Origin: Paraphysomonas bandaiensis
Taxonomy: Eukaryota > Protista > Chrysophyceae
Length of the DNA stretch: 64,000 nucleotides
Direction: 5' to 3'
Assembly (NCBI GenBank): GCA_965644295.1
Contig: CBFFRP010000068.1
Coordinates: 62,001-126,000, forward strand
Of this stretch, positions 1-64,000 are shown piece after piece. Made by a program: the position numbers and the translations under genes. Positions within the stretch are counted from its first letter, which is position 1. Each line of letters starts with the position of its first letter. Under the pieces are notes generated by a model that was given only the letters and a program-made list of their open reading frames with translations, did no database searches and had not been told where the DNA came from.

Positions 1-50
1 GGAGCGGCCACACAGAGTTTTTAGTTGGGAAGTCAAGCGATGGTGGCCCG

Positions 51-482
51 GTGACAGTACGCCTTACTTACCGAACACAATCCGTAGCGCCTAATTCGTT
101 GTTTATGAATGAGCACTCAACATCTACTGTTAAGAATGAAGTACCTGTACCATCAAGTACCTCCAAGGAGAATGAAATGCCTGCTCCAGCAATTATTCCT
201 AGTCAAGATGAGGAAACCATTTCAAATACTAACCAAACGAATCAACACGAGACGTTGAAGGAAAGTGCACGTTCTAATACCTCTCCTACTCGGGTTGTTT
301 CTCAGGCTTCTAAATTGATAACTGCCGTTCAGGCGGAGATGTTAGCTGAGCAGCAGGAAGATTGTGAAGATTATCAAGAAGACTTTGATGTGGAGGCGGA
401 GAAGAGCTTTTTGGAACAATTTGGTTTGACCTCAAATGACGAAGATGATTTGGGTGGTTATGATGAATCCTTTGATGATTAG
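51..482 (+). CDS. 3' portion (probably last exon) of an unidentified gene with a low-complexity acidic C-terminus
   Basis: Open frame near the window edge, Ser/Thr/Glu-rich then Asp/Glu-rich tail; no recognisable domain; listed start is GTG, so the true start is probably upstream. Confidence 0.45.
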   Translation: MTVRLTYRTQSVAPNSLFMNEHSTSTVKNEVPVPSSTSKENEMPAPAIIPSQDEETISNTNQTNQHETLKESARSNTSPTRVVSQASKLITAVQAEMLAEQQEDCEDYQEDFDVEAEKSFLEQFGLTSNDEDDLGGYDESFDD

Positions 483-1197
483 TGTATCATATCATTCGTT
501 GTAATAGTACTACATTTTATGCACAATGTAATTTCATGTTTACTAGTCATGTGTACTGTATTATGATCTTTAAATGAATTGTATAGTTTAACTGATATGA
601 ATGGACTGGAAAATGCAATGATTTTTCCTGTTAAAGTGGATATGCGATGGCCCTCAATGTAGTAAACAGAACATAGTTGGACAAGACTATTCACCAGGTC
701 AGAGTATTCCTCAGTAGCAGAAAAATGAATTACAGCTTGTAGGTTCAATTGATGACTTTCACAACCTAGAAGAGGTACAGAGAGCCCACATTACTCTTAC
801 TGTATGGTTAATGTAGCCATATTAGGGTTGCAAACATGTCACAAAGAACAAGTTCCACACAACTGAAGCCCAATCCCGTTAACTGTAACTCGCCAAAACT
901 ATAATCTCCGATGTAGTAAATAATGTGGGAATCCTCATCTTCATATTGGACTCCACTGCATAACAACACTTGTTGCACAACTCTTTGTCCGAAAACCGCA
1001 AACACAACTCCTCGATATTAACGCTAACAGATAAACCAAATGTGATAGGTTTAACCAAATGTGTAACATTTTCTTAAGGAGAGGTATATTCTCTATCGAC
1101 AAAAAGAATGATGTAGATATTTATAGCCACCCAGTTGCACCAGTGATACACATTTCAGGCGTAATAAGGCGACACCGTTCTCTTGACATTAGTAGCT

Positions 1198-1551
1198 TAG
1201 CAATAGGCGTTTAAGGGTCAGGAGTAATATAGCTATTAACTAAATAGTGCTTAACTCTTATATGCTATTATTTAACGCTACAAAAGCTACTTGAGCGCGT
1301 CACCGCAAGCACCTAGGTGCAACCACGTTTTCGCTCTATCACTCAATGCTAACGGAAATAGCAAGCACGACGTTGATACTCCTGACTTATGCTGACTTCA
1401 GGATATTTGAGTCCTTAAAGTAAACAGTCCGGATGCTTTACTTCAGCAGGTAGCCCAATGTCCCGAATGCTTTGAGGTGGGCCCATTCCTGGATGCCTGT
1501 TTATTCATCCACGCTCAAAGACATCTACGCGTGTGACGCTTATTAGTGTCA
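1198..1551 (-). mobile_element. Dispersed repeat family, copy A (degenerate retroelement-like relic)
   Basis: Shares TAGCAATAGGCGTT, ATTTAACGCTAC..AAGCT, GCTGACTTCAGGAT and CCTGTTTATTC blocks with 15624-16030, 16801-17137 and 21348-21530. Confidence 0.7.
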
Positions 1552-2437
1552 ATATATAATGCATCTAGAGCATTCTTTCTACTCTAATCTACATGGGACT
1601 GAGGCGTGTTTTGAGAATTGCGTTCACCCTTTTAGCCAATCTTTTGCTTCAATAGACCCTCTTTCATACTGAGCACTCTCTGCATTATTTCCATTATCTA
1701 CAAACCACGTTTGGTAGTTCCTCTTTAGTTCAAAAATACTCGGTGAAGAATAAAAATGCCATCCTGAAGAATAAATAACTATATATATATGCATTGGTTC
1801 CAAACAGATACACAACATCATTCAATATTTTGAAGGCATAGAATACCTTCAATCAGCTTATGTGGGGGTTGATCATTTTGTCCTTTGCCAACGATCTTTG
1901 ACATGATATTAAGCTTGCGTGATGAGGTAAAACTGTATACTGTCACGTAGTTATGATTAATAATGATAATGTGACTGTACGCAGTACGCAGTGCACATAG
2001 TATTCTTCTTCTTCTATGCTAATGCTAACAGGCAATGGGTATGTAGCCATGATCAGTACCTATACAACATAAGATGCTATCTGTATATTTAAGCCACACT
2101 TACCAATTTGTTAGTTTTTAAACCAAGTAATTTCATAAGTGATTCAAGTAACTGCTTACATGTCTATATGACTGCTTTGGACTTTGGACCATGCAACTGC
2201 AGTGTACAATATAAACCACTACTACTCTTTCTTGTGAGGCCACACTAGCAAGCATAGAACAAGATTCTTATATTATTGTTTGGTGAGTTAATAAAGTATG
2301 AACATGAAGATAACGTCTACACTACTTCGAAGTAGTTTTATTACAGAATGATTCGTCTTGAAAAAATCAAAACAAAGGCGACCATATAGAACAGCGACAG
2401 AAAATATGAAACACATTGAAGACAAAGTACAAACGAT

Positions 2438-3118
2438 TCACACAATTGCAACTACAACACTATCGTCTTCTATATTAACTTCAGCAATACGAATCCGAGT
2501 CGAATTATGCGAACTGCCTTTGCACATGAGTTTCATATGAGATGAAGTATCTCCTTCTTCTAATTCCATTATACAATCAACAAAATTAGATATAATTTGT
2601 TTATAATCCTCATCATTGCAACTATCAGAGATCATCACATACATCTTACTACCTGATTTTTGTTCTAAATAATGAATTAAATCAAATAAATATGATAAAG
2701 TATGTATTGTATTATTCAAAAACATTTGCTTATCAAGTGATGCCCCAATAATTTCACTAAGATTATTAATAATAATAATATCAGGGATATTTTTATAATA
2801 CTGTATGGTTGTAAATATATATAATAAATCATTATAACATGATGCATATGAAATATCCATTATATTTAGATATGATATATAAAAATCCATAGTTTTTATA
2901 TGTGTATTTGTATGATATAAAATTATAGGTTGAGTTGATATGGATATATTGTGTTCTGATTGATATATATGAAGTGATCTTTTTCCTATGTCCGCACAAG
3001 ATACGGCGAAGTCCATTATTAAATTTGATTGAACCAATAGATGAGATGGATTAGAGAAAAAGATATAATTGATTGGCTCTTGGAGTTTATTACTAGCATG
3101 ATGGATACAGTTGATCAT
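2438..3118 (-). CDS. SWSAP1-like RecA/RAD51-paralog-fold protein (tentative)
   Basis: Intact 226-aa single-exon ORF; 'IYISYLN..DL..IF...IPDIIIINNLSEII' resembles the degenerate Walker-B region of SWSAP1-type proteins; size fits. Confidence 0.4.
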   Translation of the reverse strand: MINCIHHASNKLQEPINYIFFSNPSHLLVQSNLIMDFAVSCADIGKRSLHIYQSEHNISISTQPIILYHTNTHIKTMDFYISYLNIMDISYASCYNDLLYIFTTIQYYKNIPDIIIINNLSEIIGASLDKQMFLNNTIHTLSYLFDLIHYLEQKSGSKMYVMISDSCNDEDYKQIISNFVDCIMELEEGDTSSHMKLMCKGSSHNSTRIRIAEVNIEDDSVVVAIV

Positions 3119-4811
3119 TAGATTGCAATACTATCTCTCAGTGGTGTTATATATGATTACTTCAGACCTTATATGACAATGCCTTCTATATATAGACAGA
3201 CACATACATTTCCTGTATACATGCACAAGCATATACACTGTACATTCACCTACACAGCAGAATACCATATACATATATGCATAGAGTACTCCAATATGTG
3301 GTCGATATACTGCTGTACATACAGCAGTATACAAAAAACCAGTACGAAAAATCGTAAGTCAAAAACTGGATAATCGCATAAAAATAACCTTTTTTTGATA
3401 TATTTCCCTGTCTACAGTACAAAAAGTCGACCAGGTTAACAAATCTTAGATTTTTAGATGTGTACTCTATCTCAAACAACGAAAAAAGGGCGATTTTTTT
3501 GCCTAATCGACTTTTTCCCACCCACAAATATCCGGATATACTCATCTTACAGTACACCGCCATAATAATACACAGCAGTATGCTGTATATATAGAGAGAT
3601 CAAGACCTAGCTAACCATTCGTATCGGCAGTCAGCATCTCATTTTGCGGAAATAAATTGAAACAAAATTCTTCTATATTACTGAACAATAACTACGGCTG
3701 GAATACACATAATTATTGTCTCAATATTAGAGGCATCTTGGAACAAAAATAAACGAAGGATGCCGATATTTAAGAACTACAAGCAAGCAAGCAAACAAAC
3801 AAGCAAACAAAAGAAATTCAAACAACTATTTATGTTATTATTGATAATGTCAGTTGATATCATTACAGACTCTGTCCCTCTCATTGAATACATTGAGCCC
3901 TCTCATATACATACATATACCGTATACTGCAGCAGATGTTTCGCACAAGGAAATCTAGATTAGACTACTGCTATTTTTCTGGTGTTAATATGAGCGTTCG
4001 ATTAAACCCAGTTTAGGTCAAGGATACGCCTCTTTACAAGCCAAAAGGACAGCAATACATATATAAACAGGTTACCATGTCAAACAATCTTAGAGACACT
4101 GAAATCACAGATATTAATCCACAAGCGACTTAGGTGGCTAGTTTGAGGTTTGAGTTACACGGGGGTGTTTACCATTTTTTTTAATTTTGTTCACTACATG
4201 ATGCAGGACTAGAACGATAGTCTCAATACAGCATCTCTGCAGTTCCCTTTTTATTGACTAGTGACTGCTACTCTGTGTTCGTATCCCCTCTTGCAATCTA
4301 CAGTATATTGATTATTTCATTGAGGGGGAGTATTAGGATTCATCTTAATATAAGATAGTATATAAAATCATATAGTGTGCAATGAAATATATCATGAACT
4401 GAATTAATGGAAGTACCTGTTGAATGTTGAAGATACATGATCGTCATTGTCAGTTATACTTCTAACCATTCCGTTAGAATTATTATTATTCACTTTTCTA
4501 CATTACTGTATTCATCACTTTATATTCTATATTCTAATAATCACTACATTTTTTTAGCATTACTAAGCTTAAATCTGCAGTGTTCACTTGACGACGTAAA
4601 TTTTTTTGACGAGAAGAGCTCAATTCTGCATCCCTAATATAAACCATAGTCTTGTATACGTTCTGAAAAAACGAGAAAGAAGCTTCAGCTACCATAGTTT
4701 CAAGTAAAATATATTAATATTAAAACATGACTCGTCAGAGTCACAATCTTACAGCGTTTATCGGTTAAAAATGCTTTGTACATCCAAAATATGATCTACA
4801 AAGAAGTTTTT

Positions 4812-7800
4812 TTACAATTTTCGAATCGGGTCATACCCGAAGAATTCATCATCAGAGGAATTGGAGCTATCTGTACTGGCGGGCTGAGTATGTGCCAATC
4901 GAGAGCGAGAGAGCTCAACAATATCCAGGGAAGGAAATACATCGGAGTCATCCGTATTGTACTGGCTGATAGAGTGGTCCGTACCTTGAGATTGAGAGCG
5001 ATGTATAAAAGAATCATCCGACGGCACAACATCAACATCTGACACAGGTTGTTCTGGATAAACAATGTCATCATCTTCCTCTGAGAGTTGGCTATTGGTG
5101 CATGGAGTGGAAGTGGAAACTACCTTCGGAGCATTGAATGCTGGTTTCACAGGGGCGGTTTGTGGAATCGTTTGTGTACTTACTCGCGGAGCCGTGAATG
5201 CTGATTTTGCAGAAGTTTGTGCACTGCCTCCTCGACGAGACACGGTTGTAATCACCCTAGGGGATGATATACTATCATCGTCTGATGAGCTATCTATACC
5301 CACAGCCAAGCACACACTATCTTCTACAGTTGGCTCATCAAGCTCAGGTACTGGATAAATTGTTTCCGATGGCGGAGAGGCTGCTTTGTCGCCTTCAGAT
5401 TGTTGTTGGCTGGACTCATTGGAAGCAGTGTCAAAACCAACCCCCAGAGTGACACCATCAAGAGAAACTAATCCACTTTCATAGTCCGCAGAGCATACAG
5501 GAGGGTGGATACCTATATCGTCTTTCACTTCTTTTTTCTCCTTTTCCTCGCGTCTTTTACGAATAATAGGAAGCCAAAAGATACCAAATACCCAGCAGCA
5601 ACAACAGCAGATTAGTAAAGCTGCGACTGGAAGGGCGATGGTCATAATTCCCAACTCAGCGGTGCCACTACTATCAGTAGCACTCTGGGCTGCTAAAAAA
5701 AGTGAAGGGACAGACGATGGGGCATTGCTGAGACCAGGTGTACCAGTATCTGAAGAGGGTCGATGAGTCGGGTTGACCACATTAATCAAAGGATCAACAG
5801 AGGGAACTACAGTCGGGACAAATGTTTTCAGTAATGAAAGAGAAGAAGTTGGTTCGCACGACGGAATGTGGGTCGGCGTAACTGTAGGTACTGCTGACGG
5901 AGACACTGACAGATGAAATGTGGGTACAGATGATGGGAGGGTACTAGGTGCAGACGTTAGCCGATCAGTCGGCGTCGAACTTGGTAAATATGTGGGAAAA
6001 TAAGAAGGCAATATGACAGGCCGATTGGAAGGCAAATAGGATTGACCATAGGATGGAACTAAGGACGGTGGACAAATAGGTGTACTTGTTGGAAATGATG
6101 TAGGAGAAGCACTTGGAAATTGGGATGGTATTTTGAGGGGAATTATCGTAGGCTCCCATGACGGGTTGCATGAGGGCGCGGAAGTCGGAGAAAAAGTGGG
6201 CTCTACAGATGGCATATTGGACTGAGCGCTCGTAGGGAATACACTTGGTGACACAGTAGGCAAACTGGATGGAGTACTCGATGGTGACGAAGATGGACTA
6301 CTTGCAGGGAAATGCGTTGGCGATGCGGTAGGATCACTGGATGGATTGAAAGTAGGCAAAACGGTTGGTGTAATCGTGAGAATATTGGATGGGAAAAAGG
6401 TAGGAGCATTCGATGGAATGAAAGTAGGTAATGCGGTTGGGGTAATAGTGGGAATGATGGATGGGGGAAAAGTAGGAGCATTCGATGGAATGACAGTAGG
6501 TGATACTGATGGTGCTATAGTGGGCATATTGGATGGGAAGTGTGTAGGGATAAGTGTTGGTGACGCAGTTGGAGAACTTGACGGAATGATCGACGGCAGT
6601 GCGGTTGGTGCAACAGTAGGTAGTTGTGTCGGAGATAGAGTTGGAGAATTAGATGAAACTTCAGTCGGAAGTACGGTTGGCGATAAGGTCGGCATATTGG
6701 ATGGGAAGTTTGAAGGTAACAGTGTTGGCGACATAGTCGGTGCGCCGGTTGGAAGGCTGGTAGGCGATGGGGTCGGTGAAACGGAAGGCATAACGGATGG
6801 AACGCTTGTCGGTGGCGTGGTTGGCAGCAGGGTAGGTATCTTGGATGGAATGTCTGTCGGTACCGCTGACGGTGACTGCGTCGGTATATTCGTTGGAACA
6901 ATCGTCGGTACTCCTGACGGTAACGAAGAAGGTATGTCGGACGGAACACTTGTAGGCCATACAGTTGGCAAAATACTAGGTATATTGGACGGAACATTCG
7001 TGGGTAGCCAAGACGGGGATGCAGAAGGCACATTGGACGGAGAATGAGTCGGAACCCGGGTGGGTGAAAGAGTAGGAATACTGGACGGCATGCCCGTCGG
7101 TAATCCCGTGGGTCGTTGAGTCGGCAAATTTGAAGGAATATTTGTTGGTGACCCGGTGGGTGAAAGAGTAGGAATACTGGACGGCGTGCCCGTCGGTAAT
7201 CCCGTTGGTCGTTGAGTCGGCATATTTGACGGAACACTCGTTGGTGACTTGGTTGGTGAAAGGGTAGGAATACTGGACGGCATGCCCGTCGGTAATCCCG
7301 TTGGTCGTTGCGTCGGTATATTTGACGGAACACTCGTTGGTGACCCGGTTGGTGAAAGGGTAGGAATACTGGACGGCATGCCCGTCGGTAATCCCGTTGG
7401 TCGTTGAGTCGGCATATTTGACGGAACAGTCGTTGGTAACCCGGTGGGTGAAAGGGTAGGAATATTAGATGGAACGCCGGTCGGTACTCCTGACGGTGTA
7501 CGAGTGGGTATGCCTGATGGAATTCCAGTGGGCGAAACAGACGGAAGAACTGTTGGAACAGCACTAGGAGATGTCGGTTGGGATGTGGGTGCAAACGTAG
7601 GCGAAGAAGTTGGCTTCAGTGTAGGCTTCACGGTTGGACAACTTGTTGGAGTTAGGGTTGGCCGACGGGTGGGCACAGTTGTAGGTGTCCTTGTCGGGGG
7701 GATAAAAGGGGTCCGCGTCGGAGTCGAGGTGGGCATTACAGTGGGGCTATAAGACGGGAGACTTGTAGGAATTTTCGTAGGGACATCAGAAGGCTGGTTA

Positions 7801-8981
7801 GTTGGCGGGTATGTGGGAGATTCACTTGGTATGAACGACGGAGTAGAAGTGGGGTTGGCTAGTGGGGACATAGATGGTGCGCTGGTTGGTTCACCAGTTG
7901 GTTCTGTTGTGGGTAGTGCAGTTCCTGTGAAATTGAAAACAATATTGCATATATTCATGCTGCCTTCTGCAGAGTGACTACGCCCAACTGCTATCGCGCT
8001 AACTTCTTCTTCGTTGGGATGATATGTTTCTTCATCAGCACACTGATCTTCCTGCATAACAATGTACACATATGACAAAGTTTTTTCGTTAGTGCGCACC
8101 CCAACAGGGTCCAGACCAGCGAGAGAAGATACCATGCCAAATATCCCAGGCGGAGACATGGTATACTCATAGGAATATGGAAATAGCAAGGGCGTGTGAT
8201 CTACCCCCAGAAAAAGCCTAGCATCTAGTACCACATTGTCCTCACATATGATAAGCGTATCACTGCGGTAGTTCATATAGGCTAGCACCTCGCTTTCCTT
8301 AAGAACTCCGTAAGAGGGATCTATATAGTCATGCGGTGTCAAATAGTACTTCGAGAACCACTTAGCAACATTCAAAGCACGAACTTGTAGAAAGCGGTCG
8401 TGCACGAGGGTCTGAAGCTGGGTGATACTTCCAACCTCCTCCGTAGAGGCAGGAAAACGACACATCGAGTTGGCCATTCTGTCACATCCAGTAGGATAAA
8501 CGAACCTAATCATATTGTCGTCTGAAGATGGAATAGATGATGGTCTTGAAATATCACCAGAATATATAATAAATAATTGTCCAGTAACGTTATACACTCC
8601 ACGCTCAGCTATCATCCACATAACCTCCATTGAAATCTCATCTAATGGTTGACTCCATTCAGTTGAACAATTACTACCTTCAGGTTGATATATTTTTCCA
8701 TTAAATTGTACAAAGCCATTATCTATTTCAATATCTTTAATACGTGGTGCCAATATTGTTGATATTTCAATATCATGATATGGTATACTTATAAATATGA
8801 CAGGATCAATAAACTTATTAGTATATGATGATATTTGTATCCAATTCTGATTATTCATAGTACTATAACCAATCTCTAACCATGTATTGGTGATATATTG
8901 TTGTGTCATTTCATTGTATGTAGATAAAGTATTACCATATATAAAATATGATAAACATATGAATAATTTATAATATAACAT
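4812..8981 (-). CDS. Mucin-like Pro/Thr/Ser-repeat type I membrane protein (1389 aa)
   Basis: N-terminal signal-like stretch, about 350-aa globular Cys-containing domain, about 700 aa of PT/PS repeats, TM helix IMTIALPVAALLICCCCCWVFGIFWLPII followed by RKRR, acidic cytoplasmic tail. Confidence 0.9.
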   Translation of the reverse strand: MLYYKLFICLSYFIYGNTLSTYNEMTQQYITNTWLEIGYSTMNNQNWIQISSYTNKFIDPVIFISIPYHDIEISTILAPRIKDIEIDNGFVQFNGKIYQPEGSNCSTEWSQPLDEISMEVMWMIAERGVYNVTGQLFIIYSGDISRPSSIPSSDDNMIRFVYPTGCDRMANSMCRFPASTEEVGSITQLQTLVHDRFLQVRALNVAKWFSKYYLTPHDYIDPSYGVLKESEVLAYMNYRSDTLIICEDNVVLDARLFLGVDHTPLLFPYSYEYTMSPPGIFGMVSSLAGLDPVGVRTNEKTLSYVYIVMQEDQCADEETYHPNEEEVSAIAVGRSHSAEGSMNICNIVFNFTGTALPTTEPTGEPTSAPSMSPLANPTSTPSFIPSESPTYPPTNQPSDVPTKIPTSLPSYSPTVMPTSTPTRTPFIPPTRTPTTVPTRRPTLTPTSCPTVKPTLKPTSSPTFAPTSQPTSPSAVPTVLPSVSPTGIPSGIPTRTPSGVPTGVPSNIPTLSPTGLPTTVPSNMPTQRPTGLPTGMPSSIPTLSPTGSPTSVPSNIPTQRPTGLPTGMPSSIPTLSPTKSPTSVPSNMPTQRPTGLPTGTPSSIPTLSPTGSPTNIPSNLPTQRPTGLPTGMPSSIPTLSPTRVPTHSPSNVPSASPSWLPTNVPSNIPSILPTVWPTSVPSDIPSSLPSGVPTIVPTNIPTQSPSAVPTDIPSKIPTLLPTTPPTSVPSVMPSVSPTPSPTSLPTGAPTMSPTLLPSNFPSNMPTLSPTVLPTEVSSNSPTLSPTQLPTVAPTALPSIIPSSSPTASPTLIPTHFPSNMPTIAPSVSPTVIPSNAPTFPPSIIPTITPTALPTFIPSNAPTFFPSNILTITPTVLPTFNPSSDPTASPTHFPASSPSSSPSSTPSSLPTVSPSVFPTSAQSNMPSVEPTFSPTSAPSCNPSWEPTIIPLKIPSQFPSASPTSFPTSTPICPPSLVPSYGQSYLPSNRPVILPSYFPTYLPSSTPTDRLTSAPSTLPSSVPTFHLSVSPSAVPTVTPTHIPSCEPTSSLSLLKTFVPTVVPSVDPLINVVNPTHRPSSDTGTPGLSNAPSSVPSLFLAAQSATDSSGTAELGIMTIALPVAALLICCCCCWVFGIFWLPIIRKRREEKEKKEVKDDIGIHPPVCSADYESGLVSLDGVTLGVGFDTASNESSQQQSEGDKAASPPSETIYPVPELDEPTVEDSVCLAVGIDSSSDDDSISSPRVITTVSRRGGSAQTSAKSAFTAPRVSTQTIPQTAPVKPAFNAPKVVSTSTPCTNSQLSEEDDDIVYPEQPVSDVDVVPSDDSFIHRSQSQGTDHSISQYNTDDSDVFPSLDIVELSRSRLAHTQPASTDSSNSSDDEFFGYDPIRKL
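7058..7465. repeat. 96-bp coding tandem repeat (about 4 copies, 32-aa unit)
   Basis: GTAGGAATACTGGACGGC recurs at 7072, 7168, 7264, 7360 and partially at 7456; unit PTQRPTGLPTGMPSSIPTLSPTGSPTSVPSNI. Confidence 0.9.
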
Positions 8982-8989
8982 GATAGATA

Positions 8990-9082
8990 TATGTATGTAT
9001 GTGTGTGTGTATGTATGTGTGTGTGTATGTATGTATGTGTGAGTGAGAGAGAGGGAGAGAGAGGGAGTGAGTGAGTGTGTAT
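8990..9082. repeat. Compound microsatellite (TATG/TG/GA) just upstream of the mucin-like gene
   Basis: Direct reading of tatg, tg and ga runs. Confidence 0.85.
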
Positions 9083-10589
9083 ATGAAACTTTATATACAA
9101 ATTAGAATAATTCAATTAATCATGTATATTGAATCTGTGAGACAATGAATTCTGTCTTGTTTAATATGGAATTCAATGTATGGTTAGATGGTTGTTTGTA
9201 TATAGAGAGATGCATACATAACACTCAGTAGTACTGTATGTAGTATGGAAATATTCGTATATATCAATACACGGGTACATACTACCAGCCCGTATCTATG
9301 TACGGTGTATGTATGTATTGTATGGACTCATCCATTCAAAAAAAAACATACGGTATTGTCGTCATTGTTATTGGTCCTCAACGTACGCACTTAAGTATCC
9401 AATAAGAAATCAGGTATAGTATATAAAGCTATGTGATTAGTCTTAACATACAACTGAAGTATCCAATAATCAATCAGATATAATATATGAATCTATTTGA
9501 TTGGTTATAAAAGTAGTTGAGGTTGTATTTGATGTATTCTTTCACCTTTCACCGTATATTCCCTTCTTACGGTATACGGTTTCGGGACGGTATAACACAC
9601 AGCGTATACACTCCTACTATACACGAAATGGGACATATTTCAACTCATTGCTATGTGTCTTTTGCCTCACTGGGAATGCATTTGCTGCCTTCGCTGTATT
9701 ACTCAAAGATTATATGACCATTTTTACACCCCTACGATCACTGGTGTGCGTGATTGAAATCGATATGCAAGAAGTCCTGTGAGGGCTTCTCCTCCATCTT
9801 TTCCTCCCCTCCCTCCGCTAATGGAAGTTTACAGAATATTCAATATACCAGTCGATAAAATCCTTTTGGCTGTATCAATGTTTCTGCAGTACTTTAATAT
9901 GTTCCAGGAAACTGAAAGAAAAACTTCACTGTATGAACAGCATGATCAATCTCTACAGTAGAAATTTAGGATATGAGGGTAAAATTTATAGGGGTAACAC
10001 GCTTTTGAAACTGACTTGCGACATATAATTTTAAACAAAAAAATAGTTCATTAAAGGGTATATATGAGAAAAGAGCACCCCATACGATTTGAATAGGATA
10101 GTTTTGCTTAATGTTGAAGGCGATCAATTATATATTCAATGGCGTAACGAAAAGAGAGAAGTTTGATTATATCCTCTTTATAAAGTTAGCATGAAATCAT
10201 CTAGAGCATGAAATCACACAGAATGTGGTTCCAGGGTTGTATTGGTGTATTGGCGAGATCCTCACAAGTGATATAACTGATATAGTTGGGTGCTTCTAGA
10301 GTTTCGTATATATTCTAGCATAATATCATTTTTATTTACTTTCTAATTTTAGAACTGTTGTTGCTAGAATAAGGGAGTAAAATATTGCAATAGTATCCCA
10401 ATTGCTACGGTACAAAATCAGTACCTTGTATAAGTTCACAAGTCAGGTTGTTTGATTGTTGACAGCAACTCAAGCTCTAACCACTTTGGCAGAGATGTAT
10501 ATCACTGCAAAGACAACAGATATTGATATGAAAACATCAATTATTAATTCGAGTTCTAATTACATGCATTATTTACAGCCGCTGCGTGA

Positions 10590-11324
10590 TTAGGTCAAAT
10601 ACTGCAACCAAGCGTGAAAACATTTGCGACGAATGCGCCATCTAGAATATAGTTCACCTAGTCGCAACTTTCCTAGTCGATTAACACAATTCTTCTTCAT
10701 GTCAATCGAAAACTTACTATCATATTTACATCTAGAAAATGAATTTAACATCAAACATTGAAATAGGTATCGCTGGTTCTTAACTCCCTCGACATATTTC
10801 TTCAACCTTTCGAAAGCAGATATCATTGCCTTCCAATTTTTACACCACCCCAGAGCTGCTTTAAGCACTTGTTTTTGACGAAGATGACGGGGATCTGTCA
10901 ACTCATGCACGTATACTTTTTCTTGTCGTTTGACTCTTAAGATTGTTTTAGCTTTGCAAGCAATCTCATTGAAGTTGATATCTGATGCAACTACTTTACT
11001 ATCTGCATCAGCGTCACTAATACTGTTTTCTCCTTCCTGTTCATGCTTATTAGGATTCATTTCAGACTCTGTAAGAGGTTCCATTGAAGCACAAGTCATT
11101 GGCGAAGATGATAGTATATATCCTGTCTTATCAATATTATTTTTGCTATTGTTTTCTTCATCCAGTTTATGATTATTAACAACTACATTTGATTGTGTAT
11201 GAGATTCTAAGGAAGAGTTTATCATTGGAGAGCATGTGATTCCGAGTCGTTTGCTCATTAACATCATTGCACGGTTAATAGCCGGATATTGCACTGTATC
11301 TTTACCATAATCATCACTGGACAT
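10590..11324 (-). CDS. Hypothetical protein (244 aa), basic helical C-terminus
   Basis: Intact ATG-initiated ORF, head-to-head with the ankyrin gene; C-terminal 'RRKCFHAWLQY' is weakly Sfi1-like. Confidence 0.55.
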   Translation of the reverse strand: MSSDDYGKDTVQYPAINRAMMLMSKRLGITCSPMINSSLESHTQSNVVVNNHKLDEENNSKNNIDKTGYILSSSPMTCASMEPLTESEMNPNKHEQEGENSISDADADSKVVASDINFNEIACKAKTILRVKRQEKVYVHELTDPRHLRQKQVLKAALGWCKNWKAMISAFERLKKYVEGVKNQRYLFQCLMLNSFSRCKYDSKFSIDMKKNCVNRLGKLRLGELYSRWRIRRKCFHAWLQYLT

Positions 11325-12237
11325 AATTATATTACAATGAATTGTTTTAATTAGTTAAATTAGATGAAGATTATATATATCTTCAGTATATCACACTATA
11401 GTGATCATACCAGCCACATTAACATATATGTGCATATATACACATACATGTATAGTTATAAGGTTATAACCCATATTTATATACTATACACATCAGATTA
11501 GGATTTCAATATATATAAAAGTGCTATTTTTAGCTTTTATTAAGCTAATTTTCTAATTTTATAGCTTACTGTACAAAAAAGTGTAGAAACTATAATGTAC
11601 AGTATTTCTGTGAGATGAGATATCTACAAAAAATTGGTACTCATATCACAAAAATCCAACTATTTATAAGACCAAATTATGGTGAGTTACTCTAAAAACT
11701 ATCATAACATGATAAAAATATCTGTTTTTTTATATGAAAATATCTGATTTTTAAGGTTGTTTAGTAATTTAGTGTCGTTACTCTGTATAGTTATGTACAG
11801 TATGTATGTATGTATAGCTAGTGGCATTAACGTACAGGTGACTCTCTCTCTATATATACATATATATATGACAGTGATATTAAGAATGAGGATATAACAA
11901 CAATACAACTAAAGATATTATTGTTTCCTCATACACAGATAATATCAATTGAGTAAACTAATAGATGGAATATATCAAACAATGTTTCTATAAGTAAATA
12001 CATAGACATATACATATATATGTATGTATGTATGGAGAGTATATATATAACTATGTAGTAGTTATTCCTACATATTATACATAAGAATATCATATAGTAA
12101 CAACCAATCAAATCATTTACACTAATAGATACAGTCTCATATGACTATAATCAGTATATTGAGAGGATCTACTTGATATCACTGTATATCTATACTCTTG
12201 TTAGTATTATACGTATAGTTATATATATACGAAACAT

Positions 12238-15004
12238 ATGATGGATTCTATGGAAGATTTTGATGATCTCATTGAATTAGAAGAGGAAAAAACAGTGAGT
12301 CCACCAGAACTGAAAACAGGAACTCATGTGGATTATTTTTTATATCGGAATATGAAAGATGATATGTTTGAGAATCTTGAGGCGTATATTGAGTGGCATA
12401 AAACACATCCACATGCTAGCACACCACGAAAACCGAAAGGTAATATTGATCAAGCTATATCTGCGGGGACATTATTCGAGCACCCGGAAAATCCTGAATT
12501 GGTGTACTTTATGGCCGGTCCGAAAGGCGTGGAGGATAGCGAGTACTATGAAGATTTTCAACCTAAGCTATTGGGATCCGATGCAGGTATACTCCTGAGT
12601 CGTTTATCGATATCCTATATATGCTTACTGTGACTGCTGTTGTTTTTAGAGTTTAAAGCTGTCAACGAAGTCGCTTATGAACATGAGCATAAACTCAGAT
12701 TGGAGAACCGGTTTGATTATGACGACCCATGGTGAGTAATTAGTACGTAGCCGCCAGATAATAGAATATCTTAATTCTTACATATAACTGTGGAGGGATA
12801 CTCACTCATCTTTAATACCTGTGAATAAATACACAGGTGGCAGCATAGTGTTCGAGATCAAGCATCTGTCCATCACGTGAGAGAGCCTCCGAAAATAGAT
12901 GACGGATCACTGTATGACCCATCTGAAAACCCAGTTGTGGTAGGGGCTGTGGTATATGTGTTGCTAGCTTGTATCGAAAATCCGAATTGCTGTAGAGCTG
13001 TGGTTGCTCTGTGTTGATCTTTTCCGTACAGCTGCCAGATATCGAAGGTATTCTGAGGGAAAAGCGGGAGAAACGAGAAGCTGCCTTACGGGAAAGGCAA
13101 GATAGACTCGCTGTTTCATCTGACTGGGGAAAGCCCCCTCGATCTAAAGCTTCTGCGAGAAAGAAACAGGTATGTAGTGATGTGTGTGTTATGAACTCTA
13201 GTTTATATGTTATTGTCGATAAGGGGTCTCGATGTGAGTTTTTTAGTTATATGTTGATGTGTGGTGTAGGACCGCCGTTCTCAATACACTGCTGGTGGTA
13301 CCCATGAATTAGAAGAGTTTGAGCGAAGAGAGTTCGAGAAGGAGGTGAAGTCACTAATTTTTTGTGCTGTTACTGTACACCCAGCGCCTATAAGAACTGA
13401 ATTTTATTGGGTTTCGTGTTTCGTAGGTTACCGCTGCCTTAGAGGAGTTTCATTCTCATGACAATTCTTTGATGGGGCAACCTGCCGGAATCAGTGCTAG
13501 TGCTCTTGAATTTGCACGTACGATTGAGGGTTATAAGGATCAGTTAGGTGGCGAAGAGAAGGTGGACAAAATGTCGCAAAAAATTATTAAGTATGCAACG
13601 AAGATACGCAAAGAACAGGACAAGGGAAAGAGTATTTTTGACGGTGCGGGGGTCGATTTCTTGGATGCATGCATGAAGGTTGGTTCCTTCGTACTGCCTG
13701 TATCACAACTATCTGGATATTATAAGTGTATATTTTTGTGCACACTTGTTCGTTAAGTGTATTTTAATCTCCTCTTTTGTACAAGGTGAATGCTGTCAAA
13801 GCCATTCCAATGCTAAACTTTGGTGCGGATCCGGACACCCTCACTGAAGAGGAGGAGCCTGTATTATTTATGCTCGTCAATAAGGTTTCTGTTTCAATGT
13901 GGATATATGTTGTGTACTGTTAATATAAGATGCATTTAGGTTATTATGAGAGATATTACGAAAGGCGGCGATGTGAGAAAGGTAGAGGTTACACTCATTT
14001 CTTCCCATCGTTTATGACATTCAATTTCACAGGGAGACAAAGAAAGAAAGAACTGCTTTAAAATCCTAAATTCTTTAGTTGAGTTCGGGGCCAAAGTTGA
14101 TTTCTTTGTGGGGGATGAGAGTTACTCCCCTTTACACCACGCTGCATCAGCTGGAAATGTCGATTTAGTCGAGTTTCTGCTTAAGAGTGGTGCCAACCCG
14201 AACATCCGATGTCCGAAAACGAAGATATCACCCCTGATGCTGATGGCGAAGTTTAGTCACGCTGAGTGTGTAATGTTGATGATTCAGTATAAAGCTGATA
14301 TGGATGTCAGAGATGTAAGCCCATGACCGTGTTGATTGTCGTAGTTCCGAATTGTATTCCTTGTTATTACTAGTTTGTGTTGGCCTGTCGGAAATGGCAG
14401 ATAACTCAACAATATGTCTAGTTTTTGTATGATGGTTATTGTATAGAGTGAGGGGAAAACAGCGCTGCATTATTGCGCGGAATTTGGACAAACTAAAATG
14501 TCTAAATTCATGCTCCGGTTAGGTGCGAAGAGAGAACTGCGGGACAATGTGAGTTGTTATCTTTCCACAGCTTACTCTATCATCGTGTTTGCATCACATG
14601 ATAGTGGATAATTCTTTAATATTTGTTTTCAGTTTGACAGGACTGCGGCTGAGCTTGCACTCGAGTGTGGAAATATGGTTGTTGCTCAAACCATTATGGG
14701 CTACGCACCCAAGTTCAAGCATGCGAAGGATCCGCTAGAGTTCCTGAACGCCCAAATCGCACAACGTATTATCGATGAAGCTAATAGGAACAAGGGTGTG
14801 TTAGGGAGAATGGGATCAAATGTGAAGAATGTGATAGGAGGTGCAATGAAGAGAATTGGAAATATATTCAGTAGCAAAGATGCAGAGGAGGGGTGGTGGG
14901 AGCGTTTAAAAGACCGTATGATCGAGAAATATCGGTGGTATAAAGATAACGACTTCAAAGATTGGTTTAAGCGAAGTAGTGATGCCACAGTTCACCCTGA
15001 ATAA
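12238..15004 (+). CDS. Multi-exon ankyrin-repeat protein
   Basis: Ankyrin motifs SPLHHAASAGNVDLVEFLLKSGANPN, SPLMLMAK, GKTALHYCAEFGQTK, DRTAAELA across exons separated by GT-AG introns. Confidence 0.85.
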
Positions 15005-15623
15005 GATATTTTCTTTCCGAGGCTTTCATGTAACTAGTATTGATGTCAGAACAGTGTAGCTGACAACGTATAGTGCTATTTTTGTAGAGATTGTACATTG
15101 TTAATTTCTATTTGATTGTAGCTGTGTTGCCATGAATTGTACAATATTATGGCTGTCCATCGATAGAGGAATTACGCTATGTGTATATTTATTCTTGTAC
15201 ATCAGCTACTGAAATTATTAATCGAATACTATAGATCTATTCCATACCAATCGGTGAACTTTGTTTTATTGGTTAGTTCAACCTTAGCTGAATTATAATT
15301 ATATTCAAGCTATCTAACAGCGGGAGGATACCTGTTACCTGCAAGGTCTTATCATTCCATATGGCCTTAAGAGAGTAACTACAGAATTATCTGTTACTGA
15401 GATAATAGATAATAGTCTCCTATTCACGATAACCTTGTGGTATATCCGCAATCAAGCTGAATAATAACTACATATGTAGAAAGTAGGACAACTAGCTAAT
15501 ACGCTTCTGTTGCTAATAATAAGACACCCTCAACAAAGTCGGACTCGCACCTTTTCGTGTGGTGTTCTAGGGGATAAGTACCGGAGATATTTCTCCGGGA
15601 AACTAACGTGAGCCGCAAACATA

Positions 15624-16030
15624 ATCAGCAGATATTCTTCTGCCCACTCATAGCCGAATGCTTGTGTGGTACAAGGGACACCAATAAGTGCCACTTGTGT
15701 AGACGTCTTTGGGCCCTGACGAATAAACAGGAATCCGGAAATGGGCTCACCTCAAGGGCATCCGGGACAGGGCCCACCTGAAGGGAAACCAGGGTATTGG
15801 GCTGCCTGCTGAAGTCAAGCATCCGGGATGTTCACCTTAAGAACTCAGAGCGGAAGTGGTCGCATCTTGGTGTTTGCGGCGACGCACAAGCAGCTTCCGT
15901 AGCGTTAAATAGTAGGATAAAAAAAGTGTGTATTGATTAGTTACAGGTAGAGATCTAACTAGTTTGTGTAGCATTCATCTAGTTACTAAGTTGGTGCAGG
16001 TTTTTAACGCCTATTGCTAATAATAAGACT
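15624..16030 (+). mobile_element. Dispersed repeat family, copy B, ending in GCTAATAATAAGAC
   Basis: 15624-15740 aligns in reverse with 17020-17137; 15850-16030 aligns in reverse with 21348-21530 and 1198-1330. Confidence 0.75.
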
Positions 16031-16800
16031 TTCAATAGACAGAGTGTTAAAACAAAGGCGTAGTAACTGTAGCAGCGTGGTAGTACATGTCTATCTATAT
16101 AATAATAAGACATTGTATACAATATACAATATACAGTGCATTATCCATCTTACACGCTTCTTGCCAATAGGAAGTCTTGTGTAATATTATATCTGACTGA
16201 TGGGGTGTAGTTAACTGAATAATGTTCAGTGAAAATACTACAGGATATTTCCTTACCAAAACATTTTAGTATAAAAATGCTTTTTATTTCAATATTAATA
16301 TTGTTTGTTATTAGGGGTACATGAGACACATATATCATATATCTTTCTCATAGAATCGCTTCGTTGATTTTTTCTTTCCTTTTGTTTTATTCATATTTGA
16401 TAGAACCATTTTGATATATGTAAACTTATGCATATATCTGTGTGTGTTGAGGATTTTGAAGGATAGATATTCTGAAATCTAAGCAGCGTATGGACAATTC
16501 GTGTTTTTGGGCCAAATTTACATGTTCATCATTATTCAACACACAGAGCATCAGAGCAACAAATGAAATACACGTTTTGTCAGAAAATCATTATTATTAT
16601 AAAATGAAATTGCTTCATTATAATTGATCTTCAGCTCTCATGAGCTCAGTGTTGCCTTCTTTACGTTACAGTTGAGTACCGAAAGCGGTTTTCCACCGCC
16701 TCACTTCCAACCTTTTAACCTCGAAATCATTGCTTCTTCTTTTCGCTGAATATTTCTGCGCACAGAACAATGTTGACGGAGGGAATAATGCAGTCGCAAA

Positions 16801-17137
16801 TGTCTTATTACTAGCAATAGAGGTGTTTAATAGTCAGTGCTTATCTCTGATATTTAACGCTACAAAAGAACCAACATGAAACCACTTTCGCTCCATCACT
16901 CAAAGCAAACGCAGTGAGCAAGCAGAATGCTGATATACCTGGCATCTGCTGACTTCAGGATTTTGGAATCCTTAAGGTGGACAGCCCGGATGGTTGACTT
17001 CAGAAGTTGTGGGCCCACCAGATTCCTGTTTATTCGCCAAGGCCCAAATACGTCTACACAAGTGACACTTATATTAGTGCTTCTTGTACCACACAGGCAT
17101 TCGGCTATGAGTGGACAGAAACTAATATCTGCTGACT
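16801..17137 (-). mobile_element. Dispersed repeat family, copy C (inverted relative to copy B)
   Basis: Begins TGTCTTATTACTAGCAATAG; clear similarity to copies A and B. Confidence 0.75.
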
Positions 17138-17907
17138 ATATATAGAGTGAATGATATAAAGTAACTAACATGAGTGTTCATAGATGTGTCACTGGTGCAG
17201 GTATATATCCAGGGGTTACTATATATATATATCATCATGATGATCATTTGCTACATCTTTCTATCAAAAGTGGATCATAATAAAACTTAATTTAAGAGTT
17301 CTATCAGGTTTGATTGTGTATATATGGAGGTATATCTATAAACCACTCCCATATGGAGTATATCCATTCATAGTATCATGTAGTTGTATTCATGTAATGA
17401 AATCAAACATACTTAAAGTATTATAAACTTTAAGTGAGTATATTAAATAAACTTTTCATAATTTTATATCTTATGTATTGGGTACTTTAAGTAGACTCTC
17501 ATATGGACATACTAACGTATGCATGTATATGGACGTGTCCACTCTCAGGCTGCTGTGCTAGTTTGTACGTATTATATTCATTTTTAGTGGATTTTTATAA
17601 GCAAATTCGATATATATAAGACTTTTTTTTTATTTTCTTATTCATTTAGTGGATTTTTATATACAGTAGATTTCGAAAATCTAGAGCTTTTTAGGACCAC
17701 GAATTCAGTGGATATTCTCTATGGAGTACAAAATAATGTGGATTTTAATTAGAGGTCGAGTTTAGTGTAGATTCTATATAGAGTATACTGCTGTAGCCAG
17801 CAGCCATATATACATATATATATAGAGAGAGAGAGATGATGGTCTCCTCCATATATATCCACACTCTCACTCTCTATTCTATCTTCTATCCTCTCATATC
17901 ACTTCTA

Positions 17908-17970
17908 TAAACAACAAACAACAACAACAACAACAACAAACAACAACAACAACAACAAACAACAACAACA
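17908..17970 (+). repeat. (CAA)n microsatellite immediately upstream of the LigA start
   Basis: Direct reading. Confidence 0.9.
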
Positions 17971-17980
17971 CACAATTATA

Positions 17981-20760
17981 ATGTTAATAAAATACTTTCG
18001 TAAATCATCTTATTCAATCTTTCATTTATTCTATCAATCATATCACTATATCTCATCAACTATATCATATCATGATGCTTATAATATCTTACAATCACTT
18101 AATCAACAAATATTAATACATGATCATTTATATTATATTAATGCTACACCAATTATTACTGATATACAATATGATCAAATTATCTTACATGCACAATCTA
18201 TTATATCAATATATCCATCATTAAAACATATTATAACCAAGTTTCATACTGTAGGATGTAGTTATCCTACAGGGGAGATTGTAGAATATAATCATATTAC
18301 ACCAATGTTATCATTAGAAAATACATTTAATTATGAAGGAATTCAAAAATTTATTACTGATGTTATACAACATTGTGCCCAGCATCATCCTCATATGGAA
18401 TCTATTGGAGTGGTTGTAGAACCTAAAGTGGATGGTGTTTCTATGTCGGTGAGGTATAAACAGGGTCAGATGATTCAAGCGGGTACTAGAGGTGATGGGA
18501 TGATTGGAGAAGATATTACCCGTTGTGCAAAGAATATTTTGGGGGTACCTCCTACACTACATTTGTCAGATTCATTAGCTCGTGAAGAGCTCATTGAGGT
18601 CCGAGGAGAAGTGTATATATCATCAAGGGATTTTCAAAAAATATCCCAAGATGCCTCTGACGCTGGAAAACCCGTCCCGGCTACTGCTCGAAACACGGTA
18701 GCAGGGGCACTACGTGCACTAGACGAGGTAGTGGTTGCGGAACGGCGATTGAGATTTCTTGCCTACTCGCTTTCAATTCAGACCGATGATGGAGCTGTGG
18801 AAACTCAATCTGACTGCTTGCACACTCTTGCTTCACTTGGTTTCAATACACCTTATTATAAGCATTTCTCCCTTCCACTACTCGCGAATATTCAAGATGA
18901 AGAAAATAGTATCAGTGTCCCCGATATAGATCCTATATTGGCTCATTGTACAGATATGGAAACTCATCGCGAAAGCTTGGGATTTGATGCAGATGGGTGT
19001 GTGATCAAGGTGGATCCTACATCAGTGCAACTCTCTCTGGGGTGTAGACAGCGATCTCCTCGATGGGCACTGGCTTTCAAATTCTCTCCACAAGAAGCTG
19101 TCACTGAGTTACGTGATATAACTGTGCAGGTGGTGCAATTTGATCTGCTCTCTATTCAACCAATCATACACTGTCATACTTTCATGAACAGGTCGGGAGA
19201 ACAGGCGTTCTGACTCCTGTTGCGATTTTATCTCCAGTTGTTATTGGAGGAGTCACAGTCGAGCGTGCCACTCTGCACAATCAACGCGAGGTATCCCGAC
19301 TGCGATTGGTCCCTGGCTGTCATGTGGTAGTGAAAAGGGCTGGTGACGTTATTCCAAAGGTTGTGTCACGAGTTTCGCCAACTCATATTGGGGAAGAAAT
19401 GGATGAAGATGAAAAGAACTTTTCTGGCTTTCAGATGCCTTCTCACTGTCCAGTTTGTTGTAGCCCGGTGATTAAGGTCGAGAGCTCGACGACAAGTGCA
19501 GACGGTGAAACGAGCTACACTCATCGCTGTAGTGGGGGACATACTTGTCCTGCTCAAGTAGTTGAAAAGCTTCGGTGCGTCGGAATTGTATTGGCTAAAA
19601 AGTAGTCGGAATTGACCTTATTTCACAGGCATTTCTGTTCTAAGGCTGCCTGCAATGTTCGTGGTATCGGTCCCAGTTCTGCTGAATTCTTATGCAAGGT
19701 ACGTGATATGCTTGGACTGAATCGCGCCTCCACTGTTCTGAGCTGGTTTATATTTAGAATGGGTTGGTTTCCCGTCCGGTGGACCTATATACTCTTGAGC
19801 AGAGACAGATGCGCTTGGAAGCGACGTCGGGTGAAAACACTACGGAAGTTGTACTCTCGAGTTGTAAGGGTTGGGGTAAAACAGCGCTACGAAATTTGTA
19901 TAATTCTATTGAAAAGAGTAGACAAACAACCTGTGCAAGGTCTGTTACTCTGTGTCATGTATATTCAACTGCCGTGTAAAATTGGATGCATGTTCTATAA
20001 TTTGAAGTTCATAGTTGGTGTAGGCTATTATATGCCCTGGGTGTACCTCATGTAGGTGAACGTACGGCCTTTGATATTGCACATGCTTTTGGAAACGACT
20101 TCAGAAATCTATGGAATTATGTTTGCAGTGAATCAGGTATGTTCCTTAGATGCCATGTCGCAATTTAATTGTTCCATAGACGGTAAGGGCGGTGGAGCGA
20201 AACTTCTAGAAATCCCAGGGGTGGGACCTAAGGCGGTAGAATCGCTACTTAAATTTGCCAGCTCTGAAAATTCAAGTCGTGCGGATGTGGACGATCTTTT
20301 GCAATATATGGTGCTCCCTGGAGGACACTCTGGCAGCGATGAATCCGGCATGTCAGATTCAACTCAGCAACCCCAGGGTGCAGTATCCAACCTGCTGAAT
20401 GGAAGAAATGTAGTTTTTTCTGGGAAAATGAGCAGTATGACGAGATCTGAAGCCCAACAGCTATGTCTAAAGCTAGGTACCATTCGTCACGCTGTATTAT
20501 ATGATTTTGCCTAAGTGCAGTGTGTATTGAATTTCTTTATCATCATTTTATTTGATTCTTACCTTCGGCCTGAAACAGGGGGAAAATACTACTCACGAAT
20601 GTCACCTTCCACTAACCTAGTAGTGATTCCTGGTGATGGTAAGAAAAAGTCGAAATTGATAGCGGCTGAAGAACGTGGGATAGAGATCTGGAGCGAGGAT
20701 AAGTGGCTGAATTGCGTGGAGAGTGGTTTAGGCTCTACATGGCGTGAATCTTTGCCATAA
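17981..20760 (+). CDS. ligA: NAD+-dependent DNA ligase (LigA family), 7 exons, possibly organelle-targeted
   Basis: HDHLYY/YDQ (domain Ia), MLSLEN, EPKVDG adenylation motif, EVRGEVY, DGCVIK, PRWALAFKF, spliced VQVGRTGVLTPVA, RATLHN, KRAGDVIPKV, C4 zinc finger (CPVC..CSGGHTC), HhH (GIG, ALGVPHVG, IPGVG), BRCT (GRNVVFSGK); six GT-AG introns, the first at about 19130-19190. Confidence 0.95.
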
Positions 20761-21347
20761 AGATTTTATGCGTACTGTCCGACTTTTCTAAGTGTGATAT
20801 AGTGTCTCTGTATTTATATTTTATGCTTTAAATAGATATTACGTGGCCTTTCAATGTGCTATGCTATATGAAAACTTTATAAAAGAGAGTAGGATATACT
20901 TTCAGTTAGAGTTATGGAATACTTAGTACTCCATATATAATCCGAAAGTATGTTATGGTCAATTAGAATCTTTGTTTCTTGGTTAATTACATTCCAGCTG
21001 CGGAATTAATTTAAAATTACAGAGTACATTGAAACTGTGTTTTGTTGAGGTTTGCTGTTTGAGCAATTAGAGGCTGTAATTCTAAGGTATTGGAATTATG
21101 ACCGTTAGTCGAAGAATACAGTAGTGTATAACAGTATTATATATTATGAGAAGTAACAACATGATAACTACTGTAATGAAACGGAATATATAATATATTG
21201 ATCATACAAGATAGCGACGATGCAAGATCGTACAAAAATGATTGGTCGTAGAGATAACATGAATTTGGTGAATGAGAAGAGATATTATTATAATATTTAT
21301 AACAAGATTAATACTATCGTACATGAAATATACTACAAGAATTAAAC

Positions 21348-21530
21348 GTCTTTTTATTTAGCAATAGGCGTTAGAAACCTGTACCAATATAGTGGTTAGT
21401 GGAATGCTAGTCATGCTAGTTAGACCTCTACCCATAACTAATCCGTACAAATTCCGTTATCCTACTATTTAACGCTACAGAAGCTGCTTGTGCGTCGCCG
21501 CAAGCACCAAGGTGCAACCACTTCCGTTCT
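21348..21530 (-). mobile_element. Dispersed repeat family, copy D (GC-richer degenerate sequence continues to about 21950)
   Basis: Colinear with the reverse complement of 15850-16030. Confidence 0.75.
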
Positions 21531-22306
21531 AAATTTTGTTTGTGAGTTTCGCCCTGCTCGTGCGTCTTTGACTCACTGGCGCGTGTTGTCTGGGGGTCTT
21601 CCCTTAGGATACGGCTCCACCAGGCTCTGTGGGACAGGGTTTTGCATTAAGGTCCGAAGTGTACGAGTACTAGATGTGTGTTCTGTGAGGTGAGTGGAGT
21701 GGTGGAAGGTGTCGGTATTTCCTTGCATCGCTTGGGCATCAGGCATAGGTGTAGTTGCCGGAGACGGCGTCTTTGTCGAGGACCAGATGTTTTCAAGCAG
21801 TCCGGTGCTTTTTTCCTGCGTGCATGAGAGGTGGTGCATGTGGTTGCAGTGGATGGTAGTCCAGTCTCTGGTCGTCTTTGGACAAGTATGTTATAACAAG
21901 TATGAAGCAACAACTGAAAAAGCTGCAATATTTTCAGCTCTGTTGTGAGAACTACAAGTGTCACTCTGCCACTCTATTGCAATGTATATTGACTGATTCC
22001 AGTTGCATGAAATTGGTTACAGGGTAGCCCCTATAAGAATCTCAAATGGGCGCGCCTTATAAGGGCCACCCACCTTATAGGGGCCAGGGAGCTGGAACAC
22101 AACACCACATGATATCTCATAATATAGCATAATACAATTGTATACTGTAATGGTGGGTGTGTCAAATATAGCGAGATTATTATTTTCACCATCACGTTGT
22201 CGCTTACATTATTCCACTCTAGCGAAGGTAGCATCCGACAGTTAATATGATGGGAAATGTGATTGAAGCAATGCAGATGCTAATTCATATTTGACTTTCA
22301 ACACGT

Positions 22307-22650
22307 ATGGTTCTTATTCAAGTAGTACCCCGACCTGTATATGCACCGACCAATAAAAGAAAGGCCTACACATTGGAAACAAAACAGTTTGTTTACAATG
22401 CTGTAAAGGACGAGGGATTAAATCATGCAGAAGCTGCATTACGCTTTGGTATTGTCAAACGGGAAAACCACGGTCCAAAAAATAGTTAAAGATGGCCCGT
22501 ATGATTCATGCAGCGGAAGAGGATTGACAGATGCATTATTTTGAAAGTTGAAGACAGTTTAATTGAGCAAGCTGTAATGCTAAGAAATAATAATTTGGCC
22601 GCGTCAAGACAGGATGCAGAGAGATATCCTCTTTCTCAAACTCACCGAGC
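22307..22650 (+). pseudogene. Degenerate pogo/Tc5-like transposase N-terminus (HTH plus CENP-B-type DNA-binding remnant)
   Basis: KRKAYTLETKQFVYNAVKDEGLNHAEAALRFGI, then after a frameshift RKRIDRCIILKVEDSLIEQAVMLRNNNL. Confidence 0.5.
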
Positions 22651-22794
22651 ATTATGAGAATCTATAGCAAAATCGTATACAAGATTGTATATACATATAT
22701 ATCAATTCATGCGTGTCTGAATATGGCTAAACCTAACCCCAAATTATTATTTCTCAGTATTACAAATTGCTCAACTGAACTATCCTTAACTTAC

Positions 22795-22950
22795 AAAATA
22801 ATGCATCGGTCAATCCTCTTCCGATAATTGAAATGAATCATAAGGATCACTTTTAACTATTCTTTGAACTGTCTACAATACCAAAGTTTACTATAGCATC
22901 TTGTATGCTTTAATCTTTCATCATTCACAGTAGTATAAACATACTGTTTG
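22795..22950 (-). pseudogene. Second, inverted and more degenerate copy of the pogo-like HTH fragment
   Basis: Reverse complement matches 22380-22545 (e.g. CGGAAGAGGATTGAC.GATGCATTATTTTG). Confidence 0.55.
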
Positions 22951-23159
22951 AGTTCTATTATGTATGATTTTCTTGTATTTAATCAGTAGAAATGATAGTA
23001 TAAGATCATAACAATCATTCATGATGAAATAGTGGAAGGTAAGGATGTGTTGAATATAATAATTGTGTATATATATGTGCTTATATATGTTTATATATGT
23101 ATGAGATTAGCCTTAAGATGGAAGTATATGACATGAAGTAGATCGAAGAAAAATTATTT

Positions 23160-24214
23160 AGCCCGCACCGCAGGTGCGGGATCCCGCACCCTTGTTTTTA
23201 CACAAAGGCCGCACAGCAAGTGCGCCCATCGAGTGATCCAATCAGCAGAGTGCATCATAGCATAGTGCATCATATCACATGCATCGAGTATATGTATATA
23301 GTAATATGACGAGGCAGCCATATGCAGCAGATACACGTTAATGAGTGCTTGAATGATAGGTGATAACATGTTGCTACCATCAAGAAAACGTTTCTCGTCA
23401 TCGTACAATAGGCCGAGTCCTTTAGTCAATACTCGATTTAGTTTTTTCTGTTTGTTGACGTTGTCTACCATAGGGTATACAGTAAATCATAGATATGTGA
23501 AGTATGTCCACTTACCGGAGAAATCAGATGCCCGATGTATAATGTATTCACCTATGCGCTTCATTAGTTCTTTCCCCACTGGACTTGTTTTCTCTGATAT
23601 ACGCACTCCTTGTGCGATACACCGCTTGATAATATGCTTTGATACTGCCGCTCTCACATCTTTGTACCACAGCTCATTGGAGCTGCTTAATAACTCATTT
23701 CTTTTAAATCGCTTCGTCAGCGCAGTCTTCGTGTCTGACAAATACTGCCAAGCAGTACCTAGGGTCAAAGGCTTCTTCGTTGTTCCATGGACGGCGTGAT
23801 CGATCAAAAAGCCACCGAAACATTGAAATAGTTCTACATTTATATCACTGTCTATGAGTTCCTTATACCTCTTCTTCCCGTCGAACCGCATCTCCAAGTA
23901 CTTCGCAAACTGAGCTAACGCAGAGGAGTTACGATTTTTGGTTTCCCCATCACCGACTTTTCTAATGCCCCCTGTGGTAGTTGATTCCGTGGTAGTTGAT
24001 TCCGTGGTAGTTGATTCCGTGGTAGTTGATTCCATGCTACTATGATATGTTCTCGCTGTTATTATGTTCTGTATGTATGATACCATGCTGTGATGAGAGA
24101 GCTCCTCCTTCAACACCCACCTCCCTGGATCTATTACTCACCAGCAACACCATACATACCACTGGTCACTCATCATCACCACTTATATAGTTCCACACCA
24201 TTATGGTGCGGGCT
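23160..24214 (-). mobile_element. Putative Crypton-like (tyrosine-recombinase) element remnant encoding only the N-terminal core-binding region
   Basis: ORF from ATG 24035 with KPLTLGTAWQYLSDTK..WYKDVR, resembling stramenopile YR N-termini; probable intron at about 23465-23515; ends marked by inverted AGCCCGCACC (23160) and GGTGCGGGCT (24205). Confidence 0.4.
23974..24033. repeat. 15-bp perfect tandem repeat x4 (encodes ESTTT on the minus strand)
   Basis: GTGGTAGTTGATTCC x4. Confidence 0.95.
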
Positions 24215-24869
24215 TGAGTACGGTACCTTCCACATTTTACAGAAAAAATGAAGGCATGAAGTATGTGAAGTCAATTTCAATGAAGTCGAAAGTGTAACTA
24301 CGGAGCTGTTGGTGTAGGGACTTGGAACACTTTAGAAATTTTAATCCAATCATATATCAGTATTTAAATATAATTGGTTAAATATACCTATTTCTACATT
24401 TATCGCTCAAATGCAAATGCACTGCTACATTTCAAGATTTTATGTGCTATATCACACAAAACACAGGATTTTTATATTCAACAATAAAAGATTTAAAAAA
24501 AAATATCCTTTTTTCTTATTTTTGTATATATTCTTCCAATATTCCAAAGAAAGAATCTTCAGTTTCTACTTATTACTTACACCCAACACACATATACAGC
24601 AGGACGGGGGACCATTCTATGCATATGTCATATAGATATCACCGTATCGTCATACTCACAACAATTCAATCTTATAACTATAATATAACATAATGATATC
24701 AATCATATTAATATCAATGAGTATATACATATACTTCTCTATTTAATAGAGTTGGAATCATTTATATTCTGTAGCCTATCATAATCAAACACGTGCAATA
24801 GATATATCCACACCTATCTACCCATATATAATACATCTATAATAGTATTATCACACTATAACAACAATC

Positions 24870-25913
24870 ATGCATAAATTACCAATTACAATGTACTCAA
24901 TATCCAGTGTGTCTGGTTTTGCATCTATTATTGTTATTGCAATATATCTTCGATACAATGAAATTAATAGAAAAATTTATAATCAAATGATATTTAATAT
25001 TGCAGTCTGTGATTTAATTATTGCAGTGGGTACATTTCTTGGTGTACCTGAAGATGACTCGATACTCTGTTATATTCAGAGTCCAATGGTTAATATTGGC
25101 CAGGTGGCACAAATATTTTGGGTCACTGTGTTGGCCTACTATTTGTACTTTATTCTTAGCAATTCGACTGCCACACTACAGACCACAGAATTTCTTGTGT
25201 CCAAACGAGTATACGTGTTGACATATGGTTTGGCAACTTTTGTTTCATTGATTCCTTTGACTACTGTTCCTATTGGTAAAATGGACGGTGGGTGGTGTTA
25301 CTTCAAGGAGCCAGCACACAACAAGTGGACCCTAGACTTGTGGTATGTTATCTCCATCTTTGGCTGGCTATATGTGTCAATAATGTTCTATATATACCTT
25401 ATATGGTACGTGTACGTAAAGTTATATCGTCAGGCCGAAGGTGGTATTCCTGTGAGCAGTTCTGTTCAAAAAGCCGCACTAAAAATTATTTGGTATCCTA
25501 TCATTCTGATGATTACGTACTTCATGGTGACACTGTACCTATTTTGGCTAACCGTGGACAAGAAAACTAACCTCACACTGGTGGGATTTATTGGGTTAAA
25601 CACCCAATTAGGTCAAGGACTGTTCGACTGCATTGCATTTCTGTATACTACTCCTCGAGCCCGGACTCTTGTGATAGAGGACTTAAGGACATTGTGGCGT
25701 GGGGGTGAATGTGAAAAACGGAGAGCATTCGACTCGACTGATTCATATATGTCAAGAGGAAATGGTCGACAATTGCTTAGTGCATTCTCTGGGTATCAAC
25801 GTAACTCTGACCAGTCCGGGTCCGGTAGGTCCCTTTTCGGACATGCCATGAACCCAATTCAGTCACATCCTTCAACGAGGAGCTGTAGTTCTCAAGGCAG
25901 CTCTGATCTGTGA
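24870..25913 (+). CDS. cAMP-receptor-like / GCR1-type 7TM GPCR
   Basis: Seven hydrophobic segments; IFNIAVCDLI, CYIQS, FWVTVLAY, GGWCY, KIIWYPIIL, GQGLFDCIAF typical of the Dicty_CAR/Git3 family; intronless. Confidence 0.85.
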   Translation: MHKLPITMYSISSVSGFASIIVIAIYLRYNEINRKIYNQMIFNIAVCDLIIAVGTFLGVPEDDSILCYIQSPMVNIGQVAQIFWVTVLAYYLYFILSNSTATLQTTEFLVSKRVYVLTYGLATFVSLIPLTTVPIGKMDGGWCYFKEPAHNKWTLDLWYVISIFGWLYVSIMFYIYLIWYVYVKLYRQAEGGIPVSSSVQKAALKIIWYPIILMITYFMVTLYLFWLTVDKKTNLTLVGFIGLNTQLGQGLFDCIAFLYTTPRARTLVIEDLRTLWRGGECEKRRAFDSTDSYMSRGNGRQLLSAFSGYQRNSDQSGSGRSLFGHAMNPIQSHPSTRSCSSQGSSDL

Positions 25914-26299
25914 ACTTCATTATTATACTATGCTATTTGGTCATTACACGACTTGATTTTACATACATTGTGATGATTGAAGTATATATCAAGTTACACG
26001 TGATACTTTATATAGGATTTTATATTTTACAGACCAACACAACACGTGAAATGCTTATAGGCAAACAACCAATACGTCGTTTCTATTAATTAGTACCCAC
26101 TGCTATATTGAATTGATAAATAATTACTGCGGTTTCATCTCATACATGTTGTTATTAATGGTTAACAAATGGGTTAGTATACAATCTGCTTTTCTGCTTG
26201 GGAACCCTTCTACAGAGAGTACCACTGAATACTTGTCAACTTTACACTGAGTTGATTTATTTCCAGCTACGGAACACTATAATGCAATCGCGTTGTCAG

Positions 26300-26419
26300 C
26301 AGGCTGCGTATCAATAAATTGACGCAGGTTGTAGTCAATTATAATTGCAATTATTACTTGCTGTCTCAATTTCAAGTATTGCAATTAACTGAAAATCAAT
26401 AAATTGATACGCAGCCCTG
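26300..26419. mobile_element. Small hAT-type MITE (about 120 bp)
   Basis: TIR core GGCTGCGTATCAAT (26302-26315) / ATTGATACGCAGCC (26403-26416); ends CAGG...CCCTG; flanks GTTGTCAG / ATTGTCAA match 6 of 8 (decayed 8-bp TSD). Confidence 0.6.
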
Positions 26420-26670
26420 ATTGTCAATACATTCACTCTTAAATTGAACTATTTTTACTTCACAACCTGTATTATATCGTTTCCTTAATACATAATATGC
26501 TTTCGTATAGGTTTTGCAAGCTGTTGCTTTCAGACATTAGACCTAGTTCTATTTTAGCAGAAAATTATCAGCAGCTCAGTGTGGTATACTTTGTAAGAAG
26601 GACACATATTGTGACATGAGTATTCTATCAAGGAATTATTTTATCCAAATGTAGAAATTTCAACTTTCAA

Positions 26671-27989
26671 CTACAAGTCTAAATCTCCATCTGAATCTGA
26701 GTCCTCATCGAACTCCTCATCATTGCGATCAAAAAGAACTAGTTGCGCTGGCATACTTTTCACCGTATTCAACAATTCGTCTGCAGTAGTGGGTTCTTTT
26801 TCGGGCTCGTCCTTGGTTCTATTACTTTGTTCACTCAGAGCACCAAGGTTTTTAGTGGAATCGTCCTCGGCATCCTTCACGCCTTGTCGATCTGGATCCT
26901 CTTCATCTTGTCGTGCCTGCTCAACCGCTGTTGATTTTTGGCTCACGTGTTGTAACTCATATATCTTCCCCGTTAGAGAACTGCTCGTAGAATCACCTAC
27001 TATACCAGGAGCGAACAGTTCTGTAGTCTCTGTGACACGTCCAGTGGAAGGAGACTTGCGGACAGTATGTATGGTGCAAAGAACATTGGCGTACACACCA
27101 CTCGTATTGGGAAGCACGTTGGAAAATGTCGTGCAGTGTCTCTGATTAAGTCAAGACAATGAATGAGGATGAATGACAGCAAAGAAAGTAAACCCGTTTG
27201 TGCACATACCTGGACAAGTGAGAGAAATTGGGGTGAGTGAAGACGACACTGCATCACTAAAACACAGGCTCGATCTTCATGTGAAGCCGACTGTGACACA
27301 TTTGTCCCATTGTTCGGTGGAGAAGGGTTGTTGTGCATCAGTGTACCAAGTCGCTTCACCCAATCAAGTGTCCACTTCTCACCCATACACACCGCTACCT
27401 ATGAATTAGCATGAAGAGTATTACTAGGACGCCTAAACGAATACCTCGCTAACAGAATATACAACTACGCCGACTCCAATTGATTTCAAATTGATTAGTT
27501 CCTTTAAAGTTTCGTCCAGTCTACGTAGTGTATTCAGTAGTCGCTCCTTGGCTACAATGCAAAATCAATATATACCACCATATATATAAGTAATTATATA
27601 ACCTGCTGCAACATAATCATCCTGAACAGTTATATCACATTCAAAACTGTTAATACATGACAGTTTTGGATAAGTTTGTAAAAAATGAGTAAAGTTTAAC
27701 ATGCTCCGATCCTATAGTGAGATATCACTACGAGTCACAAGCATATATATATGTATATGAACATCTTACCAAATTAACACATATAACTTTATTATATCTC
27801 TGATTTTCCAGCATCTATATAATAAATATGTAAGTATTATATATATATATATTTGTATATATTTACTTTTTTTAATATGAAATCAGCTGCATGTATACTA
27901 TAATTAACTCCCCCTTCACATGGGCCTGATATACAACCTAATCCACCTTTCACAACACATGCTTGTTCTAATCCTGATAATGATGGCAT
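26671..27989 (-). CDS. ELP5: Elongator complex subunit 5-like protein (multi-exon)
   Basis: Spliced ORF from ATG 27989; RKSPSTGRVTETTELF and terminal LFDRNDEEFDEDSDSDGDLDL resemble the ELP5 C-terminal signature. Confidence 0.5.
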
Positions 27990-28756
27990 AATTTATAATA
28001 AAAGTGTTGATGATGATGATGTTTAATTATGAACAGTGTAATGTATGAGTTGTGTTTAAGAATGAGAGAATTAATAGTTAAAATGTCGTCCAATTATTAC
28101 ATTATTACATCACTTTTTGTAAAATTACATATACATATATCCCATATACATATACCTACACATAACTATTCTATATTTTATCATTATTTTTTTCGTACAA
28201 TTCCTCTAAAAAATATATACAAGTGTATATCATCCAATTATAATATCTGTATATATTTAATACTCTTTTAATTGGATAAATTTCCTTATCTGTCCTCCAT
28301 ACACACATACTTATATACGCATCTGTATATATACCATTCAGGTAGAGTACAGTGAGAGCTCATTTGACAGACAGTACGAATATACAGTAGAGCAGTACAG
28401 CAGTACAACAGTACAACAGTACAACACTACATCCAGCAGTACAGTGAGAGCTATCTATAGACACAGTACGATATACAGTACAGCAGTACACAAGACACTA
28501 CAGTACTGTAGTACAGCAGTACACAGCAGTAGATACATACATTACCATTACTGTCCACAAGCTGCTGTTTCCAATACAATGAAATCAACATGCAATCCAT
28601 ATATACATACGAGACATCTAGACATATCAATGCATTCACTGATAGAACAATATCATATAATCAACTAACAATACATACACATACCCTACTTACCCATATC
28701 TATATTACTAACATTACAATCCAATATACATACATATATACATACATATATTACTA

Positions 28757-30367
28757 ATGGATACACTCATACAACGATTAAAGAACTCCAATACACAATC
28801 TAGTATGGAAGCTGGATTACAATTTCAACCAAAGTAAATATATTTCTATATATGTATATACTGATATATTAATAATTTTATTATACATAATTTAAAAAAC
28901 AAACAAACTAACACATACATACATACAGAGAATCTGATATATTCATCACTACATATCCGGTAAATTTATATACAGTTTGTTATTATAAAAGATTTATTTG
29001 CACTTTTTATTATTAAATTAGAAATGTGGAACAACTTGGGTATCATTTATTGCACACTCATTACGTAGTCGTGGAAATATTGATTTTGATGAAATAACTT
29101 CGGTATGTATTTCATGATTTGATGTGATACATGTAATAGATCTTTATTAGGTTGTTCCGTGGACGATATACGCTCAAGATTGCAATCAGGACTTGGATGC
29201 TGAACATGAGTTCAATCCGAGATTATTTAAAGTTAGTATCTGGTGTTTGCAATTGATTTTTGTGATTGACATCATAATAGAGCCACGAGTCTTACGATAT
29301 TGTTCCGAAAGGAGGAAAGTATATTTACGTTTCACGACACCCTCATGATGTCTGCGTCTCGATGTATCAATTCCTGCTAGACTTTGTTCAAGTTAGTAAT
29401 TGTGTAATTCTATACACCGTCTTTATTATTACACTAGGTGGACAACTCAGAAGTTTCATTGGAAGAGTTTGCGGAAAAAATTTTCGTCGGTAAAATCTTT
29501 GCATCTAACTTCCACACCTGTAATTATGTTGCGTTGTTTATATATGCCAGGTCATGGCACTAAATCTGGCAAAATATGGAGGCACTTTTTATCGTTTTAT
29601 CCACATAGGTGTGTCAAATATGGTGTATGCTTCTCAAGACTGAGCAAGTTGTGTGCGTTTGTTTTATAGGAATGATGATAATGTGTTGTGGCTGTGTTAT
29701 GAAGACCTCACGGCGAACACAGAACGCTGCGTCGAGCGTATTGCAGGTATCTGGTTTGTTCATTTACTATGCACGATCTAATTTAACGACGCAAAGAATT
29801 TATGGGTATTGAATTGGATGATGAACTAAGGGAGATCGTAATGCGCCAGTCATCTTTTGCTTTCATGAAAGTAAGTAGACTGTGGTAAACGTCACATAGC
29901 AATCACCATGGTTGTGCAGGAACATCAAAGTCTATTTGATGATCACTTGGTAAGATATACATATTTCACCGGTATTGTGATATAACTTCTTGTTGTGCAG
30001 GTATTTGACTCTTGTAAAGTTCGGATGGGACTACCTCCCGATACGAAGGTTGCAAACTTCAATATTTTTGAAATGCTAATAATATTCTATGTATTGTAGG
30101 TGCTTGCGAGCAAGGTAAACAAGGGTAAAGCGGGGGCAAGGGTTTCACTCACGGATGAAATACGGGCAATGCTAGACCAACAATGGGACGAGGTATACTA
30201 CACACGAATATGAGTTGTATAAACATTTTCGCATGTGTTGTAGCCCTAATACGCAACAGCTGGGACTTTGATTTCATTTTGAGTTACGTTATTTGTAGGT
30301 AATACGTACAGAAACAGGGCTACCCGACTACGACAGTCTACGTCGAGAAGTGGCACAGCCGATATAG
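28757..30367 (+). CDS. Cytosolic-type PAPS sulfotransferase (Sulfotransfer_1), about 13 small exons
   Basis: Spliced DIFITTYP|KCGTTW (5'-PSB loop), PRLFK|SH, KYIYVSRHPHDVCVS (3'-PB), LWLCYEDL, SSFAFMK, KVNKGKAG; GT-AG introns; largely missed by the ORF track. Confidence 0.9.
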
Positions 30368-30875
30368 CCGTATTGTCGATACCATGTTATTTGTCTGTCA
30401 CTTACAAAACTCAGAACACATTATATGACTAGTGAACTCACATTTTTGATATCAAAAGTATTAGGCACAGGTATGTATACAGAGTTTATGTAGTAGTTAT
30501 GGTTGAAATGAGTTGATCATACATTGATCCTCGGCGAATAACTCAAACAATTTAACTCTTTTGTTCGTTTATACATGATTGTCACTGTCTACTGCGTATG
30601 CCATGCCACGCAAATTGCTTCAGCTCTACACAACCCTCAACGAATGCAGTACATGCTCATTGTTTGAAGACTTAAACTTATTTCAATACCGATATTTATT
30701 AATAAAAGCAATTTATGAGTAAGTATCATCAATTCAAGGTTTTAAAATAAATGACCCATAGAATTAATGTATCTGAAAATAATATTGACATGCTACATCT
30801 AGAAAGCAGCTTATTAGCATCGTATTATATTATATGACCCCCACCTCTTATATAAATGATAAAGAATGAGAACAA

Positions 30876-33011
30876 TCAAAAGAAACCCAACCCATACTGC
30901 GTACTTAGCATCACACATACCCCAATAAATCCCAGCCTTGTAAAATATTTAAATGCAATACCCAGGTACTGTTTGAAGTAGTAGTTCGTATACTCCCGCA
31001 TTGCATTAACGTATTGAATATTCTCACCAGGACTACGAAAGGGGTGCTTGAACACACAGTCTTTTTCTGATATTCGAGGATTCATTGAACAATTTCCGGA
31101 CACATACCGTGCGCGCTGCTCGATCAACGGGAGAATCATCCAGTACTTTCCTTGCTCCGGTTTCGCCTTCTGTAGTATAGCCACCTCTTGTCGTAGGCGC
31201 TGCACAATATCGGGGTATATAGTTGCAATATTACGTGATTCTGTAGGATCTTCCTCAAGGTCGAAGAGATAGAGCATTCCAGGCTCCTGGGATATCATAT
31301 GAGCCTTGTGTATAAATGCTAATAAAATTGATCCTTTCATTGTGTCGAATTCGGCTGACCCATACAACCACTCCGCGAGACGGAACAGCCACTCTCCTGC
31401 ATATGAAGCAACGGTGCGGTCTGTACAATTACGATGACCACTAATACTCTCATGACAATAGAATGTATCCTCAAATATACCCTCGACAAGCTTATACCTT
31501 CCATGTCTGTAACCAACGCCCCACATAGAGCTATGCATCTTATCACCCGGAGAAGTCAGCTCTATCAGTACATTTTCTCTTGGGTGTGGCATTTCTTTAC
31601 GAAGCGCGCCAGAAATATCCATGCCATCTAACCCTTCCGGAAATTGGGATTGTGGAATTCCAGTGACAGACAAAAGAGTTGGCAGCCAATCAGATACATG
31701 TATTATACCACGATAACTCCTCCCCCCATGCCCGAAGTACCGTTTATCATCTGTGAAGTCTACCACAACTCCAGGAACTCTGCACCCGCCCTCGAAAGGA
31801 GAAAACTTTCCACCCCTGAGAGGGGAGTTGAGTCCGCCCTCCCATGTAGCACCTCCGTTATCACTGGTAATAATCATCACCGTATCCTCTCCCAAATACT
31901 GTTGAATAGCGCCAGTAATATTTTGAATACCTTCATCTAGAAATAGACTTGTCAACCACCTCGTTATTAAAGTCCGTAATATGGCTCATACCTACACCTG
32001 CCATCATACCACAGTAGTCTCTTCGCCATTTATGCGGGATGTGAGAACATACAGATTCATGTCTTGGATGAGGTGTCAGAGGGGAGTGGGGCGCCGTAAA
32101 CGAAACGTACAGAAAGAGTGGTGACGAAGCTGAGAAATAATAATGAATAGCACGCAGCTAATAAAATTGGTTCACAACTACATAAACTACTCGAAACTGC
32201 GGGCATCCTTCACAACCAACCTTCAGAATAGGTGCGAATAATATCAATCGCTTCAGATGACTGAGCTTCAGTTGCGTGCCGTGGTTCTGCATAATGAGAA
32301 TAAGAACCGTTCTCGTATGCCCGCATCCAGTCAATACATCCTGGATCAGAGGGGCTGACATGCATCTGTTTGCTCCAACTGTCTACACTTAGATCCAAAT
32401 TACCGACAAAAGACTCGAAACCTCTGCCCACTGGAAGCTGTGTATTGAAAACACAAAGCTATTGAAATAAAGTAAAGTGATGTACATTGCAGCGCACCTG
32501 CTCCCATTGTGAGTATCCAAGATGCCACTACACATAGCCTAACATTAATAATAGCGATCTAGACAGAATTTTAAGGATAATAACCTTTCCAACCATGTGG
32601 GTAGAGTAATTCCCCTTTACACGTAATATCTCTGGAAGGACAGGAATATTTAGAGGAATACCAGCAGCAGATCCTGGTAACACTGCAAATGGTAAGCCAG
32701 AATTAACTGCATATCTTCCAGTCATAAATGATGATCTCGTTGGTGTGCATGTTGGATGAACATAATACCATTCCAACTAATAAGATATAAATGTTATTAT
32801 AGAATACTATTAATAACATTATAATGACCTGAATACCATGTGTTTGTATTAAGTTATTTATAAATGGTGTCTGTATGTATGTATGTGAGTTATTATAACT
32901 AATATCTGCATAACCAACATCATCTAACATAATAAATATAATATTTGGTGTACATTGATAACATGACCATAGAATAATAAAGATTATATACCAATATATA
33001 TATGTAATCAT
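30876..33011 (-). CDS. Arylsulfatase B-like sulfatase (FGly-dependent S1 family), signal peptide and C-terminal TM
   Basis: PNIIFIMLDDVGY, CTPTR (CxPxR), spliced VGK|WHLG, GRGFESF, LFLYVSFTAPHSP, TSDNGG, PLRGGK..FEGGCRVP, HVSDWLPTL, LFDLEEDPTE. Confidence 0.95.
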
Positions 33012-33705
33012 TATAATAACTTATAATCTTATAATAATGATATATATGTATATGTATATAGTAATATGCGTCTATATTAGTGTTGTTTACAGTGTTGTTT
33101 ATAGTGTTCTCAAATATTTTCATAGAAATTTCTGTAAGAATTCGTAATAGTAGATTATATATAGAGAGTAGTTATGATAGATAGACGACACTTGTGGATG
33201 TTACGATACTTTACATACATATGGATATACCTTTAATTGAAGTGTTACTAAGAATTCATATACTCTCAATTCTAGTATGATATCCCCATGTAGCTATTAC
33301 ACTTCTATGATTAACCAATCCACATGTGTTTTATTCTAATACCGTGATATCATTGGATAAAAACTTCTAACTATGTCGTTTGCTGTACACTATACAACAG
33401 CAGGCCCTGCAGTTTTCATCCCCCAAAAATACAAAAATACCGTAATTTGAAAACCCCAAAAATGAATATTGCCAAAATTCAAAAAGTTAAGTTGGTTGTA
33501 TTAAAAAGGCCAGTTAAACAAAGTCTTAAAGTCGAAGTGTATGAAGTAATCTGAGTTGGAATTCAATATATTATAAATTATATAATACAGTATTGAAAGC
33601 GTATCAATTCATATGTTAGTGTTCTTCTATATATCTTATTAATCATATATATATATATTGATTCATAATAAAGATTAAGAAGAACTTGTTGACATCAGAG
33701 ATATC

Positions 33706-36700
33706 ATGGATATTGGATCGAAATCATTACAAGAAAAAAGAAGACCAAAACGAGGTAATCATTCATATATATATAATTATATGGTTTATATATATATATA
33801 TATAGACGATAATACACAACATACTCCTATAGAAAATGAGGTAAGGATATAATTCTGATCATAGGGAATAAGATTATCATAATGAATTCTAATGTATAGG
33901 ATGATCCTCTACTATCTAGTGATAGAAAAGATCATATAGATACAGAGAAATCTATAGATAAGATTGGAGATGGAGTTATAAGCACAAGTAATAGTAAAAC
34001 ACCCAGATTAAGAAGAAATAGACGTGAAAGAGATACAAAGAATGTAAAAAAACGAGATATTATACTATATCTATGTAATAGTTGTAAATATATGAATAGT
34101 CTACTAGTAATCGTAAGATGGAAGATGATGTTGCTGAAGAAAAGCCGTCAAACAGAGAGAGAGAAGAGATTCCGAATCGTGATAAAGGGTATGGAATCAC
34201 AATATTCTATCGTATTGTTGTCGTCTATAAACGACGTGATATTCCTCTATTAGTTGTAGTATTCTTCTTAAATGTGTGTATGTAGCAGTGATGATTATAC
34301 TCCGAAAGTACCAGAGACTAATCGGATTGGGATTGGTCACGGGGACTGTTGTCTACCTATAAATCGAGTACTCTCTTCTGTTTTTGCTTGTGTTGGACTA
34401 GGTACGGGGTTGCTTATATTGTTCTAATGTATTCAAAATATATAAAATATTTTGAAAACATGAAACACTTCCAATTGTACTTTCTATATATGGTGACAAT
34501 TATACTTGCATTTCAAGGCTACCGCCTAAACGACCCTTCTGAGAGAAAACTTGATCAAAAGTTATGGAGAAAGTAAGTTACTAACTACGTATCCTTGAGT
34601 GGCATAAAACTTCTCTCTTATGTCTACAGAGTAATCGATAGCAAAGCATTCGATTGTGTCAAAGAAAATTGCTTCTCTATTACTATCGGTATTTATATGT
34701 CGTATTTTTTCACTGTTATTATAATTTCTATTGTGTTAATTTCTGCAACAGGGGGCTTGTCAGACCTTCAAGGGATTCTAGGTTCTGCGGTGAAACCATT
34801 CGTGAAAATACATATCGTTGATGCCGATACTGGTAAGTCGGTACAAAATGTGGATGATACAAATCAATATCACATATAATTTCATCATTGTATTGTAGGT
34901 TTGTACGCCGGTGTGAGCGGAAGTACAGGAGGCAGGGTGAACCCCGTCACTACAAGGTATGTATATGTATGTACTATCTTACGCTTTATTGATCACTCGC
35001 TTACTCGACTGCAGGCAAGCACAATTGAGTGGTTCGGCATTTGATGTCGCACGATGGGATGAGGAGATCGTGTTTCCGACCGTGAGATTGGGGTCTGTAG
35101 TTGTTATCAAGTGTTCCATTTAATGTTGTTATGTATTTCAGCGATGTGGTTTCTCCAAGAAGTCTTGTACTCTTTGAAATACTGGATGACCCACCGAAGC
35201 TGTCTCTCCGCCGTGCACAAGCTGGCGCAGTATTGGATGAGGTCAAGAAGTATACCAGGCTTGCTTGGGCGTTTCTGTTACCAGTCGGCCAAGGAGGTGC
35301 TGTGTTCATCACTGGCTATATGAATATATATTCTATGCTTTTTCCGCCCTACTTAAGTGAAATATTTTGCAGTGAATGTAGGATATCCTAGGCACATTAG
35401 TGGTGATGCGAAAAATGAAAAAGAGGGTAAGTCATCGGATTCTCGGGCACGTGTTGGTACGAGGGCAAGAAGTCGTGCTTTGGGAAGAAAGAATGAAGAG
35501 GAGGAGGAAAAAGCTAACACTGGTGACGAAGAAGAGAGAATAGATAAAGGGGATGAAAAAGAACCGGTAGATATCGACCCGAAGCTCTGTGATCTACGTC
35601 TACGCTTGCAACTTTATGAACACCAGTAAGAAATTTTGTGATGTTTGTATTTTTTTATGTCTGTTTGTGACGATTTATCGCTTTCCAATAGTGTGTGGTA
35701 TGTTTGTATATTCAATCCTCTTACTCATATTGCTGCGGCATACCAGAACGGAATCGTTTTCGACCAGAGTGCAAAGAGCGGCCCACGGTTGGCCTGAATG
35801 CCCAGATTCAGCAGACCAGCTTAAGACGTACGCACATGTTTTTGTATAAATTATATTCGACGTATCCTATGTGCTAAGTTTTTGCATTTGAATTCATATG
35901 TGTGGGAAGATGAATAGACGTAAAGTGACGTGGATGTCCCTGTTTGATCGAATTAATACCACAATTTACGTAGAGAGTCACCCAGCAGATACCCTGACAG
36001 CATTCCCGAGGTCTATCTCCAGTATCGGCGGAAGGCTTTGCGGCAGGTATGAACATGCCCTTCCATGATTTCTCCATTTGTTACTTTACTGCCAGATGTC
36101 TAGCATCATGGAAGTGCAAACTGGCTACCGTATACCTGTTGACGGTGTCGGAAGGAAGGATCTTGCTGAGGCGCATGGAGGGGGTGTGGATGACGAGGAC
36201 CAACCCAGGTATTCAATCTGATCTGATTAGCTGTATAGCTCCATCTGAAAGTCTAAATATTTCTGTTATATGTAGGTCTTCACAGGCTCAAGAAGACTTG
36301 GCCAAGAGTCGCCTGAAGTAATTCTGAACTATGAACTTTAACATATCCAATGAGTGGTTTTATGTGTGTAGGGCATCGATATTAAAACGAACCCGTGCAC
36401 CCAACGAACCATGTGTTCTACCGAATAAGCTTTTGCATCGTGTTGATGTTAGTATTGTTGTTGACATCAGTGTATCATACCAATTTAGCAGCTGTGACAT
36501 GCTTGATTATATTATATTGTGTCATGTGGCATATATGTTTAGTGCGATACAACACCTACTCTTGTCAAATGGCCACGTACTTTGGTAGTCTGTCTGTGTG
36601 GTATACTTTACGGGGTTTTCTAGTAGATTATTCATTTTTCACGCGTAGGTCGGTAAAGATGGAGCTATGGTTGTCTCATTTTCCCACAAGGGTCACCTTC

Positions 36701-39353
36701 TAGCAGGTGAGCTTAGTGTATCGGTCAGGGTTTTGTGTACCTATCTGACTACTACTTATCTTAGTTGCTGCGGCCGTCCCGCCAGAAACTATGCCTGGCG
36801 CTCCATTTTCCCCGACCGGTCTTACCAGTCCATTCTCAGGTGTTTGTGTCATGTATTTGTACTTGCGCCCATTAAATGTTGCTCTAGGATGTGTCTACGC
36901 GGTTCGCTTATACGACCCAGACACTGGTGTAGAAGTGTGGTCCGATAACGCTGCCCACTTTGGAGTTATATATGATTTGAAGTAAGAAACTAATATAGGA
37001 AGTAATCATTGTGATGACCTGGGCCTGTAGGTGGTCTATGAATGATGGATATTTGCTATCGTGCTCATCTGATGGGCAATGCAAGGTGACCACCTCATTA
37101 TTCACTCTATATGTCAATAATTAAAGCATTCAGGTGTGGCGTATGAGCGAGGGGCTCCTTCAGCACCAGCACTCGTTGCAACCATCTACCTCGTCCGCAG
37201 GTCGGTTAACTCCATACATTTCACCAGAATACATGAGGTTTGCATACAACAGGTCGTAGGGGTTCGACGTCGTCCCCAATTAGACGGGCGTCCAATCCAT
37301 CAATACCTCCTTCCGCACCTCAGCTGGTGTCTGTTATGGCTCATACACCGCCAGTCTACGTCTATACTGCAGTGTTTCAGGTGTGATTGTAGACTCAGAG
37401 TACTTATATTTATATTTATGTGTATATACGGACGAGAATATTATGATGTATTGTTGCATAGAATATATAGGAGTGTACATCGACGCATATAAACCGAATA
37501 AAGAACTAACGCATTCTTTTACAGGAGTATGGAACTAACGCCCCAGACTGTTCAACTACCGGCCATGCAAAAGTAGTAAGCGGTGGCCATGACGGTAGAT
37601 TACGGTATAGATGAACTTGTAATATTTGTTCATCGCTGAGTGCCTGACCGCTTTGTTACTGACACAGAGTGTGGAGCCAATCAGACTTTGTTGGTGACCT
37701 GACTATTGGAAAATCGCAAGCAAGTAGACAAGATAGTGATGGCGACGTTTTACCACGACCAGGATATGTAGATGTCCCACATATGGGATTTATGGTGCAA
37801 GCACTGGCCATTGACGTTCGTAGCAAGTAATACCAGTCCTTGAAGTTTTGTAGATTGTATTAACACCACTGCGTAGGTATATGTTTTCAGGTGATTCTGG
37901 AGGGAATATATTGATATGGCGACCAGGTTTGTTTTAATTTACCGGTATGGCTTGCATAATATGCATTTATAGATAACTCGGACTGGTATCAGCTGCTGAG
38001 AAAATTCAAGAAGGGTAAGTGGCATATATCATTTTTGCTTGCACCATCTGGAGCCCTAATTGATATTGGTTTAAGACGACTTATGTGGTCGGAGTATATG
38101 CAGTATGACTGTATACCCAGACAAAGCTAAGGGTTATCTTCTGGTTCTGGCAAGACCAAGTCTCACAGATGCCCCAAACGCTTCTGATGGTGGAGGAACC
38201 ACAGGGGGCGCAATGGCACTCTCATCGACTCTGTTGAAAATGTACGACCTGGGAACATATAGGTATGTTCCTTTACCAAACCAGGTAGGATATATGAGAT
38301 TTGTAACTGGCGCTGTGATTAGGGCGCAACATAACTTTCATGGGGCGACGGTATCGGAGGCGTTTAGTAGAGCTACATTTTCAGCTGATGGAAGGTATTA
38401 TCATTTACTTCATGTAGTGATGTGTGTAACAGTTTTGTAGGTATGCGATATGTGGTTGTGTGGGTAAAACGACAGAAGGGTTGGAAAAATATTACCTCGG
38501 CGCTTGGGACAGCCAGACTGGAACGCCTCAACAATCGAATATAGCTGGTGAGTGTTGACGTCATTTTCTAGTGTTTTGATTTACATTTTCTTTGTGCTTG
38601 GTAGGAGTAATAACCTACCCGTACTTACCTCGATGTGTGTCCTGGCACCCATCGCAGCACATGATGGCTGTCGCTATGGTTCGTATCGTTGAAAGTATAT
38701 TAAATCGTGGACTAATATTCGGTAGGTGGGATGTGGAGCGGCTGTGGGAATATACTGTGCAAATAAAGATAGGTAGACGCTTTGAAGTGTGGACTTGTGT
38801 AATTCTGTGTACTAATATCCATCTAGGGCAGAGAATGCAGCGCGTCAACTAGAAACCTTTGAATCATCTAGTTCTGAGTTAGCTAGTGATGGTGATGACA
38901 GGCTCAGTAGTGAGCGCCTCCGTTCCAGTTCCTCTAAACTTTCTGTTGTTGAAAAAATGAAACTTAAAGTTGGCAAGAAAGTAGTCACTAGTCCATCACG
39001 GAAATCAAAGGATGAAGGTAAGGATATCCTGTGAGGCATTCCACGATTGGGGTATTCCTGTTCCGTAGACTACTAACTTTTTCTGTATTCTGTTAACTGT
39101 ATTCAACAGGGGGTTCACGTAGGGGATCTACTGATGATACTCAAAGTGACTCTATGTCAGTTCAAGAAAAGCGGGCAGCTCGCACAATGTAAGTTAATTG
39201 TAGCTTTTTCTTCTCGTGTCGTAGATTGTTAGGTGCATTTTCTCTGTGAGGTAATTCATTTCGTTATCATGTTGCCACAGGGAAATTTTGGAGAGGATTC
39301 GAGCCGTCAGGGCTAAGCGAGAAGCAATTGAAGGGAAAGTAAAAGAGAAATAA
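33706..39353 (+). CDS. AHI1: Jouberin/AHI1-like ciliary transition-zone protein (C2-like domain plus WD40), many exons
   Basis: PFVKIHIVDADTG, WDEEIVF, LVLFEILD, RLAWAFL, LRLQLYE, R.PNEPCVLPN, FSHKGHLLA, HFGVIYDLKWS..D.YLLSCSSDG, HTPVYVY; 5' exon structure uncertain. Confidence 0.8.
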
Positions 39354-40128
39354 ATGTACTAATTTTTGTGGAGGTCTACTGTGTGGTGTTATTAGATTAT
39401 ATTCTTTTCTATGTACATTGATAATGTAGAGTGCTGTTATGGCCACGTTTTTATGTGTGGACAGAAGTAAATTGCTACTTATTTCACCCTAATGTGTTGC
39501 AAGAAACTTGTGTCGTCAGTAAATTTGTGAATGCGGTAAGTACTATGCTAGTGATAAAGTAGTAGTTCATACTTCGTGCCATGAAGGTGATAGAATGCAT
39601 TTTCTGTCATCTATAATCAATAATGCTTTAAAACTAAAACGTTGCTTTTATACGCATACACATACATTCCCGATAATATTACTGAACTACTCTAAGCTCA
39701 TGCTCAGAGTACTTATAAGTTTCTAAGACATAGGACCATGCAAATAGAGTCGAGAGTCTAACACATTGAGGTTTCTCTAGACTAATCGCTCTAAATGTTA
39801 GAACGAACGAAATGGTGATAAGAAGAATTTGATGATTTGCAAAAATTAGACAAATAAATAAACGATTCCCTCGTTCTGCCGTATGTTCGGTCAAAAAATA
39901 AGCTTACTTTCATCCTTATTATTACTACTAACCAACAAATTTATTCTTCTCTTGTGAACATGTTAACACAAGTGTATATGTCTGTATATTCATTGATAAT
40001 GAAGTTAAATAAAAACGTAATGAATGTATAATAGAAATAGAATCTTCTTCAGTCTCTTCGGTTCGTAAGATTAATATATTCTACTATTAACTGCTGTACT
40101 CTTCATATTATATCTTATTTAAATCTTC

Positions 40129-40183
40129 TGTATGTATGTATGTATGTATGTATGTATGTATGTATGTATGTATGTATGTATGT
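40129..40183. repeat. (TATG)n microsatellite
   Basis: Direct reading. Confidence 0.95.
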
Positions 40184-41073
40184 TCACAAACCTCCCAAAT
40201 CGTTGCAACACACGTGTCGTTTCGCTCATGCCATAATTCTCGTGCTCTGCCTCGCCCAACAGGTTTCGGCTCTAGCCCCAGGTGATTTCGATTCTTCATC
40301 AGCAGATGAATTTTGATCTTCTGAGCTGATATCTCAGCCTGATATTTGTCAAACTTCAGCACCTTGCTGTCCTCCTTCGCCTCATCAGAGAGCTACCACT
40401 CGCTACCATGTTAGAATATTGGACATTTCACTTAAGTTAACTTTCCTCTACACGTAAATCTTAACCTTGCTTTGTTAAACACAGTGCACTTTCAACTAAG
40501 AAATTATAATTGTTAATCGGAACACATCACTACATATTCGTGTAACATCTCTCTGGCAAAACACCTGTTATCAGCAACAGCTGTTTATCATATGTTCATC
40601 AGTCAGTCCTTTATAATCTCTGAACATATTGGTACTACTACCCGTTACACCTATAAGTTGACTTCACCTATTGCACACTATTAACTCACTTCAATTGCAC
40701 AATATATCACATCATAATGCAGAACTAAACATTCTTTGAGTAACGGTTATAATTCAAATATCTTTAAAACTACTGCTTCTAATTGCTCACAAACAGCAAA
40801 ACTCAACAGAATCACGTACCAAAAGATTTGGCTGCATCTAATTATAAACTACAAGATATCTAGCTAGAACAATGGGATGCATCAATTTTTGCAGTGCAGC
40901 ACACAACTGAGAAATGCACAGGTGGTTCAAACCAAGCGGCTAACAGTTAGTAGGTTGTTCAGTTTCTTAATTAGCAACAAAAGCAGGATATTATGCCACA
41001 CTGCAGATACAAAAATTCAGAAATTCAAAACAACTGAATAGCACAATTGACGTTTTCCGTCAGACAAGTTGTA

Positions 41074-42999
41074 TCAATTCGATGATTGCAATACATTTTT
41101 TGTTTCCGGCGAAGAAAAAACATCAAGTTTACCATCCACTGGCCCTTGAGATAGAGATGATTTGTGACCACGGTATCGGCAGCAATATGCACAACACCCA
41201 CACACGCCGCAACAACCCGCAATCGCGATGAAAATAAATCCAATGATCCAGGCAGCCTTCATTTCGGTTTTGCAATAACGTACGTGGCCTTCAATCTTAA
41301 TAAAACAGTTGAAAAGATCTTCGTTTGCCCCACAGTTTTCGTCATCATCATAATAAGGATCATTCGTGCCAAAATCGTCACAGACACACATATCGCACTT
41401 AATGTACTTTCCCTCATCGTTTGAAGCATCATGAAAACAATCTGTAGCAGGACCACACATAGAGTCGTACATACTGGTTGGAGCTGCAGTTGGAGTTCTC
41501 ATAGAGGATAAGGTGTAACGCACATACAGGCTGCTTCCTTCATACTCACAAAATGCTCCCACATCACTCGTGGCAATTACCTCAACCTGAAGATTGCCGT
41601 TGATATCAACCAGTTGATCAATTTCTAACTGTCGAAAACACTTATAGAAAGCTTCTCCACAAGCATCGTCAGGGTTACACACACCATAACCCACTCCATT
41701 GACGGTAACATTAGCGTACTCATTAAACCCATCAAAATCTGTAGGAAACACCTCCACAGTGAGATATTTAGGGTGCATTGTATCAACTGCAGTAAATGTA
41801 TATTTCACTCCTTCATCAGGTTCAGTTGTTCCTCCTTCCCATTCCCGTATTGATACGGTAGGTGATGTAGGAGAATGGGTAGGGGTAGAAGTAGGTGTTG
41901 GTGTATTACTATACCATCGGATGCTGTCGTCTCCATATGAAGCAGACAGAATATCAATTGTGGAGTCACCATCAATATCAACAGCATACACAGAACGCAC
42001 TGAGGAAGCACTAGCTGTTATAGTGTGAGGTGTGAATGACTGAAAACCATTATTCTCATACCACACAACTGAATTCAAGTATCTCAGAGCAGACACTACA
42101 TCCATATCACCATCACCATCAATATCAGATGCATACACGGAATATGCACCATCAGCAGATGACTGTATGGTATGTGCTGTAAATGATTGAAAACCATTGT
42201 TCTCATACCAGACCACCTTATTTTCATCGTACGATGCAGATAATACGTCAATGTCGCCATCATTATCCATGTCAATAGCATAGACAGCACCAACTTGGCT
42301 GCTCGATATAATATGACTTTCAAAATTTTCAGAACCATCATTCTCATGCCAGTGAAGACCATTAGTAAGACTGTAGGCAGATAGTATATCTATGTCACCA
42401 TCACCATCCATATCAATAGCATACACAGCTTTGGCACTATTAAGTGTATTCGCTATTCTGTGTGTAGTGAAACTCTGCAACCCGTTATTCTCATACCAAT
42501 TAAGTTCCCCGTCATCCTCTGAAGCAGCAAGAACGTCAATATCTCCATCGTTATCCATGTCAATGGCAAACACCGAGCGCGCCCCATGGGACGTGGGGCC
42601 AATTACATGCTGCGTAAACGCCTGAGCTCCATCATTCTCAAACCATAACACATCATCGCCTATATTCGCAGCAGCAATAACGTCAATGTCATTATCTCCA
42701 TCCATGTCTATAGCAAACACACAGTATGCGCCATCGGCAGTGGTGGATATGTCATGCACTATCCAAGCACTACCCACTCCATTGTTCTCATACCACGCTA
42801 TCCTATCATCCATGTAGGATGCAGACAGGACATCCATATCTCCATCTCCATCCATGTCGATTGCAAACACTGATTCGGCTCCATCTGCAGTGGAGGATAT
42901 AGTGTTAGTGGTGAAAGACGCGGCATAGCTTTGGCTTGTGTACAATGCATGCAGAGCAAGCACAACGAGATGTTGCATCTGGGACAACTGGGGTAACAT
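41074..42999 (-). CDS. FG-GAP/VCBS beta-propeller repeat type I membrane protein
   Basis: Seven repeats of VFAIDMDGDGDxDVL..S...WYEN; likely start MLPQLSQMQHLVVLAL (signal-like); short PT linkers; Cys-rich domains; TM AAWIIGFIFIAIAGCCGVCGCCAYCC; intronless. Confidence 0.9.
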   Translation of the reverse strand: MLPQLSQMQHLVVLALHALYTSQSYAASFTTNTISSTADGAESVFAIDMDGDGDMDVLSASYMDDRIAWYENNGVGSAWIVHDISTTADGAYCVFAIDMDGDNDIDVIAAANIGDDVLWFENDGAQAFTQHVIGPTSHGARSVFAIDMDNDGDIDVLAASEDDGELNWYENNGLQSFTTHRIANTLNSAKAVYAIDMDGDGDIDILSAYSLTNGLHWHENDGSENFESHIISSSQVGAVYAIDMDNDGDIDVLSASYDENKVVWYENNGFQSFTAHTIQSSADGAYSVYASDIDGDGDMDVVSALRYLNSVVWYENNGFQSFTPHTITASASSVRSVYAVDIDGDSTIDILSASYGDDSIRWYSNTPTPTSTPTHSPTSPTVSIREWEGGTTEPDEGVKYTFTAVDTMHPKYLTVEVFPTDFDGFNEYANVTVNGVGYGVCNPDDACGEAFYKCFRQLEIDQLVDINGNLQVEVIATSDVGAFCEYEGSSLYVRYTLSSMRTPTAAPTSMYDSMCGPATDCFHDASNDEGKYIKCDMCVCDDFGTNDPYYDDDENCGANEDLFNCFIKIEGHVRYCKTEMKAAWIIGFIFIAIAGCCGVCGCCAYCCRYRGHKSSLSQGPVDGKLDVFSSPETKNVLQSSN

Positions 43000-43119
43000 T
43001 GCAGCTATATTCAAGGGTTTGAGAGATAGACTTAATTGAGCATGCTGGATGCTGCGAATATACATACATATATATACATATGGGACACAGACCACATAAA
43101 AGAAAATTCCTCAACATGG

Positions 43120-43655
43120 ACATACATACATACATACATACATACATACATACATACATACATACATACATACATACATACATACATACATACATACATA
43201 CATACATACATACATACATACATACATACATACATACATACATACATACATACATACATACATACATACATACATACATACATACATACATACATACATA
43301 CATACATACATACATACATACATACATACATACATACATACATACATACATACATACATACATACATACATACATACATACATACATACATACATACATA
43401 CATACATACATACATACATACATACATACATACATACATACATACATACATACATACATACATACATACATACATACATACATACATACATACATACATA
43501 CATACATACATACATACATACATACATACATACATACATACATACATACATACATACATACATACATACATACATACATACATACATACATACATACATA
43601 CATACATACATACATACATACATACATACATACATACATACATACATACATACAT
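43120..43655. repeat. Perfect (CATA)n microsatellite, about 134 units
   Basis: Direct reading; source of the spurious MYVC/HTYI ORFs. Confidence 0.98.
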
Positions 43656-43959
43656 GTAGTTACGACGTAGGTACATATAGGAAATCCTACAGTAGAAAGT
43701 CCTACAACAAACTGTATACAGGATCAGTCGTAGGCTAGGTTGAAATGCAGTGTTGAACTACAAGATGAAGAAGAGCACATATAGGTATTGAAAGTGACCC
43801 ATATGCCCATCAATCCAATACATACATACATACTTACATACATCCCCATACATATATATATACATACATACATTCTTATCATATGAGTATACATCCCCCA
43901 TATCACACACTATCATACCTCTCTTTAACCTCATTTCCTATTAAACTAAATACTTCTCT

Positions 43960-44238
43960 ACTAATAAACCCCTTATCTCCCCTCTCTAGCCCTCTCTAAC
44001 CCTCTTTTACTCCCTCTAGTTCTCTGTAACCCTCTATATCCCTCTATATCCCTCTATATCCCTCTATATCCCTCTATATCCCTCTATAGCCTTCTATAGC
44101 CCTCTCTATTCTTCTCTAACCCTCTTTTGCTCCTCTAGTCCTCTCTAACCCTCTATAGCCCTCTCTTACCCCTCTCCAACCCTCCTTACCCTCTCTAGTC
44201 CTCTATAGCCCTCTCTAACCCTCTCTAGCCACTCTATA
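43960..44238 (+). repeat. Pyrimidine-rich degenerate 10-bp tandem repeat (CCCTCTATAT / CCCTCTCTAA)
   Basis: Perfect CCTCTATATC units at 44031-44080 with degenerate flanking units. Confidence 0.85.
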
Positions 44239-44254
44239 CACTATAATCATATAT

Positions 44255-46772
44255 ATGAAATCAGAACATATCAAACTCTTAGATAACAAATCTTTTCATA
44301 GTACTAAACATAATCAACAAGATATTTTTGAACCAATCTTATTAAAAACTGTATGGCCTGTATTAGGATCTATCTTATTCATATTACTACTCATATCTCT
44401 ATTACATATAAGTAGATTCACTCCATCAGTATCTTCTGCTATTACTACTGTATCATTAATATCGAATCCATCACTTAAATGGGGTATTGCTGGATTAGGA
44501 AGAATATCTATAGATTTTGCAACTGCTCTTCATATTGCTGGTATTTTCATATCCTTTCTTTCTTATCTATTCATTATTAGTATATAGGGGCAAATTTAAC
44601 ATCTGTTGCTGCGGGAAGTTTACCGAACAGAAAGGAAAGAGCGGATGCTTTTGGAAGTATATTTAATGTTCCACACACGAATTGCTATGGCAGTTATGAA
44701 GAACTTGCAAATGACCCTCTTGTGGACATTGTTTACATAGGAAACACCAACCAGCTCCACTATAAAACTGCAATTATGCTTATTGAGGCCAATAAACATG
44801 TTCTCGTTGAAAAGGTGGTTGTATATATGATGTTGCTACAACTATAATGTGTTAATATGTATAGCCAACTTCGATGACAACAGAAGAAACAGTAAAAATG
44901 ATTTATGCAGCAAGACAGAAGGTGATACTATGACAGTTAATTCAATAATTCAGTAATGAGTCAATTAGGGCGTTTTCTTTGGCACAAACTATTGGAGTAA
45001 GTCTTACATTATCTCTTATTTTGACTGTGTAAGTCTTATATCCACATAGCGAGATTCTTTCCAGCAGTCGTTCACGCCAGAGAGCAAATGGAAGCCGGTT
45101 GTATAGGAGACGTTGTGAGTGTACGAGGAGATTTCGGATTTCAGGTGTGGGGCTAGAAAGAAGCTATATATACTTTTAGAGTAGTGGTTATATCAGATTT
45201 AAGATGTTTCCGTGTTTGGGTGCTGAGTAGATTGACATGCTCTTGTATGTCGCTTTAGGCTGAGCCTGATACGAACGATCGATTCTTAAACCCAATTACA
45301 GGAGGAGGTGAATATTAATCTTTATTTCCTTACACGGATTGCTGATGCGATATAGTGCAACATATAGTTTGTTAATATCGTGTACTCGCCCAGGTGCTAT
45401 GCTAGATATGGGTTGCTACCTGGTTCAATTTGCAACTCTAGCTCTAGATGCAGTTGTGGCATACAAGTCCACTGTTACATCAAAATTGGCTGTGTATGAG
45501 TCTGACACCTTAAAGCTTGGAATTAGAAGCCCAGATCACATTGAAGCAGATGGTGAAGTTGGAAATGATGGAGTAGACTTAGAAATGTCCTTCCTCCTTA
45601 AGGTGCAGATTGTTTTATGTTACATTGAGTGTGCTTGTACTTGCTCTATATTGTCTCTGTTATAGTCTCGAAATAGACGTAGTATTAGCGTGAAGTATAC
45701 ATGCAGTGGACGTCATTTCCTTACTTATATATTTCTGCCATTATTTCAGTGGGCGTCAGACAGCGACGTACAGGGAGCTAGCACGGTATCAAGACTTCAG
45801 AGCAAATATAGTGACGTTGGGCGATTCCGAGGTTTATCAGGTCTATTTTCTACAAGTCTGAGAAGAGCTTCACCTTTTACTGTGGAGGTATGTAGTACAG
45901 GAACTAAATATTTATAAGCTGTATTTATAGTTTACTTCGTCCTAGTAGCTTATAGTGTACTTATTTTTGCAAAGAGTATTTTTTTGCTGCTGTGTTCAAT
46001 TATTCAAGGGTAATATTGATGCTCGTTTTTGATTTCTAATATATAGATCATGGGAACACATGGGTTTATAAACATAGACAGTCCAGCCAATTGCCCCTCC
46101 CGCAGTGTGGTGAATGTTGGAAGTGATGCGTATGCCGATAAAAGCCCTTCTGTGTTTCCCACTGAAGACATCTGTAATAAGGTTAAAAATAATCATATGT
46201 ATGGTGATATTTTGAAGCGTGAAATATGTATGAATTTAAGGTGGATACTTTATTTCTACAGTTGTGTATGTATACTTCGTGGAAACCAAAGTATTGTAAC
46301 ATTCGATTTTATACGTTTGTTACAGAATTCTATTGGATCTAACGTATTTGAATCTCCTCTTCCAGCCCGCCCAGCTCAATTTGGAGTGAGTTCAATTTCA
46401 CCATTCATAGATGGAAGTATATATAACTCTGTATTGACTATTACTCTGTATATACATTATACACGCGATTTTATGCAAATGATGCACTGGTGTTTTGTTA
46501 ATGGTGGTGTATGTTGCAGCGTCAGCAGTACGCAGGAACTACTGGATTTGTGTATATTATATCCGCCATAGAGAGGTGTTTCGTTTCCTCATATGCGGCA
46601 AACGGAACAATGGGATGTTTAGAACTGCCAGAACTCACAGCTGAAGAGCAGGTGAATATCAACATAAGTGCGTATAGTTTTGTCTTAAGTTGTGATACAG
46701 GTTCTAATCATGAGCATTACAGAAGATGTGCGTATAAAAGGAGGAAATTATAATATAAGTTCTGCAGAATGA
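44255..46772 (+). CDS. Gfo/Idh/MocA (dihydrodiol dehydrogenase-like) oxidoreductase with N-terminal TM, multi-exon
   Basis: LKWGIAGLGRISIDF, YGSYEELANDPLVDIVYIG, KHVLVEK|P, NYW.RFFP, GGG|AMLDMGCYLVQF, GTHGFINIDSP. Confidence 0.88.
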
Positions 46773-47529
46773 ATCTTTGTATCTATTCATCACTTCGTTG
46801 AGTTTGATTTTCAATTTTAACCGTGGCATATACGAATAGCACAATGTAAAATGTTTCGATGTATATCTGGTGCTGTAACACATTAGTTTTTTTATTTCAC
46901 AGTTACACTTTAGCAGAAGTAACGGTTTGAGTTTCCACTTCTACTAGCTTATTATATTTAACCTGGCAATTTACTTTACTCTTTATTCGATATACTTTGA
47001 AATACACGCCGTAGAGGTGATATTTCTATCAAACCTTTGGAAATAAAAAAGGTGTATAGATTTACGGTGTAACATATGTCTAAATGACAGGCAGTGAAAT
47101 TTCTCATACGATTCAGTTCATTGTTCATTATAGTAGATAGTAGAGAATATTGGTCATTATACTATGCACTATGCACTAATCCACGTTGAGCTATATCCTC
47201 AACCGCGAGTCGTACAGAGTATTGAGGCTATATCGTCTCAATAATATTCGTACAAGCGATGATACTCCGTTTTCAACGGTTAAATTCTTGCTTCTTTCCA
47301 CGATGTGCGATTGCAAATTTTCATAAAATTGGAAGTTGATTGAAGTAGGTGGACTTGCTACTAGCTACCGGTAGTGTAACTGTGTGGTGTTCACCTATGG
47401 TAACTTAAATTATTGTGCTGGGTTTTCAATTGTTTGTAAGAAAAGAAGATATTTTTTAATGAGGCATTGTTAAAAGTTTAGGGATGTGCCAGACAGATAT
47501 CTATCATGCAGAAGAAAGATCAGCTACAT

Positions 47530-48666
47530 TTAGAAAGTCACTTCACCCTCCTTAGAGGCAGCCGCATGGAAAGCCTTTCTGCGTCCCTTGAAAGCTCTGC
47601 GGGCCTTCTGCTCAGCAGCTCTGTTCTCACGGTTCTTCTTCTCCTTAGCCTCAGTGCGGGCCTTAGCAGCATCAGCGTAAGGGTTCAAGGCAAGCATGAC
47701 ATCGCGGTTCTTGAGAGGATTCCTCTTCTTGGGGAGAACAGTCACCTCCTTGACGGCAGGCTTGCAGACAGACTGAATCTCATCAGAGTTGATGATACGA
47801 GCAAGGTCGGCGTTGGTCATGGCACCGTGGGGGAGGTTGAATCCCTTCTTGAGCTCAGCGCCGTTCTCGTAGGTTCCGAAGAGAGCATCGAGCTTCTCAA
47901 AAGCTCCCTTGGTCCAGATGCAGAATCTGCCGAGGTGGCCACCAGGAGCAAGATCAAGAAGATTAAGGTTGTCAACAGAGGTCACCTCAACACCGGAGAG
48001 GTTTCTGAAGGCCTTGTGAAGTCCCTCAGAAGTCTCGTAGATGACAAGAGGTCCGCGGCGCATAGTGTAGCGGCGGTTACGCATCTTACCAACACCTCTG
48101 CGGATCTTGCGAGAGTCCTTGCACTTCTCAACATCAGCGAAAGCACCGAATCTCTCGAGGATAGCCTTGGCCTCCTTGGTGCGAGTGATGGTGTTGACAG
48201 AGTTGTCAAGAACAAGAGGGAACTCAGGGACCTCATCAATACGGTGTCCGCGAGCCATAACAAGAGGAGGCACAGCAGATGCAGCTAGAGCAGATGCAAC
48301 AGCATATCTACGTTGATTAACATTAATCTTACGATGCCAACGACGCCAGATCTTAGTAGGAGCAAACATACGTCCACCACGGCACATGTTACCAAAGGCA
48401 CCTTGACCAGATCGAGATGTACCACCACCAGGCACACGTGGGATACGTGATACAGCACGTCCAGTACCCCATGATTCAGCAGGTGTTTGCATACCAGCAC
48501 GACGTGATACAGCATATGCTTGACGTTTATTTTTTGACATCAGATTATGTACGTAATTTACAATATCTGGACGAATTGGTGCAGTCATAACGGCTGGTAG
48601 AGTGGCTTGAGTAACCCCTGCATCTGCATTCGCAGGATCGAAAACTGATACTAATGGACGACTCAT
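47530..48666 (-). CDS. RPL4: 60S ribosomal protein L4 (uL4)
   Basis: [68 protein letters not shown]. Confidence 0.99.
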
Positions 48667-49938
48667 TATATCCCTAACTTTCTTAATATGCCTCTATTAT
48701 AATGATTAAGTTCATGGATTGACTATATATGTATGTGTCAATACACCACACATATCATACCATTATAATCATATCTTAAAGAGTTTTTTAATAAAATACT
48801 GAAAATGATATAAAAATGAATGGGAATGAGTATACTGAGAATACATTGTAGTATTAGAGATAAGATGTATTCTTTGTTGGTTATAGACTATACCATACAT
48901 CATAATCGTATCTCAAAGAGATGAAATCAGAAACTGAATAAAATTTATATACCAACTTCATCAATTGAGAGTATCTTCAAGGGATAAGGTTGAAAAACTG
49001 AAAGCGATCACACCATCTTTCTATGTCCTATGTCCTGTTTACTGCTCGTATGTTATAAATCAGCTACGTGGATACTCGATATCTTGCTATAATAATACAT
49101 ATAAATGCACACTTTCTATACTATCATTGCAAATATAAAGAGTGCAACTCCAACAGGTGGATGATAAAGATTCATGATAACAATGTGTGTGAAATCATAA
49201 TCAGGTAGAGGTGTAGTAGGATGCATACGTTAGCGCAACACAGATAAAATAAGTTTTTCAATCTCTTAACATGCGTTCATATGTGTTAGAAGTGCATACA
49301 ACATGACTCGTGCACCTGTACTTAGATATTTCTTAATTTCTTGAGCTGACAGAATAATTTTATTCGCATACTAGCCCACATCAGCTTCATCTTCCTCTAT
49401 ATTGTTGCAATCATTGTGAAAACATGGCCTTCTATTTTTCACCAAAATATTGATTGCCATATATTGCGACTTTAACATATGGCCTGGCCGCCAATCAATA
49501 TATTGTTTCCGAATCCTGCTTCGAAGTATTGCCGGTACAGTGAATACTTGATCACATAACCGCATATAAGTAAAATCAACTCAGTAATATTAATGTTGAT
49601 ATAGATAATAATAAGTAAGTGTAGTAATGGGTTACTAAGTGTGAATAGAAGTAAGTGTTACTAAGCCAAAGTCTCGTTGCTCTTGATATCTTCCATGCAA
49701 TACTTCAAAGTTTTAGGGTAGTTGGATGCAATAACTATGTCTTCGAAATGTGTAAATTCCACCCTACAAAGCACTACTGATATCGATGACCTCATTTAAA
49801 TGCCAAACAGTATTTTTTTTAACATGACTAATTAATTATACGTAGATTAGTGCCATTTAATGCAGCGATGATATACTCATGTCCATGAGCAACACAGAGC
49901 ACGAATATCAGGCATACTAGCAACAATTCCTTAATATG

Positions 49939-51402
49939 CTAACAAGCTTTGTTACCGAGTGCAACCGCCGCTTTGGACCCACTTCGTCTTTCTAAGTGAC
50001 CATCAATAAACTTTCCAACTTCGCACAGCTTTTGAAAGTCAACTCCCGTTTCAATGCCCATGCTATGTAGGAGGTAGACAACATCCTCGGTTGCAACATT
50101 ACCAGTTGCCCCTGCAGCATAAGGACAGCCGCCTAGACCAGAGACAGACGAATCAATTACTTTAATACCATGTTCGAGGGCAACCAATATGTTGGAGAGC
50201 GCCAATCCCCGAGTATCGTGGAAATGAACAGCAAGTCTGTACACGACAACATATATTACAGCAACTAATGAAATGACGCTCATATGAATAGCTAATGTTT
50301 ATGAATACAAAACAGTATTTACTTGTCTGCTGAAATTCCTCCCACTCTCAAAACCTCTAGCAATTTCTGAGTAGCGAGAGGGTTTCCACTGCCTATAGTA
50401 TCTCCTAGAGATATTTCATAGCAACCCGCATCGAGGAGTTCCTGTGATACTTCCAATACCTGCGAGGTTACAACTTTGTCAGTAATCCATACATATACAT
50501 ATTCCAGTCATGCATGTGCTACATATGTATGATAAATAAAAACTACTCGATCATTTAAAATGGCAATGCATATAGAAGTCTGGGTGTCGTACGATATACA
50601 TATGCATCAAATAAGTCGCACTATTATGGCGCATGCCTATATAATCAACACACCTTTGCTGGATCAATGTCACCTTCGTAGGGGCAGCCTACATATATAT
50701 TACACACATGCAGTTTCATAAACCAAAACATACCTAGAACGCACGAAACATATCCCCTTACGGTCATGCCTAGTATGAGAGTTAGTTAATGAGTGTAACG
50801 AGTTCTGCAAGCTCATTACCTGCTGAGAGGGCACGCTGAGTGACTTCTTTCTGCTTTACAAGCGATTCAGAGATAGTCATATTAATATTCTTCTTCGAAA
50901 ATTTCTCCGATGCTGCTGCAAAAACAGCAACTTCTTTGACTTTGGAAGCCATAGCACCTTCAAGGCCCTTCGCATTAGGAGTCAAACCAGCAAATGTGAC
51001 GGAGGGGGGCATTCCCATATTGTTAATAGCAGCAAAAACTTTATCAGTATCTGCCATCTGAGGTACCCACTTAGGGCTCACAAATGAACCCGCCTCAATG
51101 TAAGTGAGACCTGTATCTACTAACCTAATGCCACAGTAAGGATATACATACTCATATATATAGTTACTAACCGTTTAATCAATTCTACTTTAATTTCAAC
51201 AGGTATAGGCCTCTTTTCATTTTGTAGACCATCTCTTGCACCAACCTATATACATATGCTATATGAGCCCATATATAGCACGTATAGATGCATATAAGTA
51301 TGTATATGTGTATGTATGTGTGTATGTATGTACCTCTACTATCTTAACTCTCTTAGGTAAAGATGAAGAAGATATCCTTCGGGTAATAATTCGAGTATGC
51401 AT
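49939..51402 (-). CDS. HMGCL: Hydroxymethylglutaryl-CoA lyase, mitochondrial, multi-exon
   Basis: Spliced VKIVE|[78 protein letters not shown]. Confidence 0.96.
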
Positions 51403-51873
51403 ATTGGAAATAGAATTGTTTTATATGTAATGAAAATCTATATGTTAACAATGCAATACTATCAGCTCAATGTGGATGTATATGCATGTCCTGGCTGATA
51501 GTAGTGTATATATATGCATATACATGTACATATATGTATGTATAGAAGAGATGATGTAAACCCTGCTATCTGTTTAGTATAATATACACTTTTTTATGTA
51601 TAAAATCTACGATTATGTTGTTTTTCCTCATCATTATCTGATATTTTAGTATTTTTTCCAATTTCTAGGGTATGGAAAAAACCAAACTATGTTTTTCGTT
51701 ACATTACTATGCTATAGTGTACTTTGTGTAGATAGATTGCGAGTTTACTCATATGGACACCACAGTACTCTGTATATACTTGCTTCTATAGATGGATGCA
51801 TAGGCAAGCACAGTTATATTATCACACTGTTGTTGCTACTATTATAAACAAAACAGTGTATAATTCAAACACA

Positions 51874-52918
51874 ATGTCAGATGATGATTATGCTGCTATT
51901 ACAGCACAGGTATATATAAATTCATAAGCTTTAATTCTAGAAACAATTGTTTATAATTATCCATATATAGGACTCATATATTGAACCCACTCCCACTGAA
52001 CCAACAGTCATATCAGGACCTGCAGATGTAGGAGATGTGGTAAGTACATATTACTATATATATAAGTTCTATTAATGGTATCTGATTTAGTTTCCTGATT
52101 TCACTCTCGACTCTCAAGTAGGCCCTATCTCATATCACGCTCTCATAGACGGGAAATGGGGATTAGTGATAACATTCGGAAAATGTTATGATCCCGTGAC
52201 AACCACGGTTTGAATTGACTGAACTGTATATCATATTTTGTAATATATCATCAGGATATTGGCATGGTGTGCAAATTACTTGAAGAATACGAATCACGTA
52301 ACATATCTGTAGTTTGTATCGGAACTGACACGGGTATTAAATACAATTACTAGTGTGTATGGAAATAACTTCATGAATTATATAGTATCGAACTACAGAA
52401 AGTGGATAAAGGACATTGAAGAGCTTCAAGAGGTAAAGGTGTCTATTCCATTGATCTCTGATGTGGACTGCATCGTGCTCAAGGCTGTAAGTGTTCTTTG
52501 TTGCGAAGAGATTTATATGTTCTTATGTGCGGTATGTAGATTGGATGTGCGAAACTCTCTCCAATTCAGGAGACGGTATTACCCACATGCAATGGTGTAT
52601 TTATGATTGATGTAGACAAACGCGTCCGTAGTAGCATGCGGTATAGCCAGACCACAGGTACAACGTGTTTGCTGTGCAGTGTATATTGGACACTAACACT
52701 CAAGTACAGGAAGAAATTTCTACGAGATAATTAGATTGTATGACGCCATGCAGCTTGTGACCTATCACCATGTTGTGGCGCCTTCCAATTGGGCAATAGG
52801 GCAAGATGTTATGGTGAATAACAACATATCGGATGACGAGGCTAATGCCACACTAGTGAAAGGGTTTGTGGCTATCAAACCTTGGTTTAGACTAACGCCT
52901 GCCCCTGACAATAAATAG
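51874..52918 (+). CDS. Peroxiredoxin-6 (1-Cys Prx)-like protein lacking catalytic residues, 7 exons
   Basis: FPDFTLDSQ.G.I.YH....KWG, PVTTT|D (canonical PVCTTE), KWIKDIEE, PLISD, TT|GRNFYEIIRL.DAMQL, APSNW..GQDV, KPWFRLTPAP. Confidence 0.85.
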
Positions 52919-53432
52919 CGTTGTAAATAAGCTAGTGAATCATCTTTGTTGTAGCTAATATATTTATGTGAAAAGATAATACTAACATAATAACCATTGA
53001 GTAACGGAATTGTGCAGTTGTGTTCGAAAGACACAACTGTTGGTATTTGTAATGCTATATGATCATATTTTAAAGCATTACGGTCTAATTTATGAAACAG
53101 TACATGCACTGTGACGTGCAAGCTCATTATATGCGTTAGTAAGTTATATTAGGGCTAGGGAACAGTATAATGAATTGAAATATTACATGAATCATGAATA
53201 TATATAGCTCTCATTCAATGTAATACGCTATATCACTCTATTCTCTATTCGATGTAAACATTTAAAGAAATAATGAAGCGCGGGTTCGCTTAGTAAAAAT
53301 CGATGAGCCAAAGAGATAAAAAGGTGTAATAAAACGTGTGATTATTATAAATCCAAACCCATAACATGAAAAATAGTGTAACCCCCTAGTTTGTACTAAG
53401 TTTGCGAAGAAGAAAATTAGTATATGACAACA

Positions 53433-54056
53433 CTATCCCCTTCTTGAGAAAATAGAATCTTCGTTGGCAACCTTGTCCATCAACTGTAGGGGCTTCAATA
53501 TGTTCGCTTTATTATTTTCAACAACATATCCGTTTGCAACCATTTCGTCCACAATGTAATACGCCTTCTCGATATGAAACATGATCTGTAGCGAGTCAAA
53601 ATCAGTTATATTAAGAATCAGAGTATTTGACGTACATCCAATTCACACACACTCTCGAAGTATTTGTCCATGGTTTCTACGAGCGAGTGAATAAATTCCA
53701 ACATCGCCAATTCATTCTACACAAGCAAATATGATTAATATTGATTAAAAACCTTCGTATGATATACCTCATCATCACCATCCACTGCAACAACAAAAAA
53801 CAGTGATGCATATCTTCGGTACACAACTTTAAATCCACGATACTCTAGAAACGAACACTACCACACAGTAATTACTATTACAAAAAAAAACATATTTCAT
53901 TATATTAAACATATTTACCTGATATTCTGTTCTTGATAAACATCTTCTAATAATTTCAGCTTCTAGAGCAATTCGTTCTTGTACAGGAAACCACTCAAAA
54001 TATGAGGCGAGTCTTGTCTGTCCCTGTTTATTCACCATCAACACAAACTTTATCAT
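53433..54056 (-). CDS. AP4S1: AP-4 complex subunit sigma, 4 exons
   Basis: [65 protein letters not shown]|IMFHIEKA. Confidence 0.95.
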
Positions 54057-54716
54057 TATGAGTTATTCCCAATGTAGCCTAATGTGTTAGATATTAGGCA
54101 ACTATAGGAATGATAATATAAATCAATATGGAGTGATGAATAAGGTAATGGATTTATTTCCACTTTATGTATAAGGATTGCTGCATACATACATATAGCA
54201 TTTGCTGGATACATTACACACTATACACTATACACTATACACTATACACTATACACTATACACATACACATACATACAGCAATACATACTCCTATACCGG
54301 TATATATGATTCCTATTATTTATATGGTATGAACCAAAATACGGCATTTCTGCTTGACAGCAATATTCTGGAAAACACTGATATATTTCGCTATAAATAG
54401 GTGATTTTAGACAACAGTTGTAAAAATTGTAAAAAATAACTACAACAAATACTCACTTTGGATTAAAAATATCCTTCAACATACAAAAAAACGATATTTT
54501 CTAGACATCTCATCACATATATAGTCAAAAAATATTGATATGCAAGCAGGAGTGTTGAGAATGGGGAGGATCTCCTGTCGACTGGTCAACAGCATATAGA
54601 AATGAATATAGACATACATACATACATACATACATACATACATTCATATTAAAGTGAATACATTTAATTATTTGAAAGTTTTTTTCTTTAAAACTTAATA
54701 TTTCATTATATTGAAA

Positions 54717-55286
54717 ATGTTTGCATCTACTCAATTACGTAGCGCTGCTAAGAGAGTGTTCAATGGTATGTTTATTAATTTAATGGTCTAAATTTAATAT
54801 TTTTTATTTCAATATATGAATTAAAGGAAACCAAAACCGCTCATTTTCTTTTGTTAATGGTAAAAAAATATATATTATATTATTATATATGTGTATAATT
54901 ATATATTGTCAGCTGATAGCGGACAGCTGGGTACCAAATTTTTCCATAACACCAACCTCCTGTTGGTGGGAATATTCCCTATTGCTCTTTTTTCAAGTCC
55001 GTCATCAATCACCTACCCTTTGGACCTTGCCATGGGTGTTCTGATTCCTCTTCATGCTCATATTGGAGTTAATATTGTGATTAGCGACTACGTTCCCAAA
55101 GCCGCTAGAAGTATGTGTATTGTGATGTTTCTTATATTGTGGTAACTTTAAATAGGCGCTTGCAGATTCGGAATGGTTGGAGCGACTGTACTCACAATTG
55201 CAGGATTGACGAAATTAAATGTCGCGGGTCCGGGTATTACGGAGACTATTAAGTGTCTTTGGAAATCTCCCAAGAAGGATGCATAA
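54717..55286 (+). CDS. SDH4: Succinate dehydrogenase cytochrome b small subunit (CybS/SDH4), 4 exons
   Basis: Presequence MFASTQLRSAAKRVF; DLAMGVLIPLHAHIGVNIVISDYVPK; GPGITETIKCLW. Confidence 0.92.
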
Positions 55287-57304
55287 GACGGAATCTATCG
55301 AACTGCAGTTGTCCGCCGTGACAGATGTTACCGTGCGATCGATGCTTATATATTTTTCTAAATAATTATCGGGGAATTGTCAAACAAAACTTCATTTTAA
55401 ATGTGATAGCCGTGGTTAGTGTTGGTATTTGTTAAGGTTTAGAATTGCTACTACTCATATCGCAATATTCAAACAATTATCCAACCTGAAACGTACATTC
55501 TTGTGTCAAGCAAATTGATATCAGCATAATCGGAAGGGGTAGGTACTCTATCACCATTACAACAAGAATTTGGGTATCTCTGCGATACAAAAATGACAAA
55601 TCCCTCGTACAAAAAGAATATAGGTACGGCTTTTGGCGGGGCTAAAGTTGTAAACAAAAAATTATTATATCCATGCTAAGTAAGTGGGCTCAAACTACAG
55701 AACCGGCATTTCAATAAAATTAACTACCCTAAGAAAATAATGCTTGTTGGATATTGGCATTCACGCATTCACCTGACAAACTCTCGTCTTTCGACTGCTT
55801 AGGAGTAAACAAATTTATCAAAAAATCAGTTGCATGCACAGCTTCTCAAATATAAATTGCATCTTAATAGCAATAATGGTATGTTTGAATTATTCCAGCA
55901 CAGCTTGTATGTGTTGAAATGGTCAAATGATCAATTCCAGTTTGGAGTATCTATCAATTTTGTGAGCATAGATTACTCCACCACTTACCACTCACCACTT
56001 ACAGCTTCATAATACATATCCTACTCATCTACCATAGTAATTTGTATGTATCATAGAGTAAGCAAAGTACGAATGTGTACATTCCATAATTCCACATCAT
56101 TTATAATACCGGTTGATCCGTTGTTGCCACTTCATATAGGGAATAAGTCGCCATAGTTTACTCTGGCGTTACTGTAAACTAATGGTAGAATGTACAATAT
56201 ATAATTTATACAGCAATATAATAAGTAATTCTGTGTTCTGTGTTCTGTGTATGGTGCACTCTGACTGTGTCACATGTTCCACGGATTCACGAAATGATCA
56301 CAGGAGAGAATCTCAATAAATACTGCAGCTTTAGTAACGGAAAGTCGAATTTATTATACTCTTTGTGCTGAAAACATTCTCACTCTGATTAAAAACTCGA
56401 ACATGAACATGTAACTAGAATATAGAAGGCACAGGGTACCTTCTTGATCCTGACAATCAAAAAGCATTGAATGATAGCTAGTAATGATATTATATATTAG
56501 GGACTAGAACTTTATCCAAATGTTAATATGTGGATTGATGTTTATTCAGTTATCCTCTTTCAGTGTAACTGTGTATCTCGTTGTTCAGTTCGTCTCTCCT
56601 AATCATTTTCTATTTGTCATCATACTCTGCTATTTATGTTACGTTGATACATATGTATGTATATCTCAATATGTATAGAATGTCAAGTTGTTTTAAAGAT
56701 ATACACTACAATGTGTACATATCATAGCATCCAGTGTCCATACTGTACAGCAGTATATACACCAGTAGTAGATATGACTCCAATTAACACAAATATCCAT
56801 TGAATGAACCGAGCAGGGGGGGCTCACTCGTATCGGCATCATCTGTACATTTTTGTTCAGAGATGCCTCTAATATTGAGATAATAATTATCTGTATTCCA
56901 GCCGTAGTTGTATTGCAGTAATATAGAAGTTATTTGCTTCAATTTATTTCCGAAAAAATAAGATGCATAAGATTGGCTATCTATGAGTGTACGGCGGTGT
57001 ACACAGCCCAGTTTATATGTCCCTATTTTTTCGTTGGACTGCAATACCAGTCCCCCCAAAAACTACGACCGTACCACCTAAAAAACTGGGTGAGGATATT
57101 CAGATATTCATATTCCCACTTAAAAAAATGAATCTTGTACGATGAAGTATGAATCTTCTTCATATAAACCGCTCATTTAATTGGTTGTTATCTCTGATGT
57201 GAAGTGACCTGACATATATTGAAATCCTCTCTATAGAAGTAGACATTATCATAGTGATTTATAGAGGGGTGCATATATTCACAGATTCACAGTTTCTTAT
57301 TAAA

Positions 57305-60300
57305 ATGTTACAAACTTTAGCAAGATTGAATAATGTAAATGAATGTTTAAAAGATTGTAAAAATGAGCATGTATTAGCAAAATTTCATGAATATTTTATA
57401 CATTCATTATCAAAAGAAGAACAATTCAATCTAATCTCCCTTAATGGACTTAATACTGACTTCTTTGAGGAAGCTACAGTATATATTAACTCATGTTTAG
57501 AAGGGTATACGGACACCAGTGGTATACTTGAGTTAGCACTACCCACTGAGCAGTTGTTAGCTAATGGAGGTGATGATCGTTTACATCTTAAACCTTCAGC
57601 TAATGGAGAGAAAACTAATAAATACAATGGTTCAACTATACCACGTCCTGATATGATATCAAGAGCATCATGTACATGTAGTACTGTCACAGAGAATGTA
57701 AGTGTTTTCTTGTTAGATGTTATTGTTAATGTAATATATACTTTTGTAGGGTTATGAAATCGCGAAAACTGTTCAGCATCGTATCATCACCAAAATTCTT
57801 AACGGTCAAAATAATGCGCTTAGTGAAGAGAATAAAGAGCTTCGGTCCAGGTTGCATGGAGTTCTGGGACTTTCTGAAGATAGCGCAGCTGTTATGTTGT
57901 TCCCATCGGGATCCGACGCAGAGCTTCTGCCTACCACTGCAGCATTAGTTCGACATTATAATATAAATCAACAGCGTGGTATTTCTGTTCCTCGTACAGG
58001 AGGATGCAATACACCCAAGGTTATTAGCTTCATCGTAGCCGCTGGTGAGGTGGGAAGTGGAACATCCAAGGCATCTGGAGGAAAGCATTTCTCAAATGCA
58101 CCTACCACTGCTGATGATACCACAGTTTCTGACGGAAAACTACTACAAGGCTTGTCTCCTGGTGACGTGGAAGTAGTTGAGTACAAAGCCAGAGCCCCCA
58201 GTGGATCCGTGCACCTACAGGAGGCGGACATTCTGGCTAACATCCGTCACAGGCTTGCTTCTGGAGACCACACCTCTGTGGCTATACTTCACGTGGTATG
58301 TGGCACCAAAACGGGATTGGTGTACCCCTCCCTCTCTACTGTTCAAGCAGCCCAGCAAGAGTTTGGGAACCGTTTGCTTGTAGTGGTGGATGCGTGTCAG
58401 CTGCGCTGTCACCTTAGCATGATTAAGCAATACGTGGATATGGGAGCACTTGTTTTGTTCACCGGGTCAAAATTTTTTTGTGGCCCTCCTTTCAGTGGTG
58501 CTGTCACATTTCCAGCATCGATAGCAAGAGAGATTGAGCAACACATTTCTTCCTGTGGTACATCTGAATGTGTCGTGCCGATGGGGCTGCAGAGCTATCT
58601 CACACCAAATGAAGTGCCCTCATGTATGCCACAACTAGCCCAGTTTCTTGTACCCTCCGCGGGTTGTGGGAGAAACCCCTGGAGTAATCCAGGCCTCACT
58701 CTGCGTTGGAGTTGTGCGCTTGATACTATGGAGAAGTATGCTGCCCTTCCGCCATTGGAGGTGGCGGCATTTACGCGTGCGTGGGTGGAAAACATCAGAC
58801 GGCTGGTGGAGCAGGCAGGACCCTATCTGAGCTGTCTTCAAGAAGTTGGGGACGATGGCAGATCCGGGGGTTCTGAAATGCCGGGTGAAATATGCAGCAT
58901 TGTGTCTGTTCTTGCGCATGTTCCTGATTCTTATGGAGCACTCCGCACACTATCATTCGACGAAATGAAGGCTCTATATGTCGATATGACACAAGGCTGC
59001 AGTCCACGCACGTTACTAGGCCAGCCTGTGTTACTATCCTCAGTCAGTGGGCTCACTGTACTACGAATTGCTCTCGGAGCAGATATGGTTGTACGGGCTC
59101 TTCGTCCTTGTAGTATTTCAGGAGTACATGAAACCGCAGGTGTACGTCAAGCCTTTTCCATCTCTACCATACTTCAGGAGGACGCCCAAGTTGTAGAAAA
59201 GTTCCGCTCACTTTGTGAGCGACGATGGCCTCAGATGCGCTTTTTCGGTGCTGTGAGTCCTCACCAGAATGCCCTAGTCAATAGAAATCAGGAAAAAATG
59301 GTGAAATCAGAACGCACTCTCTGTCCTGGGCCAGGGGCGGGCTTCACGAGTGAGTGCACGACAACAGAGAGGCTGGAAATGGCGGTTAAAGCTCTACAAA
59401 AGTCCTCAGGTGGATTCAATGTGGCTGTGCTCTATGACGCGGATGCTCTTCACAACTCCTACCAGCGCGTCCAAGATGTGTTTCCGAAACACTTCACCCA
59501 CTGTTATGCTGTAAAATCTTGTCCCACCCCTTATGTCTTGTATAAAGCTGTGGCAATGGGCCTTGGTTTGGAAGCAGCCTCCATATCGGAGGTTAAAATG
59601 GGACTAATGGCCGGCTGTGCCCCAGAAAAAATAGTGTTTGATAGTCCCTGTAAAACAAAGGAAGAGATATTGGAGGCGTTGCTGACTGGTGTGAGCATCA
59701 ATGCGAACACTCTCAATGAGGTTGAGAAAATCCATGAGGTACTGGCTGAACTGAAATCCAAGGGCCTATCGAGTATGAGCACAATTGGTGTCCGCATCAA
59801 TCCTCTGGTGGGAAGTGGCGCAGTGGCTCAGCTAAGCACTGCTACCACAACATCGAAATTTGGTGTACAGCTGACAGCTGAATCGCGAGAATGCATTCTG
59901 GACTGCTACCAAAAGCACCCCTTTCTTACCATGGTCATGTCACATATTGGCTCTGGAGGTGTTACAGTCGAACAACTATGCACAGGTGCTAAAGCTCTAG
60001 CAGAGTTGGCAGATGATATAGATGCCCGGTGCTGTCCTGATGGTCAGCGAATTTCAACCATTGATATTGGTGGCGGGCTGCCAGTCAACTATGAATCTGA
60101 TGAAGCCCCAGTCTTCTTGGAGTACGCTAACTTGCTACAAATCGTATGTCCCTCCCTGATGATCCCTGGCAGACGAGTTGTTACTGAGTTTGGCAAGTCT
60201 CTTGTTCTCAAGACAGGTGCTGTAGTGACTAAGGTGGAGGATATTGTTACGTCATCTAACCCTGCCGATCCTCTTGTGGCAATAGTTCATGCTGGGGCAG

Positions 60301-60671
60301 ATCTGTTCGTTCGCCCTACTTATGTCCCAGAAAAATTTTTCCATCGCACCGTGCTGTACAGTACTGCTACTGGTGAAGTCTCTGACTCCAAAGGGAAGAC
60401 GGAGGCGTGTATAAATGTATCTCTCGGAGGACCACTGTGTCACTCCGCTGATATAATAGAGACCACACTACCCACCCCTTCTGTTGGGGATTATGTGATT
60501 ATCCTTGACGGAGGAGGCAATACCCTTTCTCTATTCAGCAAACACTGCTCCCGCCTTACCCCAGCGGTGTACGCCTTTAGCATCAAAACCGGTGGTAGTG
60601 AATCGAAAATCATTACGCATTGTGTGAAAGATGAAGAAACAATCGACAACTCCGTGCAATTTTTTGGATAG
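57305..60671 (+). CDS. Two-domain PLP enzyme fusion: fold-type I aminotransferase class V-like domain plus diaminopimelate/ornithine decarboxylase-family domain (about 1104 aa; exons 57305-57697, 57750-60671)
   Basis: One GT-AG intron (57698-57749) joins the frames; N-domain GGDDRL..NKY..PRPD, FPSGSDAE, VVVDACQLR, TGSKFFCGPPFSGA, LRIALGA; C-domain CYAVKSCP, EAAS..E, FDSPCKT, RINP, SKFG, HIGS, DIGGG, EFGKS, GPLC. Confidence 0.9.
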
Positions 60672-61114
60672 TTCCTGCAATGTGTTCTAATATTATTTCA
60701 TTGAATGATACATGGCTTTCAATCTGTTATATTGTGTAACTTTACTATCACATTTTATACAGTGACTGCGTTTGTATGGATATTCAACCTGGTGAGTTTT
60801 GTCGCTTGTAAAGTGATATGATGATAAATAATCAGTTTTGTTGATCTACGTCTACTCATTGCTGTGTGTTGCGAGGTAAATTCAATACAATCTAATTTAG
60901 TCCTTGTCAATTTGGTGCTATTACCTAGTCCAGGAGTTGAAAATATAGTTTAAATAATTCATGTTTTCAGCTTGCATTGACGAGGATGGTGACTAGATCC
61001 TTATTATATTCACCTTGGCATCAATATATGAATGCAGATTTTTAGTTATTTCTTACTTTGACTAGGTTATTACACCAAAATTAGTATTACTAAGTTGAAT
61101 AATGTATCATATAT

Positions 61115-62786
61115 CAGGGATAGGGAACAATATATTGCAATATATTGTAAAATATATTGATTGGTGGACTGGTCAAATATTCCATCAATAGTGTTTCTGT
61201 TAATAGAGCTCACAATACTATTGCAATATATTGCAATCAATATTATGATAGTCATATAAGAGAAGATCCTCAACTGTATGGTGCAAAATATACGCCTCTG
61301 TATACAAATATCCGGAAAATAAGAAAAAAAGCCTATTTTTGATGTTATTTTCTATTTTTTATGTATCGCCAGCTCAAACAGCACTCTACACCTCTCCACA
61401 TGTATGTACAGTACTTCTCTTAATATAGTATATATATCCTATAGTGACAAGAAGAGACAACTGAATGATGAGTGCATACAAGAGTAGGGACATTTACCGC
61501 TGATTCTGGTAACACCGTATTACTTGTGTGAAATTGTCGAATGTTATAATATATATTAGGTGTACCCCTAGTTGGATGTGCATCTCACCGACTAAATCTC
61601 GCTGTCAATGAACTCATTGGCAGCAAAGAGAAGAGGAATAACCAAGGAGATGTGACAAGATCTGACGAAGGCATTAGGCCTCTTATTCGCAAAGTAGACC
61701 TACTAATGGGGAAGTTGAAGCAGATTAAGAATGCTGCATTGCTACGTGGCCAAACCAGTCTGCTACCAGAAAGGGTAAATGTCACAAGATGGTCTTCTAT
61801 GTTTCAGGTTCTCGTAAAGTGGATGCGTATAAAAGATCATGTATTAAAAATTGAAGACTTACCGCTTGCAGTTACTGATATGATTCCTACTCCTCGACAG
61901 AATACCGAAATAATCGCCCTTGTAGACGACCTGAGGAAGTTTGAAAGCGTCTCGAAATTGCTTCAAACTGGAGGATCAAGTCAAGTGAATCTTTATGAAT
62001 GCCGGAACATATTTGATGGCTTATTGAGGGACTTTAGGCCAAAGTATCCACTATCTGCTTTACAGAAAAACAGTCCCATTGTTAATGATCCGAATTTCGA
62101 GAATGGAATTGCAAAACTCCAAGCAGGCGAAGAATTGGACTTGACAAGATCTGAGAAAGATGCTGTTAGAATATATCTCCGTTCAGACAGTGATTATTGC
62201 AACAATACAGAGGATGATGAAGCTGAAGTTGGCTATGCGGAAAAAATTCTTCAATCAGCTCAAAAACTTAAGAAGCGAAAAGTTGAAATATCTAAGTACA
62301 GGTGCACGAGTCATGTAGTATGTACTTCCAATACGTGTGAACGCCTGTTCAGCGCAGCAAAACTGATTATATCAGTGTTGCGCAAACGTATGCATCCTAC
62401 TACACTTAATATGCTGTTGTTTCTGAAAGCTAACCGACAGTTGTGGCCGGATGCAAGCATATTTCAATCAATATTGAATGAATATGGTGATGATGATGTC
62501 ACCGATGATGGCTCAGAGGATGAGTATGAGGAAACTTTTAATTAGTTAAGAGTAGTGGGTTTGATTATCAAGTGACCTTAGACCTTATAAAATATGGCAA
62601 GTACTAAAAATGAAAACTACGGATGTGTTTACTTACTGATTAGTCATACTAATATATTGCAATATATTGTACAATATATTGCAATATATTGCAATAGTAT
62701 TGTAGGGCCGGTTTAAAAAATCCATCAATACTATTGATGGAACGCTACCTAACAATAGTATTGCAATATATTGTTCCCTATCCCTG
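61115..62786 (+). mobile_element. hAT DNA transposon, internally deleted (1672 bp)
   Basis: 28-bp perfect TIR CAGGGATAGGGAACAATATATTGCAATA; 8-bp TSD TCATATAT at 61107-61114 and 62787-62794; subterminal AATATATTG repeats. Confidence 0.96.
61560..62545 (+). CDS. C-terminal half of a hAT transposase
   Basis: GCASHRLNLAV (CxxH), TRWSS, C-terminal TSNTCERLFSAAK..RKRMHP..L.MLLFLK dimerisation domain; N-terminal BED finger and first catalytic aspartates not evident. Confidence 0.85.
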
Positions 62787-63554
62787 TCATATATCATCTA
62801 TCTATTCAATATAGAGATCATATCAAGCATTCTACAGCTTGGGACGCACAACCCCAGTGATTATTAAAATCACTGCAGCGAAGCCAACGTTTCAAAGCAG
62901 CTCTGTCAACAACAGCAAGGTCGATAGGCGATATAGCCCATTGCCCCATACCGAGAGTGTGGTCGTAGAGTAGGCTCGCTGATACGCTGATAGCTGATAC
63001 ACCACATACCACATATAACACCAAGATGTTGCGCTGATTCTACCCCCCGCCTGCCTGTGTACCAACCTAGCTGTCCACGTAGATCACGCGCAGATTCTGT
63101 TGCCTCCCCACCCGTGTTCGCCGTCACAAAGATTACGCGGGATTTCTCATAGCTATGCATGACTTCTATATGTAATTCTCACAGATTTTTCCAAAGCCAG
63201 GTTCACCTTCCCATCACCTAACAACGATTACGGGGAGCTTCTTGTGATCATGCATGACTCAGTGTAGGCCTAGTATGGCATTGGCTGAGCCCCATTCTCC
63301 CCCCAGAATGCGCGGGGTTTCTCGTAATCATATATACTCTAGCTGGGACTTGCTTGGTGCCGACACACAAATAATACGTCGGGGTTTTAATAAAAATCCA
63401 TACATTGTTTTGTTTAATCAACACTAGCACTTTACTACGACACGCTCTCGGAATAGAGCACCCCTCGAACCTATTTTTACAGTGTAAAATACGATATAAA
63501 AGTCATCGCAATATGCGTCGTTCGCAACGCAGCAATATCTTAATAGATAAAAAA

Positions 63555-63917
63555 TTAGCGTATATGACTTTCACGGCACACTATAATCCGCCATTGCTCG
63601 TCACCACGACAATGAGGAGAGTGAGATACGGTTCGTTTCCAGTGCTGTGACCTCCAATATGATCCAAAATATGTCTGGATAGAATACACATTTTGATGCA
63701 GCCGTTCCATTCGGAATGCTTGTAGATGTGTTACTGGTCCACTACTAGCTGTCATTGGAGTATAATCAAATCCTGCACCTTCAAAATTACTTGATGTTGT
63801 AGGTTTACTAACAGCATAATCCATTATCATATACACTAATCCAATTTCAGTTAATTTTGGATGCTTATAAAGTGTATTAGCAATATGATGAATTGCTTCA
63901 TTCCCATATATACTCAT
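63555..63917 (-). CDS. Small hypothetical protein with a possible beta-trefoil/fascin-like strand pattern
   Basis: ATG-initiated 120-aa ORF with AT-rich 5' end; FRMERLHQNVYSIQTYFGSYW..DEQWRI is weakly beta-trefoil-like. Confidence 0.4.
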   Translation of the reverse strand: MSIYGNEAIHHIANTLYKHPKLTEIGLVYMIMDYAVSKPTTSSNFEGAGFDYTPMTASSGPVTHLQAFRMERLHQNVYSIQTYFGSYWRSQHWKRTVSHSPHCRGDEQWRIIVCRESHIR

Positions 63918-64000
63918 TGTAAGATATTTACCATCTATAGTAGATAATGTGATATAATTGTTATATATGTGATCTATATAGAAACTAGATTTAGTTTGAT

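Follow-up and report, generated by a model that had tools for sequence, protein, structure and literature searches.

A transcribed fusion of an orphan PLP domain and a LysA-like decarboxylase in Paraphysomonas bandaiensis, a putative two-step amine module

Results

A two-exon gene encodes one 1104-residue polypeptide

Within a 64,000-nucleotide stretch of Paraphysomonas bandaiensis DNA (the window), a gene of two exons lies on the forward strand. The coding part of exon 1 (57305..57697) specifies 131 amino acids, the N-terminal segment of an orphan PLP domain. The bases directly after its end at 57697 are GTAAGT, and the 52-nt, phase-0 spliceosomal GT..AG intron that they begin (57698..57749) has TTTTGTAG as its 3′ end. 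The open frame of exon 2 (57750-60668) adds 973 amino acids, comprising the remainder of the orphan fold-type I (class-V-like) domain (57750..59225), a partly helical interdomain linker in which AF2 confidence is low (59226..59348), and a group IV (fold-type III) PLP decarboxylase domain of a GPLC[F/H] subfamily (59349..60668). The intron falls within the N-terminal domain and not at the boundary of the two domains. The exact model thus agrees with the original prediction, made from the sequence alone, of a spliced frame of about 1104 codons with some 970 in a single exon. The contrast drawn there with the neighboring genes needs qualifying: other long open frames inside the window encode 1429 and 678 amino acids, and a large single exon is not unusual there.

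Transcript data confirmed that the gene is real, is transcribed, and yields one polypeptide from one mRNA. A 3463-nt contig assembled from the X1 run begins at 57278 and has its first ATG at 57305, leaving 57278..57304 as part of the 5′ UTR. The contig joins 57278-57697 directly to 57750-60789 with 0 mismatches and covers both domains; thus, the intron is removed. It also contains the TAG stop codon (60669-60671), with which the remaining stretch, including part of the 3′ UTR, begins (60669..60789). The splice joint 57697>57750 had a depth of 336 in X1, with 0 mismatches, and was also present in X4; in X15, a DNA-like run, the intron was retained. In addition, a polyA metatranscriptome contig (59145-60656) spans the domain junction. 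Checking for a single transcript therefore returned one spliced contig and not two separate genes and, together with the domain analysis below, bore out the proposal that two different PLP folds share one polypeptide.

Exon 1 is strongly AT-rich (GC3 0.18), and exon 2, with a GC content of 0.49 and a GC3 of 0.44, lies inside the range of other coding regions in the same genome. Comparison of exon 2 with those regions revealed no signal of recent horizontal transfer in GC or GC3.

The N-terminal domain is a predicted PLP enzyme

Sequence searches and fold predictions were run on exon 1 and exon 2 separately. Exon 1 contributes the family motifs GGDDRL (G88-R92), Y107, P113, and R120-S122-C123-T124, and this region matched homologues at 38-59% by BLASTP. 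Exon 2 contributes the phosphate loop PSGSDAE (57903-57923), the GKHFS His (58086), H312 (58290), K318 (58308), D345 in VVDACQ (58389-58391), Q348 (58398), the Schiff-base lysine K372 (58470-58472) in TGSKFFCGPPFSGA, and R570 (59064). All motifs named in the original prediction (GGDDRL, PRP, VVDACQ, TGSKFFCGPPFSGA, and CYAVKS) were present, and all of the approximately 50 near-invariant residues of the family are kept. Among 87 diverse sequences, conservation reaches at least 90% for the Schiff-base Lys, the Asp, the Gln, the phosphate loop, and a C-terminal Arg, and the window protein has every one of them. Conservation is not uniform across the family: in a bacterial protein, P0114, several consensus residues have been lost, and Ser replaces C123 of the SCT motif.

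Two further features point to fold-type I. D345 and K372 are 27 residues apart, fitting the rule that the Asp lies ~26 residues upstream of the Lys. The predicted structure has a three-layer alpha/beta/alpha large domain and a small domain that can be superposed on solved members, although the complete-domain assignment was made via a 29%-identical bacterial homologue that is off consensus at several positions. AF2 pLDDT per block was 56-58 near residues 490-510, and exon-2 residues 495-505 were of low confidence. When the family was compared by hhalign with NifS/SufS-like proteins of five bacterial genomes, the motifs fell in the expected register in a weak match that was not significant (probability 2%, E 0.025). 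In this match, PSGxDAE, HFS, DACQ, and, 27 residues on, SKFFxGPPFSGA correspond to GTEA, EHHS, DAxQ, and HKxxGPxGxGA, and D345 and K372 are placed opposite the invariant D and K of those proteins. By motif, the closest group would be NifS/C-S-lyase/AGXT.

Database searches with the N-domain returned no Pfam family at E ≤ 1, with the gathering threshold of Aminotran_5 (PF00266) not reached, no NCBIfam match, and no match in the PDB using either the single sequence or the family profile. No characterized member was found in Pfam, NCBIfam, the PDB, or the literature, where we searched for the oomycete fusion, microalgal taurine, oomycete DAP epimerase, locus tags, and clusters of PLP enzymes with ATP-grasp proteins. 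The near-invariant columns after K372 hold no Cys of the kind expected for a cysteine desulfurase, and the only conserved cysteines in the family are C123 (SCT) and C347 (DACQ). By language-model features, the nearest named clusters were the phosphoserine-using SepCysS/SepSecS (score 0.87), which we treat as a lead only. The N-domain can be confidently predicted to be a PLP enzyme, in a family for which we found no described model or paper.

The family is large: bacterial genomes and metagenomes hold hundreds of its loci, and it is present in many protist lineages and also in a fungus. It occurs as a stand-alone protein as well. The earlier statement that the family is unassigned and occurs in proteobacteria was supported. 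Further branches adjoin NRPS/PKS genes with no decarboxylase beside them; functionally, the family is thus diverse.

The C-terminal domain falls into a LysA-like subfamily

Pfam matches to Orn_Arg_deC_N (1e-34) and Orn_DAP_Arg_deC were confined to the C-terminal part of the protein. This part has the TIM-barrel and beta-sandwich (PF02784, PF00278) of group IV decarboxylases, with the PLP lysine K720 in CYAVKS (59514), His863 (59943), a Gly-rich loop, Glu944 (60186), and the active-site Cys1028 (60438). Lys947 (60195) occupies the position of the EPGR Arg, Arg986 (60312) is present, and His1029 (60441) occupies the position of the LysA Glu.

In LysA, the Glu of a Cys-Glu-Ser motif binds the distal amino group of the substrate, and the Arg and Tyr of RPxLY bind the distal carboxylate. 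The window protein has GPLCHSAD, and most relatives GPLCF, where LysA has Cys-Glu-Ser, while in the RPxLY region (FVRPTY) the Arg is retained and the Tyr is displaced by one position. Thus, basic residues for the distal carboxylate are kept, but the acidic residue for the distal amine is gone, replaced by His (Phe in most relatives). The LysA equivalog TIGR01048 scored 161.7 bits, under its curated cut-off of 297.9, and the eukaryotic ornithine decarboxylase (ODC) motifs GPTCDGLD and EPGRY are absent from the fusion. The same genome contains a separate canonical LysA on contig C284, with RPSLY and CCESGD; a separate ODC gene on contig C314, with GPTCDGLD and EPGRY; and exons of DapF. The C-domain is not the lysine-pathway enzyme of the cell, and within the group IV decarboxylases it belongs to a dedicated, LysA-like subfamily. 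Several of the substrates proposed earlier (DAP, Lys, Orn, Arg, and DABA) look unlikely: all have an amine at the distal end, and the residue that binds it, acidic in LysA and ODC, is here His or Phe.

Fusions, operons, and trees link the two families

Dozens of proteins from stramenopiles and Chromera share this N-then-C fusion. The architecture is not special to this genome but widespread in ochrophytes, oomycetes, and Chromera. One protein, P0077, has the two domains in reverse order. In others, among them P0098, P0113, L166, and the 118 members of an Atlas cluster, the orphan domain is fused to a group II decarboxylase. In the N-domain tree, the three fusion types are found in three distinct, well-supported clades. 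The N- and C-domain trees, from which one row (L156, out of frame) was disregarded, are congruent; in both, which are unrooted, a eukaryotic clade adjoins bacterial clades. In one fusion, P0078, the orphan follows an APS/PAPS-reductase and a glutaredoxin domain. In brown algae, the two parts are separate genes on different contigs.

Bacterial gene order links the families as well. Across 80 alphaproteobacterial loci, the order orphan, ATP-grasp-like protein, group II decarboxylase recurs in more than 60; a single protein query for this ATP-grasp partner did not find it in the window's genome. In Ca. Parabeggiatoa and other bacteria, the orphan overlaps or abuts a group IV decarboxylase from the same subfamily as the C-domain, and a TauE-family permease stands at the head of the Ca. 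Parabeggiatoa operon. Further orphans adjoin divergent group II decarboxylases and PF14397 ATP-grasp proteins, and some bacterial orphan triads adjoin polysaccharide genes (Wzy_C, GDP-mannose dehydratase). Neighborhoods of the stand-alone decarboxylase in Bacteroidales were uninformative.

Together, these results show that the two families are evolutionarily coupled. The suggestion that the fusion could be a Rosetta-stone clue to the orphan's function holds, and is strengthened by the independent fusions in both orders, the second decarboxylase fold, and the conserved bacterial operons. The fusion itself is not unique; the new element is how strongly the two parts are linked, as seen in the reverse and independent group II fusions, the bacterial operons, and the congruent trees.

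Discussion

We lean toward a model in which one cytosolic-looking polypeptide carries two PLP enzymes, apparently both catalytically intact, that would act as a two-step module. The N-domain would make or reshape an alpha-amino acid via a reaction of the transamination or beta-substitution/elimination type, after which the C-domain would remove the alpha-carboxylate to give a small primary amine. Their partnership across many algae, oomycetes, and bacteria makes it probable that the two parts produce such an amine in two steps. Since the C-domain keeps the basic residues for a distal carboxylate and has lost the acidic residue for a distal amine, the side chain of the substrate is probably neutral or anionic and not basic. 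In this model, which step comes first, what type of reaction the N-domain catalyzes, and what kind of substrate is used are inferences; fusion and gene neighborhood indicate coupling, not step order or sequential chemistry.

A more specific and rather speculative version would be a widespread, unrecognized route, used by marine algae as well as by oomycetes and some bacteria, in which the N-domain builds an amino acid whose side chain is anionic and the dedicated decarboxylase converts it to an amine. For example, cysteate made from a serine-derived intermediate and sulfite could yield taurine, or O-phosphoserine or a related compound could yield phosphoethanolamine. Hints in this direction come from the kept basic and lost acidic residues, the P0078 fusion, the TauE permease, and the SepCysS/SepSecS lead. 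Another is that decarboxylation of serine phosphate is known in a Campylobacter amidoligase system (PMC12409886). Similarity to PhnW also raised an aminoethylphosphonate route through phosphonoalanine decarboxylation. We set this route aside, as a TIGR02320 search for PEP mutase did not find one in the window's genome, a draft in which absence is not proof.

Other explanations fit the data less well. The order could be reversed, with the decarboxylase first converting a common amino acid and the class-V-like domain then transaminating the amine to an aldehyde, as PhnW and taurine-type amine:pyruvate transaminases do, or the domains could make two amines in parallel. To this we give little weight, because the family motifs (DAxQ, K-x-x-GP-x-x-GA) are closer to NifS/C-S-lyase than to AGXT and the usual third partner in bacteria is an ATP-grasp ligase, which needs an amine product and not an aldehyde. 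In a variant of the lysine pathway, the N-domain would be a PLP-dependent LL-DAP epimerase replacing DapF, and the C-domain would decarboxylate meso-DAP. That class-V enzymes can epimerize is known from isopenicillin N epimerase, which counts for this variant, as does the fact that LysA-type enzymes act at a D-centre. Moreover, oomycetes that have the fusion were reported to lack dapF (PMC2705460). However, the window's genome holds DapF exons and a canonical LysA (RPSLY, CESGD), leading us to reject DapF replacement as a general role. With a C-domain at 162 bits against a lysA cut-off of 298, His (Phe in most relatives) in place of the amine-binding Glu, and an N-domain family found also in a fungus and also paired with L-specific group II decarboxylases, the variant is improbable.

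Two further possibilities are less probable still. That the N-domain is a non-catalytic module, serving regulation or oligomerization of an ordinary decarboxylase, would accord with a family without any known activity and with the degenerate consensus of P0114. Yet the strong conservation of cofactor-site residues in the 87 sequences, all kept here, and the existence of family members that stand alone or beside NRPS genes make this very hard to sustain. The separate genes of brown algae might suggest that the fusion is a gene-model artefact, with two adjacent genes read as one. This is scarcely credible given the continuous frame (57750-60668), the mismatch-free spliced contig (57278-60789), and the polyA contig over the junction.

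We thus return to a two-step amine module as the favored model. The independent, repeated pairing with decarboxylases of two folds narrows the role of the N-domain to amine biosynthesis, and from this a specific assay with the two enzymes follows. Should the product be a metabolite that is abundant in algae, for instance a sulfonate, an ethanolamine derivative, or some other osmolyte, a gap would be filled in the marine cycles of carbon and sulfur and in the metabolism of oomycetes. The annotation of fusion proteins of 1000-1400 amino acids as "diaminopimelate decarboxylase" is widespread and probably wrong, and the present evidence corrects it.

Comparison with known systems

Fusions of an unknown domain and an Orn/DAP/Arg decarboxylase were described in P. 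sojae (Ps128804/Ps129804) and P. ramorum (Pr72228) and discussed among three candidate DAP decarboxylases (Morris et al., 2009; PMC2705460). Their architecture is that of the window protein, and both halves are homologous: the Phytophthora protein P0034 shares 34% identity with it across the N-domain and 40% across the C-domain, and the two fall in the same clade in both domain trees. Unlike the present analysis, that study (PMC2705460) gave no fold, partner analysis, or function for the fusion.

Compared with class V enzymes (NifS/IscS/SufS, C-DES, AGXT, and PhnW), the N-domain is 9-16% identical, and its family is 150-300 residues longer, with an extra conserved N-terminal segment, GGDDR...NKY...P...R.SCT. 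Whereas desulfurases carry a C-terminal nucleophile Cys, the family has no conserved Cys there. Relative to LysA (e.g., H. pylori 2QGH), the C-domain has CHS for CES (CF[GAS] in most relatives), EFGK for EPGR, and GGN for GAY.

Consecutive steps to an amine in one polypeptide are known from the Vibrio norspermidine pathway, in which L-2,4-diaminobutyrate aminotransferase and decarboxylase are fused. There, a class III aminotransferase (fold-type I) is joined to a group II decarboxylase and the substrate has a distal amine; the window decarboxylase, in contrast, has no acidic residue to bind an amine of that kind. In gene grouping, bacterial relatives of the N-domain resemble the C. jejuni HS:2 capsule module: in both, a PLP enzyme is found together with a PLP decarboxylase and an ATP-grasp ligase. 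In that module, comprising the transaminase Cj1437, the serine-phosphate decarboxylase Cj1436, and the ATP-dependent amidoligase Cj1438C, the PLP transaminase and PLP decarboxylase beside the ligase work in parallel and not in series (PMC12409886).

Results

Exon 1 of the fusion gene encodes 131 aa from an ATG at 57305 (57305-57697, forward strand) and is directly followed by GTAAGT. After a 52-nt intron (57698-57749) ending in TTTTGTAG, exon 2 is open without interruption for 973 aa (57750-60668), then TAG. Frame analysis thus yields 1104 aa, the length given in the original prediction. A 3463-nt contig from sequencing run X1 matched 57278-57697 and then 57750-60789 with no mismatches (compared over 56900-61100). 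Since this contig joins 57697 to 57750, the intron is exactly spliced out. The intron was retained in the DNA-like run X15, while X4, from a second labelled organism, carried the identical exon-exon joint. The domain boundary was spanned by a polyA marine metatranscriptome contig (59145-60656). Together, the X1 and polyA contigs reveal that both halves are on one mRNA. The intron lies within the N-terminal (orphan) domain, not at the junction with the C-terminal domain; the two exons served as separate search queries.

Exon 1 is extremely AT-rich (GC 0.32, GC3 0.18), and exon 2 is typical of the window's genome (GC 0.49, GC3 0.44). The segments flanking the gene, 56900-56970 and 60989-61100, are high-copy dispersed repeats. 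Summed X15 contig depth was ~16,400 and ~4,900 in these segments, compared to 99 over the gene, and many X15 contigs diverge there. A repeat search comparing the two flanks gave no mutual match. Shortly downstream, a 331-aa open frame (61550-62542, forward strand) that weakly matches the hAT transposase dimerisation domain (E 9.5e-4, below the cut-off) may be a transposase remnant.

The orphan domain matched nothing in Pfam, NCBIfam or PDB sequences, whether searched as a single sequence or as an 87-sequence profile; a word search recovered >200 relatives. Their alignment contains ~50 near-invariant columns, all matched by the window protein. The predicted fold-type I hallmarks, DACQ and TGSKF, stand among motifs in the order and spacing of class V enzymes: a PSGSDAE phosphate loop, GKHFS, H312, D345-A-C-Q348 and T-G-S-K372-FFxGPPFSGA, with 27 residues from D345 to K372. 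Profile-profile alignment paired these motifs with the NifS/SufS-like GTEA, EHHS, DAxQ and SxHKxxGPxGxGA (probability 2%, E 0.025, not significant alone). Unlike desulfurases, which carry their nucleophile beyond the Schiff-base lysine, the family lacks a conserved Cys in that part. A further conserved segment at the N-terminus (GGDDR, NKY, P, R.SCT) is peculiar to the family and is encoded in the window by exon 1. We conclude that the orphan domain is a putative fold-type I, class-V-like enzyme of an undescribed family, with PLP binding predicted from these motifs.

Many proteins of 950-1570 aa share this N-then-C architecture, among them those of Ochromonas (MMETSP), Phytophthora, Pythium, Aphanomyces, Albugo, Nothophytophthora and Chromera velia. 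The architecture is not new, because in 2009 a decarboxylase of P. sojae and P. ramorum was already listed as carrying an N-terminal "conserved domain of unknown function" (Morris et al., 2009; PMC2705460). Our literature search found no paper giving the fusion a function. In Scytosiphon, the orphan and decarboxylase parts sit on different contigs; the fusion is therefore not obligatory.

Many fusion proteins are annotated as "diaminopimelate decarboxylase", and dapF is absent from oomycetes, as Morris et al. (2009; PMC2705460) remarked. LysA-specificity residues are not kept in the fused decarboxylase domain: in the window protein CES is replaced by CHS (CF(G/A/S) in nearly all relatives), EPGR by EFGK and GAY by GGN, and the RPxLY-region Arg is retained. 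Besides the fusion, the window's genome (62.5 Mb) contains four group IV decarboxylase genes: a canonical multi-exon LysA (C284:13468-14880; RPSLY and CCESGD), a canonical ODC (C314:2229-3296; GPTCDGLD) and two ODC-like paralogues (C396:40030-41127 and C49:63104-64192; GPTCDSAD). DapF exons are on contig C89. Since these genes are separate, the fused domain, judged by sequence, is not the lysine enzyme and belongs to a distinct paralogous subfamily. Stand-alone members (36-49% identity) occur in brown algae, Skeletonema, Nannochloropsis, cryptophytes, Lotharella, Hondaea, Amoebophrya, a coral and several bacteria. In P0057, the Aphanomyces euteiches fusion, the PLP lysine aligns with Ser and the His, Gly-loop and Cys motifs are absent or gapped; either this domain is degenerate or the gene model is faulty.

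Our main result, drawn from fusions, gene neighbourhoods and trees, is the coupling between the orphan and decarboxylase families. One protein (P0077) carries both domains in reverse order. The orphan domain is also fused to group II (fold-type I) decarboxylases, in P0098, P0113, locus L166 and an Atlas cluster of 118 bacterial proteins. The three fusion types sit in three separate, well-supported N-domain clades (96, 99 and 100; quick search, SH-aLRT only), which points to independent fusions. Branching in the C-domain tree parallels that of the N-domain tree: stramenopile sequences cluster with those of Chromera, in a group that takes in the brown-algal stand-alone proteins; the reverse fusion joins alveolate-type sequences; and decarboxylases neighbouring bacterial orphans are placed outside the eukaryotic clade, which is well supported. 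In both trees (unrooted, quick) eukaryotic clades adjoin bacterial ones. Transfer of the fusion parts from bacteria is possible and, if it occurred, would be ancient.

Bacterial neighbourhoods, proposed as a guide to the orphan's role, contained decarboxylase partners. In >60 of 80 alphaproteobacterial genome loci, the orphan gene is followed by a gene for a 415-aa protein and then by one for a group II decarboxylase; stops and starts frequently overlap, and some genomes have the order permuted. With a weak RimK match and Atlas clusters of its own that are named ATP-grasp, the 415-aa protein is ATP-grasp-like. This conserved three-gene operon (L008-L087, e.g., L073:9929-14276) is widespread in Bradyrhizobium, where it lies directly after flagellar hook genes, Rhodopseudomonas, Stellaceae and one Chthonomonadaceae MAG. 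In Ca. Parabeggiatoa and relatives, a TauE-family permease gene comes first, then the orphan (29% identity to the window domain, 1e-49), and last a group IV decarboxylase from the same subfamily as the window's; at L094, L104, L111 and L117 a decarboxylase of this kind overlaps or directly adjoins the orphan. Other orphans from metagenomes lie right next to divergent PF00282 decarboxylases and to ATP-grasp genes of PF14397 ("sugar-transfer associated"), and some (L007 likewise) have Wzy_C and GDP-mannose dehydratase genes beside them.

On conjugative Sinorhizobium/Rhizobium plasmids (L187:9037-10572, L188:7950-9485), a 511-aa orphan relative overlaps the stop of a giant NRPS/PKS gene, with a phosphopantetheinyl transferase close by and no decarboxylase among the neighbours. 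This branch shows that the orphan family is, by genomic context, functionally diverse.

Discussion

The fusion gene is confirmed, as a member of a known, uncharacterised family. The original interpretation, a bifunctional enzyme whose fusion offers a clue to the orphan's function, is supported in part: the single mRNA and repeated decarboxylase coupling stand, while the architecture was already known (Morris et al., 2009). The evidence turns this family into a well-defined, testable two-enzyme problem.

That the orphan family recurrently pairs with decarboxylases of either of two unrelated folds points to a common small-molecule pathway, in which decarboxylation chemistry, rather than a particular decarboxylase protein, would matter. 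The closest models to the group II partners are DABA decarboxylase and PanP, with scores far under cut-off. In the group IV partners the LysA distal-carboxylate positions are still basic, and Phe or His occupies the LysA/ODC distal-amine acidic position, roles that we take to be those in the published LysA and ODC structures. From these patterns, the substrate more likely has a side chain that is neutral or anionic, and the product would be a small primary amine. Both the step order and the N-domain's reaction type in this presumed two-enzyme pathway are inferences. One APS-reductase-glutaredoxin-orphan fusion and the TauE neighbour hint at a cysteate-to-taurine route; there is also a hint of a phosphoserine-to-phosphoethanolamine route. 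The former fusion, P0078 (1015 aa, one Logan contig, one occurrence), joins PAPS_reduct and glutaredoxin (an APS-reductase architecture) to the orphan PLP domain and may be an assembly chimera.

A single ATP-grasp query found no match in the window's genome, so in Paraphysomonas bandaiensis the amine may occur as a free metabolite. The ATP-grasp partner in bacteria points to a later step in which the amine would be amide-bonded to a carboxylate. A precedent is the characterised Campylobacter capsule system, with the transaminase Cj1437, the serine-phosphate decarboxylase Cj1436 and the amidoligase Cj1438C; it differs in that its two PLP enzymes act in parallel (PMC12409886).
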